A DNA stretch of 64,000 nt, from contig CALKWM010000039.1 in assembly GCA_938004065.1 (NCBI GenBank), positions 1,313-65,312 of the forward strand, in the 5' to 3' direction. The DNA is from an uncultured bacterium (GTDB lineage: Bacteria; Patescibacteriota; JAHJAL01). Below, piece after piece: positions 1-64,000 of this stretch; the stretch's first letter is position 1, and every line of letters starts with the position of its first letter. The notes beneath the pieces were generated by a model. The model searched no databases, was not told the DNA's origin, and saw only the letters and a program-made list of their open reading frames with translations. The position numbers and the translations under genes were made by a program.

Positions 1-56
1 CAAACCTTTCCCTAAAAGGGAAAGCCGTCACTAAACTGACAGTAACTAATAGATTT

Positions 57-833
57 TTGTTCGAGTCGACATACAAAGACTCGAATGACAATTTCCGGTT
101 CAATGGTTATTTGGACGGGGACCGGATCTGTCAATCATTTTTCGATAACAATACCAATAAAAAGCACTACCTGAATGCAATTGTGCTTCAAGGTAGTCAC
201 AGTTTCTCTCAATACGCCGTCAATAAAAACGGCAAGAAATACAAAGTGGGAGACAGTCATGCCTGGAGTTTATCAGGCGATCTGGTGGAAAAGAAAATCC
301 TGATTGATGTGATCAATCCCACCGGAACTCCGATTACTGTTCACCCCACAGATCCCAATATGCTAATTGGGGGAAACACCATTAATGATAGTGGTTATCG
401 GATTGTTGGGAGCGATCCTGATCATTCAGGTCAGTTAATTGTCTCGACATATGATCCGGCTGCCGGTACTACACCAGCAGAACAAATATGTATCCGAGAC
501 GACATGGGAACTACCCAGGAAACAATGGTAGTCTATGTCGAGACCAAATATAATGATTCCGACTACAGTGCCAATAAAAAAATGGTAGTCGAAGTCAAGG
601 GAATCAACGGTGAGTGGATCTACTATGATGTTTTCGGACAGGATTACAACCTGTTTGACACTCCCGTAACGGAATTATTGATTCCCATACAAGTTACTGG
701 ACCAATTAACTTGGTAGGTTACAAATCAAATGCCTACCAGGATATTATCAATATTGGTTCCAGAAATTTTGTCATTTCAACTGTAGCCAGCTATGGCTCC
801 CGTGAGGTAACAACTTTCCCTCGCGGCTACTAA
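57..833 (+). CDS. hypothetical protein. The reading frame stays open upstream to window position 3, so the gene may be 5'-partial. TTG at 57 is the first start in frame.
   Basis: Long ORF with no in-frame stop back to the window edge. No recognisable motif. A hairpin-plus-T-run terminator follows it. Confidence 0.45.
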   Translation: MFESTYKDSNDNFRFNGYLDGDRICQSFFDNNTNKKHYLNAIVLQGSHSFSQYAVNKNGKKYKVGDSHAWSLSGDLVEKKILIDVINPTGTPITVHPTDPNMLIGGNTINDSGYRIVGSDPDHSGQLIVSTYDPAAGTTPAEQICIRDDMGTTQETMVVYVETKYNDSDYSANKKMVVEVKGINGEWIYYDVFGQDYNLFDTPVTELLIPIQVTGPINLVGYKSNAYQDIINIGSRNFVISTVASYGSREVTTFPRGY

Positions 834-848
834 TACCCAAACACCTAT

Positions 849-889
849 TTACCCTCCAAATAAACGGAGGGTAAATTTTTTTACATAAA
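849..889 (+). terminator. Rho-independent terminator (hairpin TACCCTCC..GGAGGGTA followed by a T-run).
   Basis: Perfect 8-bp stem, 8-nt loop, then AAATTTTTTT. It lies between the first ORF and the 3' end of the convergent rlmN. Confidence 0.55.
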
Positions 890-948
890 AAAGACCCCGT
901 CAAATCTAGTTATATGGGGTCTTATATTTTTTACTTACTTCTTACTTC

Positions 949-2208
949 TTATTTCTTACTACTCAACTGCCCGCACGCTCCGCCAATATCCGCTCCCATC
1001 GCCACTCGAACGGCTACCGGTACTCCCAGTTTATTTAATTCATCTTTAAATCTATTGACCCGAAAGTTATTCGGTTTTTTCATATTTAATTTATTTATCG
1101 CTCCCACTACCTCGGGAGCGCCCCTTTGGGGCTTCCCGCTCCTCCTCGGCAAGGAGGAGAAGCAAACGCAACCATTCTCTTTTTCAGTGGTGGAAAGTTC
1201 AAGGCAATTCCCCTCCTCGCAGGAGGATGGGCAACAAAGCCCGTCAGGGCGTATGGGGGTGGTGGTTTTGGTTGGCGGATTGTATGGGATTAAATTAACG
1301 AAAAACTGGTGATCGTACAAAATTTCCGCCAATTTTTTCGCTTGTTTTAGACTATCATTTAATCCCTCGATCAAGATATATTCATAACTTACTCTTCGGC
1401 TGGTTTGTTTGGAATACTCTCGGCAGACTTTCAATAATTCTTTGATCGTATTTGCCTTTGCCACATTGGGCATCAATTTCTCTCTTAACTCTTGATTTGG
1501 AGCATGCAAACTAATCGCCAGCCCAATATGCGGAAATTGCTCGAGAAATTTTTTGAGCGGTTCGATATATCCGCTGGTTGATACGGTAATCTTGCGTTTA
1601 CCTAATCCGAACATATGGTCATCGGTCAAAATTTCCACCGCTCTCGACACATTATTCAAATTCAACATCGGTTCGCCCATTCCCATAAATACGATATTAT
1701 TGATTGTATTTCCAGTTGAAAAGGTATTTCCCCTCCTTTCCAAGGAGGGGTGGTCCGATTTTCGGACCGGGGTGGTTTTTTCCAATTTCCGTGCGAAATA
1801 CAACACCTGATCAACAATCTCTTTGGCGGTTAAATTTCGTTTAAATCCCATCGCGCCGGTGGCGCAAAATTTACATCCCACCGGACAACCCGACTGGCTG
1901 GAAACACAAACCGTATTGCGTCCTTCGTGCATCATCAACACCGATTCGATCAGATTTCCATCCTCCAGTTTAAACAAAACTTTGATCGTGTCTGATTTAT
2001 CGCTTATTCTCTCGCTCACCAATTCCAAATCACTCAATTTTACGTTGAGTTTCAAATAATTCCGCACTTCTTTGGGCAAACTGGTCGCTTGCTCCCAATC
2101 GTGGATCAATTGTCTGAAAATAGCATGATTGATCTGCTTGCTTCTGAATTTCGGCCATCCGATTTGTTGTACTATCCGTTGGAACATTTTTCGTCTATCA
2201 ATTATCAA
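949..2208 (-). CDS. rlmN: 23S rRNA/tRNA adenine C2-methyltransferase RlmN (radical SAM), carrying two in-frame insertions.
   Basis: CPVGCKFCATG radical-SAM CxxxCxxC. NIVFMGMGEP motif. C-terminal MGADIGGACGQL matches the RlmN/Cfr C-terminus with its second catalytic Cys. Length 419 aa is above the usual ~350-390 because of extra segments. Confidence 0.85.
   Translation of the reverse strand: MIIDRRKMFQRIVQQIGWPKFRSKQINHAIFRQLIHDWEQATSLPKEVRNYLKLNVKLSDLELVSERISDKSDTIKVLFKLEDGNLIESVLMMHEGRNTVCVSSQSGCPVGCKFCATGAMGFKRNLTAKEIVDQVLYFARKLEKTTPVRKSDHPSLERRGNTFSTGNTINNIVFMGMGEPMLNLNNVSRAVEILTDDHMFGLGKRKITVSTSGYIEPLKKFLEQFPHIGLAISLHAPNQELREKLMPNVAKANTIKELLKVCREYSKQTSRRVSYEYILIEGLNDSLKQAKKLAEILYDHQFFVNLIPYNPPTKTTTPIRPDGLCCPSSCEEGNCLELSTTEKENGCVCFSSLPRRSGKPQRGAPEVVGAINKLNMKKPNNFRVNRFKDELNKLGVPVAVRVAMGADIGGACGQLSSKK
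1100..1260. repeat. Cluster of four GC-rich palindromes inserted in frame in the rlmN C-terminal region: GCTCCC..GGGAGC, GCCCCTTTGGGGC, CTCCTCGGCAAGGAGGAG, CCTCCTCGCAGGAGGA.
   Basis: Seen directly. A GC-rich block sits in an AT-rich gene. It encodes about 50 extra aa (..PIRPDGLCCPSSCEEGNCLELSTTEKENGCVCFSSLPRRSGKPQ..) between the conserved LIPYNP and NNFRVNRF..GVPVAVR segments of RlmN. Confidence 0.5.
1722..1775. repeat. Second in-frame palindromic insertion in rlmN (CCCCTCCTTTCCAAGGAGGGG and GGTCCGATTTTCGGACC).
   Basis: Two adjacent perfect hairpins. They encode an extra ~15 aa (TPVRKSDHPSLERRGNT) just upstream of the MGMGEP motif, relative to the RlmN consensus. Confidence 0.5.
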
Positions 2209-2330
2209 TTTTATTTATTATATGTTGTATATCTGAATTTTTAAAGCTTCAATATTCAATATCCAAATAATAAACATTAATAAAAGTATAATATTCGATT
2301 TGTTATGTTTGATATGTTTGATATTTTCCG

Positions 2331-2365
2331 CCCAAGGCGGATGCGCCTAGGGCGCAGATAGGTAT
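2331..2365. repeat. Intergenic GC-rich double palindrome (CCGCCCAAGGCGG, TGCGCCTAGGGCGCA), similar to the core of the MITE family described below.
   Basis: Seen directly in the otherwise AT-rich divergent region between rlmN and the next gene. Confidence 0.4.
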
Positions 2366-2541
2366 AACTCAATAATTTAGCAATATTTTTTTACCACAAT
2401 ATTTCAATTTTTAAATTTTCATTACGACAATTTAACCATTCAACAATACATTTACTTCACATTTTTTCAAAATATATTATCATTAACTTACAGGCAAAAT
2501 ATTTTATTTATCATTATATTAACTATTAACCCCCTCGCATT

Positions 2542-2736
2542 ATGAACAAAAAAATTCTCATGGTCTCGGCAATCTTTGTTATGCTCTCCGGCCAAATAGC
2601 TTTTGCCAGAAGCTATGACGCTTGTGTTAGTACTAGCGAATGTGATTATATCCAAGATGAAATTAGCGAGTCGCCTAGCAGTGGGAGTGATCAATTGCTA
2701 GATTATATCCGGGTTACCTCTCCAAACGGTGGGTAA
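2542..2736 (+). CDS. Signal-peptide-bearing N-terminal fragment (64 aa), in the same frame as the next ORF and separated from it by a single TAA.
   Basis: MNKKILMVSAIFVMLSGQIAFA is a signal peptide. Frame arithmetic shows 2542 and 2740 share a frame with one TAA at 2734-2736. Confidence 0.4.
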   Translation: MNKKILMVSAIFVMLSGQIAFARSYDACVSTSECDYIQDEISESPSSGSDQLLDYIRVTSPNGG

Positions 2737-2739
2737 ATC

Positions 2740-3441
2740 TTGGGTAGAAACGCCACCGGCTATGTTCAAACTTCATTATTACCTCTCGACAAGTATCAAA
2801 TCACTTGGGAATCGCTTTCCACTCAAGTCAACAAACTGGATATCCTGTATTCCCTGGATTTTGGTAACAACTATGTTCCAATCGCGGAACAAATAGACAA
2901 TGTCGGTTATTTCAACTGGACTTTGCCAAATGCCGATTCCGACCAGGCCCTGATCAGAATCAATGCCTATGGACCGACCGGTCAAAATCTTGGTTCAGAT
3001 ACTTCCAACTCTCCATTTATCATCCGCAACTACCAACCCACTTATGAAGACGTCAGCACCAATAGTTATGAATACAATGCTCTCTACATCAGCCAAAGCA
3101 TCGTGGGGCCCGTATCGGCCGGGGAAAGATTTCAAGTCAACGTTACATTTAAAAATACCGGTACTGCCACCTGGTATCGCAATAGTGATTACTCAGTTCA
3201 TCTGGGAACCGCCAACCCCCGCGATCGTTACTCCGTATTTTTAGACAACAGCTGGCTATCTACTGATCGTCCGGCGATGTTGTACGAGGATATGGTGGCG
3301 CCCGGCGAAATTGGTACTTTTGTTTTCTATCTAACCGCTCCTCAAACTGCCGGAGTATATCATGAAGCTTTCGCGCCGGTAGCCGAGGGCTTGACCTGGA
3401 TGGACTCCAGTTTGGCGATTATGACTTTCCAGGTAAATTAA
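2740..3441 (+). CDS. hypothetical secreted protein (mature part); possibly one gene with 2542..2736, interrupted by an in-frame stop.
   Basis: 233-aa ORF starting at TTG. It has no signal peptide of its own but the upstream in-frame fragment has one. A terminator follows. Confidence 0.5.
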   Translation: MGRNATGYVQTSLLPLDKYQITWESLSTQVNKLDILYSLDFGNNYVPIAEQIDNVGYFNWTLPNADSDQALIRINAYGPTGQNLGSDTSNSPFIIRNYQPTYEDVSTNSYEYNALYISQSIVGPVSAGERFQVNVTFKNTGTATWYRNSDYSVHLGTANPRDRYSVFLDNSWLSTDRPAMLYEDMVAPGEIGTFVFYLTAPQTAGVYHEAFAPVAEGLTWMDSSLAIMTFQVN

Positions 3442-3481
3442 TACCCGATTTTTTAAATTTCCTTCTTCCTTGATTTTAAAA

Positions 3482-3509
3482 AAGTAGCTTTTCAAAGCTA
3501 CTTTTTTGT
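3482..3509 (+). terminator. Rho-independent terminator (AGTAGCTTT-TCAA-AGCTACT plus TTTTTT).
   Basis: Perfect hairpin followed by a T-run directly after the 2740..3441 CDS. Confidence 0.6.
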
Positions 3510-4186
3510 CATTAAATAATACCATCCATATGATAAAAAACCCTTGAATATTGTTCAAAAGTGGATTACAATGCACTTAAGCATTTAGAAGCGGATATAC
3601 CGCAAAGCGGTCAGAAAGGATATTTTTCACATATATTATGATCAAATCATAAATGTGAGAGATATATGGTCCCCTTGCAGGCACAATTCGCAGTATATCT
3701 TTTCTTCTAAATGTGCTTTTTGGGATAATTGTTAAATTAATTTTTAACAATTATTTTTTTTGCTGATTGGATGATCGCCTTTTCTTTGCCAATATAAAAT
3801 TTTTAATGATTGGGCAAAAGGCATAATTTTTTTTGATCTTCCAATCCACTAGCAGCATTATATATCGCATCAAATTTTATGTCAACAGTTTTGTCATGAA
3901 AACCGATTATTCATCATTAAAAATTCAAAATTAACCATATCGAGCCATCCGGAAAAATCTGGTTTTCAATGACAAAAATTTTGTCATTTTTTTACTTAAG
4001 TTTCGGCCCGATCTATCGAAATCGCTCTTCTTTGACACTTATTACATTTGTTTTTATACTCCTGATCGTATCTAAAAAAAGTGCTATATGTATGCAAACA
4101 TTACCAATGATTATTGACAGATACAAAGCATATATGATACAATAATACGAATAGATATGGGGGAAAAATAAAACCAAAACAAAAAA

Positions 4187-5950
4187 ATGGAAAATCTCGA
4201 ACACAAGCTTGATTTAAAAGAATTATCCAAACCGATAGAAATCAAAACCAACTCCCAAAAAGGATTGTTTGATTCTATTGTCGATTTTTTCAAATCCAAA
4301 CCGGAAATCAATATCCTTTCCACCAGTCCCAAGCCGATAGATAAGAAGGCGGAAGACAACATCAAAATCGATCATGACCAAACCAAAAACCACTCTCAAA
4401 CATCCGATTCCTCTATGGCCCATGATTTTTTCAAAGCCCAAGACGGCAAATCAAATACCGGTCATATCAAAGAAGCGGCTGACATCAAAAAACTCAAAGA
4501 ACAAACCAATCCTTGGTTCGGACCGAACAAACAAGCCGATTTTGAAGACTCAGATCAAACCAAGCCGGTTTCGATATTGTGGTTGGTGGGCGGTGCTCTC
4601 TTGATTGTTATCGTCATTGTGATGATCTTGGGCAGTTTTGGTTTGGTAAATTTGGTCAAAGTCGGTTTTGAAAACAACTCTCTGTCAGATGCCAAACAAG
4701 CCATTAAACAAACGACTGAATATTTAACCAGTGACAATTTAGATCTGGCTCTTAGCACCATCGACACTTTGATTGAAAATGAACCCGAGAACCAGGAAGC
4801 CATTGCTTTGCAAAAAAAGATTTATTCCCTGCAGGGAGCCAAAATAATTGATACCATTGGAGAATACAAAAACTTGCCCGCTGTGGACGATAGTTTCATG
4901 CCAATCCAAGACCCACACCATCATTTTACGGTTAGTGTGCCCTCTGAATTTAAACCGATGGATTCCGCATATGATCTGAAATATAGTAACAATAACTTAA
5001 ACCTCGGCGTGAAAAAATATCCGCGGATAAATTCCATTACCGCCCTCGATAATGCCTATCTGCAGGACTTTAGTGGTAAAGATTACCTCGTTATGGACAC
5101 CAAATCGGAAACTACTTTCCTGGAAAGTAATGCCATAATCCATGTAGTAAAAATTGACAATATGTATCAATATTCAATTCTGATGCAAAAATACCATTTC
5201 GGCTACGAAATCTCGGCTTGGATGCCGACCACCAATTATCAATCCGGTTTACCCATCATCCAAAACTTTATAAAATCATTTATTTTAAGCAACGAATATA
5301 ACATCACCGGCTATCAAAATCTGGAGAGTTTCGGCAACGATCAAATCACAATATACAACTGGCCTAACACTCTCTCACCCGAACAAAAAAACGAGATCAC
5401 TGCCGGTTTAAAAAGCAGTGTTGACTACATAAATCTACATCTCAATAAGCAATATCAAGATAAATTAAATGTTTATCTCTATCCCGATTTTGACACTTTG
5501 TATCAATACACTCTTTCCAACAATAGTTTTTCCGACTACCGACAAAAAAGCATGCACATCGTTTATACCAATGCTGAAAACCACCAAAGTTTTGGATATG
5601 AAACAACCAAGATAATTTACCAATCACTGTTCGGGGAAATAACCGAGCCATTGGTCATCAATGGAGTTGCCGTTTGGCTTGATCAGACCGGCCGTGATTA
5701 TGTGGAAATTGTTAAAAACAGTGACTACATCGCATTATCCGACTTGTTTGGCGTCAATTGGGAATTGAATCAAAGCGATCTAAAATATCATGAAGCCGGC
5801 ATATTTACCGGTTATCTAATCGATAAATACGGACTCGATCAATACATCCAACTATCCAGTCTCAAAGACTTTCCCGACGCCTATCAGACGGTTTATGGAA
5901 AAAGTTTGACCTTGCTTGAATCTGAATTCAAAACCACGCTGGGAATATAG
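4187..5950 (+). CDS. hypothetical membrane-anchored protein with one TM helix and a large C-terminal domain.
   Basis: 587-aa ORF. Single hydrophobic helix ILWLVGGALLIVIVIVMILGSFGLV. No recognisable catalytic motif. Confidence 0.55.
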   Translation: MENLEHKLDLKELSKPIEIKTNSQKGLFDSIVDFFKSKPEINILSTSPKPIDKKAEDNIKIDHDQTKNHSQTSDSSMAHDFFKAQDGKSNTGHIKEAADIKKLKEQTNPWFGPNKQADFEDSDQTKPVSILWLVGGALLIVIVIVMILGSFGLVNLVKVGFENNSLSDAKQAIKQTTEYLTSDNLDLALSTIDTLIENEPENQEAIALQKKIYSLQGAKIIDTIGEYKNLPAVDDSFMPIQDPHHHFTVSVPSEFKPMDSAYDLKYSNNNLNLGVKKYPRINSITALDNAYLQDFSGKDYLVMDTKSETTFLESNAIIHVVKIDNMYQYSILMQKYHFGYEISAWMPTTNYQSGLPIIQNFIKSFILSNEYNITGYQNLESFGNDQITIYNWPNTLSPEQKNEITAGLKSSVDYINLHLNKQYQDKLNVYLYPDFDTLYQYTLSNNSFSDYRQKSMHIVYTNAENHQSFGYETTKIIYQSLFGEITEPLVINGVAVWLDQTGRDYVEIVKNSDYIALSDLFGVNWELNQSDLKYHEAGIFTGYLIDKYGLDQYIQLSSLKDFPDAYQTVYGKSLTLLESEFKTTLGI

Positions 5951-5976
5951 TTTTCTCACCTCAAATATTTTTTTAA

Positions 5977-6003
5977 AAAACCGTTATTTTTAAACGGTTT
6001 TTT
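5977..6003 (+). terminator. Rho-independent terminator (AAACCGTT-ATTTTTA-AACGGTTT plus TTTTT).
   Basis: Hairpin followed by a T-run about 25 nt after the stop codon. Confidence 0.55.
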
Positions 6004-6065
6004 TGTACCTCAAGCATGAAAGTTTTTATTTCATAATTATAATTACAACAAAAATAACAATTTGC

Positions 6066-6160
6066 AAGTAGTGCTAATTAATTTTCTTATCTGTGTCATC
6101 CTCGAATCGAAATCCGCCCAGGGCGGAGCTTCGATATCGGGGATCCAGACTATATTATTA
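6066..6160. mobile_element. Partial MITE copy: left TIR-like AGTAGTGCTAA plus the GC-rich core GTCATCCTCGAATCGAA..CCGCCCAGGGCGG..GGGGATCC; the right arm is missing.
   Basis: Sequence similarity to the complete copies at 28493-28660 and 56180-56323. Confidence 0.5.
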
Positions 6161-6374
6161 ATTTTTATTTAATACAACTCATCAATTTAGCATTTTTCAC
6201 CAATTAACAAATTAGTTAATATATCTTTTTAGTCAATAAAGACAGGCATTATCATCATTTACAACCAACTGTTATAATTGACTTTTATTTAAAACTTTGC
6301 TACATTCAAATGAAACGTCAAAACCGACGAAAAAAATAAAAGAAAATCAAAAATAAAAAGAAAATAAAAACCAA

Positions 6375-9300
6375 ATGTTATATACTTATTTTCAACAACT
6401 TGGACCCTACTTTTCCTGGATTGGCCTCTTTTGCGGTCTGTTCTTCTTTATGTATTCTGTCCGTTACTATGTAGTGTCAATACTGGTACTAATGAAAGAT
6501 CAAAAAGCATTGGCTGAGCACATGGCCGAAGAATCTTCCCGCACCAACCTCGGGTTCATCATTACCGCAGTCAATATGAACAAACACTTAAGTGAAAAAT
6601 TCAAGAAAATTTTTCAAAGTAAAAAAGTTCTCGGTTTTAAGACCACTCGCGTAAAAAATGAAGAGATGTTAAGTCATGTTACACAAACTGAAGCCGGATT
6701 TGTTACCCAAAAAGTTAACATGGCCACTTCGCAAAAATACCAAGAACTATTGGCTCGTTTACGCAATATATATTGGCAGATAAGTCAGGAGAAAAATAAA
6801 ATTGTCGTCTATCCCGCTCGTTTGGGAATCCGTAAACGCTTGCATACTATGATGATGCTCATCATCATGAAATCAAACTATCACGACTTACGTCGCAGCG
6901 TTTTAAATTATTGGTTTGAATTCAAGCAGTATTTATCAGGCAACAAAAGTTTTACGGTAGATAAAAAGAAAGCTTTAATCCAGACCAATAATTTAAATAA
7001 ATTTGCCAATTTTCCGGCCTTCTATCTGGGTTTTAAAAAGACCGTTATCGGTCAAACCAAAAAGATGGCTGTTTTGGCAAAAAGAAAAGCGTCTCTGGTC
7101 AATCTAAACAGTATTGAAATCATTGATGATCCCGCCCTGCAGCCATTTATTTCTATTCATCTGGCTTTTTACAATGAGGAAAATGTGGCGGAACGTTGTA
7201 TAGAAGCATGTTTGGCTCAAGATTATGAGCAATATGAAATAGTAATTGCCGACGATTCAAACGACCGCACCGCCGAGATATTGGCACGATATGCCCATCA
7301 TCCAAAAATCAAAATCGTCCGTCGTGACAATCGTGAAGGTTTCAAAGGCGGTGCGCTCAAAGAAGCGATCAAAGCTACCAACCCGCGTGCCAAATTCATC
7401 AATGTTTACGATGCCGACTTTGTACCACCACCAAATACCCTGAAAAACTTTATGAAGGAGTTTTTTACTCAAAACGGCAATTCCTTTGACTTAAGTGGTG
7501 AAGATAAAAATCTGGCCGCCGTTCAGGGTTATCAATGGCATGTACTAAACAAAGATGAAAACTTTGTTACCGCCGGTATCCGCTTCGGCTTTGCCGGCGG
7601 GTACATGGTGGAACGTGTCGCTCAACAATATTTTGGTGCCATGAAAATGATTGCCGGTAGTGTATTTGTTATCCGTCGCGACGTGATGGAACAATACGGC
7701 TGGCAAATGCCCGATGGTTATACTTCTATCGTGGAAGACTGGAATCTGACCATTCGTATGTACATCGACGGTTGGAAAATCGGCTATACGCCTGACATCA
7801 AAGTTCCGGCCGAATGCGTTAACTCACTTTCCAGATTGTCAAAACAACAAATCCGCTGGGCCGAAGGCCATACCTGGAATGTAAAAAAATATTTCTTCCA
7901 AGTCTTGTCCTCGGCTAAAATGACTTTGATCGAGAAACTGGAATTTTTACATTACGGCCCTTTCTATTTACAATCGGCTTTCTTTATCCTCGGTACTTTT
8001 GGTTGGATCGTGGGTGAACTGATATTTCACGCCAAAGTTCCCGGCTGGACTGCCACTCTTGGCTGGAGTCTGGTGTTTACCAACCTCATGGCTCTGCCGG
8101 TGATGTGTATCTCCGGAATTGTGTTGGAACGAGGAGAAAACCGTGATTACAATATTTTACCTTTCTTAACCTTTATTTACTACATTATCCCTTCTCTGGC
8201 CTACGCTTCCGTCCGCGGTCTGGTATCAACTCATGAAAGCGGATGGGTTCGAACCAAAAAAACCGGTTCGATTACCGATGGTATCATCGAAGGTCATATG
8301 GCGAGTAAAAATCAAAAACTCATCGACAAAAACATTGAAATATTCCAAGAAGGTTTGGAAAAAGCGGCCGCCCAATATCAAAAAGCCCATCCGATGTTCA
8401 AAGCCAAAACATCAGTAACTGAAGATTTGGCCAAAGGACGTTTGTGGATGGAATTAAAAAGAGTACCAAGATTGGGCTTGATGATTATTTTGATCATGTC
8501 CATCACTCTCGGTTCTCTGGGGTATATCGCCTCTACTGAAAAAACTCTCGCCAGTCCCGATGTACTATATCTAAATTCACCGCAATATTTAAGTTACTAT
8601 ACTGCCAATTCTCCGACAGAAATCGCTATCGGCCCCAACAACAATTCATATAGCTGGTACTCCGATCTCTGTCCGATTGGTGACGATCCGGGTGGTGTGG
8701 CCGCCGGAAATTACTCGGCCTACCTAGTACTAAACCAAAAACCTACCGTTGATAAAAACTATTCACTTTCAGTCGGTCATGTCAATGAATCGGGTGGCGA
8801 CTATCAAGCCATCACGTCCACCGGCTTGACCATCAATCAATCCACCTCCAATTTGCTTTCGATCAATCTAGGTAACGGTCCGGAAATTGTCTGTAACAAA
8901 GAAAATAAAAGAAAAATGGTCTTTACCATCAGCTATGTTGGTGCTCCTTCCGGCTGTGATTTGAACTGTGATGGAGATGATGGCGAATGCTCTGGCGAAG
9001 AGTGCTCAACTTGCGACAAAAGTGGTGATGATTGTGATTTGTCGGATATTTCAGACGAAAAGGAACAAATTATAACAAATGATATCGCCGAAGAATCAAC
9101 TACGATTTCCGATTCCAAACCAAAAAAAATTAAGCAATCCAATTTATCCGATGAATTGATATTCAATCGATCCGGCTTTTCGCCTTTTATCGAAACCGCT
9201 CATGCTACCGTCATTCCCTGCGGTGAAGAAGTGTGCAATTATACTGATGACATGAATTTCTATACTGCATTATCGGCGACCGCATCAGGCACCTATCCGA

Positions 9301-10781
9301 CCAAGGGCACCACCGCTGATCAAGTTACTCTGAGTAGATCAAATCCGACATCAAGCGGTTATCTGGATTTAAACTTGGATTTTGACTATATCGACAGTGA
9401 ATTGACCGACCCTTCCATTTCCATCAATTTTTCCGATCTGGATCTGCATGGGGATACCGTCACTTCCGGTTCCAATACCGCCACATTGTTTGAGACATTT
9501 ACTTTGTATGATACTTCTGGCAACCAATTGGCATATTTAGACAGCAGTTATGGTTCTGATGATAATTTTACTTGGAGTACACCGATTGATAAAGATTTAA
9601 TAATTGACAACACTTTACATCTGCGAGCCAGAATGACCGCTACTGTCACCCTGACCACCGGTAGTTCCATAACCTTGCAAAATACCATTGAAGGAATGTC
9701 TGATATTTCAATCTGTGGCATCTATGACTGTAGTGTTCCCGAGACAATCGAACTAACAACTTCCGATGATTGCGATGGTATCAATCTCTCCTGGACAAAA
9801 TTTACTGATGAATACATTTCTGGCTACAAATTGCTTCGTTCAACCACCGACCCTGATTTAACCTACCCTGAAGATGGTTATTATCAGTATTTAAGTGGCC
9901 AAAATACTATAAATTATCAAGACACCAATGTCGTGGATGGGCAGGGATACTATTACCGCATTGGCGCTTACCTTAACGGCCAAATTCTCTCCTATTCCGA
10001 TACTGAATACATCGTGGCTCACACCGATTGTTACAATCAGACCATCACTCCCATTCTGGATTGTGTGGATGATAACGATAACGGCATATACACAGCGCAT
10101 TTTGGTTACGACAATCCCAACTCCGCTACCGTCAACATACCGATAGGCAATAAAAACAAATTTATACCCGATCCAAAAAATCGTGGACAAATGACCAGTT
10201 TTCTCCCGGGTAATTTTTCAGACGAGTTTCAGGTGGTATTTAACGGTTTGAATCTCAAATGGGTTATAAAAAGTCCCAATGGTCAAAGCCGTTCAGTTAT
10301 CGCCAAAAAAACTTCTCCCTCTTGCTCAAGCTGTATGCCAACTATTGAGGTGGAATTCAATTGCGATATGCATAGTGTTTATGTGGAATCCGACAAAGAA
10401 CTTTCAAATGTGGTATTGGAATTGGAGGACGGAACTCATCAAAAATTTGATGACTTATCCGGATATTCCGGTACCTTTTCACCAACCGGCTCAAATGAGG
10501 GTAAATTAATTACTGGCATCTGGGTTAAATCCGGGTGTAACTCCAGTGGAGATGGGCCCGGCTATGGTGAGTATTTCCCCAATCCTTACTATCCCGAAGG
10601 GTGTCCGATCGAGCCCTGTTGTGATGACGACTTGGTAATTGAATTCAATAACGCCACCAGCACTCTTTCCACTCCTTGTATCATCGTTCCTGAATTCACA
10701 TTGTTATTTGGCGCTCCACTTGTTGGCTATCTGTATTTACGAAAAAAACAAAACGAAGCTAAAAATAAAAACAAAAAATAA
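6375..10781 (+). CDS. Giant membrane protein. An N-terminal GT2 (family-2 glycosyltransferase) processive-synthase-like domain is fused to a large extracytoplasmic Cys-rich/FN3-like domain, with a C-terminal PEF-CTERM-like sorting signal.
   Basis: GT2 motifs are present: IVIADDSND, the DxD motif YDADF, and the QxxRW motif as QQIRWAEG. Multiple TM helices. Cys-rich segment CDLNCDGDDGECSGEECSTCDKSGDDCDL. Tail VPEFTLLFGAPLVGYLYLRKKQNEAKNKNKK has a PEF tripeptide, a TM helix and a basic cluster. Confidence 0.75.
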   Translation: MLYTYFQQLGPYFSWIGLFCGLFFFMYSVRYYVVSILVLMKDQKALAEHMAEESSRTNLGFIITAVNMNKHLSEKFKKIFQSKKVLGFKTTRVKNEEMLSHVTQTEAGFVTQKVNMATSQKYQELLARLRNIYWQISQEKNKIVVYPARLGIRKRLHTMMMLIIMKSNYHDLRRSVLNYWFEFKQYLSGNKSFTVDKKKALIQTNNLNKFANFPAFYLGFKKTVIGQTKKMAVLAKRKASLVNLNSIEIIDDPALQPFISIHLAFYNEENVAERCIEACLAQDYEQYEIVIADDSNDRTAEILARYAHHPKIKIVRRDNREGFKGGALKEAIKATNPRAKFINVYDADFVPPPNTLKNFMKEFFTQNGNSFDLSGEDKNLAAVQGYQWHVLNKDENFVTAGIRFGFAGGYMVERVAQQYFGAMKMIAGSVFVIRRDVMEQYGWQMPDGYTSIVEDWNLTIRMYIDGWKIGYTPDIKVPAECVNSLSRLSKQQIRWAEGHTWNVKKYFFQVLSSAKMTLIEKLEFLHYGPFYLQSAFFILGTFGWIVGELIFHAKVPGWTATLGWSLVFTNLMALPVMCISGIVLERGENRDYNILPFLTFIYYIIPSLAYASVRGLVSTHESGWVRTKKTGSITDGIIEGHMASKNQKLIDKNIEIFQEGLEKAAAQYQKAHPMFKAKTSVTEDLAKGRLWMELKRVPRLGLMIILIMSITLGSLGYIASTEKTLASPDVLYLNSPQYLSYYTANSPTEIAIGPNNNSYSWYSDLCPIGDDPGGVAAGNYSAYLVLNQKPTVDKNYSLSVGHVNESGGDYQAITSTGLTINQSTSNLLSINLGNGPEIVCNKENKRKMVFTISYVGAPSGCDLNCDGDDGECSGEECSTCDKSGDDCDLSDISDEKEQIITNDIAEESTTISDSKPKKIKQSNLSDELIFNRSGFSPFIETAHATVIPCGEEVCNYTDDMNFYTALSATASGTYPTKGTTADQVTLSRSNPTSSGYLDLNLDFDYIDSELTDPSISINFSDLDLHGDTVTSGSNTATLFETFTLYDTSGNQLAYLDSSYGSDDNFTWSTPIDKDLIIDNTLHLRARMTATVTLTTGSSITLQNTIEGMSDISICGIYDCSVPETIELTTSDDCDGINLSWTKFTDEYISGYKLLRSTTDPDLTYPEDGYYQYLSGQNTINYQDTNVVDGQGYYYRIGAYLNGQILSYSDTEYIVAHTDCYNQTITPILDCVDDNDNGIYTAHFGYDNPNSATVNIPIGNKNKFIPDPKNRGQMTSFLPGNFSDEFQVVFNGLNLKWVIKSPNGQSRSVIAKKTSPSCSSCMPTIEVEFNCDMHSVYVESDKELSNVVLELEDGTHQKFDDLSGYSGTFSPTGSNEGKLITGIWVKSGCNSSGDGPGYGEYFPNPYYPEGCPIEPCCDDDLVIEFNNATSTLSTPCIIVPEFTLLFGAPLVGYLYLRKKQNEAKNKNKK

Positions 10782-10783
10782 TT

Positions 10784-11524
10784 ATGAAAAAGAATATCAA
10801 AAAAATTCAGAAGTTTGGAAACAAAATCAACCGACGAGCCAAAAGTGTTTTTGCCAAAATTTTCCAATCCATCCACAATTTTTTCATTAAAACCGCCGAC
10901 TTTGTCGCCACGCCCGAAAAAGACGCCTCCACCAAACATACCAAATACATCAACCTTTCAACCATTCAGTTAATAGTAATATTTGCTTGTGTAATCCTGA
11001 TTTTGATGCCTTTTGTTACTACTTTCAACGAATTTATCACCCGCATCGTGATGCGTATTGAAGCTTACAAAATTATCCAAAACCAGATTGTTCCTTATGA
11101 AGCACGAGTTGTTACTGGTTTCCTGCAAGCCATCGGCATCGAAGCCCAAGCCAGCATGACTCGTATCAATATGATGCGCGGCGACACTCCGATTGATGTT
11201 TTCATCAGCTGGAACTGTATCGGTTGGCAAAGTTTCGTCCTGCTCATCATTACCATGTTTGTCGGTTTAAAAGGACCATTTACCACCGCCAGCAAAATCG
11301 AAGTCGTCTTGATCGGAATATTGGGCACTATCCTGTTGGGACTCTTTAGAATATCGTTCATCGCTCTGATCGCTTACTATTTTGGAGAACTTTCCGCTGT
11401 AATTTTCCATGACTATGTCAGCACCATCATGATTATCATCTGGCTCATCACCTTCTGGATATTTGCCCAGCAGTTTCTGCTCCACCATATTGACTTTGTC
11501 AAAATTCCCAGCCGTAAAAAATAA
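10784..11524 (+). CDS. Putative exosortase/archaeosortase-family polytopic membrane protein.
   Basis: 246 aa with about 7 TM helices. Conserved-looking Cys in WNCIGWQS (compare the CSGxRS-type exosortase motif) and Arg in GLFRISF about 44 residues later. Its start is 3 nt after the stop of the PEF-CTERM-like protein, so the two are probably co-translated. The family call is by motif resemblance only. Confidence 0.45.
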   Translation: MKKNIKKIQKFGNKINRRAKSVFAKIFQSIHNFFIKTADFVATPEKDASTKHTKYINLSTIQLIVIFACVILILMPFVTTFNEFITRIVMRIEAYKIIQNQIVPYEARVVTGFLQAIGIEAQASMTRINMMRGDTPIDVFISWNCIGWQSFVLLIITMFVGLKGPFTTASKIEVVLIGILGTILLGLFRISFIALIAYYFGELSAVIFHDYVSTIMIIIWLITFWIFAQQFLLHHIDFVKIPSRKK

Positions 11525-11556
11525 TCATAAAAATATATCTACCAAAAAAAATAACA

Positions 11557-13638
11557 ATGGCTAAAAAACAAAAACAAATTCAAGTGATCGAAAAAACCAA
11601 AGATTATACACATTTGATCAATATCGGCATGATACTCTCGCTTATTGCCTTGCAAGCAATTCTGCTCTATCCGATGTTTTTGGACGGTTACTCCCGATTT
11701 ACCGAAAACATTGAAGCCGCTCACATCGCCAACGCCCAATATATCCTCAATCATTTTGGTGAAAAATGGAATCCGCTTTGGTATTTTGGTTTTCCTGTCC
11801 ATTTGACCTATCCGCCGGTTTTTCCATATTTAATCGCTGCTATCAGTAGTATTTCCAGTCTTTCGGTCAATTATGTTTACCGCATTCTAACCGCAATTTT
11901 CATGATCTTGACCCCATTTTCCGTATACCTATTTACTCTGTATCTAACCAGACGCAAAACAACCGCTTATCTTTCCAGTTTGTTATACATATTATTGCCT
12001 TCAATTGCTTATTTGTTTATCCCGCAGTTAGCGATGCACACACCTCTTGCCGGATACGCGCCTTTTCGTTTGATCACTTTCGCTCAATACGGTGAAGGTC
12101 CTCACCTAGGTTCAATATTTTTTATACCTCTGGCCGCCATGTATTTTATCAAAAGCTACCGTGAACCGGATATCAAAAATTATTTTTTTGCCTCGCTTTT
12201 TATCGCCCTTACCATGCTTACCAACTTGTTTGGCGGTATCGCGCTACTGATAATTTTGGGCATTATCATTCTCGGTAAAATGGCGATTTATCTGTTTGAA
12301 TTCAATCTGAAACGTTTAATTGTGATTATCCTATTATCTTATTTTTTCACCGCTTTTGTTTACGATTTGAATTTCGTTCAATCGATTTTGCAAAGTTCCT
12401 ATATTCATCCGGAAAACGCCGCCCATTGGCCACCATTTCTGGTTGTGTTTATCTCATTTACCTTTGGAATTCTGCCCATATCATTACTGATTCGCGGTCA
12501 GATGATGGGAAATGACAAAAACTTCAAATGGTTTGTTCCCGTATTATGGACTTTAGTTTTCCTGATTATACCGGTTGTGTATTATCACTTTGGGTTTTCC
12601 CTAGTTACGCAACCCAACCGTTACTTACCGGAATTACAAATAGGTTTTGGCATATTGTCTGCCATGTTTATTACTTCTCTTTGGGATCGTTATCCGGCCA
12701 CTATCAATCGGCCGACTTTGGCTAAAAAAACGGTCGCAATCAGTGTTACATTGATCACCTTGTTTTTACTTTCATATAGCTATATTTCCAATCCTTACTA
12801 TCTAATCAATCCGCAACCCATGGATAAATCATACGAGTATCAAATAGCCGGATGGCTTGACCAAAACATTGATAAATCAACCGGTGAACGAGTGTATCTG
12901 ACCGGTACTCCCGCCTTTTGGTTGACCGCTTTCAAAGAAGTGCCTCAAATTCGTGGTAGTGCCGATAACGCTCAACCCAACCCTTGGTGGGCCGACGCCT
13001 CCTATCAAATCAACAAAGGTGATGACGCCAATCTAACCAAGTCATGGCTCAACCTGATGAATGTCAAATACATTGTGATTAATTATCCGGAAAGTGGAAC
13101 CCACTATGTTGACTATGAAAACTATGATCGATTCAATGATTATGAAAGAGTGGCCGAGTTTGCTGATGGCGGATTTGCCGTTCTCCAAGTACCGGATAGC
13201 AATCTCTCGCTATTCTCTGTAGTCAATACTCAGGATGATAATTACGTCAATACTATTGCCTCCAAAAAAGATTTCAACAATATTAACAATTTTGCCGCTA
13301 TGTTAAATAGTGCGGACAATTCCAAACTTAATTATCAGATTAATTCTGCTTCCAGCTATACGATAAAATCAGATTTTATGTTAAAAGGTGATGTAATAAT
13401 TTTTAAAAGTAACTATGATCCACGCTGGGTAGCCACCGATCAAAATGGTACCAATCTAAAGATAGAGCCAATCGGACCGAATTTTGTAGAAATCACTCCC
13501 GCCACCGCCGGCGCAGTTGAGATCAGATTGACCATGACTTCCATCTGGAGCGAATATTTAGGATATATTTCGACTACAATGGCAATCGTATTTTCCGTAA
13601 TCTTGCTTTTCCGTCGCAAAAATAAATTCATTGACTAA
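11557..13638 (+). CDS. Large polytopic membrane protein with a C-terminal extracytoplasmic domain and a terminal TM helix; possible GT-C-type glycosyltransferase.
   Basis: 693 aa. About 11 N-terminal TM helices, a ~300-aa soluble region and a final hydrophobic helix. The architecture resembles the second large membrane protein in this cluster. Confidence 0.4.
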   Translation: MAKKQKQIQVIEKTKDYTHLINIGMILSLIALQAILLYPMFLDGYSRFTENIEAAHIANAQYILNHFGEKWNPLWYFGFPVHLTYPPVFPYLIAAISSISSLSVNYVYRILTAIFMILTPFSVYLFTLYLTRRKTTAYLSSLLYILLPSIAYLFIPQLAMHTPLAGYAPFRLITFAQYGEGPHLGSIFFIPLAAMYFIKSYREPDIKNYFFASLFIALTMLTNLFGGIALLIILGIIILGKMAIYLFEFNLKRLIVIILLSYFFTAFVYDLNFVQSILQSSYIHPENAAHWPPFLVVFISFTFGILPISLLIRGQMMGNDKNFKWFVPVLWTLVFLIIPVVYYHFGFSLVTQPNRYLPELQIGFGILSAMFITSLWDRYPATINRPTLAKKTVAISVTLITLFLLSYSYISNPYYLINPQPMDKSYEYQIAGWLDQNIDKSTGERVYLTGTPAFWLTAFKEVPQIRGSADNAQPNPWWADASYQINKGDDANLTKSWLNLMNVKYIVINYPESGTHYVDYENYDRFNDYERVAEFADGGFAVLQVPDSNLSLFSVVNTQDDNYVNTIASKKDFNNINNFAAMLNSADNSKLNYQINSASSYTIKSDFMLKGDVIIFKSNYDPRWVATDQNGTNLKIEPIGPNFVEITPATAGAVEIRLTMTSIWSEYLGYISTTMAIVFSVILLFRRKNKFID

Positions 13639-13845
13639 TAAAATTATCAACTATCAATATCCAATTTACAATTTTAAAATTCCAAACATCCATTCGACCG
13701 GTCTAAAGAATCTCAAATATCAACCATTCAACCATTTAGTAATTTAGCCACTCTTATAATTCACAATATGTCAATATCACAATATTTTTTCTAACTTCGA
13801 AATTTGTTAACAACAATTCAACCATTTAACCATTTATTTACTATC

Positions 13846-14529
13846 ATGAACACAAACCAAAACCAAAAACAATTACTCGATGACATCCATGCCAATATCG
13901 CCGGTGATTACTATGACGACTCGATTGCCAACAATCCGATCAAAAAAGTATTTCATCACTATCGATTTAAAAACATCGGGGAGATGTTAAACAAAAGTTC
14001 CCAAAATCTGCTCGATATCGGCTGTGCCGGTGGTACTTTTACCAATGAATTGTCTAAACATACTGATGCGAAAATAACGGCGATTGATATCTCACCGCAA
14101 GCCATCGAATACGCCAGTCGGCAATACCCCCACATCGATTTTCAAGTTCATGACGCCGCCGAAGAGTATTTCCCTTTCCCGGACAATAGTTTTGAAACCG
14201 TTACCATGCTGGAAACTTTGGAACATGTTTTAAATCCGGTAGAAATTCTACAAGACATCAAACGAGTGGTCAAAGACGATGGCGAGGTAATTATCCTGGT
14301 ACCCTCCGAGAACTGGCATTTCAGGTTGGGATGGGAGATCTGGACCAGACTGCCGGGCAACATCGGCGGTGCGGCCTGGGATGAATCACATGTTCAACGA
14401 TTTGATGGGCACAAACTACGTCATCTGATGGAATTTATCGGTTACGAAATACTGGAGGAACGATGGTTTAACTTGGGACTACTGGTTGCTGTCAAAGCCC
14501 GCCCGAAATATCCGAATATTAATTATTAA
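13846..14529 (+). CDS. Class I SAM-dependent methyltransferase.
   Basis: LDIGCAGGTFTNEL is SAM-binding motif I. The acidic D at the end of beta-2 is in ITAIDIS. The ORF track begins at 13804 but the internal ATG at 13846 is the likelier start. Confidence 0.7.
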   Translation: MNTNQNQKQLLDDIHANIAGDYYDDSIANNPIKKVFHHYRFKNIGEMLNKSSQNLLDIGCAGGTFTNELSKHTDAKITAIDISPQAIEYASRQYPHIDFQVHDAAEEYFPFPDNSFETVTMLETLEHVLNPVEILQDIKRVVKDDGEVIILVPSENWHFRLGWEIWTRLPGNIGGAAWDESHVQRFDGHKLRHLMEFIGYEILEERWFNLGLLVAVKARPKYPNINY

Positions 14530-14560
14530 GCAATATGCAATATGCAATATGCAATATGCA
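14529..14560. repeat. Microsatellite (GCAATAT) x4.
   Basis: Four perfect tandem 7-mers immediately after the methyltransferase stop codon. Confidence 0.6.
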
Positions 14561-14605
14561 ACAACAATTACCAAGTTTCAATATCCAAGTATATTGCAAA
14601 ATACA

Positions 14606-14757
14606 AAATGTCATCCTTCAACCTGATCCGCCTTGGGTGGACAAGCGATTCAGGATCCCGTAACAAATTTTCAATGATTAATTATCAAAATAAATCAAAT
14701 AGATCCTGAATTGCTCGAATATTCGCTTCGCTCATTTCGGGTTCAGGATGACAAATT
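14606..14757. mobile_element. MITE-like element of the same core family, with TIR GTCATCCT../..AGGATGAC and internal GGATCC-containing GC hairpins.
   Basis: TGTCATCCTTCAACCTGATCCGCCTTGGGTGG..GGATCCCG and ..GGGTTCAGGATGACA form inverted ends. The core resembles the other copies. Confidence 0.45.
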
Positions 14758-14793
14758 TATTCTTCAATTTTATTTTTAATTCGTAATTATTAA

Positions 14794-17526
14794 TTGTATT
14801 CATCAATTATGAGAGCCAACTACCACAAAATTTTATTAATTTTCGATCTGGCGATAATCATCGCCTTGACGGTGTACTTGAGTTTCGCTACCGGCATGTG
14901 GCATGGCTATCCGATTGGAACGGATGCCTATGCTCACTTATCCAAAGTGAAATTTATGTACGAAAATTTTCCCAATTTTGAATGGTATTCCTATTGGGCA
15001 AACGGGATGCCGATGTTTTTGTGGTACAGTATCGTGCCATACCTCTTCATCTTGATTCTCAAATATTTGGGCTCCTCCTATGAACTTTCAATTCAATTGA
15101 TGTCAATCGCTAGTATTTTCGTAATGGTGTATTCCATCTATCGCATTGTATTATTTGGATCCAAAAATCGGATGGCGGGATTTTTGGCAGCCCTTGTCGC
15201 GCTCACCATGCCGGCCATCTGGGGACGTATGGCGATGGGGGAGATACCTCGTCTGATTGGTACCATGTTTTTGCCTCTGTCATGGCTAATGGTTATTTAT
15301 TATCTCAACACTCAAAAACCCGGACGCTGGTTAAAATTTGCTACCATCATCTCTTTGGCTTTGGCTTTCAGCGGTCACTTTATCATCACCGGTATCACTT
15401 TAGCCACCATTTTGGTAATATTTTATTTTCATGGCGGTATTAAAAAATCTTTGGAAAATATCACTCACTTAGTAATACCAGGAATGTTACTTTCATTTTT
15501 TACCGTTTTGCCATTTTTTATCTCCGCCGGTATCAAGCAGGTGTTTGGTGAAGGTTTGTTTGCCGGGGAAAGTTCTCACGCCCCCACCAATCTATGGAAA
15601 TTTGTTACCACTTTGTTTCCTCTAAACGACCGCATCGCCTGGATCGACAATGATTATGGTGCCAGTTTTCACTGGCTGGTCTTGCCGCTGGTGGCGATAT
15701 TTGTTTTTCTTGCCCTTCATCATCGTGAAAAGCACATCAACCAACAAACGGTTTTCTCCGAATGGCACATCTTGAAATCATTTTGCTATCTGAGTTTATT
15801 TATAACTCTGTTTGGCACTGCCATGTATTTTGGCTATCCTGGTAACCTGTATAACGCCTCGCTTCCTCCAACCGACGCCTTTTTCTATCTATCACTAACA
15901 CTGCCGGTCGTGATCGGTCTGGGTTTCCACTATGGTCTGGCCAGATTTCACAATCGCGCCATTGTCTTTGTCTTTAGTGTCATCTCTCTTGTTTTCGTTG
16001 CCGGAATACTCTATCCGCTCCCTGACTTCACGATCAAAGCCAATGATAACTATCGATATTTCAACAAGGAAAATACCGTCCAACAAGAATTTGCCGATAC
16101 TATCGGGGAAAATCCTGATCAAAATTATCGCTTCGCACACAACAACTCGTTTATCGCCGTTTGGTTTAACTATGATTTCAATATTCCGCAAATCCGTGAC
16201 TACTATTCTCAGGCCTTGCTAAACAACAATGAAAAATTTTGGTTTGAAAATGCTGTCTTTGCTCTCAATGATAACTATCAAGAAGTCAAATACTTGCTCG
16301 ACTGGTTTGGTGTCAAATGGCTATCGGTTTCTTATCCCAATTTCAATTTTGATAAATTCACCAACAATTCAGATCTGTTTACTCCCGTAGCATCCAACAA
16401 TAGTCCAATCAAAGAAGAACGCATTTCCACTTTCGAATATCGTAAGCCCAGCCCGATATTTGCCGCTACTGATGCCAAAACGATTCTCGTAATCGGTGAT
16501 GATGCCGCTTACAATAATCTGCTGATTTCCCTTTCCAAAACTGACCTGGGGTCCGATCAGATAATTCCGATCAAAGCTGAACAAAACGTTGAGTTCTATG
16601 ATTTGGCATACCTCCAAAGATTTGATGCGGTAATGCTCTACAACTTTACCTATCTGGAAAAAGAACATGCTTTTAACATGCTCGATCGGTATGTCTATCA
16701 AGGCGGGTCACTATTAATCGAATCATCCGGTGTCCTGTCCAAGCCCGACGGTGAAATTGCCTTCCTGCCATTTCCGGTTACCGAAATCAATCCGGGAGAT
16801 TTTGGCCGGGATTGGGATTTCAAAACTCAAGCCAATACTCTGAGCGAACCGGTTAACACTGCTGATTTCGGTCCGGCCATCTATGGTGGCGAATTACCTT
16901 GGAGTATGTTGTATGTTGAACCCGAAAACCTGCGTGATAACGCTTTCCCTATACTCTCAAATCACGGCAAAATCGTAGTCGCCGGTATGGACCATGGTGA
17001 CGGCCATGTTATCTGGAGCGGGTTAAACATGTTCTACCATTTCAATAACTATCCGCAAAACGGTGAACGTGATTTGATTACCAATATCATCAACAATATC
17101 ACCAAAAACGAAGCCAAACATCAGATAGTTAGCGGTGAACTGACCAATCCGCAATATCGTCAAATCAATATCGAAAAGTCATCATCATATACCGGCGTCT
17201 TACTCAAAGAAAATAATTTTGATTCCTGGAATGCGTACAATAACGGCCAAAAAACAGAAATCTACACCGCCGGACCCAATATGATGTATGTCTTGCTGGA
17301 TAAAAATTCCGACCAACCGCAACTGATCGAATTTACATATCGTCGGCTGTGGTTTGAATATCTCGCCTGGAGCATTTCTCTAATTTATTTCGTTTGGTTA
17401 ATATATGCCGTCTTTGTCCATCGCGATATGGTGGAAGAACTAAAACAAAAATCCAGAACCATTTCCAAAAAAAATAAATCCAACCAAAAACATAAAACCA
17501 AAGTGGTTAAACGCTCTAAAACTTAA
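14794..17526 (+). CDS. Large polytopic membrane protein, YfhO-like / GT-C-like (putative polyprenyl-phosphate-sugar-dependent glycosyltransferase).
   Basis: 910 aa. About 13 N-terminal TM helices, a ~450-aa extracytoplasmic domain, and a terminal TM plus a Lys-rich tail. It sits next to a CsbB/GtrB-like GT2, as in csbB-yfhO pairs. The family call is by architecture, not by motif. Confidence 0.45.
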   Translation: MYSSIMRANYHKILLIFDLAIIIALTVYLSFATGMWHGYPIGTDAYAHLSKVKFMYENFPNFEWYSYWANGMPMFLWYSIVPYLFILILKYLGSSYELSIQLMSIASIFVMVYSIYRIVLFGSKNRMAGFLAALVALTMPAIWGRMAMGEIPRLIGTMFLPLSWLMVIYYLNTQKPGRWLKFATIISLALAFSGHFIITGITLATILVIFYFHGGIKKSLENITHLVIPGMLLSFFTVLPFFISAGIKQVFGEGLFAGESSHAPTNLWKFVTTLFPLNDRIAWIDNDYGASFHWLVLPLVAIFVFLALHHREKHINQQTVFSEWHILKSFCYLSLFITLFGTAMYFGYPGNLYNASLPPTDAFFYLSLTLPVVIGLGFHYGLARFHNRAIVFVFSVISLVFVAGILYPLPDFTIKANDNYRYFNKENTVQQEFADTIGENPDQNYRFAHNNSFIAVWFNYDFNIPQIRDYYSQALLNNNEKFWFENAVFALNDNYQEVKYLLDWFGVKWLSVSYPNFNFDKFTNNSDLFTPVASNNSPIKEERISTFEYRKPSPIFAATDAKTILVIGDDAAYNNLLISLSKTDLGSDQIIPIKAEQNVEFYDLAYLQRFDAVMLYNFTYLEKEHAFNMLDRYVYQGGSLLIESSGVLSKPDGEIAFLPFPVTEINPGDFGRDWDFKTQANTLSEPVNTADFGPAIYGGELPWSMLYVEPENLRDNAFPILSNHGKIVVAGMDHGDGHVIWSGLNMFYHFNNYPQNGERDLITNIINNITKNEAKHQIVSGELTNPQYRQINIEKSSSYTGVLLKENNFDSWNAYNNGQKTEIYTAGPNMMYVLLDKNSDQPQLIEFTYRRLWFEYLAWSISLIYFVWLIYAVFVHRDMVEELKQKSRTISKKNKSNQKHKTKVVKRSKT

Positions 17527-17551
17527 AAAAATATAATAATTATTTAAAAAA

Positions 17552-18325
17552 ATGAAAAACAAAAAACGAAAAATTGTCATTATTCCAACCTACAACGAAA
17601 TCGAAAATATCCAAGATATTATCGAGGAGATATTTACCATTGTTCCCGATATTCACATCATGATCATCGACGATAACTCACCCGATGGTACCGCCGACAT
17701 CGTAACCAAACTTCAGGCCTTTTACAAAAACCTGCATTTGGTCAAACGTACCGGCAAACTTGGGCTGGGAACCGCCTACAAACTGGGATTTCGACTGGCA
17801 TTAAAAAACGGTTATGATTACATCATGGAAATGGATGCCGACTTTTCTCACGATCCGGCGGTTTTGGAAAATTTCTTTCTCAACATCGAAAACTATGATC
17901 TGGTCATCGGCTCTCGATACGTCGCCGGTGGACGGCTGGTCAACTGGCCATTTATGCGCTGGTTGCTTAGCTATGGAGCCAGTACCTACATCAGGTTGAT
18001 TACCAGTTTGCCGATCAAAGATACCACTGCCGGCTTCAAATGCTTTCGGCGCGAGGTTTTGGAATCGATCAACTTGACCCAAGTTTTATCCGAGGGCTAC
18101 TCCTTCCAAATCGAAATGCATTACAAAGCTTGGAAAAACGGCTGGAGCATCAAAGAAATCCCAATCACTTTTGTCGATCGTAGTTATGGCCAATCCAAAA
18201 TGAACTGGAAAATTATTGCCGAGGCCTTTTTGATACCATGGAAATTAAAACTGCAACCGGTCTATGAATACATTCGCCGTGAAAAAGTTAGATTCGATTT
18301 TGAAGATATTGATTTTGATAAATAA
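17552..18325 (+). CDS. GT2 polyprenyl-phosphate sugar transferase (Dpm1/GtrB/CsbB-like).
   Basis: IVIIPTYNEIENI and IIDDNSPDGTADIV are typical of dolichyl/undecaprenyl-phosphate GT2 enzymes. ADFSHDP supplies the DxD-like motif. Confidence 0.8.
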   Translation: MKNKKRKIVIIPTYNEIENIQDIIEEIFTIVPDIHIMIIDDNSPDGTADIVTKLQAFYKNLHLVKRTGKLGLGTAYKLGFRLALKNGYDYIMEMDADFSHDPAVLENFFLNIENYDLVIGSRYVAGGRLVNWPFMRWLLSYGASTYIRLITSLPIKDTTAGFKCFRREVLESINLTQVLSEGYSFQIEMHYKAWKNGWSIKEIPITFVDRSYGQSKMNWKIIAEAFLIPWKLKLQPVYEYIRREKVRFDFEDIDFDK

Positions 18326-18383
18326 AAAGTAAAGATTAACCCTCTTAAAACTTTTTTATCTCGTTTTTTATCGGGAGTTTTTT

Positions 18384-19511
18384 TCAATCAATTTCAATCA
18401 CCTGCCCATCTTTGATTTCTTTGACCGAGTACTGGATCCAAACCAAATCGCCGTTTTTATCGAAACGATAATCACCGATAATTCCGCTATAATTCTTTAA
18501 ATTATAGAAATAATTTTTTACCAAATCGGCGTCGTAACCTTCGCTTACCATCGCTTGTTTAAACAAATATACACCATCATAGGCCGCGCCCAGATAAAAT
18601 TCAAATGTTGGCTGGCCGTATTTGGCCGTGAAATTTGTGAGGAAATTGTCTGCCACCACATTATCCCGATCCAATGATGGATTATCGACAATTTTTATCC
18701 CTTCCGCATCTTTTCCGGCAATCTCTAAAGCAGTGGCGCCGGCCACCACATTGGTTCCAAATAGGGGAGTGTCCAGTTTAGCTTCAAAAATCTGCTTCAC
18801 GATTTTTCCTCCACTGGCTTCCGTTTGTGGATTTATCAATATTGCCTGCGGATTTTTGGCTTTGATTTCGCCGATATATGATTTGAAATCGCTGTCCATC
18901 GTGGAATACAGGCCATCATAAACCAGCTTACCGCCGGCTTTTTCATACTCCTCTTTGAAAACATTTCGCAAGTCGATAGCATAATCAGTACTTTCACTGA
19001 TCACGGCAACGGTTTTGTATTGTTTGGAAATTAGATTTGCCAATGCTTTTCCGATGTCGGCATCGGATGGTGTGTTACGAAATATAAAATCGCCGGCCAA
19101 GGTTACATCCGGACTGGATGAAGAAGGGGAGATGGCTACCGCCTGGGAGCTGTTTAACAACGGAGCTATCGCCAATGTTTCCCCACTGCAAACACCCCCG
19201 ATGATAAATTTTACTTTTTCCGTATCGATCAATTTTTGAGCCGCCATTTGTGCGCCGTTTTCCTCGCACAAACCATCTTCCGCGATCAATTTAATTTGTT
19301 TGCCCATGATCCCGCCGGATTGATTGATCTCATCAACCGCCAATTTCACCGCATTCAAAATCGGCTCGCCGTAACTTTTGGCATCACCGGACAATGGGCC
19401 GACAAACCCGATTTTCACCTCATCAACTTTATCCCATTCATTGATTGATACCACTTTACATCCGGTCGCAAACAACAGTAACGCCAATGCGATCGATAAA
19501 ATCTTCTTCAT
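18384..19511 (-). CDS. ABC transporter substrate-binding lipoprotein (LivJ/Peripla_BP_6-like, branched-chain amino acid type); orphan, with no permease adjacent.
   Basis: Lipobox LLFATGC. The type-I periplasmic-binding-protein segment GFVGPLSGDAKSYGEPILNAVKLAVDEINQSGGIMGKQIKL is present. Confidence 0.75.
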   Translation of the reverse strand: MKKILSIALALLLFATGCKVVSINEWDKVDEVKIGFVGPLSGDAKSYGEPILNAVKLAVDEINQSGGIMGKQIKLIAEDGLCEENGAQMAAQKLIDTEKVKFIIGGVCSGETLAIAPLLNSSQAVAISPSSSSPDVTLAGDFIFRNTPSDADIGKALANLISKQYKTVAVISESTDYAIDLRNVFKEEYEKAGGKLVYDGLYSTMDSDFKSYIGEIKAKNPQAILINPQTEASGGKIVKQIFEAKLDTPLFGTNVVAGATALEIAGKDAEGIKIVDNPSLDRDNVVADNFLTNFTAKYGQPTFEFYLGAAYDGVYLFKQAMVSEGYDADLVKNYFYNLKNYSGIIGDYRFDKNGDLVWIQYSVKEIKDGQVIEID

Positions 19512-19654
19512 TTTTATAATTTAATTAATGCTATGTATTTTCATCATATATAAACACCAACTAATTGTAAAAACATCTTGAAAAAACCTTAATTATATCC
19601 TATATTTAGATTTGTAATTTAAAAAAATATCATACAAAAAGAGGTGAAAAAAAA

Positions 19655-20158
19655 TTGTTTAAAAAAATTATCTCATTAATTTTTTCTTTTTTACTCTTAG
19701 TAAACGTAGCCAATGCCCAAGTAAAAAAATCTGTTTCAATCGCCATCATTGGAGCCGAGAATTCCGATCAAATGGTAATTTATTTGTCAGCTTTCGGCAA
19801 TGACTTACAGAGGATTAAATTATCCGCAGACAATACAATTGTTGTACCAAACAATAGAGAGATTTGGCTGTATGTGCCATATGACAAAGACAAATATGAC
19901 ACTTTATTAATTGATAATATTCCGGTCTATGAACGTACGGTCATTAGTCTCTCCCAAACACATAACGAGTATTGTTTTTGGGTGGTTTTAAATGAACAAC
20001 CACCGGGGATTCATAAGGTTGAATTTATATCCGGTGGGCAGAGTTTCTTTTTTTCTATTCAAGCAATGGAAAATTTTGAAACAAATATCGTGAAATATTG
20101 CGAGGAAGTCAAAAAAATTTACGAATTCCTCCCGAGAGGATATTTGATTGAAAACTAA
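19655..20158 (+). CDS. hypothetical secreted protein.
   Basis: Signal peptide MFKKIISLIFSFLLLVNVANA. No other motif recognised. Confidence 0.45.
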   Translation: MFKKIISLIFSFLLLVNVANAQVKKSVSIAIIGAENSDQMVIYLSAFGNDLQRIKLSADNTIVVPNNREIWLYVPYDKDKYDTLLIDNIPVYERTVISLSQTHNEYCFWVVLNEQPPGIHKVEFISGGQSFFFSIQAMENFETNIVKYCEEVKKIYEFLPRGYLIEN

Positions 20159-20198
20159 TTGCTCAACAAGTTAAGATTGCCAAAAATAATTAAAATAA

Positions 20199-20248
20199 TC
20201 GATCCCCGATCCGGAGCACCCTACGGGCTTCCGGTCGAGAATGACAGA
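20199..20248. repeat. MITE-core-only fragment (GATCCCCGATCCGGAGCACCCTACGGGCTTCCGGTCGAGAATGACAGA).
   Basis: It shares the GGATCCCCGAT and CGAGGATGACAGA-like ends of the MITE core but lacks the AT-rich TIR arms. Confidence 0.4.
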
Positions 20249-20254
20249 CAAAAT

Positions 20255-20293
20255 AATAATTTTTTTAAAAATCCCCCGATAACCTCGGGGGAT
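20255..20293 (-). terminator. Rho-independent terminator for tyrS (ATCCCCCGA-GGTTA-TCGGGGGAT, then a T-run on the minus strand).
   Basis: Perfect 9-bp GC stem 5 nt after the tyrS stop, followed on the minus strand by TTTTTAAAAAAATT. Confidence 0.6.
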
Positions 20294-20298
20294 TAATC

Positions 20299-21426
20299 TT
20301 ATCTACTAACTATACTGTTCAATTCCCGCAACAATTCTTTCTTTTCCGGTTTATCAAATTCATCTCGTATCGGTTTTAACAAATCTATCAAAAATTCCGC
20401 CACCGCATTTTTCAAATCCATTGGATGTAATTCTCCTTTGGCAAATGTTTTCTTTAGCTCTTCAATACTATTTAACTCCATATCACCGCCATGTTCCGGT
20501 TTTCTTTTGATGATCAATTTATCCTGATGTGTAAAAACCAAATTCTCCACCCAGTCGATAATCGGATTGAACTCCACTTCACCTTCCGGACAAAATGCTT
20601 TGGCAATTTTTTGGCGAATCTCTTCCTCGCTATCATGGACAAAAACAGCACTGTTTGGAACCGATTTGCTCATCTTCATGGTTGACCACAAATCTTGTTT
20701 ATTCATCTCGTCTGGTATCGGCCAAACTGACGGTTTTTGCAGTCCAAGCAACAATTTGTGATGTATTCCCACCGGCTTGACGATATTTTCGCCCAATTTC
20801 AAAGGATTTATTTTTAATTTCATTGCCACATCTCTCGCGATTACCTGGGCTTTTCTTTGATCATTGCCGGCATGTGGCAGATGAATCTGCATCGTGAAAA
20901 TATCGGAAACCTGCATCGCCGGGTACATTAATTTTGCAAAATCCACTGCATCACCTTCATTTCTACCCATAATTGTGATACTGCGTTTCATTCTGGCAAG
21001 TGTTGTGTTCTTGGATATTTCAACAACCGTTTCCCAAAATTGATTATTTTCCTTGTACAAATCAGAACCCAAAACGAATGTCAATTTTTTCGAGTTACCA
21101 CCCAACACTTCAAAACACAATTTCAAAGTGTGTGCGAAATAATCATGAGCAAACTTGGCGATTTTTTTTCTGTCCCCACCCAATTTATCATTGATCCAGC
21201 TGTGCCAGTCGGCCAGAAATACATGACAATTCACTCCCGCGTCCATGATGTCTTTGACTTTTTGCATACATACCAGACCTGTTCCCAGATGCACCATGCC
21301 GGAAATTTCAAAACCAATGTAGTGGTTGAGTGGCTGACCTGATTCTATCATCTTTTTCAAATCTTCTTCCGTCATAACTTCGGCTGTGTTTTGAGAAATC
21401 AATTTAATTTTTTTGTCATTAGTCAT
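20299..21426 (-). CDS. tyrS: Tyrosyl-tRNA synthetase, archaeal/eukaryal type.
   Basis: Class I synthetase with KMSKS. The C-terminal GELHPMDLKNAVAEFLIDLLKPIRDEF, and the preceding EEIRQKIAKAFCPEGEVEFNPII, closely resemble my recollection of Methanocaldococcus jannaschii TyrRS, which is not a bacterial TyrS/TyrZ. Confidence 0.85.
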   Translation of the reverse strand: MTNDKKIKLISQNTAEVMTEEDLKKMIESGQPLNHYIGFEISGMVHLGTGLVCMQKVKDIMDAGVNCHVFLADWHSWINDKLGGDRKKIAKFAHDYFAHTLKLCFEVLGGNSKKLTFVLGSDLYKENNQFWETVVEISKNTTLARMKRSITIMGRNEGDAVDFAKLMYPAMQVSDIFTMQIHLPHAGNDQRKAQVIARDVAMKLKINPLKLGENIVKPVGIHHKLLLGLQKPSVWPIPDEMNKQDLWSTMKMSKSVPNSAVFVHDSEEEIRQKIAKAFCPEGEVEFNPIIDWVENLVFTHQDKLIIKRKPEHGGDMELNSIEELKKTFAKGELHPMDLKNAVAEFLIDLLKPIRDEFDKPEKKELLRELNSIVSR

Positions 21427-21488
21427 AATTTTTTCTTATTACTTATTTCTTATTTCTTAATTCTTGTTCGCGCCTTCGGCGCGAAAAA

Positions 21489-21560
21489 TCCGGCGGGTAG
21501 GAATCGAACCTACCTTTCTGGTTTTACAGACCAGCGCATAAACCTCTCTGCCACCGCCGG
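21489..21560 (-). tRNA. tRNA-Tyr (anticodon GTA), class I structure with a 4-nt variable loop, C1:G72, discriminator A73, and no encoded CCA.
   Basis: Cloverleaf folded by hand. Acceptor CCGGCGG/CCGCCGG. D-stem GCAG/ATGC. Anticodon stem CTGGT/ACCAG with loop CTGTAAA (U33, anticodon GTA, A37). Variable loop AAAG. T-stem GTAGG/CCTAC with loop TTCGATT. It lies 57 nt upstream of tyrS on the same strand. Confidence 0.8.
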
Positions 21561-22285
21561 AAAACATTTCAAGTTCTAATTTCTAATTTTTAAGTTTTAA
21601 AGTTACAAATAACATACAAAATATTGACTGTGATAATTTTTTTTCTTGCTTCTTTTGTCATGTGTCTTGATTCTTGTTAAATGCAATTTAATATATAAAA
21701 AAACTCATCTTCGAATACAAACTTTTTTACAAAAATTTGTATCCAAGGACGAGTTTTCTCGCGGTACCACCTTGGTTTATTGATCTATTGCTAAATCAAT
21801 CTCAGTAAGTGTCAAACAACACTTTAGTATATGATAACGGTTACTTTCCGTCAGGCCTTACTTGTGATTTCTGACCTGCCACATCGAAATGGGTGTAATT
21901 TGTTTAGTCCCAAATCTAAATATCGTGTTTAATAATAAATTGTTAAAAACTCTATTCGCATATTACAAACCGATTATAGCAAATATGTATTCATTTGTCA
22001 AGAACGTATTCAGAGCATAAATTTTGTCATAATATCATCCACAAAAGATATTTTTAAAAAACATTAGTGTATAAATTTATCAATTAGATAAATCCAGCAA
22101 GTCTTCTCAAATACATTTTTTTAGAAGCAATATTTTTGTTAAAATAATAAAGATGACAATTTTTCCATTTGGAAAAAATAATAATATGGGAAAAAAAATT
22201 ATAAATAAAAGCGACTTTTGAGGAGTGATTTTTTTATCCTCATTTTTTTAATTTTTTACTAGCCGGTAAGTTAATTTGTAAAAAA

Positions 22286-22684
22286 ATGAAAACATTGGAA
22301 ACTGCCAAAAAATTTGAATCTGAAAAATGGCAAGAAATTATTAATCAAAAAGAGATTGAACAGGACATAAGACTGGATATCAAAAACCAAAATGATAAAG
22401 AATTGCTTAGAATGGCCAAAGCCATCATTATCCAACTGGAAAACAAAAATTTTGGCGAAGAGATTATGGCAGAAATAAATACTCTACTGCAAAGCTATGC
22501 CAAAGCAGATCATATCGACAAACAGCATATTTGCCGAACGATAATAAATCGGGTAGCCAAATATTTGGAAATTGACACCAAGATGGAGTACAGCGGTTAT
22601 GAAACACGGCTAAATATGCCAAAAAAATCGATCCGTCAGACGAAAATAGTTCAAATGGCTCAGGCGATACCGAATTCACTCTGA
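22286..22684 (+). CDS. hypothetical protein.
   Basis: 132-aa ORF upstream of the kinase in a different frame. No motif recognised. Confidence 0.4.
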   Translation: MKTLETAKKFESEKWQEIINQKEIEQDIRLDIKNQNDKELLRMAKAIIIQLENKNFGEEIMAEINTLLQSYAKADHIDKQHICRTIINRVAKYLEIDTKMEYSGYETRLNMPKKSIRQTKIVQMAQAIPNSL

Positions 22685-22701
22685 TTTTTGATAAATCAAA
22701 T

Positions 22702-23514
22702 GTGGAGGAATTAGAGAAAGAAATTGAAATTGATCGAAAATCAGGCAAATTAACTATGGTGAATTATAATATGGTTATGGAAAAAGAAAAGGTCGATAAA
22801 TTAGTCACAATGCAAAACTCTATCCAAAATTATCGTGAATACAACCATGAATTAAAAAATTGTTATTCAGCCGGATTATTGGCCATTGAATGTGCATATA
22901 ATAGTTTAAGTACGCAGATTGGTGAAGAAAAAATGGCTATTGAGAAAAAAATATTTGATGAAAAAATCGGTTACGCCAAAAAACTACTTTGTTTGGGACC
23001 GGAAAAATTTGCTATGTTAGGAGAGTCAAAATCCGTGGTCGATTGTGGAGAAATAGTTGATTCACAAGTGGATTTATTCCGCGATTATCTGCAAGGAGAA
23101 AATATCAGTATTAAAATTATCAAAGATAACAAATTTTATTTAAGAAATGCTTCACCACATAAATTGCGAGTAGTGATAAGTAATCTCATCAAAAACGCCG
23201 AAGAAGCTTTCGCCGGAATCGAAAAACCGGACAAAAAAATCCTCCTTTTATTTGATTATCACAATGGTTATAACTGTTTAAAAATTGTTGATAATGGCAA
23301 AGGTATGTCAGAAAACGAGAAAGAGAAAATTTTCCTAAAAAACTATTCATCCAAAGGTGATGGTCGAGGTATCGGCATGTCGATAGTCAAAAAATATATC
23401 GAAGAACTCGGGGGTAAGTTAGAGGTACAAAGCGCCAAAGAAAAATACACCGAAATGTGCTTGAAATTCCCCGAAAGTATTTGTATCAGCAAAAATTGTC
23501 AACGAAAAGATTGA
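22702..23514 (+). CDS. Small cytoplasmic sensor histidine kinase (HisKA-like H-box plus HATPase_c).
   Basis: H-box YNHELKNCYSAGLL. The N-box is in NLIKNAEEAF, and the G1/G2 boxes are DNGKGMS and GDGRGIGMSIVKKY. Confidence 0.65.
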   Translation: MEELEKEIEIDRKSGKLTMVNYNMVMEKEKVDKLVTMQNSIQNYREYNHELKNCYSAGLLAIECAYNSLSTQIGEEKMAIEKKIFDEKIGYAKKLLCLGPEKFAMLGESKSVVDCGEIVDSQVDLFRDYLQGENISIKIIKDNKFYLRNASPHKLRVVISNLIKNAEEAFAGIEKPDKKILLLFDYHNGYNCLKIVDNGKGMSENEKEKIFLKNYSSKGDGRGIGMSIVKKYIEELGGKLEVQSAKEKYTEMCLKFPESICISKNCQRKD

Positions 23515-23679
23515 TATTATGGCGATACAATGGCTTCACATTTTTATGATTTGTTTTAAAATGATATGACATGATTCTAGTCATAGTCACTATTTATTTC
23601 AGCGGTTTCTTGTGCTACTCTATAAGTAAAGATAACAAAAATAAAACTTTTTCCCTTGCATTTTTTAGGAAAAGTTTTC

Positions 23680-24924
23680 ATGAAAAATTTATATAAAACC
23701 ATAATTACTCTGATCATCATCCCGGTAATTTTTTTATTGTCCCCAGCCAAAATCCTGGCATACAAAGATTTACCGATCTCCGATTCGGCAACAACTAAAT
23801 ACATCTATCGTTTTTGGAGCCCTGTTTTCAAGGGTCATTTTTTCACCATGGACCATGCCGAAGCCAATCGAGTGGCCAACGAGGACAGTAACTGGAATTT
23901 TGAACAGATTGCCTACAGCGCCTATGCCATGCAATCTGAAGCAACCTTGCCCGTTTATCGTTTTTGGAGTCCGGTATTTCATGGACATTTTTATACCATC
24001 AATCCGGAAGAATGGATGCGAGTCAAAGACACCGATTCCAACTGGAATTACGAATGGATCGCCTATTATGCATATCCACCAACCTATACCGGTGAAGCCA
24101 AAAATGTTTATCGTTTTTGGAGTCCCGTTTTTCTCCATCACTTTTTTACTATCGACGAAGAGGAGATGAAGCGTGTCCGTGATACCGATCCCAATTGGGA
24201 CTACGAGGGAATCGCCTTCAAAGTCCCGCCGGGTGACACCAATCAGACAATCACCGGTGATGAGAAAAAGCTGATTGAAAGCGAAACCGCCGCTATCCAA
24301 GTCGATGAAATTAGCGATGTAACCAGTCAATACCCGGCTCAGGCCAAAACTGGAGAAAAACTTATCGCTACCAAAGTTTATCTACTTAATACCGGTCAGG
24401 ATCCAATTGATTATAGTCTGTATGATTTTATTTTAAAAAATCCGGAAAATGGCCAAACCTACCAACCTCAACCCATCGCCGAACCGGTTTTGGTTGGCGG
24501 TAAACTTTCACCCGGGGAAAGTGTTGAAGGTAATCTCACGTTTTCCATCCCGACCGATTTAAACAATCCCGTTCTGCAATACTCGAGCGACAACATGGAG
24601 ATAAAAAACAATCGAATCGAAGTCAATCTGGATATCACCCCCAGCGTCGTCATCATTTCCAGCGGTGTCATAACGGACCAATTTTCTTCCCAAAAAATCG
24701 TCGGTACGGTCAAAAACAATACCAAAACTCCGGTTAGACACGTCAAAATAACCGCCAGTTATTTTGATGAATCTATGGAACAAATCGGCGAAAATTTTAG
24801 TTATGCCGAAAAAGCCAGTATCGATTTTCTCCAACCCGGCGATACCGCCGATTTCAAAATCTGGTACTCGAGCAACCCATCTGTCAAGTACTATGAATTA
24901 ACTCTAAACTGGCAGACAAACTAG
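23680..24924 (+). CDS. Secreted protein with three tandem ~50-aa repeats (YRFWSPVF.GHF.T...SNWN.E.IAY) and a C-terminal Ig-like/DUF4352-like region.
   Basis: Signal peptide. Three repeats visible by eye. The repeat resembles the YRFYNxxTGxHFYT...GWxYEGIAFY repeat family (DUF5648-like); that family assignment is from memory. The start was chosen at the internal Met MKNLYKT. Confidence 0.55.
   Translation: MKNLYKTIITLIIIPVIFLLSPAKILAYKDLPISDSATTKYIYRFWSPVFKGHFFTMDHAEANRVANEDSNWNFEQIAYSAYAMQSEATLPVYRFWSPVFHGHFYTINPEEWMRVKDTDSNWNYEWIAYYAYPPTYTGEAKNVYRFWSPVFLHHFFTIDEEEMKRVRDTDPNWDYEGIAFKVPPGDTNQTITGDEKKLIESETAAIQVDEISDVTSQYPAQAKTGEKLIATKVYLLNTGQDPIDYSLYDFILKNPENGQTYQPQPIAEPVLVGGKLSPGESVEGNLTFSIPTDLNNPVLQYSSDNMEIKNNRIEVNLDITPSVVIISSGVITDQFSSQKIVGTVKNNTKTPVRHVKITASYFDESMEQIGENFSYAEKASIDFLQPGDTADFKIWYSSNPSVKYYELTLNWQTN
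23797..24250 (+). repeat. Coding tandem repeat, 3 units of ~147-153 bp.
   Basis: TATCGTTTTTGGAG(C/T)CC recurs at 23806, 23953 and 24106. Confidence 0.7.
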
Positions 24925-24948
24925 ATTAATTTAATGATATATCAAAAA

Positions 24949-24977
24949 CAGCCGTATTATTCACGGCTGTTTAATAT
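24949..24977. terminator. Bidirectional terminator hairpin (AACAGCCGT-ATTATTC-ACGGCTGTT) between convergent genes.
   Basis: Perfect 9-bp stem with A/T runs on both sides. Confidence 0.55.
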
Positions 24978-25000
24978 AGAATCAAAGAAAAAAATACCAA

Positions 25001-26578
25001 TTATTTACTAAACAATTGATCGATCACCAACTGTCCATTATCTTCCTGGGCGTGTAAACTTAACTTTGTTGCCAATATTGCCACCTCTCTTTCGTATCGG
25101 GACAGTTCGGCAAATTCTTGTGAATTGACCAAACTTGTACTTTTTTTTACCACATCTTGTTTAACATTTCCCAAGGTAATTTCAATCAGATCTAAAAATT
25201 CACCTCTGCTGATAGTTAAATCAATTGTTCTTTCTTGCGGGGGCTTTATGATTTTTGACTCCATGCTTTTTCCCGCTTGTAATGAATTAATATTTTCCTG
25301 TTTTCCCGTTTTCTGAATTTTTTCCGCGTGTTCTTTCAATGCTTCAACCATCTGCCATTTTTTGAGAAAATCAATTATCTGCGGACAATAACTGGCAAAA
25401 ATATCCTGTTTTTGCACTGATTGCGCTAACTTCTGGAGATCATCCAAACGAAAATATCTTTTAATTTTTTCTAAAACGCTCACGCCGGCAGTCTGTTTGA
25501 GTTGTGCTTCAGATTTATTCATCTCTCGTAAATCAATGCTCACATTGATCTTGCTTGATTTTTCTTCGGAATTATTTTCAATTTGTCTTTTGATTAACTG
25601 ATTTTTGCGCTGGAATTTTTCTATTTCCCCAATTTGTATCTCGTTCAAAGCCAATTGATATTCAACTTTTTTCACTTTGTTCAATTGGTGAAAATAGAAA
25701 AAATACTTTGCTTGTAACAACAGTTCACTCTCAATCTTGTCTTGCCAAGCATTCTTGACTCGTTCCAAATATGGTAAATGTTTAAATTTTGACAGTAACT
25801 CATCCGGCAGTAAATCCGGTTTTTCATCAGCCAAATTTTCCACCAAAATATTTATTTGCGCACTTTTTTTAGTTTTGATGGCATCAACCAGTGTTTTGGT
25901 CATTAGTTGGCCGGTGGCTTTTTCTCCAATAGTATCGGTTAAATCGCGGATGTCTTTGTCAATAAACAATTCTTGTGTAAGTAAATCGATCTTGCCGATA
26001 TTTTCAAATGGATTGCTGTTTTGGTCCAAGTTATTTAACCGAGCATCAAAAGTATTGATATATTTTTTGTACCGGTTAATGATTTCGTCCAAATCATTTT
26101 TGATGTATTCGTTATATTTTTCTTTGTAAAACACATCGGAAAATCCCTTAAAGCAATCCAGCTTCATCTGCATTTCAGCAATATACTGGGCGGTAGCTTG
26201 ATTGCCGGCAATTTTATGTTGTAAGAAACCGATATATTCATTTCTTTTCTGTTCAATCTCTTGATCGATGATTTTTATCAAATCCTCATCCGTCTTTGAT
26301 GTGGACAATCTTTCAATCTCCTGAGTTAAAAACTCATTTTGATTTTCGACATAAGTCAATTTACTTTGCAATAAATCTATTTGAAAATTCGTAAAATCAT
26401 CAAAAACATCGGGGTATTTGATAACCTTTTTATCGCCATTACTGCCAACGGATTCAATCTTTGGTGTTAGTAGCAGTTTTGAGATAATCAACCCCTTGTT
26501 AAAATCTGCCGATTCGATATGATTGGACCCATCTTTTCTTTGATAGTCGTTCGGTTCTTGTCCCGGAGCGTTTTTCAT
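25001..26578 (-). CDS. hypothetical coiled-coil protein.
   Basis: 525 aa, rich in E/K/Q/L with heptad-like stretches. No catalytic motif. Confidence 0.5.
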   Translation of the reverse strand: MKNAPGQEPNDYQRKDGSNHIESADFNKGLIISKLLLTPKIESVGSNGDKKVIKYPDVFDDFTNFQIDLLQSKLTYVENQNEFLTQEIERLSTSKTDEDLIKIIDQEIEQKRNEYIGFLQHKIAGNQATAQYIAEMQMKLDCFKGFSDVFYKEKYNEYIKNDLDEIINRYKKYINTFDARLNNLDQNSNPFENIGKIDLLTQELFIDKDIRDLTDTIGEKATGQLMTKTLVDAIKTKKSAQINILVENLADEKPDLLPDELLSKFKHLPYLERVKNAWQDKIESELLLQAKYFFYFHQLNKVKKVEYQLALNEIQIGEIEKFQRKNQLIKRQIENNSEEKSSKINVSIDLREMNKSEAQLKQTAGVSVLEKIKRYFRLDDLQKLAQSVQKQDIFASYCPQIIDFLKKWQMVEALKEHAEKIQKTGKQENINSLQAGKSMESKIIKPPQERTIDLTISRGEFLDLIEITLGNVKQDVVKKSTSLVNSQEFAELSRYEREVAILATKLSLHAQEDNGQLVIDQLFSK

Positions 26579-26740
26579 AAATATTCATTAATTTAAACTT
26601 TTTAAAATATAACAATAATTTATCATATTGGCAATGATTAAATTAATCATAATACACTACCACAGCTTGCCTTTGGATTTAAAATTTGTTAAGTTATGAA
26701 TTGGAAGGCAAAATAATTATTCATATCATTATAGACAAAC

Positions 26741-27328
26741 ATGAAAACAAATCTTGATTCAATCAAGGATTATTCATTTGACCGGCAAGTATTGGCCAGT
26801 CAAAACAGTATGGATTTCCTGGCCAAAATGAAAGAGAAATACACATCCGGCAATACCGATAAAAAGGTTTCCATGGACAATGTTGCTGTCGTACCCAACA
26901 ACAGCTTTATTGATTACCGAAAAGATGTTTTTGAAAGACGGGCTAAACACGATTGGCTCAAGCGATTGGAAAACAAATACACTGCCAAAAACACCGATAC
27001 CGGTTTATCCGGCAATCATTTGGAAAAAGCCAAGGCGGGGAGTTTTTTTGAAAACAATGCCCCATCTTCCGCTCCCCAAAATTCATCCGGAAATTTATCC
27101 AAATGGCAACGCATACAAGCCATAAAAAACTATATCAAATTTTGTTCCGCCACCGAACCGACGCCCGCCATCGCTTCCACTTCTGACTCGACCGATGCAC
27201 AATCATGCACTTCTCCGGTAATACCAGATTGTGTCAATCAACCGTCGCTAGGAAACCGTTTATGGACCGGAGTGAAAGATGTTGTATCCGGAGTAAAAAA
27301 TTTCTTTACCGGAATTTTCAAGCGATAA
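26741..27328 (+). CDS. hypothetical protein.
   Basis: 195-aa ORF. No motif recognised. Confidence 0.4.
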   Translation: MKTNLDSIKDYSFDRQVLASQNSMDFLAKMKEKYTSGNTDKKVSMDNVAVVPNNSFIDYRKDVFERRAKHDWLKRLENKYTAKNTDTGLSGNHLEKAKAGSFFENNAPSSAPQNSSGNLSKWQRIQAIKNYIKFCSATEPTPAIASTSDSTDAQSCTSPVIPDCVNQPSLGNRLWTGVKDVVSGVKNFFTGIFKR

Positions 27329-27348
27329 ACAACATTTTTTTTTAAATA

Positions 27349-27391
27349 AAAACAAAAGCCACCTTAAAATATTCTAAGGTGGCTTTTGTTT
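27349..27391. terminator. Bidirectional terminator (AAAGCCACCTTA..TAAGGTGGCTTT).
   Basis: 12-bp perfect stem between convergent ORFs, flanked by A and T runs. Confidence 0.6.
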
Positions 27392-27420
27392 AAAATTGTC
27401 TTGTTTTTAAATAGAACTAT

Positions 27421-28413
27421 CTACAAATCATACTTCATCAACTCCTTTTCGATCGTGCCAATTTCTTGTTTCAATGCGCTAAGTAACAAAACATAATTCA
27501 CATTGCTATTTTTTTCAATCTTCTCTTCGATATCCACTTTGGCAAATTCAATCGCTTGCTTCAATTTTTGGACTAAATCCGCGTATTCTTCACTTGCTTT
27601 TGGATTGTTTTTAAAATTATCCAAGGATTTAAAACAAATATTTTTCCAGTTTTTGCGATATCGATCAACGGTGCAGTCGCCATGCCAGGTGGCGGGTGTA
27701 AATGCTTTGGTCCATTCGGTAAAGTCATCAGTCAAGCCATGTTTACTGGCATATATGTATTCTTTTAAACAACCTTTGGAAATTCGTTTTTCAAACTGGG
27801 CCAGTTTATTAACTTCTTTACTTAAACTGCCATCGTGGTTTTGATCGATAGTTTCATAACCCTTTACAATCTCTTTTAAACCCGCAACGGCATTTAAAAA
27901 ATTTTCATCACCAGCTGGATTGTCATAGTCATAAGAGTGTTCAAACTGTTCTACCAAAGTGTTCAATGTTTTTTTGATAAATTTATGTTCTTTTTTGGAA
28001 ATTATTTTTTGTCCCATCTTGCCCAGATAACCGGCGTACTTTTCACCATCGGCTATGTTAAAGTTTAACTTTTTTGCCTCCGTCTCGCCATCTTGATGAA
28101 ACGCTTTGACCGTTGAATTTACCGGTTCAAAAGAAAGCCCGATCTCATTTAATACATCACCGTATTTGGTTACGATAGTTTGGGCATGGACGGCACTTTT
28201 ATCGTTCTCAAAAACGGTATTTTTTTCATCTTTACCCAACTGCATAACATATCGAGCCAGCATTGATCCCATGTTATGATATTTGTCAAATGCTTCGATC
28301 TCGTCCATTAAATTATCAATAGATACATCTTTATTGGCTAATAAATCAATATTGCTCTTAGTTTCTTTACTCATTAAAATATTTTTAGAATTAAAACAAG
28401 CTAAACATATCAT
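27421..28413 (-). CDS. hypothetical protein.
   Basis: 330-aa ORF. No motif recognised. Confidence 0.45.
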   Translation of the reverse strand: MICLACFNSKNILMSKETKSNIDLLANKDVSIDNLMDEIEAFDKYHNMGSMLARYVMQLGKDEKNTVFENDKSAVHAQTIVTKYGDVLNEIGLSFEPVNSTVKAFHQDGETEAKKLNFNIADGEKYAGYLGKMGQKIISKKEHKFIKKTLNTLVEQFEHSYDYDNPAGDENFLNAVAGLKEIVKGYETIDQNHDGSLSKEVNKLAQFEKRISKGCLKEYIYASKHGLTDDFTEWTKAFTPATWHGDCTVDRYRKNWKNICFKSLDNFKNNPKASEEYADLVQKLKQAIEFAKVDIEEKIEKNSNVNYVLLLSALKQEIGTIEKELMKYDL

Positions 28414-28492
28414 AAAATTAGCAAAAAGTCAATAGTTTTTTAAATTAATATAACCCATTTAACACTTACGCGTCTAATTAAAAAGAGATAAG

Positions 28493-28660
28493 TTAAATAA
28501 TGAGTAGTGCTAATTTATTTTCTTATCTGTCATCCTCGAATCGATCCGCCTTGCCTGCCCGCCTTGGGTGGGGGCGGAGCTTCGATAACTTGTCCGCCTC
28601 GGGTGGATCGGGGATCCATACCATATTTCTTATTATTATTTAGCACCACTCATTAAATAA
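28493..28660 (+). mobile_element. Complete MITE (~168 bp): 20-bp TIRs TTAAATAATGAGTAGTGCTAA / TTAGCACCACTCATTAAATAA flanking the GC-rich hairpin core CTGTCATCCTCGAATCGA..CCGCC..GGCGG..CGGGGATCC.
   Basis: The TIRs match with one mismatch. The internal palindromes are perfect. Related copies occur at 6066, 14606, 36564, 55066, 56180 and 63623. Confidence 0.7.
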
Positions 28661-28720
28661 TAAAAAAATACTAATCAATTCTTTTTTGATCAGTATTTAT
28701 CTTTTATTAATATCAAACAT

Positions 28721-29728
28721 TTACTCCACAAACGGCCCCTGGAAATGGATATGACAGTCGGGAAAAATTGTGGTCGGAGCGCCAATCGGGATAATCATTG
28801 GATTTTTTTTGACAAAATGTCCGAGATTGCTCACCTTGAGCATATGCAAAGGATCTCCATCCAGTTTTCTTTCCTTGATCACGTCACCCAACACGTATTC
28901 AAACAAGTTGTCCATATCTTCCTGATGAGTGGTATAACTGAAATGATATCGTCGCAAATCAAGTGAAAATATCTTTTGGTCCATATCACCGATAACCAGC
29001 GCTCGAATATGTCTAAATATCCCCCGTTCATCGAGGGCAATAATCAATCGGTGTAAGTCCTCAATATCGATTCCCACCTCTTCGATAAACAAAATATATG
29101 GCTCCCAAGACCTGGGGTTAATATCGCAAATATCCAGCAAATCGCGAAAAGTTGAAATATTGCCCCCGATAGCGATTCCGGTGATGGGTTTATCCGGAGT
29201 GGGCTCGGTCAGCCAGCGGTATTCCGGCTCGATAAAAACCAGTTCATTGCGAATCCCTTTTAACATCTCAAAAAATATCCGGTTGTTTTTGTCTCGAAAT
29301 AATCCCAGGGCATTACTGTAATGAAAAGTCATTAACCTGATCTTGAAATACAGATAGTTAATTAAAAAAACTGTATCCGAAAACCCATTTACTATCGGTC
29401 GATTGCGTTTAATGTTTTTTAGATCTTTTTCATTTAAGTGTCTGATAATGTCCTCGCATCCGGTACCTCCCATAACCGGCAACAGCCAGTTCGAATTTCT
29501 AATCGCTTTGCGAAAATTCTTTAAACGTTCTCGCTCGGATCCGGATAGGTAGCTAGGATTGATTTTAGTTTCATGGATATTGAATTCTTTTGTTTTGGAG
29601 TAAAGATTTTTTAATTTTGTTACAGTTTGCAAATACAGCTTTTCCTCCCGCTTTTCAATCGGACTGGAGGTATGAATCATGCTGATCAGTGAATCAGTGG
29701 TTAATTTCTGGGGTTTAATTAAGTTCAT
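28721..29728 (-). CDS. Ld-carboxypeptidase (peptidase S66, LdcA/MccF-like).
   Basis: Ser-nucleophile motif NGFSDTVFL (G-[FY]-S-D-x-T). C-terminal NLGHFVKKNPMIIPIGAP is a GHxxxxxP motif. Confidence 0.6.
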   Translation of the reverse strand: MNLIKPQKLTTDSLISMIHTSSPIEKREEKLYLQTVTKLKNLYSKTKEFNIHETKINPSYLSGSERERLKNFRKAIRNSNWLLPVMGGTGCEDIIRHLNEKDLKNIKRNRPIVNGFSDTVFLINYLYFKIRLMTFHYSNALGLFRDKNNRIFFEMLKGIRNELVFIEPEYRWLTEPTPDKPITGIAIGGNISTFRDLLDICDINPRSWEPYILFIEEVGIDIEDLHRLIIALDERGIFRHIRALVIGDMDQKIFSLDLRRYHFSYTTHQEDMDNLFEYVLGDVIKERKLDGDPLHMLKVSNLGHFVKKNPMIIPIGAPTTIFPDCHIHFQGPFVE

Positions 29729-29935
29729 TTTTTACCTCCCGATGAAGTTTTATACAAATAAGATAAAAAATAAACACCGGTAAACCTAAATCTACCAGCA
29801 CTCCCTTGATAATATCATATTCTGGAAATAAATCAAGGGGTAAATAAATCATTAAAAAAATTTCCCCAGATTATTTCCTAAACATTTCTGCTAAGATTAA
29901 ACGGTAATTATTTTTTTTGTGCCCATTCTTTTTAT

Positions 29936-31243
29936 ATGTCCAAAATCAAACCAAAAATCGATCTGAACTCACGTTTCCAGGAAACATTGGATCTGATGGA
30001 AAACACCCGTGACAATATATTTTTAACCGGTAAAGCCGGTACCGGTAAATCGACCCTATTGCAATATTTTCGAACTACTACCGCCAAAAAAATTGTGGTC
30101 GTTGCTCCCACCGGTGTCGCCGCCCTCAATGTATCCGGCCAGACTATTCATTCATTTTTTCGATTTGCACCCGGGATTTCACCGGAAGATATCAAATTTG
30201 AAAAAAAATCCAAAAAACTCACTCAGATATTGAAAAAACTGGATATGATTATTATTGACGAGATCTCCATGGTGCGGGCGGATTTACTGGACTGTATCGA
30301 TGAGTCATTGCGATATTATTTACTTAACAACAAACCGTTCGGTGGCATCCAGATGGTGTTTATCGGAGATTTATTTCAATTGCCGCCGATCGTGGTGGGG
30401 GAGGAGGAGATGCGCAAATTCCGCACCCAATATCCCAGTCCGTACTTTTTCTCCGCCAACGTCATGCAGCAAATAGATATCAAAATAATCGAACTGGAAA
30501 CTATCTATCGCCAGTCCGATCAGATCTTTATCGACCTGCTCAACAAAATCCGTACCAATCGGGCCGATAGTGATGACATCAGTCTGCTTAATTCACGTTG
30601 CCAGGTTGATTATTTTGAACCTGAAGATATGTACATCACTCTCACCACCACCAACATTGCCGCCGACGATATTAACAAATATAAACTGGCCCAACTCACT
30701 ACCAAGTCCTATCTGCTAGCGGGAGAGCTGGCCGGAGATTTTTCCACCAAACAATTGCCGACGCAGGTTGATCTGGAAGTTAAAATCGGCTCGCAAATCA
30801 TGTTGTTAAACAACGATGCCGCCGATCGTTGGGTTAATGGTAGTATGGGGCGGATCATCGACATCACCAACAATCAATTTGATGATGATATCGTGTTGGT
30901 GGTCAAACTCGACAACGGTGAAACAGTTGAAGTGGATCGATACACCTGGCGGGCCACATCGTATTTCTATAACCCTGATACAAAAATCATGGATTCCGAA
31001 ACTGTCGGTTCGTTTACCCAATATCCTATCCGTCTCGCTTGGGCCGTTACAATCCACAAAAGTCAGGGAAAAACTTTTAACCACGTCGTTCTCGACATCG
31101 GCCGTGGGGCTTTTGCCCACGGCCAGACCTATGTCGCCATCAGTCGGGTAACCAGTTTACAGGGACTGCTCTTGCGCCGTCCCATCTCTCCCCGCGATAT
31201 CTCGATTGATACTCAAGTAGTGGAGTTTATGGCCAAAAAGTAA
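29936..31243 (+). CDS. PIF1/RecD-like superfamily-1 DNA helicase.
   Basis: Walker A GKAGTGKST. Walker B IIIDEISMV. C-terminal TIHKSQGKTF motif. Confidence 0.75.
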   Translation: MSKIKPKIDLNSRFQETLDLMENTRDNIFLTGKAGTGKSTLLQYFRTTTAKKIVVVAPTGVAALNVSGQTIHSFFRFAPGISPEDIKFEKKSKKLTQILKKLDMIIIDEISMVRADLLDCIDESLRYYLLNNKPFGGIQMVFIGDLFQLPPIVVGEEEMRKFRTQYPSPYFFSANVMQQIDIKIIELETIYRQSDQIFIDLLNKIRTNRADSDDISLLNSRCQVDYFEPEDMYITLTTTNIAADDINKYKLAQLTTKSYLLAGELAGDFSTKQLPTQVDLEVKIGSQIMLLNNDAADRWVNGSMGRIIDITNNQFDDDIVLVVKLDNGETVEVDRYTWRATSYFYNPDTKIMDSETVGSFTQYPIRLAWAVTIHKSQGKTFNHVVLDIGRGAFAHGQTYVAISRVTSLQGLLLRRPISPRDISIDTQVVEFMAKK

Positions 31244-31355
31244 ACCCAATTCAACACCCTTTTTGAATATCGACAATTACCCCCCGGCGAAGTGTTTTTA
31301 GCAATAAAAAAAGGCCATAAAAATTGCCATATAAACATAAAATACCTCTCTTTAA

Positions 31356-31694
31356 TCACACCGGCACCAAACTGATTTTTTTGATTATTTTCAATAATTC
31401 ATCAATTTGGAAAGGTTTGTCCAAAATATATTTTACACCCAGCGAATAAATTTTTTCTTTTTCATATTCGTCAATATCACCGCCCATGACAATGACATTG
31501 CTATTATTTTGTCTTTCTTCCAGATAAGATATTGTGTCGATACAACTAAAATCTATCATTATAATTTCGACATCTTCAATTGAATCATTAATGTCAACAT
31601 TTTTACTGAAAATAGTTTCGAACCCTTGAATTTTAAAAACCTGTTCTAAAACACCAATGAACATGGGTTCATCTTCGAAAATCAATATTTTCAT
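31356..31694 (-). CDS. Stand-alone response-regulator receiver (CheY-like).
   Basis: The acidic pocket is in ILIFEDEP, the putative phospho-Asp is in IIMIDFS, and the conserved Lys is in LDKPF. The start was chosen at the Met preceded by AGGAGG. Confidence 0.55.
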   Translation of the reverse strand: MKILIFEDEPMFIGVLEQVFKIQGFETIFSKNVDINDSIEDVEIIMIDFSCIDTISYLEERQNNSNVIVMGGDIDEYEKEKIYSLGVKYILDKPFQIDELLKIIKKISLVPV

Positions 31695-31704
31695 AAATTT
31701 CCCC

Positions 31705-31710
31705 CTCCTA
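31705..31710 (-). promoter_or_regulatory. Shine-Dalgarno AGGAGG 8 nt upstream of the receiver ATG.
   Basis: The plus-strand CCTCCT is the reverse complement of AGGAGG. Confidence 0.5.
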
Positions 31711-31923
31711 GGTTTTTTAACGTTCATAAAACCATTATTACCAAAAGAAGATTAAGTATTTATTAATTTGAAATTAATAAAATATTAAGATTTGTAATTA
31801 TGATGAGTTAGGATAAAAGAAATTACAAATAAGTTATTAAAAATATAACCAAAAAATTATTTTCCAAAATATCTTTACATAACGAACGGAAGTAAAAAAA
31901 TTACTTCCGTTTTAAATAAAAAT

Positions 31924-32622
31924 TTACAATTTATTTTTTAATTCTTTTTGAACAACTACCAAAAAATCGGGATGATAACTCTCCCAAAAATCCTCACCAT
32001 ATTTATAAATTAACTTCAAAATCTTTTCAGTGTCTTTTTGTATATAGATTATCTCCCTTCCATGCACTTTGGAAAGTGATTTTTTGGCGCACCATTCAAA
32101 ATGATTATAATCATTTATCTGGTTAAGTTTTTCCTTTCCTCTTGGAGAAAAAGTCCAGACCAATTCATGGAGATCAATGTCGCAAAGAAGCTTTACTCCC
32201 ATTTCTTCTCTCATTGCTTTCACCAATTTTAGGCCCTGCCAGATTATAGGCAAATCTGAAAGAATCAATTTGTCGAACCGAAGTTTTAGGAAAATCGGTT
32301 TTTTTGATATTTCTGGTTTTGTCAAAAATATCTTTTTTGCGTATTTAGTATTACGGTGTTTGGCGATGGCCGGTATAAAAAAGATATGTGTTCCATCGAT
32401 TAAATACAAATTTTCTACTCTCAAATTGTAATCTCCTACCCGTCCTTCGGAAACAATGCCCTGTAGATATATTTTTTTTGCATGGTAATCCACTTTTAAC
32501 CAACCTTGTTCCTTGTTTTGTTCCGATAAAAACGGTTCATACAGAAATCCGTCACTTTCCATGAGGTGGTCCATGGTATTTCTTCTATATGACAAATTTA
32601 GTCTTTGATCCATATCATCCAC
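31924..32622 (-). CDS. hypothetical protein.
   Basis: 232-aa ORF. No confident motif. Confidence 0.4.
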   Translation of the reverse strand: MDDMDQRLNLSYRRNTMDHLMESDGFLYEPFLSEQNKEQGWLKVDYHAKKIYLQGIVSEGRVGDYNLRVENLYLIDGTHIFFIPAIAKHRNTKYAKKIFLTKPEISKKPIFLKLRFDKLILSDLPIIWQGLKLVKAMREEMGVKLLCDIDLHELVWTFSPRGKEKLNQINDYNHFEWCAKKSLSKVHGREIIYIQKDTEKILKLIYKYGEDFWESYHPDFLVVVQKELKNKL

Positions 32623-32836
32623 AACCTCCTTAAATTTTTAAATTTCACAAACGAAAAATTCTTTGTTATCAAGATATCATTTACGGGAATTGTTGGCAAT
32701 ATCATGTTTAATATAAATATTTTAAAAATTTTTAATTTGACTTTTGCTCTCAAATATTATACAAATAAATAACCAAATTGATTTTTAAATCTGTTTGAAA
32801 TTAGATAAACAGGTTTTTTTATTTTTTATTGAAATT

Positions 32837-34633
32837 ATGGAAATCAGAAATATCGCCATCATCGCCCACGTTGATCATGGCAAAACTACCCTGACTGACG
32901 CTATCATGCGTCAAACCGGTATCGCCAAAGAAGGCGAAACCATGGATGTCAACGCCCTCGAACAAGAGCGTGGAATTACCATATACTCCAAGAACACATC
33001 CGTTTTTTACAAAGACACCAAAATCAACATTGTTGATACTCCCGGCCACGCCGATTTCGGCAGTGAGGTGGAACGGGTTTTGCGCTCAATTGACTCAGTA
33101 GTACTGGTAGTTGATGCCCAAGAAGGCCCCATGCCGCAAACCAAATTTGTTCTCAAGAAATCTCTCGAACTGGGGCTGAAACCAATCGTCGTTATCAACA
33201 AAATCGACAAACCGGCCGCCCGTCCCGATATCGTTCACGAAATGGTGTTTGAATTATTTTACGATCTCGGCGCCAATGATGAACAGCTGGATTTTCCGGT
33301 TATTTATGCCATTGGTCGTGATGGTATTGCCAAATCCAAACTCGCCGATGACAGCCACGACCTCACTCCTCTGCTGGATTTGATTTTGTCGCATGTGCCA
33401 CCTGTATCGGCCGATATCGACGCTCCGCTTTCCGCTCAGCCATTCAATTTGGGTTATGACAATTTTCTCGGTCGCTTGGCCATCGCCCGCATCTATGAAG
33501 GCCGGATCAAAACCGGCCAAACCGTAACTATCAAAAAAATCGATGGTGCTATCGCTACCGGCAAAGTGGTTAAACTGTTTACATATCAAGGCATGGCCAG
33601 ACAGGAAACACCAAATGCCGTCGCTGGAGATATTGTCATGATTGCCGGACTGCCCAACATCTACATCGGCGACACTATTTGTGATACCCCCGATCAGGCC
33701 ACACTGCCGGCTATCAAAATTGACGAGCCAACCATTTGCCTGAATTTTTTGGTCAATGACTCTCCTTTTGCGGGTCAGGACGGCACTTGGGTTACCAATC
33801 GTCAGATCCGGGAACGGCTGGAAAAAGAGTTGGAGATAAACGTTGGCTTAAAAATTGATTTCTCCAACAATTCATATTACAAAGTTTACGGCCGAGGTGA
33901 ATTGCATATCGCCATTCTGTTGGAAAACATGCGTCGTGAAGGATATGAGATTCAGGTTTCTCAGCCCAAAGTAATCATCAGAGAAGAAAATGGAGTGAAA
34001 GTTGAACCATTTGAAGAACTGACTATCGACGTACCGGTGGAATACTCGGGCGTTGTAATCGAAAAACTATCTCGTCGCAAAGGAGTTATGACCAATATGA
34101 CCAATACCGGCCATCAGACCAGATTGATTTTTCAAATTCCGACTCGCGGTCTGTTGGGTTATCGCGGTGATTTTATGGTGGATACTCGCGGTGAAGGCAT
34201 ACTTTGCAGTGAGTTTGTCGGTTTTAAACCCCATGTCGGACCCATCGAACGACACGCCGTTGGCGCGATGGTTTCCATGATTGGTGGCAAAGCGTTGGCT
34301 TTCTCGCTCTGGAATCTGCAGGACCGCGGACAACTCTACATCACCGCCAATACCCCGGTCTATGAAGGTATGATCATCGGCAATGTTGCCAAAGGAGTTG
34401 ATCTGGCGGTTAATCCGATCAAAGGCAAGCAACTGACCAACATCCGCGCTGCCGGTAGTGACGAAGCGATCCATCTCGTTCCGCCAATTACTATCTCCAT
34501 CGAAAGAGGTTTGGAAATCATTAACGATGATGAATACCTCGAAGTAACTCCCAAAAATGTTCGTTTGCGTAAGCAATCCCTGAAAGAAGTTGATCGCATT
34601 CGTGACAACAGGAAGAAAAACAGAGATATTTAA
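32837..34633 (+). CDS. typA: Translational GTPase TypA/BipA.
   Basis: N-terminal [17 protein letters not shown] (G1), DTPGHADF (G2/G3) and NKIDK (G4). The ~600-aa length and C-terminal region are BipA-like. The start was chosen at MEIRNIA. Confidence 0.9.
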
Positions 34634-34635
34634 AA

Positions 34636-34676
34636 TACCGAAATTAAGCCCGCTAAAAATTTTAGCGGGCTACATT
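34636..34676 (+). terminator. Rho-independent terminator (AAGCCCGCTAAAA..TTTTAGCGGGCT).
   Basis: 12-bp stem directly after the typA stop, followed by an AT-rich T-containing run. Confidence 0.55.
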
Positions 34677-35460
34677 TATTATTTCTTGAAATATTCGTAT
34701 AATTCCTCCCAGAATTTGATCCGTTCTTGTTTCTCCTGATCATTTTCCGGGGTATTCTTTATATCATCGGTTTGTATCGGAATTTCCGATTCCTGATAAT
34801 TTTTTTTGGTGTTTGTTTTTCTTGTTCTCCTGTTGATTTTTTTCACCCCCCTTTAAAAATATCCATTTTAAAAATTTTATTCTTAAATCACTTTTCATAA
34901 TTACTTTACATCTATCATAAATAATGCAAACAAAGTGTTTATGACGTTTTGTCTTTAGAAGTCTTTATGATGAATTACAAATAATTTTATTATAAATTAA
35001 CACACGGCGCTCTTGGCGCAGGGCAGTTCACAAAAAAATTTGAATATTCGATTATTTTTATAAACTTCTTTCACAACTTTAATCTTTTATTCCCATTTTC
35101 TTCCTTGTATTTCTTGATTAGACGCAAGAAAAACAAGGTTTTCACCATGTCATCATCGGGAAACTCTTCCTCCGCCTTGGCGTGCAATTCTTCCTTCACA
35201 TCTTCCGGAATCCATTCATCAACAGTGATAATTTCCACTTCGCTCATTGTTAAAATACCTCCTTTGAAAAATCCAGATTATTTTTAAATCAATTCTAGCA
35301 TAAAAATTCAATACATATTTCCCCATACAAAAATGGCCAACCGGACTAATTGTTGGCGTTATTAAAAATTATGTTTTTTTTCTTCATTTTTAAGTATTTT
35401 TTTAAACTGCTAAAAAAAGATTATAATTAAAGCAATTAACATACTATAAAAACTTAAAAA

Positions 35461-36054
35461 ATGCCTCGTCCAAAAAGAAGAAATAAAACCAATCGAAAGC
35501 AAGTTAAAAATAGACCGAAAATCTACGCTTTTATCGAAAGCCAAAACTTAAACCTCGGCACCGGCAAAGATCTGTTCAACAAGAATAAGCGAAAAATCTA
35601 TACCGGCTGGAAATTGGACTTCAAAAAATTTCGCATCTATCTCAAAGATAAATTCAGGGTTACTCAAGCATTTCTATTTATCGGGTATATCGAAAATAAC
35701 CAAAAATTATACCGTGAATTAAAAAAATTTGGATATCAATTAGTATTTAAACCAACTACTAAAGATGCGTTTGGTGTGCCCAAAGGAAATATTGACGCTG
35801 AATTAGTCCTTCATACTGCAGCTATCGAATATAAAAACTATAATCAAGCCATAGTTGTTTCCGGTGATGGTGATTTTCGTTGTCTCTATGAATTTTTAAA
35901 GAAAAATAAAAAACTGTCCAAAATAATTATTCCAAATAAAAAAGCGGCCTCAACATTGCTACGACCGTTTGATAAATATAAGAAACATTTGGAAGATGAC
36001 AGACAGAAATTACAGTATAAAAAAACGGGAGGCGTGCACTCATCCAACACGTAG
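35461..36054 (+). CDS. NYN-domain (LabA-like) putative ribonuclease.
   Basis: IYAFIESQNL supplies the N-terminal acidic residue. GNIDAELVL and VVSGDGDF are NYN/LabA signatures. Confidence 0.65.
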   Translation: MPRPKRRNKTNRKQVKNRPKIYAFIESQNLNLGTGKDLFNKNKRKIYTGWKLDFKKFRIYLKDKFRVTQAFLFIGYIENNQKLYRELKKFGYQLVFKPTTKDAFGVPKGNIDAELVLHTAAIEYKNYNQAIVVSGDGDFRCLYEFLKKNKKLSKIIIPNKKAASTLLRPFDKYKKHLEDDRQKLQYKKTGGVHSSNT

Positions 36055-36236
36055 TTGGAGGCTCGTATTCTCCCTCATGATTAGTTTAATTGTAAAAAAA
36101 TATTAGTAGTTTGTCAAGTTTAAAAATACCCACAAAAATGAGAGACGTTACAATGAAATACATAATTTCACGCTCGTTTCTCTCTCTCACGATTAATGCA
36201 ATTATTCAAATAATTTATTTTTAAAACTATAATATA

Positions 36237-36548
36237 ATGAAACAAGAAAATTTAACAATCACCGCACTCAAACAAGCCCTCGGGGTAACGATTTATGTAT
36301 TGTTGGTTGGCACTGTTATGTCATTTGGCAACGAGATCTTCGGCACCAAACCAAACCTCTTGGGCCCGGTCGCTTTTCTGATGTTATTTGTCATCTCCGC
36401 CGCCATCACCGGTTATTTGGTTGTCGGGAAATCTATCCTCATGTACCTTGACGGTGCCAAAAAATCGGCGGTCCAACTATTTGGTTTGACGATACTGTGG
36501 TTGTTTTTGTTTATGATGTTGGCTTTTCTGGGAATGATAGTTTTTTAG
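36237..36548 (+). CDS. Small membrane protein (3 TM helices).
   Basis: 103-aa hydrophobic ORF. Confidence 0.4.
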   Translation: MKQENLTITALKQALGVTIYVLLVGTVMSFGNEIFGTKPNLLGPVAFLMLFVISAAITGYLVVGKSILMYLDGAKKSAVQLFGLTILWLFLFMMLAFLGMIVF

Positions 36549-36563
36549 ATCAAATCAGTATTG

Positions 36564-36690
36564 TTAATAATGAGTAGTGCTAAATAAAAATAAGAAATAT
36601 GGTATGGATCCCCGATATCGAAGCTCCGCCCTGGGCGGATTTCGATTCGAGGATGACAGATAGGAAATTAATAAGCACTACTCATTAATT
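36564..36690 (-). mobile_element. MITE copy (~127 bp, short variant) in inverted orientation.
   Basis: TIRs TTAATAATGAGTAGTGCTAA / TTAATAAGCACTACTCATTAA. Core GGATCCCCGATATCGAAGCTCCGCCCTGGGCGGATTTCGATTCGAGGATGACAG is the reverse complement of the core in the 6066 copy. Confidence 0.7.
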
Positions 36691-36844
36691 CTATTTGGCA
36701 TTTCTTTTTTTGGTTCCTGCCCGATCTTCTTTTAATATTTGGCGCTTTTCGTTTACTTAAGAAAACGCAGTATCAAAATTTTGCTTGGCGATTACATTAA
36801 ACGGAACTTTTTAATGATAGTTCAAGTAAATTGCCGACATTTAA

Positions 36845-36875
36845 AAGAAACCACCAGCTTTATTGCCGGTGGTTT
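36845..36875 (-). terminator. Terminator hairpin (AAACCACC..GGTGGTTT) downstream of the minus-strand lipoprotein gene.
   Basis: 8-bp stem flanked by A/T runs. Confidence 0.45.
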
Positions 36876-36889
36876 ATAAAATACATTTT

Positions 36890-37591
36890 TTAGTATTGAA
36901 CTGAATTAGTCCGCGGAGATTCCCTAAACAGTCCTTCCCTTTTCAATGCTGTATCGGGACAACTTTCCAGATAACTCTGGATTTGTTCGATATTTAGATC
37001 ATGAAAATGATCCAAAATATCGGATGTAGTCGGATCGGGATTGGTCGGAAAATCTGATCCGGTTTGTTGATTGATTTGGTCAACAATACCGGCATAAATT
37101 GCCATATACTCTGCCAATGTGTATCGGCCGGCAAAATTAGCTTGATAAGATTCGGCAAAACTCATCCCGTTTTCCCGATCAAGCCAGAATTGAAATGTAC
37201 TGGCAACCAGTTGCGGAAAAAAACCGTTGTACTTGCCACTATTAACCTCATAATTACAGGCATGGTACAACCGCAATTCAAAATCACCGAAACCGTCTTC
37301 TTGACCCAACAGATCTTGATTTTCCAACAGAGCCAAGAGCAAGACCGGATTACAATTGTTCTCTCTGGCACAATAGAAAATCAACTCCGCCGGTGATAGA
37401 TTGTGAGCCGGATTGCCGTTTTTTAATTGTTCCATCACCAGCTCGTCTTTCCCGCTTGACCACTCGATCGACTTGTTTAGCGGATCGGCGCTGCGGATAG
37501 TCTGAATAATCGGCGTAACCGCGTCATCACCGCAACCGGCTGTCAACATCATTAGCAGTAGCAACAGGGCAAGAAACACAATTCTTTTCAT
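36890..37591 (-). CDS. hypothetical lipoprotein.
   Basis: Lipobox LLMMLTAGC. Confidence 0.5.
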   Translation of the reverse strand: MKRIVFLALLLLLMMLTAGCGDDAVTPIIQTIRSADPLNKSIEWSSGKDELVMEQLKNGNPAHNLSPAELIFYCARENNCNPVLLLALLENQDLLGQEDGFGDFELRLYHACNYEVNSGKYNGFFPQLVASTFQFWLDRENGMSFAESYQANFAGRYTLAEYMAIYAGIVDQINQQTGSDFPTNPDPTTSDILDHFHDLNIEQIQSYLESCPDTALKREGLFRESPRTNSVQY

Positions 37592-37767
37592 TCATATCCC
37601 CTCCTACAAAATTTTTTTAATAATTCGATAGCTTGGTATAATTTAACGAAAAATTTGTCCAAAAGCAATGTTTTGTTGATGATTATTGATGAATGTTAAA
37701 AAGTTGGTCTTGATATAATTAAAGGTATAATACAAACAGTGATTATTTGTTCTAAAAATTTTTTCAA

Positions 37768-38115
37768 ATGTCCAACATCAAAAACCTAACCCAAAAATTA
37801 ATAAATTTCCGCGACGCGCGAGATTGGAAACAGTTCCACAAACCCAAAGATATGGCTATTTCTCTCTCGCTGGAAGCTTCCGAATTATTGGAACATTTTC
37901 AATGGAAAAGTGAGCAAGAAATTGAAGAGTATTTGAAAGATCATAAAAATGATCTGGCCGATGAACTGGCGGATGTTCTAAATACTTTGCTGATGATTTG
38001 CTACGACCTTGATATCAATATCATCGAAGCTTCAGAAAAGAAATTGATCAAAAACAATTTGAAATATCCGGTGGAGAAAGCGAAGGGAAAACATACGAAG
38101 TATAGCAAGTTGTAG
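37768..38115 (+). CDS. MazG-like nucleotide pyrophosphohydrolase (small all-alpha NTP-PPase).
   Basis: FRDARDWKQFH..SLEASELLEHFQW..ELADVL has the EExxE/D metal-binding pattern of MazG-like/HisE-type NTP-PPases. It is about 80% identical to the paralog at 40796..41143. Confidence 0.65.
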   Translation: MSNIKNLTQKLINFRDARDWKQFHKPKDMAISLSLEASELLEHFQWKSEQEIEEYLKDHKNDLADELADVLNTLLMICYDLDINIIEASEKKLIKNNLKYPVEKAKGKHTKYSKL

Positions 38116-38295
38116 AGGGATTAAGGCAAAACACGATTTTTTAAAATATAGTTTTCCAGCTTTATTATTCGCAAATATTTTTCAAAGTTAAATTTACAGT
38201 CTTAAAAATATATGCAAATTGTTATTTTTAAAATGATTGATGCTAAATTGGATATTATACCGGCTACTGAACAATATTTCAAATACTTACCAGAT

Positions 38296-39178
38296 GAGTA
38301 ATATCAAGCACTTGGAACATTGGATATTAGATAAGATAGTAAATTAGCTGGTTTTGAAACAATTTCTTTGTAGTTGAATCTAGCTAGAAATTCTTGCAGA
38401 TATTCTGATAGTTTTTCTTTAGTGACATGATGATAAATTCTTCGAAGCATAGTTTTAAGTAAAGCCCATACTCTTTCAATAGCTGATGAATATTTTAACT
38501 GCCAACGATCATGGTATTCAATTCTGTGGCCATAACCATACCATTCAATATCAATGTAGCTTAAGAATCCATCAGTAGTAATTAGACTGTCAGTTAATAT
38601 ATTATCTGTTAAAAACTTTTCTACTATTCCTTGTTCTCTGGTTTCGACAATCTCTAAGCAGATGTGATCAAACTCCCGATTAACAGCTCCAATAATTACC
38701 GATTGGTTACCATTTCTTCTTTTACCAATAAAACATTCATCAACAATAATATCACCACCTAACATCAAATCATCTCGCGGTAAGTTCTTTCTTAAGTGTG
38801 AATAAATTCTCCTAATTGATGGATATGACACTTCAATTAAATCTTGGGCTATTCTTAAAGGAACCTTCTCGCTAAAACAATGGATAGCTTTTAGTATTTG
38901 TCTGATTGTTAATTTGGAATACTTGAAGCCTAACGATATTCTAAGACTGAATTTATAACGGCATTTTCGACACCAATACCGATTAGATAGTTGTCTAACA
39001 TATCTGATTCTGCCACATCTCGGACATTTGATTTTAGACAAATACTTTTTCTTTACTAATTTAACAGCTTGTTTTTCATCAAGAAGTTTAATAAATTTAG
39101 ACATAGGAACAGATTAGATGATTAAGATGTATGATATTTTAATTATTTAACATCTGTTCCAATTTCTTTATATAACTC
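38296..39178 (-). mobile_element. IS1595-family insertion sequence (883 bp) with imperfect ~25-bp TIRs and an 8-bp target-site duplication TACCAGAT.
   Basis: Left end GAGTAATATCAAGCACTTGGAACA; reverse complement of the right end GAGTTATATAAAGAAATTGGAACA. TACCAGAT lies directly outside both ends, at 38288-38295 and 39179-39186. Confidence 0.75.
38304..39104 (-). CDS. IS1595/ISXO2-like DDE transposase with an N-terminal zinc ribbon.
   Basis: CPRCG..CRKCRYKF zinc ribbon, then a DDE region (VDECFIGKR..TDGF..YGYGHRIEYH). Confidence 0.75.
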   Translation of the reverse strand: MSKFIKLLDEKQAVKLVKKKYLSKIKCPRCGRIRYVRQLSNRYWCRKCRYKFSLRISLGFKYSKLTIRQILKAIHCFSEKVPLRIAQDLIEVSYPSIRRIYSHLRKNLPRDDLMLGGDIIVDECFIGKRRNGNQSVIIGAVNREFDHICLEIVETREQGIVEKFLTDNILTDSLITTDGFLSYIDIEWYGYGHRIEYHDRWQLKYSSAIERVWALLKTMLRRIYHHVTKEKLSEYLQEFLARFNYKEIVSKPANLLSYLISNVPSA

Positions 39179-39417
39179 TACCAGATGACCAAGAAATTAA
39201 TAATAACTAGTCAATTATTAATCTACAATTTAATCAAACAAAACCGGCTAATTTGCGTTGGCTGGTTTTTTTATGCAGTTATAATTTTGTAGTTAAATAA
39301 TTTTTTTCCAAATAAATCAGGATCGATCAACGTAGGTTATAATTAAATTGTCCGACCCAACAATCATTACAAGCTCAATAGTTACTTAACTGACTCGAAA
39401 ATTTTAGAAGAAAACAA

Positions 39418-39920
39418 ATGAAAAAAATTACCGTCAATGACAAAATGCAGTCAAATTATTCCTATCTACTCACCGAGCCGATGGGAAAAAATTTTGACCC
39501 GCGTTTTAAACCGGAGCTGACGCCCAAAGAAATGCTGGCGATGGGAATATTTTGTGGGCGATATATGCCGATTGCGTAAATGAATTTCCCAAAAACTGGT
39601 TCATCAAGGCCAAGTTTGCCAAAGAAAAACGCGACTGCACCCTCAATTTTTTCCGGGTCAACGCCAGTATGCCTTTGTCTTACTGGGAGAAAAAGGGTTG
39701 GATTTATCCGGAAGATCCTCGGGGTTGGTTTCAATGGTATTGCCGATATTTTATGGGTCGCCGAATACCGGTGGAAGATGACCGGCAGATCAAACGCTGG
39801 ATGCAAATGAAAAGACACATCTCCCAGATCAAACGTAATTGTGTAACCGGAGATTGGGACTGTCGCACCAAACAACGGCAGGCGCTCCTGTATTGGGCGT
39901 ACGACTCGAGGAGGTATTAG
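39418..39920 (+). pseudogene. Frameshifted conserved hypothetical gene (..GIFCGRYM then shifts by one frame to DCVNEFPKNWF..) in a GC-rich foreign block.
   Basis: One ORF runs 39418-39579 (MKKITVNDKMQ..LAMGIFCGRYMPIA*). An ORF in another frame runs 39552-39920. Joined across a 1-nt shift near 39565 they read as one protein; the flanking amino-acid pattern suggests continuity. Confidence 0.45.
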
Positions 39921-40005
39921 AATAGATATTTTTTAAGAGATATTTGCAACCGGATAAATGATAAAATTTAGATAGAATCAATTTTTTAAATATTATAAAA
40001 ATATT

Positions 40006-40788
40006 ATGAACAAAATGTATTCAAGAGTGGCCGCCATCATTGCCTTTATCGTCATGGTCGTGCTTAACTATCTGGCGGTCTCACTCCCGCTGGGTGGTCG
40101 CGACACCGGCGCTATTTCCGATGCTTATCCCAATCTGTTCGCCCCGGCGGGATACGCTTTCTCGATCTGGGGACTGATCTATACCCTGCTGGCGATCTAT
40201 GTTGTCTATCAGCTAGTGCGGGGAAACAAACTGACCGATCAAATCAATCGGATATTTATCATCAACGCCTTATTCAATGCCGGCTGGCTCATCGCCTGGC
40301 ACTACGATGTGATCTGGCTGTCGGTTATCATCATGCTCGGTCTGCTCATCACTCTGATCAAAATCGCTGATTTATTGAAAGTGCAAAAACTGACCAAAGC
40401 CGAACACTGGCTGGTCCGCTTGCCTTTTAGTATTTATTTCGGCTGGATCACGGTGGCGACGATTGCCAATGTGACGATACTCTTGGTCAGTCTGGGTTGG
40501 AATGGTTTTGGCCTGTCGGAAGTTTTCTGGACGGTGGCGATATTGCTGGTCGGCACGCTGATCGGCACCTGGCGGACCATCCTTGACCGTAACATCCCCT
40601 ACGCACTGGTGCTGATCTGGGCCTACGGCGCGATCCTGGCCAAGCATCTCTCCGGCGGCGAATTCGCCGGCCAATATCCGGCGGTGATTTACGTGGTTGT
40701 GTTTTGTCTGGTGGTTTTTGGAGGGAGTATGATCTATGTGACAGGGAAAAATTTGAGGGTGGGAAGTAGGGGGAGAGATTTAATTTAA
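40006..40788 (+). CDS. TspO/MBR-like tryptophan-rich membrane protein; GC-rich, likely acquired.
   Basis: FAPAGYAFSIWGLIYTLLAIYVVYQ, several WxxxW-type aromatic motifs, and 5-7 TM helices. GC content is visibly higher than in the neighbouring sequence. Confidence 0.45.
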   Translation: MNKMYSRVAAIIAFIVMVVLNYLAVSLPLGGRDTGAISDAYPNLFAPAGYAFSIWGLIYTLLAIYVVYQLVRGNKLTDQINRIFIINALFNAGWLIAWHYDVIWLSVIIMLGLLITLIKIADLLKVQKLTKAEHWLVRLPFSIYFGWITVATIANVTILLVSLGWNGFGLSEVFWTVAILLVGTLIGTWRTILDRNIPYALVLIWAYGAILAKHLSGGEFAGQYPAVIYVVVFCLVVFGGSMIYVTGKNLRVGSRGRDLI

Positions 40789-40795
40789 TCAAAAT

Positions 40796-41143
40796 ATGAA
40801 AAATATCGATGATCTGACCCAAAAAATTATCACCTTCCGCGATGCGCGGGATTGGAAGCAATTTCACAACCCCAAAGACTGTGCCATCTCGCTTTCTTTG
40901 GAAGCCAGTGAAGTGCTGGAGCATTTTCAATGGAAAAGCGAGAAAGAAATTGAAGATTATTTGAAAGTTCATAAAGACGATCTGGCGGAAGAACTGGCCG
41001 ATGTTTTCAATTATTTGCTGTTGATGTGCCATGATCTGGAGATTGATATTATGGAGGCATCGGAAAAGAAGCTAATACAAAACAATTTGAAATATCCGGT
41101 AGAGAAAGCGAGAGGGAGGCATACGAAGTATAGTGAGTTGTAA
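40796..41143 (+). CDS. MazG-like nucleotide pyrophosphohydrolase (paralog of 37768..38115).
   Basis: Same motifs. The protein is about 80% identical to the other copy. Confidence 0.65.
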   Translation: MKNIDDLTQKIITFRDARDWKQFHNPKDCAISLSLEASEVLEHFQWKSEKEIEDYLKVHKDDLAEELADVFNYLLLMCHDLEIDIMEASEKKLIQNNLKYPVEKARGRHTKYSEL

Positions 41144-41186
41144 AATTAATACATTAGTTTAATACCTTTACAGAAATTAATAATAA

Positions 41187-41705
41187 ATGATCAAAAAAGT
41201 TAAAATACAGAAAAGTGAGAAGATAAATATTTATATCGATGGCGCCAATCTTGATAAAGGCATCAAGGATTTGGGTTGGAATTTGGATTATAAAAGATTT
41301 TATCGCTGGTTGAAAGATAAATATAAATTTAAAAATATCTATTTGTTTATCGGGCTGGTGCCCAGATTTAAGGATTTATATAAATATTTGCAAGAGATTG
41401 GTTATGTCTTGGTGTTCAAAGAAACAACCAGTGACGGTGATGGTAACGTGAAAGGCAATTGTGATGCAGATTTGGTATTAGCAGTGAGCAGAGATTTTTA
41501 TGAAGACAAATTTGATAAATCAATAATTGTTTCAAGTGATGGTGATTATGCTAGTATGATTAAATTTTTGAAAGACAAGAAGGCTATAAAAATATTATTA
41601 TCACCGAACAATAAATGCTCGATTTTACTCAAGCGTACCGGAGTGCCGATTTCCTATCTCAATTATCAAAAAAGAAAAATTCAGCAAAATAGAAAAAACC
41701 CCTAA
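41187..41705 (+). CDS. NYN-domain (LabA-like) putative ribonuclease (divergent paralog of 35461..36054).
   Basis: NIYIDGANLDKG, GNCDADLVL and VSSDGDY are NYN motifs. Confidence 0.65.
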   Translation: MIKKVKIQKSEKINIYIDGANLDKGIKDLGWNLDYKRFYRWLKDKYKFKNIYLFIGLVPRFKDLYKYLQEIGYVLVFKETTSDGDGNVKGNCDADLVLAVSRDFYEDKFDKSIIVSSDGDYASMIKFLKDKKAIKILLSPNNKCSILLKRTGVPISYLNYQKRKIQQNRKNP

Positions 41706-41859
41706 TAGAGACGGAACTCTAGCAGGGTTTTTTTCGTAGTGATTGGTTTTATTATATGAAAATTGGGATGGTTGGTCAAGAAAGGTAAATATATTTAAGA
41801 AATTTAAATTTATTCCAAGAATTGTTCAATAAATATTTGAGCGAATACAAAGGTTAAAT

Positions 41860-43137
41860 TATGTCCAAAAAAGAAGTACAAACTAGAATTAAGGTAAATA
41901 AACTACTCGAAGAAACCGGGTGGCGGTTTTTTGATAGCGAAACATGGCCGACCAATATCCGGCGGTTATTTATGCAGTTGTGTTTTGTCTGCTCGTTTTT
42001 GGGGGGAGTATAATTTATGTGATAGGGAAAAATGCGAGGGTGGGGAGGTAGATTCCAAGAAAGACTTATCAAAATTAAATTGAGTCAAAACCCTCTTACG
42101 TCCACCTTTGGAGGGAAGCGACACTAACGATATTATTTAAATTAACTATATCCTGTATGGCGCGAATTATTATAAAAAACAACTAGTACTCTTTATATGA
42201 TTTTGATAACGAAGCGGAATTTGAAAAAGCGGTTATTGAAAATCAGAAGTATATTTTCGGAAAAGATTCAATTTATATTGACGTAAAAAAAAGAATAGGA
42301 CGGGATAATCATCGCGGGATTCCTGATGCATTTTTAATTGATTTCTATGATACCAATAAACCGCAACTATATATAATTGAAAATGAGATTGCATCTCATG
42401 ACGTGTATTCAAATATTACTGAGCAAATCGCGCGTTTTGGCACTAGTATTGTTTCTTCTGCAAACGAAATACGCAATATATTAATCAAGGCAGTTGAAAG
42501 CGAACCAAAAACAATAAAAGAAATTGAGCGGTATTTACTGCAAACGGTATTTAAGAATATCACAGAACTAATGATTTTTCTCACCGAAGAAAATGATATT
42601 AAAATCGTAGTTGCAATCAATGAAATTACAACCGATCTGAATCTTGCTTTTAAGATTTTTAAGAATCCGCCGGACTTAGTTTTATTGCAACGCTATATAT
42701 ACGGAAATGATGTTTCATACTATTACGAACCGATGCGTGAAGAAATTGAAGATATTGAAACAGAGAAAAGCAAAACTGGCGAAGCCGTAGATTTCAATAC
42801 AGTTGTTTGTGCTGCATTAGAAGACGGTTTCAAACACGCATATAAGGAAAATAATGCTTGGTGGGCTATTCGGCTTTCACAAGAAGCGAGAGAAAAATTG
42901 AAGTATTTAGCGATTTATGAAAAAGCGCCGGTTGCGCATATTAGTCATTATGCAGAAATTGATAGGATTGAACCATACAAAGATACTGGTAAATACATTC
43001 TGTTTTTAAAAAATAAAAAAACAGTAAAACCGATCAAGCTTGGCACAGGAAAAAAAGGTGAAGCACCACAAGCGCCAAGATATACTACGCTTGAAAAACT
43101 ATTAAACGCTGATTCAATAAGTGAATTATGGAGTTGA
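41860..43137 (+). pseudogene. Disrupted PD-(D/E)xK / HsdR_N-like nuclease-family gene. Its N-terminus (41860-~41940) and body (42187-43137) are in the same frame, separated by a ~245-bp insertion that includes a duplicated TspO 3' fragment.
   Basis: N-terminal MSKKEVQTRIKVNKLLEETGWRF matches the ETRxKxIDxxLxxxGW start of HsdR_N/Mrr-type restriction proteins. The body has GIPDAFLIDF..LYIIENE. Stops lie between the two parts. Confidence 0.45.
41941..42050 (+). repeat. ~110-bp duplicated copy (about 85% identical) of the 3' end of the TspO-like gene (40666-40775).
   Basis: Aligned by eye: GGCC(G)ACCAATATCCGGCGGT(T/G)ATTTA..GTGTTTTGTCTG..GGGAGTAT.ATTTATGTGA.AGGGAAAAAT..GAGGGTGGG.AGGTAG. Confidence 0.6.
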
Positions 43138-43289
43138 TAATTAATAATATAAAGAATCATAAGAATACTATTATCAAATAATTTGGATGTTCTTGCTATT
43201 CCGAAAAATTTTTGTAAGATTAGGTATAACGAAGTATCCACTTGTTTCTATCGGTATTTTATAATGTTCTTTTTTAATAAGATATTAAT

Positions 43290-44888
43290 ATGTCTAAATT
43301 TAAAGATATTCCTCTAATCGATAGGCCAAGAGAAAGATTTTTAGTAAAAGGCCCAGATGTGCTTTCAAAAAGCGATCTTTTAGCGATTTTACTTGGTAGT
43401 GGAATCAAGGGGAAAAATGTAAAACAACTTTCCGAACAAATCATCAGGAAATTTAGCAACAAATTTTTAGATATTACTGTTGATGATCTTTTAGAAATTC
43501 CTGGAATTGGAAAAGCGAAGGCATTGCAGATTGTTTCTGCTCTCGCTTTGGTTAAAAGATTTTACAATGAACTTGGACCAAAAGATAATGTTGTTTTGTC
43601 CGTGCAAGACGCCGTTTCACTAACTTCTGAAATTAGAAACAAGAAAAAGGAATATTTAGTTTGTCTTTATCTGAATGCCCGAAATGTTTTGCTAAAAAAA
43701 GAAATTATCTCAATCGGAACGCTTGATAAAAGTTTAATTCATCCGCGAGAAATATTTGGCCCCGCCGTAGAATTAAGAGCGGCAGGAGTTGTTCTTTTGC
43801 ATAATCACCCGTCTGGCGATGTTGAGCCAAGCAAGCAGGATATTGAAGTAATCAATAAAATTCTTGAGGCCGGCAAAATTATGGGGGTGAATGTTATTGA
43901 TTTTATTATTGTTAGTGAAAATGACTTACACAGCATTTTTCAGTCATCACAGAAAGAAATCACGCATTATGTATCTGACGGGGGGCAGAATTCACTTTTT
44001 GATCTGCTTGAAACCGAACAGCAAACCTATACTCCGACAATAAAAAAAATACATAAAGTGTATTTTTACCCTGAAAGCAGAGCAAAGGCGGGTCGCTTTC
44101 AACTACAAAATAGACGCTATTTAGGAAATAAATACAAATTACTTGGATTTATTGAAGATATTATAAACGAAAAATGCAACGGCTTTAGTGTTTTTTGCGA
44201 TATTTTTGCGGGAACAGGAGTTGTCGCGGAACGATTTAACGAGAAAAATATCAAAGTGATTGCTAACGATTTTTTATCGAGCAATTTTATACCACTTAAA
44301 GCATTTTTAGGAACATCAAAAATAGACTTTGAGGAGATAGAGCACAAAATAAATTTACTCAATGAACTAAAAGCAACAGATGACAATTATTTTTCTGAAA
44401 ACTTTGGCGATACATATTTTACTTTAGAAAACGCAAGAAAAATTGGCGCAATTAGAGAAAAGATAAATAAGTTAAGCAATAATGAGGACGAAGAAGCGGT
44501 TTTAATTGCCTCATTGCTTTATGCGGTGGATAAAGTGGCAAATACCGTAGGGCATTATGACGCTTTCCGTAAAAAATTAGACACGGTGCAACCTTTGCGG
44601 CTTTTAGTGCCTGATTTTGAGGCGGAAAACAATATAAATAACGAAATATACAAGGAAGATGCCAATCAACTAATCAGAAAAATAAGTTGCGATGTTTTAT
44701 ACATTGATCCACCCTACAATTCACGCCAGTATTCAGATGCTTATCACCTTTTAGAAAATCTTGCTGCTTGGAAAAAACCGATCGTGCATGGCAAGGCGAA
44801 AAAAATGGATCGTTCGCATATCAAAAGCGATTACTGCTTGCAATCTGCGGCCAAAGCCTTTGCTGATTTAAATTATAACTATAATTGA
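43290..44888 (+). CDS. Fusion protein: N-terminal RadC-like JAB/MPN domain plus C-terminal D12-class (Dam-like) N6-adenine DNA methyltransferase.
   Basis: RadC signature HNHPSGD (JAMM) with upstream helix-hairpin-helix IPGIGKAKAL. C-terminal half has YLGNKYKLL, SAM motif I DIFAGTGVV and motif IV LYIDPPYNSRQYS. Confidence 0.7.
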   Translation: MSKFKDIPLIDRPRERFLVKGPDVLSKSDLLAILLGSGIKGKNVKQLSEQIIRKFSNKFLDITVDDLLEIPGIGKAKALQIVSALALVKRFYNELGPKDNVVLSVQDAVSLTSEIRNKKKEYLVCLYLNARNVLLKKEIISIGTLDKSLIHPREIFGPAVELRAAGVVLLHNHPSGDVEPSKQDIEVINKILEAGKIMGVNVIDFIIVSENDLHSIFQSSQKEITHYVSDGGQNSLFDLLETEQQTYTPTIKKIHKVYFYPESRAKAGRFQLQNRRYLGNKYKLLGFIEDIINEKCNGFSVFCDIFAGTGVVAERFNEKNIKVIANDFLSSNFIPLKAFLGTSKIDFEEIEHKINLLNELKATDDNYFSENFGDTYFTLENARKIGAIREKINKLSNNEDEEAVLIASLLYAVDKVANTVGHYDAFRKKLDTVQPLRLLVPDFEAENNINNEIYKEDANQLIRKISCDVLYIDPPYNSRQYSDAYHLLENLAAWKKPIVHGKAKKMDRSHIKSDYCLQSAAKAFADLNYNYN

Positions 44889-45751
44889 CTATGAAAAAAT
44901 CAAATTCAATTATCTTATTTAAACAAAAACAAGTTAGGCGTATTTGGGACGAAGAAAAAGAACTTTGGTATTTTTCGATCGTAGATGTGGTTGAAATATT
45001 GACGGATAGTCCAAGACCTAGAAAATACTGGAACGCCTTAAAAACCAAGCTAAAAGAGGAAGGAAGCGAGTTGTCCCAAAAAGTGGGACAACTGAAATTA
45101 GAGGCGGCTGATGGGAAAAAATACCTCACAGATGTAGCTGACACAGAAACTCTTTTGAGATTAATTCAATCGATACCATCGCCTAAAGCTGAACCCTTTA
45201 AACTTTGGCTGGCAAAAGTTGGCTATCAAAGGATTGAAGAAACCGAAGATCCTGAACTTGCCATTGATAGAGCGATGAAAACTTACTTGCAAAAAGGATA
45301 TTCGAAAGAGTGGATAAATCAACGGTTAAAAAGCATTGAGGTTAGAAAAGAGCTTACTGACGAATGGCAAATTAGAGGCATGAAAGAGGGATTGGAATAC
45401 GCAATATTGACGGATGAAATCACAAAAGCTTGGGCTGATAAAAATGTTAGAGATTACAAAAAATTTAAAGGATTGAAAAAAGAAAATTTGCGAGACAATA
45501 TGACAAATTTGGAATTGGTGCTCAATATGTTGGCTGAGGTTTCTACCGCAGAAATATCCAAAAAGCAAAAACCAAAAGGATTGGAAGAAAACAAGGGAGT
45601 AGCTCGCAAAGGTGGGTTTGCCGCTAAAAAGGCAAGACTTGAAATTGAAAAACAAACAGGTGAAAGGGTTGTTAGCTCAAAAAATGCAAAACATTTACAA
45701 GTAAAGGCAAAAAAATTTAAATCTTTGCCTAAAGAAAATAATCAAGAATAA
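44885..45751 (+). CDS. Bro-N domain protein, DinD-like (DNA-damage-inducible protein D family).
   Basis: N-terminal RRIWDEEKELWYFSIVDVVEIL is Bro-N-like. The C-terminal half resembles E. coli DinD (GLKKxN..NMxxxELxxN..). Confidence 0.5.
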   Translation: MTMKKSNSIILFKQKQVRRIWDEEKELWYFSIVDVVEILTDSPRPRKYWNALKTKLKEEGSELSQKVGQLKLEAADGKKYLTDVADTETLLRLIQSIPSPKAEPFKLWLAKVGYQRIEETEDPELAIDRAMKTYLQKGYSKEWINQRLKSIEVRKELTDEWQIRGMKEGLEYAILTDEITKAWADKNVRDYKKFKGLKKENLRDNMTNLELVLNMLAEVSTAEISKKQKPKGLEENKGVARKGGFAAKKARLEIEKQTGERVVSSKNAKHLQVKAKKFKSLPKENNQE

Positions 45752-45753
45752 TC

Positions 45754-46671
45754 ATGTCAATACAAATTCTATCAAATTTGAACTATCCAATTGGCAATAT
45801 AATTAGCCAAGAATTACAGAACGCAAATTCGGCAAAAATCGCTGTCGCTTTTTTGAAGTATTCGGGCGTAAAGGTTATCGAGAAGCCATTGGATAATTGC
45901 TTGAGAAATAATGGCAATATTGAAATTATTGCAGGACTTGATTTTAAAACAACTGACCCGCAATCAATGCATTATTTAATACAACTGCAAAAACAAACGC
46001 CAAATTTGAAATTTTATTGTTATGGCGACAAGGATGAGAACAAGACCGATGTTGTTTTTCACCCCAAAATTTATTTGTTTGAAAAAGCACGAGAGACTAC
46101 TGGCATTGTTGGAAGCACGAATTTGACACGAGGTGGTTTGCTTTCTAATTTTGAAGTAAATGTTGTAATTAAAGAGACAAAACCACTTTATTTTTCGCAG
46201 CTTCAAGCAATTTATAATTTCGTAAAATTTACGGATTCTGTTTTCTCTCCAGACGAAGAATATTTAGCGGGATACTCCGATGTTTATAAAGCATTTTTGC
46301 AAAACGAACAGAAAGCAACAAAAGACAAAGGCATTCAAAATGTTGTTCGTCAAATAAATAAGCGAGCTGAATCTTTGCCCGGAACAGTGCCATCAGTCAA
46401 AAGCTTGATTATTGATGTTATTAAAAAAGGAAAAGAACAAGGCGTGGAATTTGTGTCATTACAGACAATTTATGAAGAAGTTGAAAAAATTGTCGAAGAG
46501 AAAAAACTAAATTACAAAATGGATACTTTTAGAAACTCCATCAGAGGGGAACTAAACAAACACGAAACACATAGCAAGCACCCTGATAATATGGATTTAT
46601 TTATCCGATCATTAGAACGAAAGGGATTTTATTCATTAACCGATAAAGGTAAAAATTATGAAGGGCGATAA
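45754..46671 (+). CDS. PLD-superfamily nuclease (HxK..GSxN) with a ~160-aa C-terminal domain; candidate BfiI/NgoAVII-like restriction endonuclease.
   Basis: HPKIYLFEKARETTGIVGSTNLT carries the HxK(x)4D..GSxN phospholipase-D nuclease signature. A DNA methyltransferase lies immediately downstream. Confidence 0.6.
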   Translation: MSIQILSNLNYPIGNIISQELQNANSAKIAVAFLKYSGVKVIEKPLDNCLRNNGNIEIIAGLDFKTTDPQSMHYLIQLQKQTPNLKFYCYGDKDENKTDVVFHPKIYLFEKARETTGIVGSTNLTRGGLLSNFEVNVVIKETKPLYFSQLQAIYNFVKFTDSVFSPDEEYLAGYSDVYKAFLQNEQKATKDKGIQNVVRQINKRAESLPGTVPSVKSLIIDVIKKGKEQGVEFVSLQTIYEEVEKIVEEKKLNYKMDTFRNSIRGELNKHETHSKHPDNMDLFIRSLERKGFYSLTDKGKNYEGR

Positions 46672-46794
46672 AAATATTCAACAACGAATTGCCTGTCTGG
46701 AGGCAAAAATTGAACACAAAATCAATTATTCTTCTGGAAGCGTGGATGACGAAAGCCGAATTGATGATTTATCTTGCGAACTTTTAAAACTTGA

Positions 46795-47541
46795 AGAGGC
46801 GATTGCATAAAAATACTAAACGAAAAAATTGATGAAAGATCAGTTGAATTGATTTTTGCCGATCCGCCCTACAATCTTTCGGGAAACGGTTTGAAATGGG
46901 AAGGCAATAAAACAGGTGGTAATTGGTACATGGTCAATGAGGAATGGGACAAAATGACTGCTCCTGAATATATGCAATTTACCCGCAAATGGATCGGGGG
47001 CTGTCATAAAGTTTTGAAAGATAACGGCTCAATTTATATTTCTTGCACTTATCACAATCTTGCAGAGGTGATGATCGTTCTCAAACAACAGGATTTTAAG
47101 ATTAACAATGTCATTGTTTGGCGAAAGACAAATGCTATGCCGAATATGACAAAAAGAGTTTTTACACACTCCACGGAATTTGTCGTCTGGGCCGTAAAAG
47201 GCAAAAAATGGATTTTCAATTATGCAGAATTAAAAAAGATAAATCCTGAAAAACAAAAGGATGGTTCAGAAAAACAAATGAGAGATGTCTGGTCGCTTCC
47301 TTTGGTCCAAGGAAAAGAAAGGTTAAGAGGAAAAGACGGACGCGCTTTGCATCCAACTCAAAAGCCAGAGGAAATGTTAAAACGAATAATTATCGCTTCC
47401 TCAAACAAAGGCGACACTGTTTTAGATCCTTTTTTAGGTAGCGGAACAACGGCCTTTGTTGCTAAAAAATTAAGACGAAATTGGATCGGCATTGAAAAAA
47501 GCGGAAAATATGTTGATATGGCAAATAAAAGAATGAAATAG
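46795..47541 (+). CDS. Beta-class N6-adenine/N4-cytosine DNA methyltransferase (N6_N4_Mtase). The N-terminus is unclear: the first canonical start is TTG at 46849, the conserved GDCIKILNEKIDERSVELIFADPPY begins right after a TGA, and a possible frameshift links it to the ATG at 46658.
   Basis: Motif IV DPPY near the N-terminus, then HPTQKP and FLGSGTT (motif I), which is the beta-class order. The frame was analysed by hand around 46780-46800. Confidence 0.7.
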   Translation, partial: RGDCIKILNEKIDERSVELIFADPPYNLSGNGLKWEGNKTGGNWYMVNEEWDKMTAPEYMQFTRKWIGGCHKVLKDNGSIYISCTYHNLAEVMIVLKQQDFKINNVIVWRKTNAMPNMTKRVFTHSTEFVVWAVKGKKWIFNYAELKKINPEKQKDGSEKQMRDVWSLPLVQGKERLRGKDGRALHPTQKPEEMLKRIIIASSNKGDTVLDPFLGSGTTAFVAKKLRRNWIGIEKSGKYVDMANKRMK

Positions 47542-47951
47542 TCAGGGCTATTTTTCTACTAGCGGCCATTTATAAGATCATTGAGCGAATCAACATCTTT
47601 TTCCTCGAGTAGTGTGCCAAGATGCATATCACTCCTGACACCTAGTGCTACATCATATCGTTTTTCGATAGTACCAACATGTGTATCTGATCATTTTTGG
47701 CGATGGTGACCGTTCTCATTACGAGTGCGGTATCCCTTCATGCCTGAGCATCATTTTTCATGATAACCTCCAGCATTACAGCGAGTGGACTAATCTTCGG
47801 GACAGTTAATCTGCCAGTAGTTATCAGATGTGTCAACGAATAAAGTCTTAATCGCCCTGTTCAATTATTATATTTCCACAACACTATTGTTAATTTTTGA
47901 TATAATTTTTATATAATATTATTACAAGATAGCGAAAGATTGGAGGTAAAA

Positions 47952-48134
47952 ATGTATAAATCTAAATCAGGAATGATTTTTGCTAATTGTGAAGAATGTG
48001 GCGAAGAGCTCAATGAAATGGAACAAGAATTTTGCGACAAGAAATATCTGGAAATTGGTATGTTAAAAGCTATATGCAGTGAATGTTTATCAAAAAACTA
48101 CGAAGGTAAATTTCCATATTTACCGAAAAAGTAA
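47952..48134 (+). CDS. Small zinc-ribbon protein (CxxC..CxxC).
   Basis: CEECG..CSEC. GGAGGT Shine-Dalgarno 6 nt upstream of the ATG. Confidence 0.45.
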   Translation: MYKSKSGMIFANCEECGEELNEMEQEFCDKKYLEIGMLKAICSECLSKNYEGKFPYLPKK

Positions 48135-48206
48135 TTTATAATTAAAATTTAACCACTATCTTGTAATTTTAATATATATGAATAACTTACCCCCGCCGAA
48201 AAAAGA

Positions 48207-48536
48207 GTGATCATCGACAAGGGTACGGAAGCGCCTTTTTCCGGCGAATATGTAAATACCAAAGACGAAGGGGTATATGTCTGCCGGCAGTGCGAAGCGC
48301 CACTTTATCGTTCCCAGGACAAATTTGATTCCGGTTGCGGCTGGCCGAGTTTTGATGACGAGATCGCCGCCGGGGCGGTGAAAAGAGTGCCGGACCCTGA
48401 CGGACAGCGCACGGAAATAGTTTGCGCGCGGTGCGGTGGTCATCTGGGCCATGTTTTCACCGGCGAAAAGTTGACGGCCAAAGATGTGCGGCATTGCGTC
48501 AATTCGATCTCGATGATATTTATTCCCAAAAAATAA
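48207..48536 (+). CDS. msrB: Peptide methionine sulfoxide reductase MsrB; the N-terminus is possibly disrupted by a 1-nt frame change at 48178-48210.
   Basis: [37 protein letters not shown], with CxxC..CGWP and the catalytic Cys in [10 protein letters not shown]. The conserved LTPAEKRV lies in frame upstream with no start, while an ATG ([10 protein letters not shown]) sits in the adjacent frame. Confidence 0.75.
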
Positions 48537-48540
48537 TAGC

Positions 48541-49032
48541 ATGAATAAAAAGATAATATTGGCCGGGGGCTGTTTCTGGGGACTGGAAGAACTTTTTCGC
48601 CGGCAAAAAGGAGTGCTGGATATCACCGCCGGTTACACCGGCGGAAGCAATGCTGATCCGACCTACGAAAACCATCCCGGTCACGCCGAAGCGCTGGAGA
48701 TCGTGTACGATGACACCCGTACCGATTTTTGGCATTTGCTCGATTTCTTTTTTCAGATCCACGATCCCACCACTTTGAACCGGCAGGGCAATGATTTCGG
48801 CGATTCTTATCGTTCGGCGATATTTTATCAAAACGAGGAGGAGAAAAAGCAGGCCGAAGATTTTATCAAAATTGTCGATGATTCCGGGCGCTGGCCGAAT
48901 CCGGTGGTGACCACGCTGGAGCCGTTTACCGGATTTTATCCGGCCGAAGAATATCATCAGGATTATCTGCAGAAAAATCCGGGTGGCTACACCTGCCATC
49001 GGATTTATTTTGATAGTTATTTGCCGGAATGA
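48541..49032 (+). CDS. msrA: Peptide methionine sulfoxide reductase MsrA.
   Basis: ILAGGCFWGLEELF is the MsrA GCFWG active-site motif. Confidence 0.85.
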   Translation: MNKKIILAGGCFWGLEELFRRQKGVLDITAGYTGGSNADPTYENHPGHAEALEIVYDDTRTDFWHLLDFFFQIHDPTTLNRQGNDFGDSYRSAIFYQNEEEKKQAEDFIKIVDDSGRWPNPVVTTLEPFTGFYPAEEYHQDYLQKNPGGYTCHRIYFDSYLPE

Positions 49033-49035
49033 TTT

Positions 49036-49100
49036 CTGGATCCCCGCCCGCCGCGGCGGGCGGACAGGCCCTATTCCGCCCGAGGCGAATCGAGGATGAT
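49036..49100. repeat. GC-rich palindrome CCGCCCGCCGCGGCGGGCGG plus a MITE-core-like fragment (GGATCCCC..CCGCCCGAGGCG..CGAGGATGA).
   Basis: Perfect 20-bp palindrome immediately after the msrA stop, carrying the core-end motifs of the MITE family. Confidence 0.45.
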
Positions 49101-49270
49101 ACATAAAAGAGAAAAATGCCCGTGAATTTTGGCATTATTTTGCTAATATTCACGGTAAATTGACTTTTTGGCGTGAATTATTAATTGGCGGAAAATTAAT
49201 CATGATTTAATTTTTTGTTTAATCCATATTAATTCTTCCTTGGTATAATTAAAGTGTCTTAGAATAAAAG

Positions 49271-50302
49271 GTGAATAAAATGTCCCGACCAGATTTGCCC
49301 AACCAGAGTGACAAATTTCTCCTCTACACCTCTCCCGCCGGTGAGATAAAAATCGAAGTCTTTTTTCAAGACGAGACTGTCTGGCTCACCCAGAAAAAAA
49401 TGGCGGAATTGTTCGGTGTAGATAAACGCACGATCAGCGAGCATTTAAAGAATATTTACCATAGCGGCGAGTTGAAAGAGAATTCAACTGTCCGGAAATT
49501 CCGGACAGTTCAAAAAGAAGGCGAGAGACAGATAGTCAGAGAAATCGAATACTACAACCTCGACGCTATCATCTCCGTCGGTTACCGAGTCAACTCCTCT
49601 CGCGCCACCCAATTTCGCATTTGGGCCACAAAAACATTGCGGGAGTTCATCATCAAAGGCTTTGTACTCGATGACAATCGTTTGAAAAACGGGCAATATT
49701 TTGGCCAAGATTATTTTCAGGAATTACTGGAGCGTATCCGCTCGATCCGGGCGAGTGAACGAAGGGTGTATCAGAAAATTACCGATATATTTGCCGAATG
49801 CAGTATTGATTATGATGAAAATTCCGAAATAACAAAAAATTTCTATGCCATGATTCAAAATAAATTTCATTTTGCCATTTCCGGCAAAACAGCGGCTGAG
49901 ATAATATACGATCGCGCCAATGCCAAAGAAATGAATATGGGAATGACTACCTGGAAACACGCGCCGAAGGGAAGAATATTAAAATCGGACGCGGTGATTG
50001 CCAAAAATTATTTAGCAGAAAAAGACATCAAACGACTAGAACGAACAGTATCTAGTTATTTTGACTATTTAGAGAATCAAGTGGAAAACCGAGTGACTAT
50101 GACCATGGATTATCTAACGGAGAGTGTTGATAAATTTTTGTCATTCAACGATTATAAGTTATTGGCAGGGAAGGGAAAAGTTTCACAACAAAAAGCCAAG
50201 AAAAAAGCACATTCCGAATATGATAAATTTAATAAGACACAAAAAATAGAATCTGATTTTGATAAATTCTCCCAAAATATATTAAATAAAATTAAACCAT
50301 GA
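49271..50302 (+). CDS. RhuM-family (Virulence_RhuM) protein, typical of mobile islands.
   Basis: [32 protein letters not shown] matches the RhuM signature. Confidence 0.7.
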
Positions 50303-51048
50303 TTAAAAAAGAAGAAGTAAAAAATATCGTCAAAAAAAGTTACACCCAAATTGCCAAAGCGGGAAGTTGTTGCGGCTGCAGTTGTGGGCAAAAAGATGAA
50401 TCCGAGCGGATTGCTACTGAAATCGGGTATGCCCAGGATGATATCGCCAAATTTTCCGATGCCAATCTGGGCCTTGGTTGCGGTAATCCGGTGGCGATGG
50501 CGGAGATGAAAGAGGGGGATGTGGTGTTGGATCTTGGATCCGGGGCCGGCTTTGATTGTTTTTTGTCAGTGAGACAAGTGGGGCCATCCGGTCGGGTGAT
50601 TGGAGTAGATATGGTATCGGAGATGGTGGAGAAAGCTAAAGCTAATGCGGATAAGTATGACTACCAAAATGTTGTATTTCATCTGGGCGAGATCGAGCAT
50701 TTGCCGATCGAGGATGGCTTGGTGGATATCGTGATCAGTAATTGCGTGATCAATCTCTCACCGGACAAAGACGCGGTTTTTACCGAAGCTTATCGGGTGT
50801 TAAAACCGGGTGGCAAGATGTTTGTATCAGATATTGTTTTACTCAAAGAATTGCCGGAGGAAGTGCGCAACAATCCGCAACTATTGTCCGGATGTGTCGC
50901 CGGCGCCTTACTCAAAGATGATTATATCGGGAAAGTAAAAAATGCCGGCTTTGAGGTGGAAGTATTGGCGGAGGACAAAGACATCAGCAAGAAGCAATAC
51001 AAAGGGATGCCACTGGAAAGTCTCAAACTGAAAGCAGTCAAGAAATGA
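50299..51048 (+). CDS. ArsM-like SAM-dependent methyltransferase (arsenite methyltransferase family).
   Basis: N-terminal Cys cluster GSCCGCSCG. Motif [15 protein letters not shown] Cys follows in LLSGCVAGA. Conserved Cys residues are characteristic of ArsM. Confidence 0.55.
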
Positions 51049-51179
51049 TCGTGTCGGATAATGGAAATTTATGAAGAGTAAATCTTAAAAAAACTTAAAA
51101 ATAGTTACCACCAATTTTGCCTGGACGATCATGACGGGATACTATAAATATATGAATAAATAATATCAAAAGGAGTATC

Positions 51180-51485
51180 GTGGTCAAAAAAAGTGTCGGG
51201 AAAAAAGAAAATATCTGCAATGAAAAATATTGGGAAAAGAAGTTTGGCAAGGATTTTGAAAAGAAAATAGAGAAAAAATTTGCCAATTGGGACAAATGTC
51301 AGGCGAGCAAATGGCATTCCGATTGTGGTATGGGCGGCGGATTCTACTTTTTGGCAATGATTGGCGCGGCGGTCTATTTTGTTCAACAGGCCTCCGGTTT
51401 TTGGCCAACTATCGTCGCGATTCTAAAAGCTATAGTCTGGCCGGCATTTTTGGCTTACGAGGTTTTTTCGCAATTGGCGATGTAA
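51180..51485 (+). CDS. Small hypothetical membrane protein.
   Basis: 101 aa with 2 C-terminal TM helices. Confidence 0.35.
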   Translation: MVKKSVGKKENICNEKYWEKKFGKDFEKKIEKKFANWDKCQASKWHSDCGMGGGFYFLAMIGAAVYFVQQASGFWPTIVAILKAIVWPAFLAYEVFSQLAM

Positions 51486-51520
51486 CATTTCTTTTTGGAA
51501 AAAACTAGTTAACTAATTTT

Positions 51521-52228
51521 ATGACTCAAATCATTAAACAAATCCGCCAGGAGCTAAAGAAAAACAGTGATGTGCACACCGCGTCCACCGGGCAAAAATT
51601 TTTCAAAGAAAAGGTAAAAATCCATGGTGTCAAAACGGCCGTTGTGACGAAAATTGCCAAGGCCTTTGACCGGGATATTTTGGCGATGGATAAAAAGGAA
51701 GTTTTTGAGTTGTGCGAGGAGCTGTGGCGGTCGGGCTACCTGGAAGAATCATTTATTGCCTGTCATTTTTCCTATCGAATCCGCAAAAATTTTGCGCCGG
51801 CTGATTTTAAAATATTTGCCAAATGGGTGAATGATTATGTTTCCAATTGGGCTTCCTGCGACACTTTTTGCAATCACACTATCGGTACTTTGGTAGAAAT
51901 GTATCCAAAGCATCTAGAAAATCTTAAACAATGGGCCAAGTCGGATAATCGCTGGGTGAAAAGAGCGTCGGCCGTCACCCTGATAGTTCCCGCTCGCCAT
52001 GGTAAATTTTTAAAAGACATTTTCGAAATTGCTGATATTATGCTTTTGGATAGCGATGATATGGTCCAAAAAGGTTATGGATGGATGCTCAAAGTCGCCA
52101 GCCAAACATATCAAAAAGAAGTGTTTGAATATGTCATGAAAAATAAAGCCCGGATGCCCCGCACGGCCCTGCGCTACGCGATCGAAAAAATGCCGAAAAA
52201 TTTGAAACTAAGAGCAATGGCGAAATAA
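51521..52228 (+). CDS. DNA alkylation repair protein (AlkD/AlkC-like HEAT-repeat family).
   Basis: 235 aa. Its length, composition and segments such as [30 protein letters not shown] resemble the DNA_alkylation family. Motif-level only. Confidence 0.55.
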
Positions 52229-52265
52229 AACAATATCATATAACAATAATCGGGAGAGTAGAACA

Positions 52266-53039
52266 ATGAACGACGAGACCAAATCCATCCATGAATTCGA
52301 TTTTGATCTGATTTGCGAGTATTTTTCCAGTATTGAAAGACAGGGGCCGGGCAGTCCGGAAGTGACGCTCAAGGCACTCAGTTTTGTTGATAGTTTAAAC
52401 GAAAATTCACGCATTGCCGACATCGGCTGTGGGACGGGGGCGCCGACAATGACGCTGGCGCAACATACCACCGGACAGATCACGGGCATAGATATCTTTC
52501 CCACTTTTATCGATTTGTTCAACACCAATACCAAAAATTTGAATTTGGCAGACAGGGTCAAAGGAGTGGTCGGCTCGATGGAAAATTTGCCATTCGGGGA
52601 GGAAAAGCTGGATCTGATCTGGTCGGAAGGGGCGATTTACAATATCGGCTTTGCCAAGGGCTTAGAAGAGTGGCGCCGGTTTTTGAAACCGGGCGGATAT
52701 ATTGCCGTGTCCGAGGCGTCGTGGTTTACTGATGAACGGCCGGAAGAAATCGATAATTTTTGGACAGAAGCTTACGCCGAAATTGACACCATTGCCAACA
52801 AAGTGGCGCAAATGCAAAAGGCCGGTTATGTACCTGTGGCCACTTTTATCCTGCCCGAGAAATGCTGGATCGACAATTTTTATCAGCCGCAAATAACCGC
52901 CCAGGAAATATTCCTACAAAAACACGCCGGTAACAAAACCGCCGAAGAATTTATCGCCAACGAAAGGCGGGAGGCGGAATTATATGATAAATACAAAGAT
53001 TATTACGGCTATGCTTTTTATATTGGTAAAAAAATCTAA
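52266..53039 (+). CDS. Class I SAM-dependent methyltransferase.
   Basis: [13 protein letters not shown] is motif I. Confidence 0.7.
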
Positions 53040-53059
53040 ATCAATAAATAAGGCAAACC

Positions 53060-53398
53060 ATGGACGACCAAGTCAAAAAGTATTTTGCCAAACTTGAATC
53101 CCCGCAAAAAGAGATATTGGAAAAAGTCAGGCAAACAATACAAAAATCGGCACCAGAAGCTTCGGAAAAATTAAGTTATGGTGTTCCTTCCTTTGTTCTG
53201 AAGGGCGGTTCGATCATGTATGCCGCTTTCAAAACCCACATCGGCCTCTATCCCGAGCCGGCGACAATCAAAAAATTTGCCAAAGAATTAAAAGATTACG
53301 AAACTGCCAAAGGGACGATCAAATTTCCCATCGACAAATCAGTTCCATACGATTTAATTGAAAAAATTACTAAATACAAAAACAAACCAAAAACATAA
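53060..53398 (+). CDS. DUF1801 (YdhG-like) small protein.
   Basis: SYGVPSFVLKGGSIMYAAFKTHIGLYP is typical of DUF1801. Confidence 0.5.
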   Translation: MDDQVKKYFAKLESPQKEILEKVRQTIQKSAPEASEKLSYGVPSFVLKGGSIMYAAFKTHIGLYPEPATIKKFAKELKDYETAKGTIKFPIDKSVPYDLIEKITKYKNKPKT

Positions 53399-53434
53399 GC
53401 CGACACAAAACAGTTTTATACTTTTTTTTCAATT

Positions 53435-53782
53435 TCACCTCACCTGCGCCATTAGATCGCAGTCGGGTTTGATATAGACCGAGTAGATGCCATTGATCCA
53501 GTAGCGGTCAAATGACATATGGGTTTCCAGCCGGCCGGTGATCGGGGTCTGGGGAAAGATCCAAAAATAGCGGTTTTCCTGAAAAGTGCCGGATATTTTT
53601 TGCTGAGTTTTGGGGATCAACTTAACTTCAAATGTCTGCGGATACCCACGGCCAAAATTGCCGATGATTTTGGTGTACTGATTTTTGGGACAAAAGGTTT
53701 CTCTCATTTTTTTGATGTCAATTGAATAAAAAAATACTATAAAGAAATTGAAGAACAGATTTATAATGTGTCGGGTTAACAT
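53435..53782 (-). CDS. hypothetical protein.
   Basis: 115-aa ORF, GC-moderate. No motif recognised. Confidence 0.35.
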   Translation of the reverse strand: MLTRHIINLFFNFFIVFFYSIDIKKMRETFCPKNQYTKIIGNFGRGYPQTFEVKLIPKTQQKISGTFQENRYFWIFPQTPITGRLETHMSFDRYWINGIYSVYIKPDCDLMAQVR

Positions 53783-53890
53783 TCATATCCTATTTGGTGT
53801 ATCTCGATTGAGGGAATGATATTGATTATGACGGGGATGATTATGTGGTTTATAAATATTTAGTCCACGCAGAAGGGGAATATAATCTTA

Positions 53891-54313
53891 TTAATCAAAA
53901 AATGATTTGATAGAAGTTGAGTGATTGGTTTGAGGTGTAATTACTTGATGGCAGTTTGATAGTTGACCACCAAAACAACCTGGTTTGCTACCACCTATAT
54001 AAACCAATACGTATCCCAGTCCGTTGCAGTCACATTGGTAACGGTTAATGACGATCCTGTCCATACCATCAGCTACCGGACCGGAAGAGTAGTATATTTT
54101 TTTGTTGGTAAAAAAATAAACTGTTAAAATGACAAGAAGGGCCAGAGATAATGCGATTTTAAGCCGAAAATTGGAAATAAATAGCACCGAATAGCTGAGT
54201 GTAGCTATAAGTCCTACAAAAACAATATCAAACTTGATAAAAGTATGTAAAAACAACCAGATGATCAACCAAAAGAGAATAAAATACAGCAGAAAACGAT
54301 AATCAATTCTCAT
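53891..54313 (-). CDS. Small hypothetical membrane protein.
   Basis: Three N-terminal TM helices. Confidence 0.4.
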   Translation of the reverse strand: MRIDYRFLLYFILFWLIIWLFLHTFIKFDIVFVGLIATLSYSVLFISNFRLKIALSLALLVILTVYFFTNKKIYYSSGPVADGMDRIVINRYQCDCNGLGYVLVYIGGSKPGCFGGQLSNCHQVITPQTNHSTSIKSFFD

Positions 54314-54408
54314 TATATGTTATTGATAAAAAGTATTCTGTTTATATAATAACAAAATCACTCCTATCAGCAATATTCGCCAATCGCAACAATCGTTTAA
54401 AAAAAATC

Positions 54409-55035
54409 TTAGGATTTTGTGGCAAAAATATTTACCCACTGATCTAAAGTCTCTTCAAATATGTTCGTTGAAATTTTGATAATTTTGAAATCACAAGACA
54501 ATAACAATTTTTTTAATTCATCTTTGCTATAAAAAGCAAAAAATTTGGATCTACCATCTTTATATCTCTTATTAACAACATTTTTTTCACCATTTCCCTG
54601 TTTGACGGAGATATACAACAATCCTTGCGGTCGGAGAACTCTATGAAATCCCTGCAAGGTATTTTTGGCCTGTTTTTTGGGGATATGCAAAAACGAAGCA
54701 CAAGACCAGATGCCATCAAAACTCTCGTCCGCAAAACCCAGATTTCTCATGTCCATTTTTTTGAAATTCGCTTTGGGAGCGTTAGTGACCGCCAGCTTGA
54801 TAAAATTAGCGGTCATATCAATTCCGGTTACTTCCAATCCGTGTTCTAAAAAATACCTAGCATCACGGCCCGGACCACAACCGATATCCAAGACTTTATG
54901 GCCGGGAATGTTTTCTAAAAAATAATCCGCCAAATCTTTGATAATATTTATGTCATTTCGAGCATTGAAATAATCTTTTGCGGTTTTTTCATATGTTTGA
55001 ATGGTTTTGGCGACTTCGTCTTCTTGATTTAACAT
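54409..55035 (-). CDS. Class I SAM-dependent methyltransferase.
   Basis: VLDIGCGPGRDARYF is motif I; VTGIDM is the post-I acidic residue. Confidence 0.7.
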   Translation of the reverse strand: MLNQEDEVAKTIQTYEKTAKDYFNARNDINIIKDLADYFLENIPGHKVLDIGCGPGRDARYFLEHGLEVTGIDMTANFIKLAVTNAPKANFKKMDMRNLGFADESFDGIWSCASFLHIPKKQAKNTLQGFHRVLRPQGLLYISVKQGNGEKNVVNKRYKDGRSKFFAFYSKDELKKLLLSCDFKIIKISTNIFEETLDQWVNIFATKS

Positions 55036-55065
55036 TTCTAAACAATAAAAATTATAAAGTCAATT

Positions 55066-55160
55066 TATAAGTAGTACTTGTGATTTTTTTATCTGTCATC
55101 CTCGAGTCGAAAGCGAGGAACGAGTGATTAGACATCGGGGATCCATTCCATATTTCATAT
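55066..55160. mobile_element. Partial/degenerate MITE copy (core GTCATCCTCGAGTCGAAAGCGAGGAACGAG..CATCGGGGATCC).
   Basis: Similarity to the core and left TIR region of the other copies. Confidence 0.5.
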
Positions 55161-55253
55161 TTGTAATTATTGTCAATCTTCTGTTTGCATAACTGAAGTG
55201 TTAATGTCTGGTATAATATTATTATAATATATTTGTTGTTTTGGAGTACAAAA

Positions 55254-55562
55254 ATGAAACATTGCGAAGCATGCGGGATGCCGATGAGTGAACCGTCACA
55301 TTTTGCCAAAGGGGATGAAAATTCGCAGTTTTGTCTCTATTGCGTCAATGAGGACGGTAGTGTCAAAACCAGTACCGAAATATTTGAAGGTGGAGTACAA
55401 TATTTTATGACTCAAGTTGGCGACGATCGGCCATTGGCGGAGCGAATCACTCGCAAAAATATGAATATGCAAAGTTACTGGCAGGGTAAAAACGAACCAA
55501 TATTGCAGGGTGAACAAGCTACCGATGAGGAGTTTACGGAATTGATGAAAAAGATGGGGTAA
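55254..55562 (+). CDS. Zinc-ribbon domain protein.
   Basis: CEACGMP..CLYC, two CxxC pairs. Confidence 0.45.
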   Translation: MKHCEACGMPMSEPSHFAKGDENSQFCLYCVNEDGSVKTSTEIFEGGVQYFMTQVGDDRPLAERITRKNMNMQSYWQGKNEPILQGEQATDEEFTELMKKMG

Positions 55563-55605
55563 AATTTTTGTATATAATAAAATCATTATCATTCTTTTTT
55601 TTCCT

Positions 55606-56151
55606 ATGCCCAAAAAATTTCACATCTTATTTTTATTTCCTTTCCTATTTTTCCTCTCCTCCTGTGCGCCTCAATCACCCACTGAGAAAATAAACCACAC
55701 TTCCATCTCACACGATCCGGTCTATACCATCGGCAATGAGTCAGCCGATCAAGCGGTGCAGGAATATTTTCAATCGCAAACTGATTTTAGTTGGCAGACC
55801 GAGGAGGAATCTAAGAATATATGCGTGTTTGACAAACTCGATCAAAACGAGCTCTTTCCACATTATCTCTGGGTGCATTGTAGCGAGTTTAAATTGGTTG
55901 ATGGTAAAGTCAGGGAATTAAGCGGATCCTCAATACCGGCTAAAATCGATTACCCCAATGAATTATCATTTTTTGACCCAGCCAAATTCACCCACGAAAT
56001 TCCCGGCAGTGGAACCAACTACCCGACAGACATCAGAAAAATTTTCCCGGATGATATCGAAAATCTGGCTCTAAGTTATGACGCGACCGCCATCAGCGAA
56101 TATATCAAACAAGTGGCGGAGGCAGATTTGACAACTGCCATAACAGAGTAA
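55606..56151 (+). CDS. hypothetical lipoprotein.
   Basis: Lipobox FFLSSCAP. Confidence 0.5.
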   Translation: MPKKFHILFLFPFLFFLSSCAPQSPTEKINHTSISHDPVYTIGNESADQAVQEYFQSQTDFSWQTEEESKNICVFDKLDQNELFPHYLWVHCSEFKLVDGKVRELSGSSIPAKIDYPNELSFFDPAKFTHEIPGSGTNYPTDIRKIFPDDIENLALSYDATAISEYIKQVAEADLTTAITE

Positions 56152-56179
56152 TTGTTTCTCAAATTACACGATATATAAA

Positions 56180-56323
56180 TTAATGAGTAGTGCTAAATAA
56201 AAATAAGAAATATGGTATGGATCCCCGATCCGCCCGAGGCGGACAGGTTGTCTAATCGCTCGTTCCTCGCTTTCGACTCGAGGATGACAGATAAGAAAAT
56301 TAATTAGCATTACTCATTATTTA
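56180..56323 (-). mobile_element. Complete MITE copy (~144 bp) in inverted orientation, abutting the stop codon of the PEP-enzyme gene.
   Basis: TIRs TTAATGAGTAGTGCTAA / TTAGCATTACTCATTA. Core GGATCCCCGATCCGCCCGAGGCGGACAGG..CGACTCGAGGATGACAG. Confidence 0.7.
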
Positions 56324-58447
56324 TTATTTTTTTCTCTTCAAAATCTTAACCATACCCTGATTGGCGTCCACTTCAACCAAATCTCCTTTTTTTAGATACT
56401 TTGTCGCGATTTTTGTACCAACAACACAAGGAATTTTCAATTCACGCGCGATAATAGCCGCATGACAGGTAATTCCTCCTTCATCGGTTATTATCGCTTT
56501 AACCATTTTCATATAAGGAATAAAATGGGGAGTGGTTTGTATAGCGACCAATATTTTGCCCTTTATTAAATGGTTTTTAATTCTTAATTCAGATTTATCT
56601 TTAACAATAACAACACTTCCTTTTATCACTTTCTTGGAATTGTAGGCAACTTCTCCTGAAATCTCAGTGGCACTTATTGGTTTATTAGATTCTTTGTCTA
56701 ATTTTATAAAGTATTTTTGAATCTCCCTGATAACATTTGAATCATCGATAATTTCTTGCTTATAATTTCTTGAATTTAAATAAATAAATTTTTGACTCTT
56801 TCTCAATATTATTTTTTTCTGTATAACTTCATCGGTTAATTTTTTCCGCAACCAGTCCTTAACTTCATTCATTGTTAAAAATTTCATCAGTAACAATGGA
56901 TCGAGATTTATATTCTTTTTCGAAATCAAATATGTAAAAAAATGGAACAAATTTTCGCCCATCGCTTCTTCTTTAAACGCTACGCTGTTTCTCCATGTAT
57001 CATGCACTCTCGCTATCTTCTCCGTGTTTTTAATATTATGAATATTTTCAGATAATTTAAGTCCCAACGAAAAAATAATTAAAAAATGAGCACTCGCTAT
57101 CTCATAAAGAGAAAGTATTGTGTTAAATAGTTTTACACTCTCGCCATAATTATCATTTTTGATAGCTAAGTTAAGTTTTTTCCCTTTGGCTTCAATTTTC
57201 CTATAAACAACATCGTTTTTTGTCACATAATTCACCAAAATTTTAGGGTTTTTCAAAATTCTCTCATTTGATACGGCGTGAAAACTCTTGGCTTGTAAAA
57301 GATTAAATACTCTTATCGGATAATTTTTCTTTATCGGAATCAGCAATGTATCAGCAAAACGCATCCCATAATTTCGCTCAATATGTTTATAACCACCAGT
57401 TTTTGCAGAAAAAAACAATAGAGATTCATCAGCCCTTACCCCAAAAAACCACTTCTGACTTTTTAAATAATCAAGAATATTTTGGTTGGCAGAAATTACA
57501 TTATGAATAGTTGTAATTGGACGAGTTTGAAGGATATAAAAATGGTCTCTTTCTTTCGCCCATTCTATGTCGCAAGGAAAACCAAAATGATTCTCAATTT
57601 TTACAATCAGTTCAGACAATTCTCTAATTTCTGTATCAGTTAAAACCTGCTTCTTCCCTTTTGCTCCTAAATTCTTCCATTTATTGCCACCCCCGGCTTT
57701 TTTGTGTCTTGCTTTTGATTGCTCATTTACATTTACATCCAAAATCTTGAATCCTTGTTTATCTACCACATAACTATCGGGAGTGATTGCACCGGAAACA
57801 ATCGCCTCCCCCAAACCAAATCCGGCCTCAATAATTATCTGATTTTTGTCTTGGGTAACCGGATGGACTGAAAAAGCGATTCCCGATTTTTCACTGTTTA
57901 CCATTTTTTGTACAACGACCGCCACTGAAATTTTTTTCCGGTCCAATCGCTTTTCATGTCTGTAAATAATCGCTCTGGGAGTAAATAATGAAGCCCAACA
58001 TTTTTTTACATTTTTCAAAAGTGCACCTTCCGTTGTATTCAAAAAACTATCCAATTGTCCCGCCCAAGACGCGGAAACCGAATCTTCTCTCGTTGCGGAA
58101 GAACGAACCGCGACCAATTTACAATCTAATTTCTTATGAGATTTCAAGATTTCCGCTTTTATATCTGCCGGCATTTCTCCGGAAAGAATCATTGCTCGTA
58201 TTTTTTCCGACGCATTCTTAACAGTAAGGATCTCTTTGTAATCAATTTTATCAAAAACAGTATCAAATTTAACATCCAAATCATTTTCCAAGATAAATCT
58301 CTCCAACGCATTGGCTACAATGACAAAACCTTCAGGAACCGGGATTCCCGTCCGAGTCATCTCTCCGAGAGAAGCACCTTTACCTCCGGCGATTTTCGTA
58401 TCCGTTATGGAGATTTGTGCCAAGGTTTTGATTATACTTTTTGTCAT
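56324..58447 (-). CDS. PEP-utilizing enzyme-family protein with a PpsA-like N-terminal ATP-grasp/pyruvate-phosphate-dikinase domain and a C-terminal phosphohistidine swivel domain, but no PEP/pyruvate TIM-barrel domain (rifampin-phosphotransferase-like architecture).
   Basis: N-terminal TDTKIAGGKGASLGEM..GIPVPEGFVI. C-terminal ITDEGGITCHAAIIARELKIPCVVG carries the mobile-domain His. Confidence 0.65.
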   Translation of the reverse strand: MTKSIIKTLAQISITDTKIAGGKGASLGEMTRTGIPVPEGFVIVANALERFILENDLDVKFDTVFDKIDYKEILTVKNASEKIRAMILSGEMPADIKAEILKSHKKLDCKLVAVRSSATREDSVSASWAGQLDSFLNTTEGALLKNVKKCWASLFTPRAIIYRHEKRLDRKKISVAVVVQKMVNSEKSGIAFSVHPVTQDKNQIIIEAGFGLGEAIVSGAITPDSYVVDKQGFKILDVNVNEQSKARHKKAGGGNKWKNLGAKGKKQVLTDTEIRELSELIVKIENHFGFPCDIEWAKERDHFYILQTRPITTIHNVISANQNILDYLKSQKWFFGVRADESLLFFSAKTGGYKHIERNYGMRFADTLLIPIKKNYPIRVFNLLQAKSFHAVSNERILKNPKILVNYVTKNDVVYRKIEAKGKKLNLAIKNDNYGESVKLFNTILSLYEIASAHFLIIFSLGLKLSENIHNIKNTEKIARVHDTWRNSVAFKEEAMGENLFHFFTYLISKKNINLDPLLLMKFLTMNEVKDWLRKKLTDEVIQKKIILRKSQKFIYLNSRNYKQEIIDDSNVIREIQKYFIKLDKESNKPISATEISGEVAYNSKKVIKGSVVIVKDKSELRIKNHLIKGKILVAIQTTPHFIPYMKMVKAIITDEGGITCHAAIIARELKIPCVVGTKIATKYLKKGDLVEVDANQGMVKILKRKK

Positions 58448-58668
58448 AATTTATTATCAGCATCTAAAAGCTCAAAGCATCAATCGTCTCGACTTTTTCG
58501 GGACTCCTTGTTTACATTATATCAATATTTATCTTGATTTTTTTTAAACTAAAAACAAGACAACAAAACACTGACTGCTAAAAAACTTATGTCAGATAAC
58601 CTATTAAAAAAATATATATTTTAGTGTTACAGTTAAATTAGGAAATGATTGTTTATATTTAAAATTTT

Positions 58669-60078
58669 ATGAAAAAAAATTTCTTTTTCACCCTGGCAAT
58701 AGTCTGTCTAACTGGTTTCGTTGAACCTGTTTGGGCCATCGATGTGCCGATCGGAGTCAAAGAACAGGAAGTAACGGCGATTTATCAGCCGGCGCCCAAT
58801 TTGGGAGGCGGTTATCGGCCTGATGGCAGCGACGCCTGGGATTATTGTATTGAAGACGGTTGTCATTATAATCCGCAGGTGGGCGATCGGGTAAAAGTGG
58901 ATGCCATGCAGGGCTGGCGGATGACTTTTTGGAATGTCGGCGAAATGGGCGGGGAAAATAAAAAAATGGCCAAACTGGAACAGGTGCGCGAATTTTTGAA
59001 TGCCGGCGAGGTGGTAACGGAAGTAGTACCGCCACTGACGGCGGATTCATTTAAAAGCGGTATTACTTACAGCAAAATTATTTCCGAGCCGGCAACCGAT
59101 ATTATTGAACCGTATATCAATCCCAAATACACTTTTACGCTTGGATTTACCGGCGGTCCCAATGGGGTTTTCTGGGAAATCAACGGGGAGCGGCAACATC
59201 CGAGCGGCAAAGAGATCCGCGGTGATGTGAAAAAAGGCGACGATGATATTTATTATATTCAAATGAGCGGGGCCTTTAGCGCCCAACTAAAAATTGATGA
59301 TCCAAAAGTTTTTGACGGGTTTGTTGAGAGTTGGGACAATGCCAATGTGATTTGGGAAGGCGGTTATAGCTATGGTTTTTCCGATTATGGCGGGGAGGTG
59401 TGGGTGGAGGACAGTGAAGGCGAGGCTTATTCGGCTGAGGATTTCAGCGGTAGCAGTGCCCAACAGATTTCGGAAGGTATGGTGGTTAAAACGGGATTGA
59501 ACAGTTATGCCGTAATTCAGTTAAATAGTGAAGGAGCTCGGCTAGTGGTCGGGCCCAATTCACAGGTCAAGATGAAACGGCCGGAATCAGGATTTTTCGA
59601 CACCAATATGGGCCGGATGATTTTAAAGGTTAAGCGCAACGTAGAGTTGATGATCAAAGAAGGGAGAATGGAAGTCATCATGAATCAGGCGGTGGCCGGA
59701 CGAAAGGGGACGGTAGCGGTATTTGTCGAGGAAGAGGGGAAGTCAACTGTCAAAGTATTGGAAGGAGAGATGTATTTGAAGGCCAATGTTGACGGCGAGA
59801 GTCAGGATATTAAATCCGGGCAAATGCTGTCGGCCGATAAAAATGGACTGAGTGAATTGCAAACACTAGATATTGAACAGGAATTGAAATTATGGGAGGA
59901 GATAGTCCCAAAAGCGGTAGTGGATGATGTCAGGCAGACGATAGTGGAAAATGTAGCAGTCGGTGCGTCTACTGTTTGGTGGAAAACCAGTTATTTATGG
60001 TATGTCTTGATTGGTTTGGGAATAATAGTCATCTTGGCCGTAATTATAATAGTTGCAGTTTTTAAAAAGAAAAAATAA
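58669..60078 (+). CDS. Membrane-anchored secreted protein with a FecR-like domain.
   Basis: Signal peptide and C-terminal TM. GMVVKTGLNSYAVIQLNSEGARLVVGPNSQV resembles a FecR/DUF4974 beta-sandwich. Weak. Confidence 0.4.
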   Translation: MKKNFFFTLAIVCLTGFVEPVWAIDVPIGVKEQEVTAIYQPAPNLGGGYRPDGSDAWDYCIEDGCHYNPQVGDRVKVDAMQGWRMTFWNVGEMGGENKKMAKLEQVREFLNAGEVVTEVVPPLTADSFKSGITYSKIISEPATDIIEPYINPKYTFTLGFTGGPNGVFWEINGERQHPSGKEIRGDVKKGDDDIYYIQMSGAFSAQLKIDDPKVFDGFVESWDNANVIWEGGYSYGFSDYGGEVWVEDSEGEAYSAEDFSGSSAQQISEGMVVKTGLNSYAVIQLNSEGARLVVGPNSQVKMKRPESGFFDTNMGRMILKVKRNVELMIKEGRMEVIMNQAVAGRKGTVAVFVEEEGKSTVKVLEGEMYLKANVDGESQDIKSGQMLSADKNGLSELQTLDIEQELKLWEEIVPKAVVDDVRQTIVENVAVGASTVWWKTSYLWYVLIGLGIIVILAVIIIVAVFKKKK

Positions 60079-60088
60079 ATATATTATT

Positions 60089-60301
60089 ATGGCCAAAAAA
60101 CTGGTTCGATATTTGTTTAAAAATCTAATCGTAGTACTAGGATTGGTTTTGATGTGGCGGGGAGTTTGGTATGTGTTGGATGCGATCGATAAATGGCTTT
60201 TTGGCGGTAGTCATTTCTGGACCGGATTGATCGGTATCTTAGTCGGCCTATTGATCCTGTATTTACCTGACAAAAATTTGGACGAGATCAAGCGATTGTA
60301 A
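60089..60301 (+). CDS. Small membrane protein.
   Basis: Two TM helices. Start taken at the internal Met. Confidence 0.3.
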   Translation: MAKKLVRYLFKNLIVVLGLVLMWRGVWYVLDAIDKWLFGGSHFWTGLIGILVGLLILYLPDKNLDEIKRL

Positions 60302-60318
60302 TTTTGAATAAAATGGCT

Positions 60319-61776
60319 TTAGAAAATCTTGTTAACCAAAGTATAAGTGGCAAAGATACCGTAAAATACAAATATTGTCACGACCATAGCTTTGCGGATG
60401 ATACCGGCCTGCAATGCCGGTGGCAGCACTTTCCAATTCATCCAATTGACCATACCGACATGCACAAACATCGCGACCGCATTGATAACCGCGCCAACTA
60501 CCAGCAAAGTTTTCGGTTCGGTAAAATCAAAAGCAAACAGTATAATCCCGAACAAGATCTGGACCCACAAAAAGAAATAGTAAAGACAGGAAAGATTGAC
60601 CCGGCCCTCGGAGTGATTTTTGATAATAGTCAGCGCATAATTTTCCGACATAATCCGGGAAGTGGAATCGAGAACACCCAACTGAGTTTGCCAGAGCATG
60701 ACAGCAACCGCAATCATAAATAGACCTCCCCAGTGATTGCCGAGTAATTGTCCGATCATGCCGGCTTCGTTGATCACAAAATTGATGCTCTGATCATTGT
60801 CGGCCAGATTGTGAACGGTCACAAAACTCAAAACCATCAGCAGAATTATACTAAACGCTCCGATCATCCAGAATACAATAGCATGCTCCAAGTTTACTCT
60901 TTTCCACCATTCATAGAAACGGGCGAGGTTTTCTTTGGTCAAAACAAAATCTTGACCGGTCATTTTGATTTTCTGCTGGACAAGAGCGCCGTGAAACAGT
61001 CCGCCGATCTTCTGGGCGTATCTGGCCATACCATAACCTTTTTCCCGAATATAAATCGACTGGGTGAGATTGAGATTGCCTCCGGCGCCGGCATATGCAA
61101 AAGCTCCGAGAAATACTATCAAATCGATATTGTCGGGTAACCAGCGATAACCTTCCCCGATCCCGACCAGGCCTTTTGCCAGAGCCAACCAGTCGGCGGG
61201 AGTGGTGAGCATAAAAGCAAAGACCACCAGCATTGGTACTGCCAGTAAGATTATTAACTGGGTAACTTTTTCAATAATATCATAGATAGTTTTGCCAACA
61301 CTGAGGATAATGCCGATAACAATCAAACCGGCCATGGCGATCCATTTGAACTCACTAAAATCCAGATAGATCCCCAGCACTTTGGCGGAAGCGGCCATCA
61401 TTCCGGGTAAACCAAAACCGACAAAAGTGGATATGACAAACCACCATGGCGCCCAACGAAAAATTCTAACCAATCCGGAAAAAACCGATTCTCCTTTGGC
61501 CAGAGTGTATCGTTCGATCTCCATATTTATGAAAAACTGGAAGGTAATTCCCAAAACGGCGGCCCACGCCAAGCCCAGGCCGTAATTGGCTGATAAATAC
61601 GGCCAGAGTATCACTTCACCACTACCCAGACCCAGGGCCAGAATGATAAAACTGGGGCCGATCATTTTCCAGATACTGATCGGTTGGGGAAAAGGTTTGT
61701 TTTTTTTCATAATTTGATTTGATTCTTTTACTACAATTTGATTGTACCATTGAAAAAAAATGAGGAAAAAAGACAA
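60319..61776 (-). CDS. Nramp-family (MntH-like) divalent metal transporter homolog.
   Basis: About 11 TM helices. The TM1 region GPSFIILALGLGSGE is Nramp-like, but the canonical DPGN is replaced. Confidence 0.45.
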   Translation of the reverse strand: MSFFLIFFQWYNQIVVKESNQIMKKNKPFPQPISIWKMIGPSFIILALGLGSGEVILWPYLSANYGLGLAWAAVLGITFQFFINMEIERYTLAKGESVFSGLVRIFRWAPWWFVISTFVGFGLPGMMAASAKVLGIYLDFSEFKWIAMAGLIVIGIILSVGKTIYDIIEKVTQLIILLAVPMLVVFAFMLTTPADWLALAKGLVGIGEGYRWLPDNIDLIVFLGAFAYAGAGGNLNLTQSIYIREKGYGMARYAQKIGGLFHGALVQQKIKMTGQDFVLTKENLARFYEWWKRVNLEHAIVFWMIGAFSIILLMVLSFVTVHNLADNDQSINFVINEAGMIGQLLGNHWGGLFMIAVAVMLWQTQLGVLDSTSRIMSENYALTIIKNHSEGRVNLSCLYYFFLWVQILFGIILFAFDFTEPKTLLVVGAVINAVAMFVHVGMVNWMNWKVLPPALQAGIIRKAMVVTIFVFYGIFATYTLVNKIF

Positions 61777-61860
61777 TATTTTTTAGCTTACAATAAAAAG
61801 GTTACAATAGTGATATAAAACAATTATGTTTAATTTTTCTTTTCTTATACTAACAAATAT

Positions 61861-62796
61861 ATGAAAATTGTCCTGGATATTTTACTCATCGTTCTATTGT
61901 TTTCCGGTCTGTCTTGGTTGGCGGATATGGTGGTTAGATATGTAAAAAAAATTGCTACTGTTCTGCACTTACAAATGGTTACCGTCGGAATCATATTTGG
62001 ACTGATTACCACTCTGCCTGAATTGTCATTGGGCTTGAATGCAACAATTCAAGATGTCCCGACTTTGGCCGTGGGCAATCTGATCGGAGGAATGATTGTC
62101 ATGCTGTGCTTGATAACCGGAGCCAATATTATGATCAATCGATCAATTGTAACGGATGGAAATTTTCGAACCATTTTACCCAAAGCGCTGATAATTTTTT
62201 CACCGATTATTCTAGGTATAGATGGAAATTATTCTTTGTGGGACGGTCTGATCATGATTGGTCTGTATATCGGAATGATTTACTATATGTATGTCAGCAA
62301 GGCATTGACGACTATCCCCAAAAAACAAACGGTGAAAATTGAAGTCAATCAGCTGATCCGATCGGCTTTTTTGGTATTGATCGGGATGGTGGGAATTTTG
62401 TTGATTTCAGACTGGATAATCAATATCACATTGGAACTTTTAAATTATTTTAAAGTCAGTCAATTGGTGGTTGGATTATCAGTTTTTGCTATCGGGACCA
62501 ATTTGCCTGAAATTATAATCGCGCTAACCGCCTGGAAAAAGAAAACTCCTGATTTGTCCATTAGTCACGTAGTCAGTTCCGCCTTTACCAATGTGCTGGT
62601 TTTGGGACTATTGGCCAGCATGAAGCCGATTGACTTTTTTATCGATCTCGATTTCATGGTAATGGTATTATTTTTGCTTTTGGCCTTGCTATACTATATT
62701 TTGTTTTACCGGAGCGACAAAAAATTTATCTTCTCTGAAGGGGTTTTTCTTGTGGTAATTTATTTTCTGTTTATTATTGCTACCTTGATCAACTGA
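61861..62796 (+). CDS. CaCA-family cation/Ca2+ exchanger (YrbG-like).
   Basis: Alpha-repeats GNLIGGMIV..GAN and GTNLPEIIIAL (the GxSxPE signature). Confidence 0.65.
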   Translation: MKIVLDILLIVLLFSGLSWLADMVVRYVKKIATVLHLQMVTVGIIFGLITTLPELSLGLNATIQDVPTLAVGNLIGGMIVMLCLITGANIMINRSIVTDGNFRTILPKALIIFSPIILGIDGNYSLWDGLIMIGLYIGMIYYMYVSKALTTIPKKQTVKIEVNQLIRSAFLVLIGMVGILLISDWIINITLELLNYFKVSQLVVGLSVFAIGTNLPEIIIALTAWKKKTPDLSISHVVSSAFTNVLVLGLLASMKPIDFFIDLDFMVMVLFLLLALLYYILFYRSDKKFIFSEGVFLVVIYFLFIIATLIN

Positions 62797-62948
62797 TCCA
62801 TGAGCAAAGTCGTTTATTATGTTCCATATGAAAGTATTATCAGGTGAAATATATCTAAAGAATCTGTTATTATTGAAACATAGACAATATTTTGACAATT
62901 TATTTATATTCAAAATAACACTATTTATATTTCATAACGATCAATAAA

Positions 62949-63551
62949 ATGAAAAATTTCTTTTGGGTGCCGGTTTTGCTACTATTAATTTTCGCCGGAT
63001 GCGATTTAAACAAAATTAATACCAACCGGGAGGTAACAATGGGTAAAATGACCGAGTCCGAAGCTCAAGAGATAGCCGAAAAAACTTGCATCAAAGGTGG
63101 TGAGGCCTTGACTTCGGGGGGCACTTACAATCCCAATTCCAAAACCTGGTGGTTTGATGCCAATCTCAACTCCACTCAACCGGGATGCAATCCCGCCTGC
63201 GTGGTCAACGAAGCCACTAAAACCGCCGAAATCAACTGGCGTTGTACCGGTTTAATCGAACCGATTGAAACTGTGGATGGCGAATTGCCACCAATGGAAA
63301 TATTTACCAGATTGTTTGCGATCAAATACCCGGATCAAAATGACACAATTTCTGTCGAAGTAACCAACGTAACGGCCGATCACGCCCGGGGCAGTGTCAG
63401 TTTCGCCGACGGAATGGCCGGTGGTAATTGGCTGGCGGCCAAAACCGATGGAGAATGGCAAATTGTTTACGACGGCAATGGCGTTATTCCCTGCAGTTTG
63501 CAAACTGATTATGGATTTCCGGAAGAGATGCTGTCGGATTGTGCCGAATAA
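62949..63551 (+). CDS. hypothetical lipoprotein.
   Basis: Lipobox LLIFAGCD. Confidence 0.5.
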   Translation: MKNFFWVPVLLLLIFAGCDLNKINTNREVTMGKMTESEAQEIAEKTCIKGGEALTSGGTYNPNSKTWWFDANLNSTQPGCNPACVVNEATKTAEINWRCTGLIEPIETVDGELPPMEIFTRLFAIKYPDQNDTISVEVTNVTADHARGSVSFADGMAGGNWLAAKTDGEWQIVYDGNGVIPCSLQTDYGFPEEMLSDCAE

Positions 63552-63622
63552 TTCACAGTATCAGTATTCCCCATATCTACCCCGCCTCTCTAGTTCTTAC
63601 ACTAGCACCGCTTTAGAATAAA

Positions 63623-63700
63623 CAATATTTTATGAGTAGTGCCAAATAGTTTTCTTATCTGTCATCCTTTTTCTTATTTACCTAGCACTTCTCATTATTT
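63623..63700. mobile_element. Degenerate MITE remnant (the TIR arms ATGAGTAGTGCCAA / TAGCACTTCTCAT are retained; the GC core is deleted).
   Basis: TTCTTATCTGTCATCC joins directly to TTTTTCTTATT between the TIR-like arms. Confidence 0.45.
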
Positions 63701-63741
63701 TGTCAAAATATTTTTAAATTATTTTTATAAATCATCTCCGT

Positions 63742-64000
63742 ATGCCTAAACAAAAAAACGATATTGGGGTAATTGGTTTGTCGGTAATGGGCGCCAATCT
63801 GGCAATGAATATTGCCGATCATGGATTTTCTATCTCTGTTTACAATCGGTCTCGGGAAAAAACCGACAATCTATTGCGTGATTATCACCAAGATAATTTA
63901 ACTGCTTACTACTCACCAAATGAGTTTGTTGATAGTTTGTCCAACCCCAAAACTATTATTTTAATGATCGAAGCCGGCAATCCGGTCGATATGGTGATCG
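63742..64000 (+). CDS. gnd: 6-phosphogluconate dehydrogenase (decarboxylating); 3'-partial at the window edge.
   Basis: MPKQKNDIGVIGLSVMGANLAMNIADHGFSISVYNRSREKT is the Rossmann N-terminus typical of Gnd. Confidence 0.8.
   Translation, partial: MPKQKNDIGVIGLSVMGANLAMNIADHGFSISVYNRSREKTDNLLRDYHQDNLTAYYSPNEFVDSLSNPKTIILMIEAGNPVDMVI

What the first reader, a model, noticed from the sequence alone, without database searches (positions are those of the whole stretch)
43290..44888. RadC(JAB)-Dam(D12) fusion methyltransferase
A single ORF joins a RadC-like JAMM domain (HNHPSGD) to a D12-class N6-adenine DNA methyltransferase (motif I DIFAGTGVV; motif IV DPPY). RadC and orphan Dam methyltransferases are both common cargo of phages and conjugative elements, where they are linked to anti-restriction, but a covalent fusion is unusual. 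Bro-N/DinD and RhuM genes are nearby, so this may be mobile-element-derived cargo.
Basis: partly seen in the sequence, partly recalled or inferred. Interest (0 to 1): 0.55.

Follow-up and report, generated by a model that had tools for sequence, protein, structure and literature searches.

The report
Truncated RadC-fused restriction-system methyltransferase remnant
The RadC–adenine-methyltransferase fusion is real and belongs to a widespread, apparently undescribed family that serves as one methylase of a mobile AlwI-type restriction-modification module, but this copy is a cut-off remnant whose restriction gene was replaced by a small invading nuclease cassette.

Summary
The 532-aa ORF (43290-44888, +) does join a complete RadC protein (HhH + JAB, intact JAMM motif) to a D12 N6-adenine methyltransferase. 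It is not a rare orphan. More than 120 protein clusters and about 34 GTDB species carry the same fusion, normally 601-606 aa. There it is the first methylase (M1) of a module RadC-M1 / AlwI-family endonuclease / CcrM-like M2.

In this window, 2,085 bp of that module are missing: the last 76 codons of M1, the whole endonuclease gene and the first 8 codons of M2. A 1,925-bp cassette (Bro-N/PDC-S13 gene, PLD/HKD nuclease gene, orf50) sits in their place. The ORF is therefore very probably methylation-dead.

The same junctions occur in two diverged allele lineages, so the cassette spreads by recombination through the M1/M2 flanks.

At family level, the RadC module is fused to three methylase classes in at least five restriction-system types. 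It always carries a linker motif QxSLF, which matches the bacterial sliding-clamp-binding consensus. I found no paper describing any of this.

Its reading (orphan anti-restriction cargo of a phage or conjugative element) is only partly supported.

The parts
43290..44888 (+). RadC-D12 fusion ORF, 532 aa. It is a 3'-truncated allele of a 601-aa M1 methyltransferase.
   Evidence: ORF. Domains. It is 93% identical to the 601-aa P0001/P0002 over aa 1-525.
43302..43523 (+). UPF0758_N / helix-hairpin-helix DNA-binding domain of RadC (aa 5-78)
   Evidence: Pfam PF20582, 2.1e-20; HHH 1e-3
43605..43937 (+). RadC JAB domain (aa 106-216). The JAMM motif is intact: E154, H171-x-H173, S181, D184 (His-to-Asp stretch at nt 43800-43841).
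   Evidence: Pfam PF04002, 1e-34. PDB 2QLC RadC homologue, 8e-30. H171, H173 and D184 are invariant; E154 and S181 are at least 90% conserved in 58 homologues.
43968..44003 (+). Conserved island in the otherwise variable linker: Y-V-S-D-G-G-Q-N-S-L-F-D (aa 227-238). QNSLF lies at nt 43986-44000. This is a candidate beta-sliding-clamp-binding motif.
   Evidence: Q-x-[ST]-[LI]-[FL] is present in 120/120 D12 fusions, and also in C5 fusions. It is absent from stand-alone RadC and from LexA-, HTH- or N-less versions of M1. Consensus QL[S/D]LF / QxxLF is taken from PMC12309361. The AF2 model has pLDDT below 50 for aa 220-289.
44118..44871 (+). D12 methyltransferase domain, truncated. Motif I is at nt 44199-44225 and motif IV (DPPY) at nt 44706-44717. 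Homology to intact M1 ends at nt 44871.
   Evidence: Pfam profile positions 1-225/253. PADLOC 3-267/339. blastn and junction alignment.
44871..44872 (.). Left junction: M1 codon 527 | cassette. The cassette supplies the tail NYNYN and the stop codon.
   Evidence: The junction is identical in L049, L032 and L063.
44891..45751 (+). Bro-N domain gene (286 aa from the ATG), first gene of the replacing cassette. It belongs to the PADLOC defence-candidate family PDC-S13.
   Evidence: Pfam Bro-N 2.5e-10. PADLOC PDC-S13 6.7e-134, profile positions 1-280/286. phrog_15286.
45754..46671 (+). PLD/HKD-family nuclease gene (305 aa) with an intact HxK...GSxN motif and a C-terminal winged-helix-like domain
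   Evidence: Pfam PLDc_2 and RE_NgoFVII. 648 homologues found; the best 120 are 76-93% identical and span several phyla. Invariant H103, K105, G120, S121, N123. AF2 and Foldseek: SauUSI, NucT, NgoAVII, BfiI.
46658..46810 (+). orf50, a small ORF at the 3' end of the cassette. Its stop codon is supplied by M2 sequence.
   Evidence: It is conserved in L013 and L049 (omega 0.2-0.26).
46796..46797 (.). Right junction: cassette | M2 codon 9
   Evidence: The junction is identical in L049 and L013.
46797..47541 (+). Remnant of the second methyltransferase M2 (N6_N4, CcrM/HinfI-like). It has lost its start codon and first 8 codons, there is an in-frame stop at 46792-46794, and the first possible start is TTG at 46849 (230 aa).
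   Evidence: PADLOC profile positions 32-253/260. 88% nt identity to the intact M2 of L001.

Best explanation
The ORF is a genuine member of a family of RadC-fused DNA methyltransferases. In intact form (about 601 aa) the protein has three parts: a full RadC (HhH DNA-binding domain plus a JAB metalloenzyme domain with all JAMM ligands); a roughly 50-residue disordered linker with the conserved island YxSDGxQxSLFD; and an AlwI-system-type D12 m6A methyltransferase. It is M1 of a compact, horizontally mobile module, often preceded by an HTH gene: RadC-M1, an AlwI/N.BspD6I-family type IIS endonuclease, and M2 (a CcrM/HinfI-like N6_N4 methylase).

By inference, M1 and M2 each protect one strand of an asymmetric site.

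The RadC-linker module is one of several interchangeable N-terminal modules on the same methylase core (none, HTH, LexA, RadC). My preferred reading, which is inferred and not shown, is that its QxSLF motif tethers the methylase to the beta sliding clamp. That would place methylation on newly replicated or repaired DNA.

In this window the module has been gutted. A 1,925-bp cassette (Bro-N/PDC-S13 gene, PLD nuclease gene, orf50) replaced 2,085 bp. This removed the last 76 codons of M1 (three core beta-strands and a helix), the whole endonuclease gene, and the start of M2.

The 532-aa product therefore keeps an apparently functional RadC and linker but very probably cannot methylate DNA, and the restriction system is dead.

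The cassette carries the same junctions in different M1/M2 allele lineages. It therefore moves between related modules by homologous recombination, using the methylase genes as arms.
For: Domain calls.

Family size and length: more than 120 clusters, 601-606 aa, 71-93% identity.

Operon structure. In the 50-locus GTDB survey, about 22 loci have the intact triad, across Patescibacteria, Atribacterota, Planctomycetia, a 2.2-Mb Gammaproteobacteria chromosome and others.

Endonuclease identity: RE_AlwI, and N.BspD6I at 6.6e-34.

Nearest annotated methylase: a Dam-family double methylase next to an 'AlwI family type II restriction endonuclease' on pEG81-1.

Replacement: window 43287-44871 matches L001 9028-10612 at 89.6%, and window 46797-47532 matches L001 12697-13432 at 88%, with no homology in between.

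Missing C-terminus: it is absent from the window. It contains at least 27 invariant residues. AF2 predicts E532-542, H557-565, E568-576 and E591-599 there.

Further decay in sister loci: M1 is frameshifted after aa 287 in L049, only fragments remain in L068, and only a 260-aa RadC is left in L060.

Junction identity across lineages. Allele clades are 90% identical within and 76-78% between, and each clade contains both intact and disrupted loci.

Different histories of cassette and flank: cassette dS is 1.14 against 0.44-0.58 for the M1 flank.

Linker motif. Clamp-binding consensus.

Interchangeable N-terminal modules.
Against: The truncated methylase part shows no relaxed constraint. On the window lineage it has 4 non-synonymous against 19 synonymous changes. 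Omega is 0.055 for window vs L049 and 0.057 for L032 vs L013, both pairs disrupted, and this equals intact pairs. I explain this by recent or repeated cassette entry and flank exchange, but it also fits a retained function.

The AF2 model of M1 is low-confidence (mean pLDDT 57.7), and no solved D12 structure aligns by sequence. The 'core strands lost' argument therefore rests on family conservation, profile coverage and textbook knowledge of the Dam fold.

Clamp binding is inferred from a five-residue motif only. The conserved island also includes YxSDG, which is not part of the canonical motif.

The recognition sequence is unknown.

Whether this genome has another radC is unknown; only 64 kb could be checked.
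Confidence: 0.8

Rival explanations
1. The truncated M1 (RadC + linker + AdoMet/target-recognition part + DPPY) and the N-truncated M2 are not dead remnants. They have been retained as working partners of the Bro-N/PLD cassette, for example as a DNA-recognition or clamp-tethering subunit for the PLD nuclease, or simply because the RadC part is needed.
For: The reading frame is intact up to the junction in the window, L032, L013 and L017-20. Omega is about 0.055 in the truncated methylase part and 0.042 in the M2 remnant, between pairs that are both disrupted. The PLD gene was found inside fragments of this restriction-system family in all five arrangements inspected: the window, L013, L017-20, L015-16 and L060. 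RadC is kept intact in L049 (aa 1-287) and L060 (260-aa ORF) while the methylase part is broken or lost.
Against: Disrupted alleles are polyphyletic and share junctions, which points to recent recombinational entry rather than long vertical maintenance. M2 has no canonical start before the DPPY strand. L049 has frameshifts in the methylase part and L068 has lost almost everything. Left junctions differ (aa 527, about 536, and a third position in L017), so no specific truncated product is conserved.
Confidence: 0.15
2. One reading: an active orphan RadC-Dam fusion methyltransferase, carried as anti-restriction cargo by a phage or conjugative element.
For: RadC and solitary methylases do occur separately on conjugative plasmids. 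Of 2,389 plasmid records with a partial match, 1,627 are conjugative. RadC is listed among domains of conjugative-element polyvalent proteins (PMC5512222). Bro-N and RhuM genes lie nearby.
Against: No plasmid or phage record and no IMG/VR contig contains the fusion. Relatives are always next to an endonuclease gene. This copy lacks the last 76 residues. The Dam family model is not matched (24.6 bits against 114.85). No conjugation or phage structural genes lie within 10 kb on either side.
Confidence: 0.04
3. radC is the host's resident housekeeping gene. Restriction-modification cassettes repeatedly land at its 3' end and become fused by chance in compact genomes, so the fusion has no functional meaning.
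For: The RadC part matches the housekeeping-type equivalog model. RadC parts of D12 and C5 fusions are 62-64% identical while the partner methylases are unrelated. recG, a housekeeping gene, lies near two loci. No second radC is seen in the 64-kb window.
Against: DNA homology between loci begins within 3-16 nt of the M1 start codon and ends at the M2 stop, while the flanking genes differ. RadC therefore travels with the module. Fusion-type RadC carries a specific conserved C-terminal extension that stand-alone RadC lacks. The same fusion at 60-94% identity occurs in unrelated phyla.
Confidence: 0.08
4. The conserved linker island (YxSDGxQxSLFD) is not a clamp-binding motif. It is instead a processing site or docking peptide, for example the site where the JAB peptidase cleaves the methylase off. 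This would parallel the LexA/S24 self-cleaving module found at the same position in sister proteins.
For: LexA (DNA-binding domain plus S24 autoprotease) replaces RadC (DNA-binding domain plus JAB) on the same methylase core. The conserved island extends upstream of the pentapeptide. Characterised JAB domains are peptidases (PMC3239186).
Against: The conserved positions are exactly 1, 3, 4 and 5 of QL[S/D]LF, with position 2 free (12 different residues). This is the known pattern of clamp-binding motifs. RadC-type JAB domains are argued to act on nucleic acids and to lack the ubiquitin-tail groove.
Confidence: 0.2

Closest known systems
AlwI-family type IIS restriction-modification systems (AlwI, N.BspD6I/BspD6I, and the Enterococcus pEG81-1 system)
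   Same: In relatives, the endonuclease next to the fusion matches Pfam RE_AlwI and N.BspD6I (6.6e-34). The D12 domain is 52% identical to a plasmid Dam-family double methylase that sits next to an annotated AlwI-family endonuclease. Both use two methylase activities for an asymmetric site (own knowledge).
   Different: Here the two methylases are separate genes of different classes (D12 and N6_N4), not one double-D12 protein. M1 carries an N-terminal RadC module. In the window itself the endonuclease gene is gone and both methylase genes are truncated.
RadC / YicR family (TIGR00608, NF000642; PDB 2QLC)
   Same: It has the full HhH + JAB architecture and the JAMM ligands, and it scores above the equivalog cut-off.
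   Different: It has a conserved C-terminal extension with QxSLF and is covalently fused to a DNA methyltransferase. Published RadC fusions are to HhH, ArdC, DnaG primase and DinG/RAD3 helicase (PMC3239186); none is to a methylase.
Restriction-system methyltransferases with N-terminal regulatory DNA-binding domains (SsoII/EcoRII-type HTH-methylases; own knowledge), and the LexA- and HTH-fused versions of this same M1 seen here
   Same: A DNA-binding module is placed N-terminal to the methylase of a type II system. The modules are positionally interchangeable on one methylase core.
   Different: RadC is an enzyme-containing module of unknown activity. No operator or regulatory role has been shown for it.
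DpnI/DpnII alternative cassettes of Streptococcus pneumoniae (Lacks et al. 1986; own knowledge, not checked in the library)
   Same: Alternative nuclease cassettes occupy one locus and are exchanged by recombination through shared flanks. In both cases an R-M system alternates with a solitary nuclease.
   Different: Here the homology arms are the methylase genes themselves, and the exchange cuts them. Whether the PLD nuclease is methyl-directed is unknown.
Eukaryotic Dnmt1-PCNA (PIP box) tethering, and bacterial clamp-binding proteins and transposases
   Same: A short linear clamp-binding-type motif lies in a disordered segment of a DNA-acting enzyme (PMC4549789 is listed).
   Different: My searches found no bacterial DNA methyltransferase reported to bind the clamp. 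Binding has not been tested here.

Membership tests
RadC family (PF04002 + PF20582; NCBIfam NF000642 / TIGR00608) | N-terminal UPF0758/HhH domain followed by a JAB domain, scoring above the curated cut-offs | tested here: met
   PF20582 73 bits (cut-off 27.1). PF04002 119.5 bits (cut-off 22.1). NF000642 202.7 bits (cut-off 180). TIGR00608 184.4 bits (cut-off 133.85)..
RadC family | JAMM metal-binding motif E...HxHx7Sx2D | tested here: met
   E154, H171, H173, S181 and D184 are present in the window ORF. They are invariant or at least 90% conserved in 58 homologues.
D12-class N6-adenine DNA methyltransferase (PF02086) | AdoMet motif I (FxGxG) and catalytic motif IV (DPPY), in the order I...IV | tested here: met
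   DIFAGTGVV at aa 304-312 and DPPY at aa 473-476. PF02086 113.5 bits.
D12-class N6-adenine DNA methyltransferase (PF02086) | Complete catalytic domain, including the segment after motif IV | tested here: not met
   Pfam profile positions 1-225/253 against 1-241 in intact relatives. PADLOC MTase_II 3-267/339. 76 residues with at least 27 invariant positions are missing and are absent from the window.
Dam family (TIGR00571, GATC orphan or repair methylase) | Score above the family cut-off | tested here: not met
   24.6 bits against a cut-off of 114.85, over aa 277-328 only.
AlwI-family type IIS restriction-modification system | Adjacent cognate AlwI-family endonuclease gene | tested here: not met
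   It is absent from the window; 44872-46796 holds Bro-N, PLD and orf50 instead. It is present next to the fusion in about 22 of 50 GTDB loci and in L001-L007.
AlwI-family type IIS restriction-modification system | Two functional methylase activities | tested here: not met
   M1 lacks its C-terminus. M2 lacks its start codon and first 8 codons, with an in-frame stop upstream.
Orphan methylase / anti-restriction cargo of phages or conjugative elements | Located on a phage, plasmid or ICE, with no cognate endonuclease | tested here: not met
   No record in 72,556 plasmids or 50,697 phages has a match covering at least 80% of the query, and the IMG/VR scan gave no hit. Relatives are always next to an endonuclease gene.
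Beta-sliding-clamp-binding proteins | Pentapeptide QL[S/D]LF / QxxLF in an accessible segment | tested here: met
   QNSLF at aa 233-237. 120/120 family members carry Q-x-[ST]-[LI]-[FL]. The linker is predicted to be disordered. Consensus.
Beta-sliding-clamp-binding proteins | Physical binding to DnaN | not testable with these tools
   This needs peptide-DnaN binding assays or complex prediction.
Cassette exchange of alternative restriction systems (DpnI/DpnII type) | Alternative gene sets at one locus, bounded by shared homologous flanks, with recombinational exchange | tested here: met
   Junctions are identical in two allele clades, each of which also has intact members. Cassette dS differs from flank dS.
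Cassette exchange of alternative restriction systems (DpnI/DpnII type) | Complementary specificity (nuclease directed against the methylated site) | not tested
   The only hints are a PLD fold closest to SauUSI and a winged-helix-like C-terminal domain.

The most novel reading that the evidence does not exclude
RadC-linker-methyltransferase fusions form an undescribed class of replisome-tethered restriction-modification methylases. The conserved QxSLF linker binds the beta sliding clamp, and the RadC HhH-JAB module acts on DNA at the fork. This would give the first concrete functional context for the long-enigmatic RadC protein. In addition, the Bro-N/PLD/orf50 cassette would be a homing-like selfish element, or a DpnI-like complementary nuclease, that specifically overwrites the endonuclease gene of this restriction-system family using the methylase genes as recombination arms.
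Probability: 0.25. Interest if true: 0.8.

Novelty: new variant of a known kind. Interest (0 to 1): 0.58.

Why it matters
RadC is one of the most widespread bacterial proteins without a known function; its repair role was disputed in 'RadC, a misleading name?', cited. Here a full RadC module is repeatedly fused to restriction-system methylases of three chemical classes, always through a linker that matches the sliding-clamp-binding consensus. This yields directly testable hypotheses: clamp tethering, fork-coupled methylation, or signal-dependent processing by analogy with the LexA-fused sister proteins.

The locus also shows at nucleotide resolution how a restriction system is overwritten by a small nuclease cassette through recombination in its own methylase genes. 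This bears on how defence islands turn over in Patescibacteria and other uncultured lineages.

For annotation: the gene is labelled 'DNA repair protein RadC' or 'adenine-specific DNA-methyltransferase' in databases. The window copy should not be counted as an active methylase.

Tried and rejected
(1) I looked for the missing C-terminus elsewhere in the window. tblastn found nothing.

(2) I looked for relaxed selection in the truncated part, using a lineage-specific N/S count and pairwise dN/dS. There was no relaxation, so the test could not date the truncation.

(3) AF2 of the intact homologue from a shallow alignment gave mean pLDDT 57.7. I used it only for secondary structure, did not use it for a fold search, and drew no inter-domain conclusions.

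(4) Sequence search of the PDB for a D12 structure to map the lost segment returned only RadC 2QLC.

(5) Scans of phage, plasmid and IMG/VR collections for the fusion found none.

(6) Literature searches for a RadC-methylase fusion, RadC in CPR/Patescibacteria, RadC JAB function since 2018, and clamp-binding methylases found nothing relevant in the held library.

(7) I rejected the idea that the locus is syntenic between the D12 and C5 fusions, with RadC as a fixed anchor. The flanking HTH genes are only 37% identical and the AAA_13 genes do not align.

(8) The Foldseek search of the PLD model only confirmed a PLD nuclease fold. The C-terminal domain was not resolved separately.

(9) Rfam and tRNA scans found nothing near the locus.

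(10) I did not attempt to predict the recognition site. M2 resembles CcrM/HinfI-type enzymes and the endonuclease resembles N.BspD6I only at a low level, which is too weak to call GAGTC or GGATC.
Full report
**1. The observation**

Window 43290-44888 (+) is one open reading frame of 532 codons.

- Pfam finds three domains: UPF0758_N (the helix-hairpin-helix part of RadC) at aa 5-78, 2e-20; the RadC JAB domain at aa 106-216, 1e-34; and MethyltransfD12 at aa 277-516, 1.8e-32.
- NCBIfam's RadC equivalog model is passed, at 202.7 bits against a cut-off of 180.
- No stop or frameshift separates the domains.

**2. The fusion is a conserved family, and this copy is cut short**

- A search of the 5.8-billion-protein collection returned more than 120 clusters with the same three Pfam domains at 71-93% identity. 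Nearly all are 601-606 aa.
- Alignment with them shows that the window protein follows the family up to ...KAFADL (aa 527). It then ends with NYNYN-stop. Relatives continue for 76 more residues: ITNANCKHILLSYNN...FERDYKAF...ERVFYCKVTK.
- That segment is encoded nowhere in the window.
- It holds at least 27 invariant positions among 58 homologues.
- In a low-confidence AF2 model it forms strand-helix-strand-strand: E532-542, H557-565, E568-576, E591-599. From textbook knowledge of the Dam fold, these are the last three strands of the catalytic sheet.
- Profile coverage agrees: Pfam positions 1-225 of 253 and the PADLOC MTase_II profile 3-267 of 339.
- The exact 532-aa protein is on at least six contigs of independent assemblies. 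These include NCBI GCA_036848155.1 (the likely source of the window) and Logan SRR6007447. The truncation is therefore real.

**3. What the intact gene belongs to**

- In all intact loci fetched, the fusion gene is followed within a few bases by a 610-aa RE_AlwI endonuclease gene and a 256-aa N6_N4 methylase gene.
- The endonuclease matches the solved N.BspD6I/BspD6I large subunit at 6.6e-34.
- A scan of one genome per GTDB species gave 50 loci. Annotating them by tblastn gave the following:
  - about 22 intact triads, in Patescibacteria lineages, Atribacterota, Planctomycetia, Spirochaetaceae and a 2.2-Mb Gammaproteobacteria chromosome, among others;
  - 6 loci with RadC-D12 / a second D12 methylase / a divergent AlwI-like endonuclease;
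  - several loci with the same methylase core but another N-terminus: none (L050, L062), LexA + S24 peptidase (L051), or an unassigned N-terminal extension of about 85 residues that looks like an HTH (L053, L055).
- The closest annotated relative of the methylase domain (52% identity) is a 700-aa Dam-family double methylase next to an 'AlwI family type II restriction endonuclease' on Enterococcus plasmid pEG81-1.
- The Dam family model itself is not matched.
- The protein is therefore M1 of a type IIS restriction-modification module, not an orphan Dam.
- No plasmid (72,556 records), phage (50,697 records) or IMG/VR contig carries the fusion.

**4. What happened in the window**

- blastn against intact loci gives two blocks. 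Window 43287-44871 equals L001 9028-10612 at 89.6%. Window 46797-47532 equals L001 12697-13432 at 88%.
- Between the blocks, L001 has 2,085 bp: the M1 3' end, the endonuclease gene and the first 23 nt of M2. The window instead has 1,925 unrelated bp.
- The replacement contains three ORFs:
  - a Bro-N gene, 44891-45751, matching PADLOC defence candidate PDC-S13 at 6.7e-134;
  - a 305-aa PLD/HKD nuclease gene, 45754-46671;
  - a 50-codon ORF, 46658-46810.
- M2 is left without its start codon and first eight codons. An in-frame stop precedes it, and the first possible start is a TTG inside the DPPY strand.
- The restriction system is therefore dead: no endonuclease, M1 without its C-terminal core, and M2 without its N-terminus.

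**5. The cassette is mobile and targets this module**

- The PLD protein has 648 homologues; the best 120 are 76-93% identical, in MAGs named from Planctomycetes, Omnitrophica, Aminicenantes, Nitrospirae and Patescibacteria.
- In all five arrangements inspected, it sits inside fragments of this same restriction-system family:
  - the window;
  - L013 (RadC-D12 541 aa / DUF4145 / PLD / orf50 / M2 244 aa);
  - L017-20 (RadC-D12 548 aa / PLD / orf76 / N-truncated RE_AlwI);
  - L015-16 (PLD / Bro-N / an 83-aa M2 fragment);
  - L060 (RadC 260 aa / PLD / M2 remnant).
- Five of the roughly 34 RadC-D12 loci in GTDB are of this disrupted kind.
- The left junction of the window is nucleotide-identical in L049, L032 and L063. 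The right junction is identical in L049 and L013.
- The flanking M1 and M2 sequences nevertheless fall into two clades that each contain intact and disrupted members. The window and L049 group with intact L001 and L021 at about 90%. L032 and L013 group with intact L006 at 84-87%. Identity between clades is 76-78%.
- Synonymous divergence between the window and L049 is 1.14 in the cassette genes but 0.44-0.58 in M1. Cassette and flanks therefore have different histories.
- The simplest account is that the cassette, with its junctions, is copied into related modules by homologous recombination through the methylase genes.
- Further decay is visible in sister loci: frameshifts in the methylase part of L049, and only fragments left in L068.

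**6. A caveat on 'dead'**

The truncated methylase part shows strong purifying selection. Omega is about 0.055 even between two disrupted alleles, the same as between intact ones. I attribute this to recent or repeated entry and to flank exchange with intact alleles. A retained role of the remnant cannot be excluded, and I keep it as the main rival.

**7. The RadC module at family level**

- A search of 1.84 billion cluster representatives, followed by Pfam scans, shows the same full RadC module fused N-terminally to three methylase classes:
  - D12;
  - C5 cytosine (P0133, P0176, P0216, L056, L057, L061);
  - N6_N4 (P0227).

  One triple fusion, RadC-C5-D12, was also seen (L059).
- Each fusion whose neighbours I inspected is followed by an endonuclease gene of a different family: AlwI, HpaII + Vsr (L010), EcoRII-C (L011), or NgoFVII-like + Vsr (L056, L061).
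- DNA homology between loci starts within 3-16 nt of the M1 start codon and stops at the M2 stop, while the surrounding genes differ. RadC therefore travels with the module and is not a resident anchor gene.
- Published RadC fusions are to HhH, ArdC, DnaG primase and DinG/RAD3 helicase (PMC3239186; PMC5512222). Six literature searches found no description of RadC-methylase fusions.

**8. The linker motif**

- Fusion-type RadC carries an extension that stand-alone RadC lacks. This is Y227-x-S-D-G-x-Q233-x-S235-L236-F237-D238, the only conserved island in a linker that is otherwise variable and predicted to be disordered.
- All 120 D12 fusions have Q-x-[ST]-[LI]-[FL]. Position 2 is free, with twelve different residues; seven fusions read QLSLF.
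- C5 fusions have QSSLF, QKSLF, QFSFF, QFSLL or QMNFF.
- The motif is absent from the LexA-, HTH- and N-less versions of M1 and from stand-alone RadC.
- This is the consensus bacterial clamp-binding motif, QL[S/D]LF or QxxLF, in which positions 1, 4 and 5 are critical (PMC12309361).
- The window copy has QNSLF at nt 43986-44000.
- I therefore propose, as an inference, that the RadC-linker module tethers the methylase to the beta sliding clamp.
- An alternative is that the island is a processing site for the JAB peptidase. This would parallel the self-cleaving LexA module found at the same position.

**9. Verdict**

- Its interpretation is only partly supported.
- This particular ORF is a truncated remnant of M1 from an overwritten AlwI-type restriction-modification module.
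- The family it belongs to is a new variant of a known kind: a restriction-system methylase with a RadC + clamp-motif N-terminal module.
- The cassette that destroyed it is an interesting mobile element in its own right.

Noticed in passing
window 44872-46796; L013, L017-L020, L015-L016, L032, L049, L060, L063, L068: A Bro-N(PDC-S13)/PLD-nuclease/small-ORF cassette is found repeatedly inside broken RadC-M1/R.AlwI/M2 modules. Its junctions are identical in two diverged allele clades, and its synonymous divergence differs from that of the flanks. This looks like homing or DpnI/DpnII-style cassette replacement of a restriction gene.
   Followed up: partly
window 45754-46671: The 305-aa PLD/HKD nuclease is 76-93% identical across MAGs assigned to very different phyla. 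Its PLD domain is closest to the type IV enzyme SauUSI (PDB 7CLG), NucT, NgoAVII and BfiI. Its C-terminal residues 212-305 fold with pLDDT of about 90 into a winged-helix-like domain. Whether it is methyl-directed is unknown.
   Followed up: partly
L001 17806-19398 (-); L051 5386-7050; P0126: LexA (DNA-binding domain + S24 autopeptidase) is fused N-terminally to restriction-system methyltransferases. In L001 the partner is an N6_N4 methylase next to RE_HindIII. In L051 and P0126 it is the same D12 M1 core as in the finding. This parallels the RadC fusions and hints at damage-responsive control.
   Followed up: partly
L059 1612-4419: A triple fusion RadC - C5 cytosine methylase - D12 adenine methylase (at least 936 aa; the ORF runs off the contig end), in a MAG labelled Pseudomonadota.
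   Followed up: no
L022, L027: The fusion module is 94% and 77% identical on short contigs binned as archaea (Thermoplasmatota, Woesearchaeota). This is either cross-domain transfer or mis-binning. Archaea lack the beta clamp.
   Followed up: no
window 40666-40766 and 41947-42047: An 86%-identical direct repeat of about 101-125 nt. The second copy duplicates the 3' end of the membrane-protein gene 40006-40788. The two copies bracket an inserted MazG-like + NYN gene pair (40796-41705) and a 50-codon ORF whose sequence resembles the N-terminus of a type I restriction subunit (41861-42013; by eye, not tested).
   Followed up: partly
window 37774-38073 vs 40802-41101; 38304-39104 (-): A second, 77%-identical copy of the MazG-like gene lies 3 kb upstream, next to an IS1595-family transposase. 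The region upstream of the finding is a patchwork of duplicated small cassettes.
   Followed up: no
L001 13599-15971; L010 3442-6087; L013 6809-9187: Large AAA_13 ATPase genes lie immediately downstream of RadC-fused restriction modules of different types. The AAA_13 genes of L001 and L010 do not align with each other by blastp.
   Followed up: no
upstream of M1 in L006, L013, L023, L024, L049: A small XRE-type HTH gene ends 2-8 nt before the M1 start codon, with C-terminus ...VGVDDLIK. It is probably the controller protein of the module. It is absent upstream of the window copy, where an AT-rich spacer with a TATAAT box precedes the ORF.
   Followed up: no
window 49271-50302; L032 11329-12156: A true RhuM-family gene lies 1.7 kb downstream of the M2 remnant in the window. 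L032 carries a second Bro-N paralogue (62% identical) downstream of its module.
   Followed up: no

Follow-up and report, generated by a model that had tools for sequence, protein, structure and literature searches.

A five-gene mosaic operon with AlwI/BspD6I-type methyltransferase genes, a PLD-superfamily nuclease gene and a conserved recombination junction in place of a start codon

The window analyzed here is a stretch of 64,000 nucleotides from the genome of an uncultured bacterium of the Patescibacteriota, and its sequence is identical to that of contig DAIUKQ010000004.1 of assembly GCA_036848155.1. Positions 43290-47541 are a five-gene mosaic operon, made up of a methyltransferase fusion gene (M1), a Bro-N passenger gene, a nuclease gene (PLD-wH), a 50-codon open reading frame (S50) and a second methyltransferase gene (M2) (Table 1). 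A preliminary description of the region had recognized the nuclease and one methyltransferase as a two-gene unit. Both of these are real, but the unit is larger, for a second, C-terminally clipped methyltransferase gene and the Bro-N gene also belong to it. Across positions 42300-48300, the searches for promoters and terminators returned no excess of sites over shuffled sequence. The related loci L001 and L008 have a C-protein (HTH) gene ahead of M1; the window has none.

Table 1. Features of the operon, with positions counted from the first nucleotide of the window
Feature	Position	Strand	Basis or remark
M1, RadC (JAB)-D12-class (Dam-like) adenine methyltransferase fusion, 532 aa	43290..44888	+	Pfam
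Bro-N domain protein, embedded passenger, 286-288 aa; start ATG 44891 or TTG 44885	44885..45751	+	Pfam Bro-N 2.5e-10
PLD-wH nuclease, 305 aa	45754..46671	+	PLD domain, linker and winged-helix-like domain
S50, 50-codon open reading frame	46658..46810	+	Overlaps the nuclease 3' end and the M2 5' end
In-frame TGA directly 5' of the M2 homology; aligns with Tyr7 of intact M2	46792..46794	+	
Recombination junction and overlap; M2 homology from G GCGATTGCATAAA (codon 9), the same bases being the S50 tail ..AIA-stop	46798..46810	+	
M2, CcrM/HinfI-like beta-class N6-adenine methyltransferase without codons 1-8 and ATG	46795..47541	+	Stop TAG 47539-47541

M1 matches the Pfam families RadC (1e-34), UPF0758_N (2.1e-20) and MethyltransfD12 (1.8e-32; profile positions 1-225 of 253) and is without the final ~55-70 residues of its intact relatives. 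Intact M1, as in L007 (601 aa) and L042, runs on through ..LLSYNN.. to its end; the M1 genes of the window, L001, L008 and L100 terminate early, each at a different point. The Bro-N gene, which ends 2 nt upstream of the nuclease ATG, is a full-length PADLOC match to PDC-S13 (6.7e-134; residues 3-282 against profile positions 1-280 of 286), and its slot is occupied in sister loci by DUF3644 (L001), DUF4145 (L008) or an N-terminal AlwI fragment (L013).

The PLD-wH protein is composed of a single-HKD PLD domain (approximately residues 1-160), a helical linker and a C-terminal winged-helix-like domain (approximately residues 211-300; 46384-46653). The catalytic motifs HPK and GSTN are encoded at 46060-46068 and 46111-46122, and H103, K105, G120, S121, N123 and E134 are invariant across 32 homologues. 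The Pfam matches are PLDc_2 (3.3e-11) and the N-terminal PLD domain of RE_NgoFVII (1.5e-07; 31.3 bits against a cut-off of 23.8). PDB profiles matched SauUSI (5.3e-07) and NgoAVII (0.044), the latter only within residues 100-125, while Foldseek returned SauUSI (6.7e-09), NucT, NgoAVII-R and BfiI, and PADLOC gave weak mREase_IV matches. Pfam, the PDB profiles, Foldseek and the invariant H103/K105/N123/E134 thus agree with the preliminary assignment to the PLD-superfamily nucleases of the BfiI/NgoAVII/SauUSI kind. Identity as a cardiolipin synthase was dismissed, since the single-HKD fold and the Pfam, PDB-profile and Foldseek matches all lead to nucleases of this type. The C-terminal domain that had been noted is present as well, but it is not the recognition domain of BfiI and NgoAVII, being predicted as a winged helix and not as B3-like. 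Residues 211-300 were modeled as H-b-H-H-b-b (H1-b1-H2-H3-b2-b3) with pLDDT values of 78-94, and the sole match of this domain was a weak one to Forkhead (0.005). A single-sequence AlphaFold model of the domain was poor (pLDDT 65.6) and was discarded. Between loci with near-saturated synonymous sites, the dN/dS of the nuclease is ~0.03-0.05. The presence of one HKD-type half-site per chain, with invariant H/K/N/E, suggests a dimer with a single active site. PLD-wH would dimerize to form one HKD active site in the manner of BfiI and Nuc, would contact DNA through the winged helix and may serve as the restriction nuclease of the locus.

The M2 frame matches the Pfam family N6_N4_Mtase from end to end (1.1e-63; profile positions 1-221 of 221) and CcrM in the PDB (6pbd; 4.8e-59), as befits the beta-class methyltransferase reported earlier. 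Against the NCBIfam CcrM model (2.6e-76) it scores 256.8 bits, under the equivalog cut-off of 830, because the C-terminal domain of CcrM is absent. Its motifs are DPPY (46861-46872), HPTQKP (47350-47367) and FLGSGTT (47431-47451), with motif IV (DPPY) preceding motif I (FxGxG). The intact relatives of M2 (255-270 aa, 81-94% identity) begin with MK(T/L)NTIY(T/Q)(G/D)DC, so that M2 of the window is without its start codon and first 8 codons. The stretch GDCIKILNEKIDERSVELIFADPPY lies directly 3' of the TGA, as had been described. Intact alleles align from codon 9, and the homology reaches upstream of TTG 46849 (Leu26), ahead of which the M2 frame has no ATG, GTG or TTG.

The only ATG nearby (46658) had been noted to lie outside the M2 frame, and so it does: it opens S50, in the +1 frame, which ends at TAA 46808-46810. 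The S50 ATG is located within the last codons of the nuclease gene (T ATG AAG GGC GAT AA); at the 3' end of S50, the final four codons and the TAA fall inside M2 codons 9-13. S50 is open in all sister loci, with 58-84% identity and a dN/dS of ~0.1-0.3, and is a separate, conserved 50-aa gene under purifying selection. It belongs to a family of free-standing proteins of 49-74 aa that carry the motif SSGS.EDESRIDD..CELL.LEE. Comparison of S50 with Pfam and NCBIfam gave no match, and the metagenome scan with S50 as query confirmed no relative; the nuclease replaced it as the query of that scan. The exact S50 product is found on 6 contigs of NCBI, ENA and Logan assemblies.

The preliminary description had offered, as one explanation of the missing M2 start, a frameshift or sequencing error near 46780-46795. 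An error of sequencing or assembly, or a recent private frameshift in one genome, is the default suspicion for a metagenome-assembled genome, yet the same junction recurs in independent assemblies from different samples and phyla, amid many surrounding substitutions. The distinct loci that carry it number at least 11 and represent several candidate phyla. S50 followed by a start-less M2 is found in L001-6, L008/9, L015 (Moranbacteria), L016 (Blackburnbacteria), L017 (Portnoybacteria), L019/20 (Saccharibacteria), L096-98, L111, L122-124 and L137, and the synonymous divergence among such loci is 0.3-0.77. No single-base indel restores an intact N-terminus, and the 24 nt 5' of codon 9 are unrelated to the intact alleles; in the alignment with L007, homology to intact M2 begins exactly at codon 9. 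The three separate sources of the contigs with the S50 product also speak against an error, which is effectively refuted and to which we assign a negligible probability. The interval is instead a recombination junction that replaces M2 codons 1-8 and is common to many independent assemblies. In one locus, L163, S50 ends in the same way and no M2 is present. Recoding of TGA (code 4 or 25) was rejected as well: code-11 open reading frames that encode 150 aa or more account for 77% of the window, and in 10 of these 49 the stop codon is TGA, which is a genuine stop in this genome. Upstream of the junction, the M2 frame has five TGA in 40 codons and no homology. A start at TTG 46774, the codon aligned with the ATG of intact alleles, was ruled out, since the sister loci have a second stop at codon 2.

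AlwI, MlyI, PleI and BstNBI-BspD6I are type IIS systems directed at GGATC or GAGTC. The sister alleles L007 and L176 have an operon of this type, in which M1, an AlwI-like enzyme of 609-610 aa (Pfam RE_AlwI 9.7e-85; PDB N.BspD6I 1e-34) and an intact M2 are found together; no AlwI-like match was obtained anywhere in the window. M1 and M2 of the window are, respectively, 90% and 91% identical to the pair that surrounds the AlwI-family enzyme in L007. The exchange can be delimited in a blastn comparison of L096 (PLD type) with L176 (AlwI type). The two share 96.6% identity over 2.6 kb, beginning exactly at M2 nt 24, and their M1 genes share 88.9% identity until 221 nt short of the M1 end. These comparisons identify M1 and M2 as the outer genes of a type IIS restriction-modification operon of the AlwI/BspD6I kind, in which the 3' end of M1, the AlwI-like enzyme and the first 23 nt of M2 have been exchanged for the passenger, PLD-wH and S50. 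AlwI-type and PLD-type loci behave like alleles in this comparison. The exchange makes the missing M2 start an old, conserved recombination scar and not a frameshift or a read error, and we hold the conserved scar and the cassette swap, taken together, with high confidence. In L042 and L100, the PLD gene is located between the D12 methylase gene and an intact AlwI-like gene, an arrangement of which we know no prior description for the AlwI family. The locus offers a clear case from nature in which restriction genes trade places, as alleles, between methylase "arms" that stay fixed, a process that bears on the diversification of defense islands. It resembles the genes embedded in defense systems (PADLOC candidates; bioRxiv 10.1101/2024.01.29.577857) in that Bro-N is PDC-S13 and its slot holds varying passengers, whereas the insert here removed the restriction gene and clipped both methylase genes, in place of nesting between intact genes.

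By the measures available from alignment, the M2 body is without sign of decay. Conservation among 117 intact alleles reaches at least 97% at 120 columns, and at these M2 of the window has 0 changes; the mean for ten S50-type M2 genes is 0.7 changes, as against 1.1 in the intact alleles. Among PLD-type loci the dN/dS of M2 is 0.03-0.05, a value that could in part reflect recent recombination and not selection after the swap, because the PLD-type M2 bodies are interspersed among intact alleles (up to 98% identity). Between L096 and L176, the pN/pS of M2 is 0.09 and that of the downstream gene 0.08. Sister architectures do include damaged M2 genes, with frameshifts in L018 and L072, no start in L025 and an A7 indel in L122/123, and M2 is reduced to fragments in L013, L035, L036 and L140.

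The overlapping frames suggest a route by which M2 could still be translated. Once through the nuclease gene, ribosomes would begin again at the S50 ATG, which overlaps the stop of that gene; after termination at TAA 46808-10, already within M2, they would resume close by at a weak start, for which ATA 46807, ATA 46813, ATT 46828 and TTG 46849 are candidates. The product would be a methylase without 11-25 N-terminal residues, and its synthesis would be tied to that of the nuclease. The Shine-Dalgarno-like sequence GAAGAGG lies 7 nt ahead of ATA 46807. Within the overlap, the S50 frame is conserved as EE[AT][IT]A or EE[TM]LA, whereas the M2 frame is unconserved (GDC/DDC/SDC/NDC versus NAR), a pattern that would count for entry into M2 after the S50 stop. 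There is no canonical start before Leu26 in the window, nor before DPPY in L016, L122-124 and L137, so that expression would rest on rare initiation codons. The TTG at Leu26 was considered as a selected start and gave no signal, since the intact alleles have TTG there too (3/3). We regard it as probable that M2 is still expressed, its translation being coupled to that of S50 and beginning at a non-canonical codon.

A programmed -1 ribosomal frameshift within 46795-46810 would provide another route, fusing S50 to M2 in a protein of ~293 aa with a 46-residue N-terminal extension. M2 is indeed in the -1 frame relative to S50, with a 16-nt overlap in every locus, and a Shine-Dalgarno-like purine run stands just upstream. 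RNAalifold also places a hairpin 3' of the overlap, with a few compensatory pairs, but the consensus fold, at -10.9 kcal/mol over 141 nt, is a weak one. From the last -1-frame stop to the stop of S50 there is no X XXY YYZ slippery heptamer, and the only heptamer, T TTA AAA at 46783-89, runs directly into TGA 46792. The residues that the M2 frame encodes in the overlap are unconserved between subgroups. In L032 (P0260) an S50-like frame is in frame with M2, yet that fusion bears an internally deleted methylase, and all other S50 relatives are free-standing, at 49-83 aa; among 6 word-indexed and 15 profile matches, in-frame S50-M2 fusions were limited to one degenerate case. We consider the programmed frameshift very unlikely, and re-initiation after S50 the better account of M2 expression. 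The junction would then be a test case for non-canonical re-initiation in bacteria. Annotation pipelines would call a start-less, undecayed gene of this kind a 230-aa fragment or a pseudogene, and, if M2 is active, gene callers and restriction-modification surveys systematically mis-score such methylases. A broader proposal is that PLD-wH and the trailing S50 form a self-contained cassette that repeatedly converts AlwI/BspD6I-type operons, entering between the methylase genes, replacing or splitting the restriction gene and keeping the start-less M2 alive by overlapping frames and non-AUG re-initiation. This we judge unlikely; were it true, PLD-wH, with its PLD and winged-helix domains, would constitute a new family of restriction nucleases, and a conserved, start-codon-less translational coupling would tie the methylase to nuclease synthesis.

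Whether the nuclease depends on a neighboring methylase was surveyed by tblastn with the genes of the window and by a Pfam scan of 17 loci. A D12, AlwI or M2 relative adjoins the nuclease in 55 of 65 related loci, and an AlwI-like piece is present in 28. In 40 of the 65, neither D12 nor M2 is full length beside an intact nuclease gene, and around 17 of the loci of this kind, no DNA methyltransferase family was among the 25 most frequent neighbor Pfam families. Orphan copies of the nuclease exist within an ABC-transporter operon (L010) and in H. pylori (L055). The earlier argument that an inactive methylase beside an active nuclease would be lethal is weakened by these 40 loci and by orphans such as that of H. 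pylori. As the nuclease often occurs without an intact neighboring methyltransferase, a simple nuclease-methylase pair is only partly supported by the gene neighborhoods.

The mechanism that we favor has the nuclease restrained by M2 methylation, probably at GANTC-type sites; control of the putative nuclease by M2 is, by itself, a tentative proposal. It competes with the possibility that the displaced AlwI-type system has left M2 and the clipped M1 behind as remnants without function, and that the nuclease acts independently, being modification-dependent (Type IV-like), self-limited or protected by methylases encoded elsewhere. The loci with a highly conserved nuclease and no full-length D12 or M2, the two orphans, the clipped M1 of the window, the many damaged M2 genes of sister loci and the absence of a canonical M2 start would all be in keeping with remnants, as would, for a Type IV-like activity, the top PDB match of the PLD domain to the Type IV enzyme SauUSI and the weak mREase_IV matches. 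On the other hand, nothing is missing after codon 8 from any of the ten distinct S50-type M2 genes, their conserved columns show no excess change (0/120 in the window), and the low pN/pS of M2 holds even against the nearest intact allele. The M1 genes of the window and L018, which share the same truncated end (..ADL(N/S)YNYN), differ at ~0.74 of synonymous but only 0.11 of non-synonymous sites. Persistent placement beside the adenine methylases of the operon would also be odd for an m6A-dependent enzyme. We judge the remnant explanation somewhat unlikely. The favored account as a whole, in which a five-gene mosaic bears the scar of a swap, M2 is still made and M2 methylation holds the nuclease, appears to us reasonably likely.

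The nuclease was compared with characterized systems. It shares with the BfiI/BmrI and NgoAVII/NgoFVII/CglI R-proteins a single HKD half-site per chain, the RE_NgoFVII Pfam match above cut-off, Foldseek matches (4rct and 2c1l) and the order of a nuclease domain followed by a separate C-terminal domain of DNA-binding type. It differs from this group in its C-terminus, a predicted winged helix where theirs is a B3-like barrel (DNA-binding pseudobarrel), in the absence of the N-protein or helicase partner of NgoAVII and CglI, in having as neighbors the m6A methylases of an AlwI-type operon, and in a similarity that is negligible beyond the catalytic core. In sequence as in structure, the PLD domain matches SauUSI best, a Type IV enzyme in which the PLD nuclease is joined to a helicase and a target-recognition domain. 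SauUSI, however, measures 953 aa and includes an ATPase motor and DUF3427 as its reader, and the 305-aa protein of the window has no ATPase. In contrast to the AlwI/BspD6I systems, the window is without an AlwI-family gene and its nuclease has the PLD and not the PD-(D/E)XK fold. BspD6I uses a second, separately encoded nuclease subunit (PMC3017599), and a CcrM/HinfI-like GANTC-type methylase, such as the 6pbd match suggests for M2, would cover GAGTC on both strands (PMC3017599). If PLD-wH is a restriction enzyme, it represents a new family and a new pairing of cleavage and recognition modules.

A search of the literature for PLD nucleases, either of H. pylori or associated with AlwI systems, found nothing specific. 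No full-length relatives of the nuclease were found in 72,556 plasmids, 50,697 phage records, 2.9 M viral contigs and E. coli genomes. The family is widespread in uncultured bacteria and is also carried by cultured Winogradskyella (W. jejuensis DSM 25330), Cricetibacter (C. osteomyelitidis DSM 28404) and H. pylori, which makes it directly testable.

The locus had been described as a candidate type II restriction-modification system in which the methyltransferase that follows the nuclease is damaged. A complete beta-class methyltransferase domain (M2) does lie 3' of the nuclease, with its three motifs in place and a Pfam match to N6_N4_Mtase (1.1e-63), and the sole ATG sits in the adjacent frame, where it opens a 50-codon ORF (S50). 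Methyltransferase homology reaches upstream past TTG 46849, the first ATG, GTG or TTG in the M2 frame, as far as TGA 46792-94. The intact relatives of M2 (255-270 aa, 81-94% identity) begin with MK(T/L)NTIY(T/Q)(G/D)DCIKIL, from which it follows that the window M2 is without the ATG and the first eight codons. In the alignment with the intact allele of the related locus L007, homology opens exactly at G GCGATTGCATAAA, which is M2 codon 9. The 24 nt 5' of this codon are unrelated to that allele, and thus no one-base change could restore M2. The frameshift or sequencing error proposed near the junction is contradicted both by these unrelated nucleotides and by the recurrence of the junction in independent assemblies. 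As judged from the alignment, the lesion in M2 is a recombination junction.

Genes of the mosaic locus, in window coordinates
Feature	Position	Strand	Description
M1	43290-44888	+	RadC domain fused to D12-class (Dam-like) methyltransferase
Bro-N protein	44885-45751	+	PADLOC candidate-defence family PDC-S13, whole-length match 6.7e-134
PLD-wH nuclease	45754-46671	+	305-aa ORF; HPK 46060-68, GSTN 46111-22
S50	ATG 46658 to TAA 46808-10	+	50 codons, +1 frame
M2 frame	46795-47541	+	complete beta-class methyltransferase domain; DPPY 46861-72, HPTQKP 47350-67, FLGSGTT 47431-51

The window is identical to contig DAIUKQ010000004.1 of GCA_036848155.1, and six contigs, drawn from three sources, carry the exact 50-aa S50 product. 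The same arrangement, with the S50 start 14 nt 5' of the nuclease stop and the S50 end within M2 codons 11-13, is repeated in independent assemblies (a Brazilian metagenome series and MAGs of Moranbacteria, Blackburnbacteria, Portnoybacteria, Saccharibacteria and others), each with an M2-frame stop a few codons upstream. Synonymous divergence among these loci amounts to 30-77% of sites, which indicates that the junction is old. The standard code applies in this genome: the 49 ORFs of 150 aa or longer span 77% of the window, and 10 of them terminate in TGA.

The locus is a five-gene mosaic with its origin in an AlwI-type operon. The proposed candidate system is partly supported: its parts stand, the damage to the methylase is a conserved junction, and the unit comprises five genes. 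The AlwI-type loci L007 and L176 hold M1, an AlwI-family enzyme of 609-610 aa (Pfam RE_AlwI 9.7e-85, N.BspD6I 1e-34) and an intact M2; the window M1 shares 90% identity with its L007 counterpart, and the window M2 91%. The PLD-type locus L096 matches L176 at 96.6% identity over 2.6 kb, from M2 nucleotide 24 precisely into the next gene, and at 88.9% over M1, up to 221 nt short of its end. Between these shared arms L096 carries Bro-N, the nuclease and S50, and L176 an AlwI-like gene; the two are, on sequence, alleles of one locus. The left junction is variable: the M1 endpoint differs among the window, L001, L008 and L100, always falling before the ..LLSYNN.. C-terminal region that L007 and L042 retain. 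The passenger slot is variable as well (Bro-N, DUF3644, DUF4145 or an N-terminal AlwI fragment). The right junction exists in a small number of fixed forms: in one, S50 runs into M2 codon 9; in another, a Zn-ribbon ORF (about 63 aa) is joined immediately 5' of ..SVDLIFADPPY; in others, an AlwI-like gene comes after a small ORF of 76 or 84 aa. Many candidate-phyla genomes conserve the RadC/JAB-Dam-like fusion of M1 and its relatives (dN/dS about 0.05 in each half), which is retained even where the methylase half is reduced to 47 residues (L024).

S50 is evidently a real gene: its frame is open in all loci, its dN/dS is about 0.1-0.3, and its family comprises free-standing proteins of 49-83 aa. 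Its ATG (T ATG AAG G..) always lies within the last nuclease codons, ..Y-E-G-R-stop (46654-46671 and all sister loci). The unrelated Zn-ribbon ORF shares this start, and both therefore begin MK.DK. Fusion of S50 with M2 by frameshifting is unlikely: conservation within their 16-nt overlap is confined to the S50 frame, the M2 frame being variable (GDC, DDC, SDC or NDC versus NAR); a slippery heptamer is absent between the last stop in the M2 frame and that of S50; and the consensus RNA fold is weak. The sequences suggest instead that the M2 frame is most probably entered after termination of S50. The only available starts are the near-cognate ATA 46807, ATA 46813 and ATT 46828, or TTG 46849; several sister loci have no ATG, GTG or TTG upstream of DPPY. 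Translation would be coupled in sequence, the nuclease leading to S50 and S50 to M2, with M2 having a weak start. In L032:990-1420 (P0260, a Magnetominusculus MAG) an ORF resembling S50 shares the M2 frame, giving a 141-aa product whose methylase core is internally deleted.

M2 appears to be functional. Its dN/dS among PLD-type loci is 0.03-0.05, and its pN/pS relative to the closest intact allele, 0.09, matches that of the downstream gene (0.08). At the 120 columns that are at least 97% conserved across 117 intact alleles, the ten S50-type M2 genes carry a mean of 0.7 changes, versus 1.1 in intact alleles, and the window M2 carries none. We count the low ratios and the absence of excess change at conserved columns as evidence of function. 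PLD-type M2 bodies are interspersed among intact alleles, and hence recombination may refresh M2. Several Zn-ribbon-type loci have a damaged M2, as do L122 and L123, where a seven-A run (A AAA AAT; L122:3590-3640) shifts the frame once more relative to L124 and L137; possible readings of this run are a homopolymer error, a phase-variable tract and decay. M2 belongs to the CcrM/HinfI group (match to 6pbd, 4.8e-59), whose enzymes methylate GANTC. Within the AlwI family, the BspD6I/MlyI/PleI branch has GAGTC sites (PMC3017599). The GANTC methylation predicted for M2 would cover them.

The 305-aa protein carries the HxK and GSxN motifs as described, with Pfam matches to PLDc_2 (3.3e-11) and to the N-terminal PLD domain of RE_NgoFVII (31.3 bits, cut-off 23.8). 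It has a single PLD half-site, in which H103, K105, N123 and E134 are invariant among 32 homologues down to 44% identity. The best solved relatives of this domain are SauUSI, NucT, the NgoAVII R-protein and BfiI. The likeness to BfiI and NgoAVII holds for the catalytic module, predicted to work likewise, but not for recognition, as the B3-like domain of those enzymes is absent. The AlphaFold model (mean pLDDT 65; 78-94 for residues 211-300) predicts a winged-helix topology for the C-terminal domain, to which Forkhead is a weak match (0.005). On this model, the protein is better described as a new PLD plus winged-helix architecture than as BfiI/NgoAVII-type.

The nuclease family is remarkably conserved (dN/dS about 0.03-0.05). 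The best 120 database relatives show 76-93% identity and, with few exceptions, a length of 305 aa; their hosts are Patescibacteria, Planctomycetota, Omnitrophota, Nitrospirota and Desulfobacterota. More distant members (44-61%) occur in cultured Winogradskyella and Cricetibacter and in H. pylori. Searches of plasmid, phage, viral-contig and E. coli collections gave no full-length relative. Neighbours were compared in 65 distinct loci that retain 1.5 kb or more on each side: a D12, AlwI or M2 relative adjoins the nuclease in 55, and an AlwI-like piece is present in 28. D12 is full-length in only 11 and M2 near-full in 16; 40 contain neither. L100-type loci read RadC-D12, nuclease, 76-aa ORF and a 376-aa AlwI-domain protein. 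Two nuclease genes are orphans, those at L055:5992-6918 (H. pylori G-Mx-2005-108) and L010:5001-6167; neither has a methylase within 5-6 kb. The nuclease is thus tied to AlwI-type operons, and from the locus counts and the two orphans it does not strictly need an intact neighbouring methylase. The L055 gene is flanked by an lptF-like gene and an outer-membrane protein gene, and that of L010 lies inside an ABC-transporter operon with the 76-aa ORF. L042:4572-8695 holds an intact HTH-D12, the PLD-wH nuclease, an 84-aa ORF and an intact 511-aa AlwI-like enzyme. This four-gene operon is apparently intact in a cultured isolate, Winogradskyella jejuensis DSM 25330, which is the best test organism for the family.

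In the window, msrB and msrA (48207-49032) lie between M2 and a RhuM-family gene (Pfam 4.7e-109), which overlaps the class-I SAM methyltransferase gene that comes after it (49271-51048 together). A RhuM gene also lies downstream of M2 in L007, about 700 nt 3', and for this reason RhuM may share the defence neighbourhood. A Kiwa system (KwaA/KwaB) directly adjoins the PLD locus in L013 and L014 (7572-9037 in L013). AAA_13 or AAA_15 ATPase genes are found 3' of M2 in L001, L008 and L176 and are absent there in the window. On the minus strand, a frame of about 100 codons at 47560-47900, ..INCPED*STRCNAGGYHEK*CSGMKGYRTRNENGHHRQK*SDTHVGTIEKRYDVALGV..LINGR, gave no Pfam match with TGA read as W. It is broken only by three in-frame TGA codons, which the host genome reads as stops, and may represent a pseudogene or a fragment whose donor recodes TGA.
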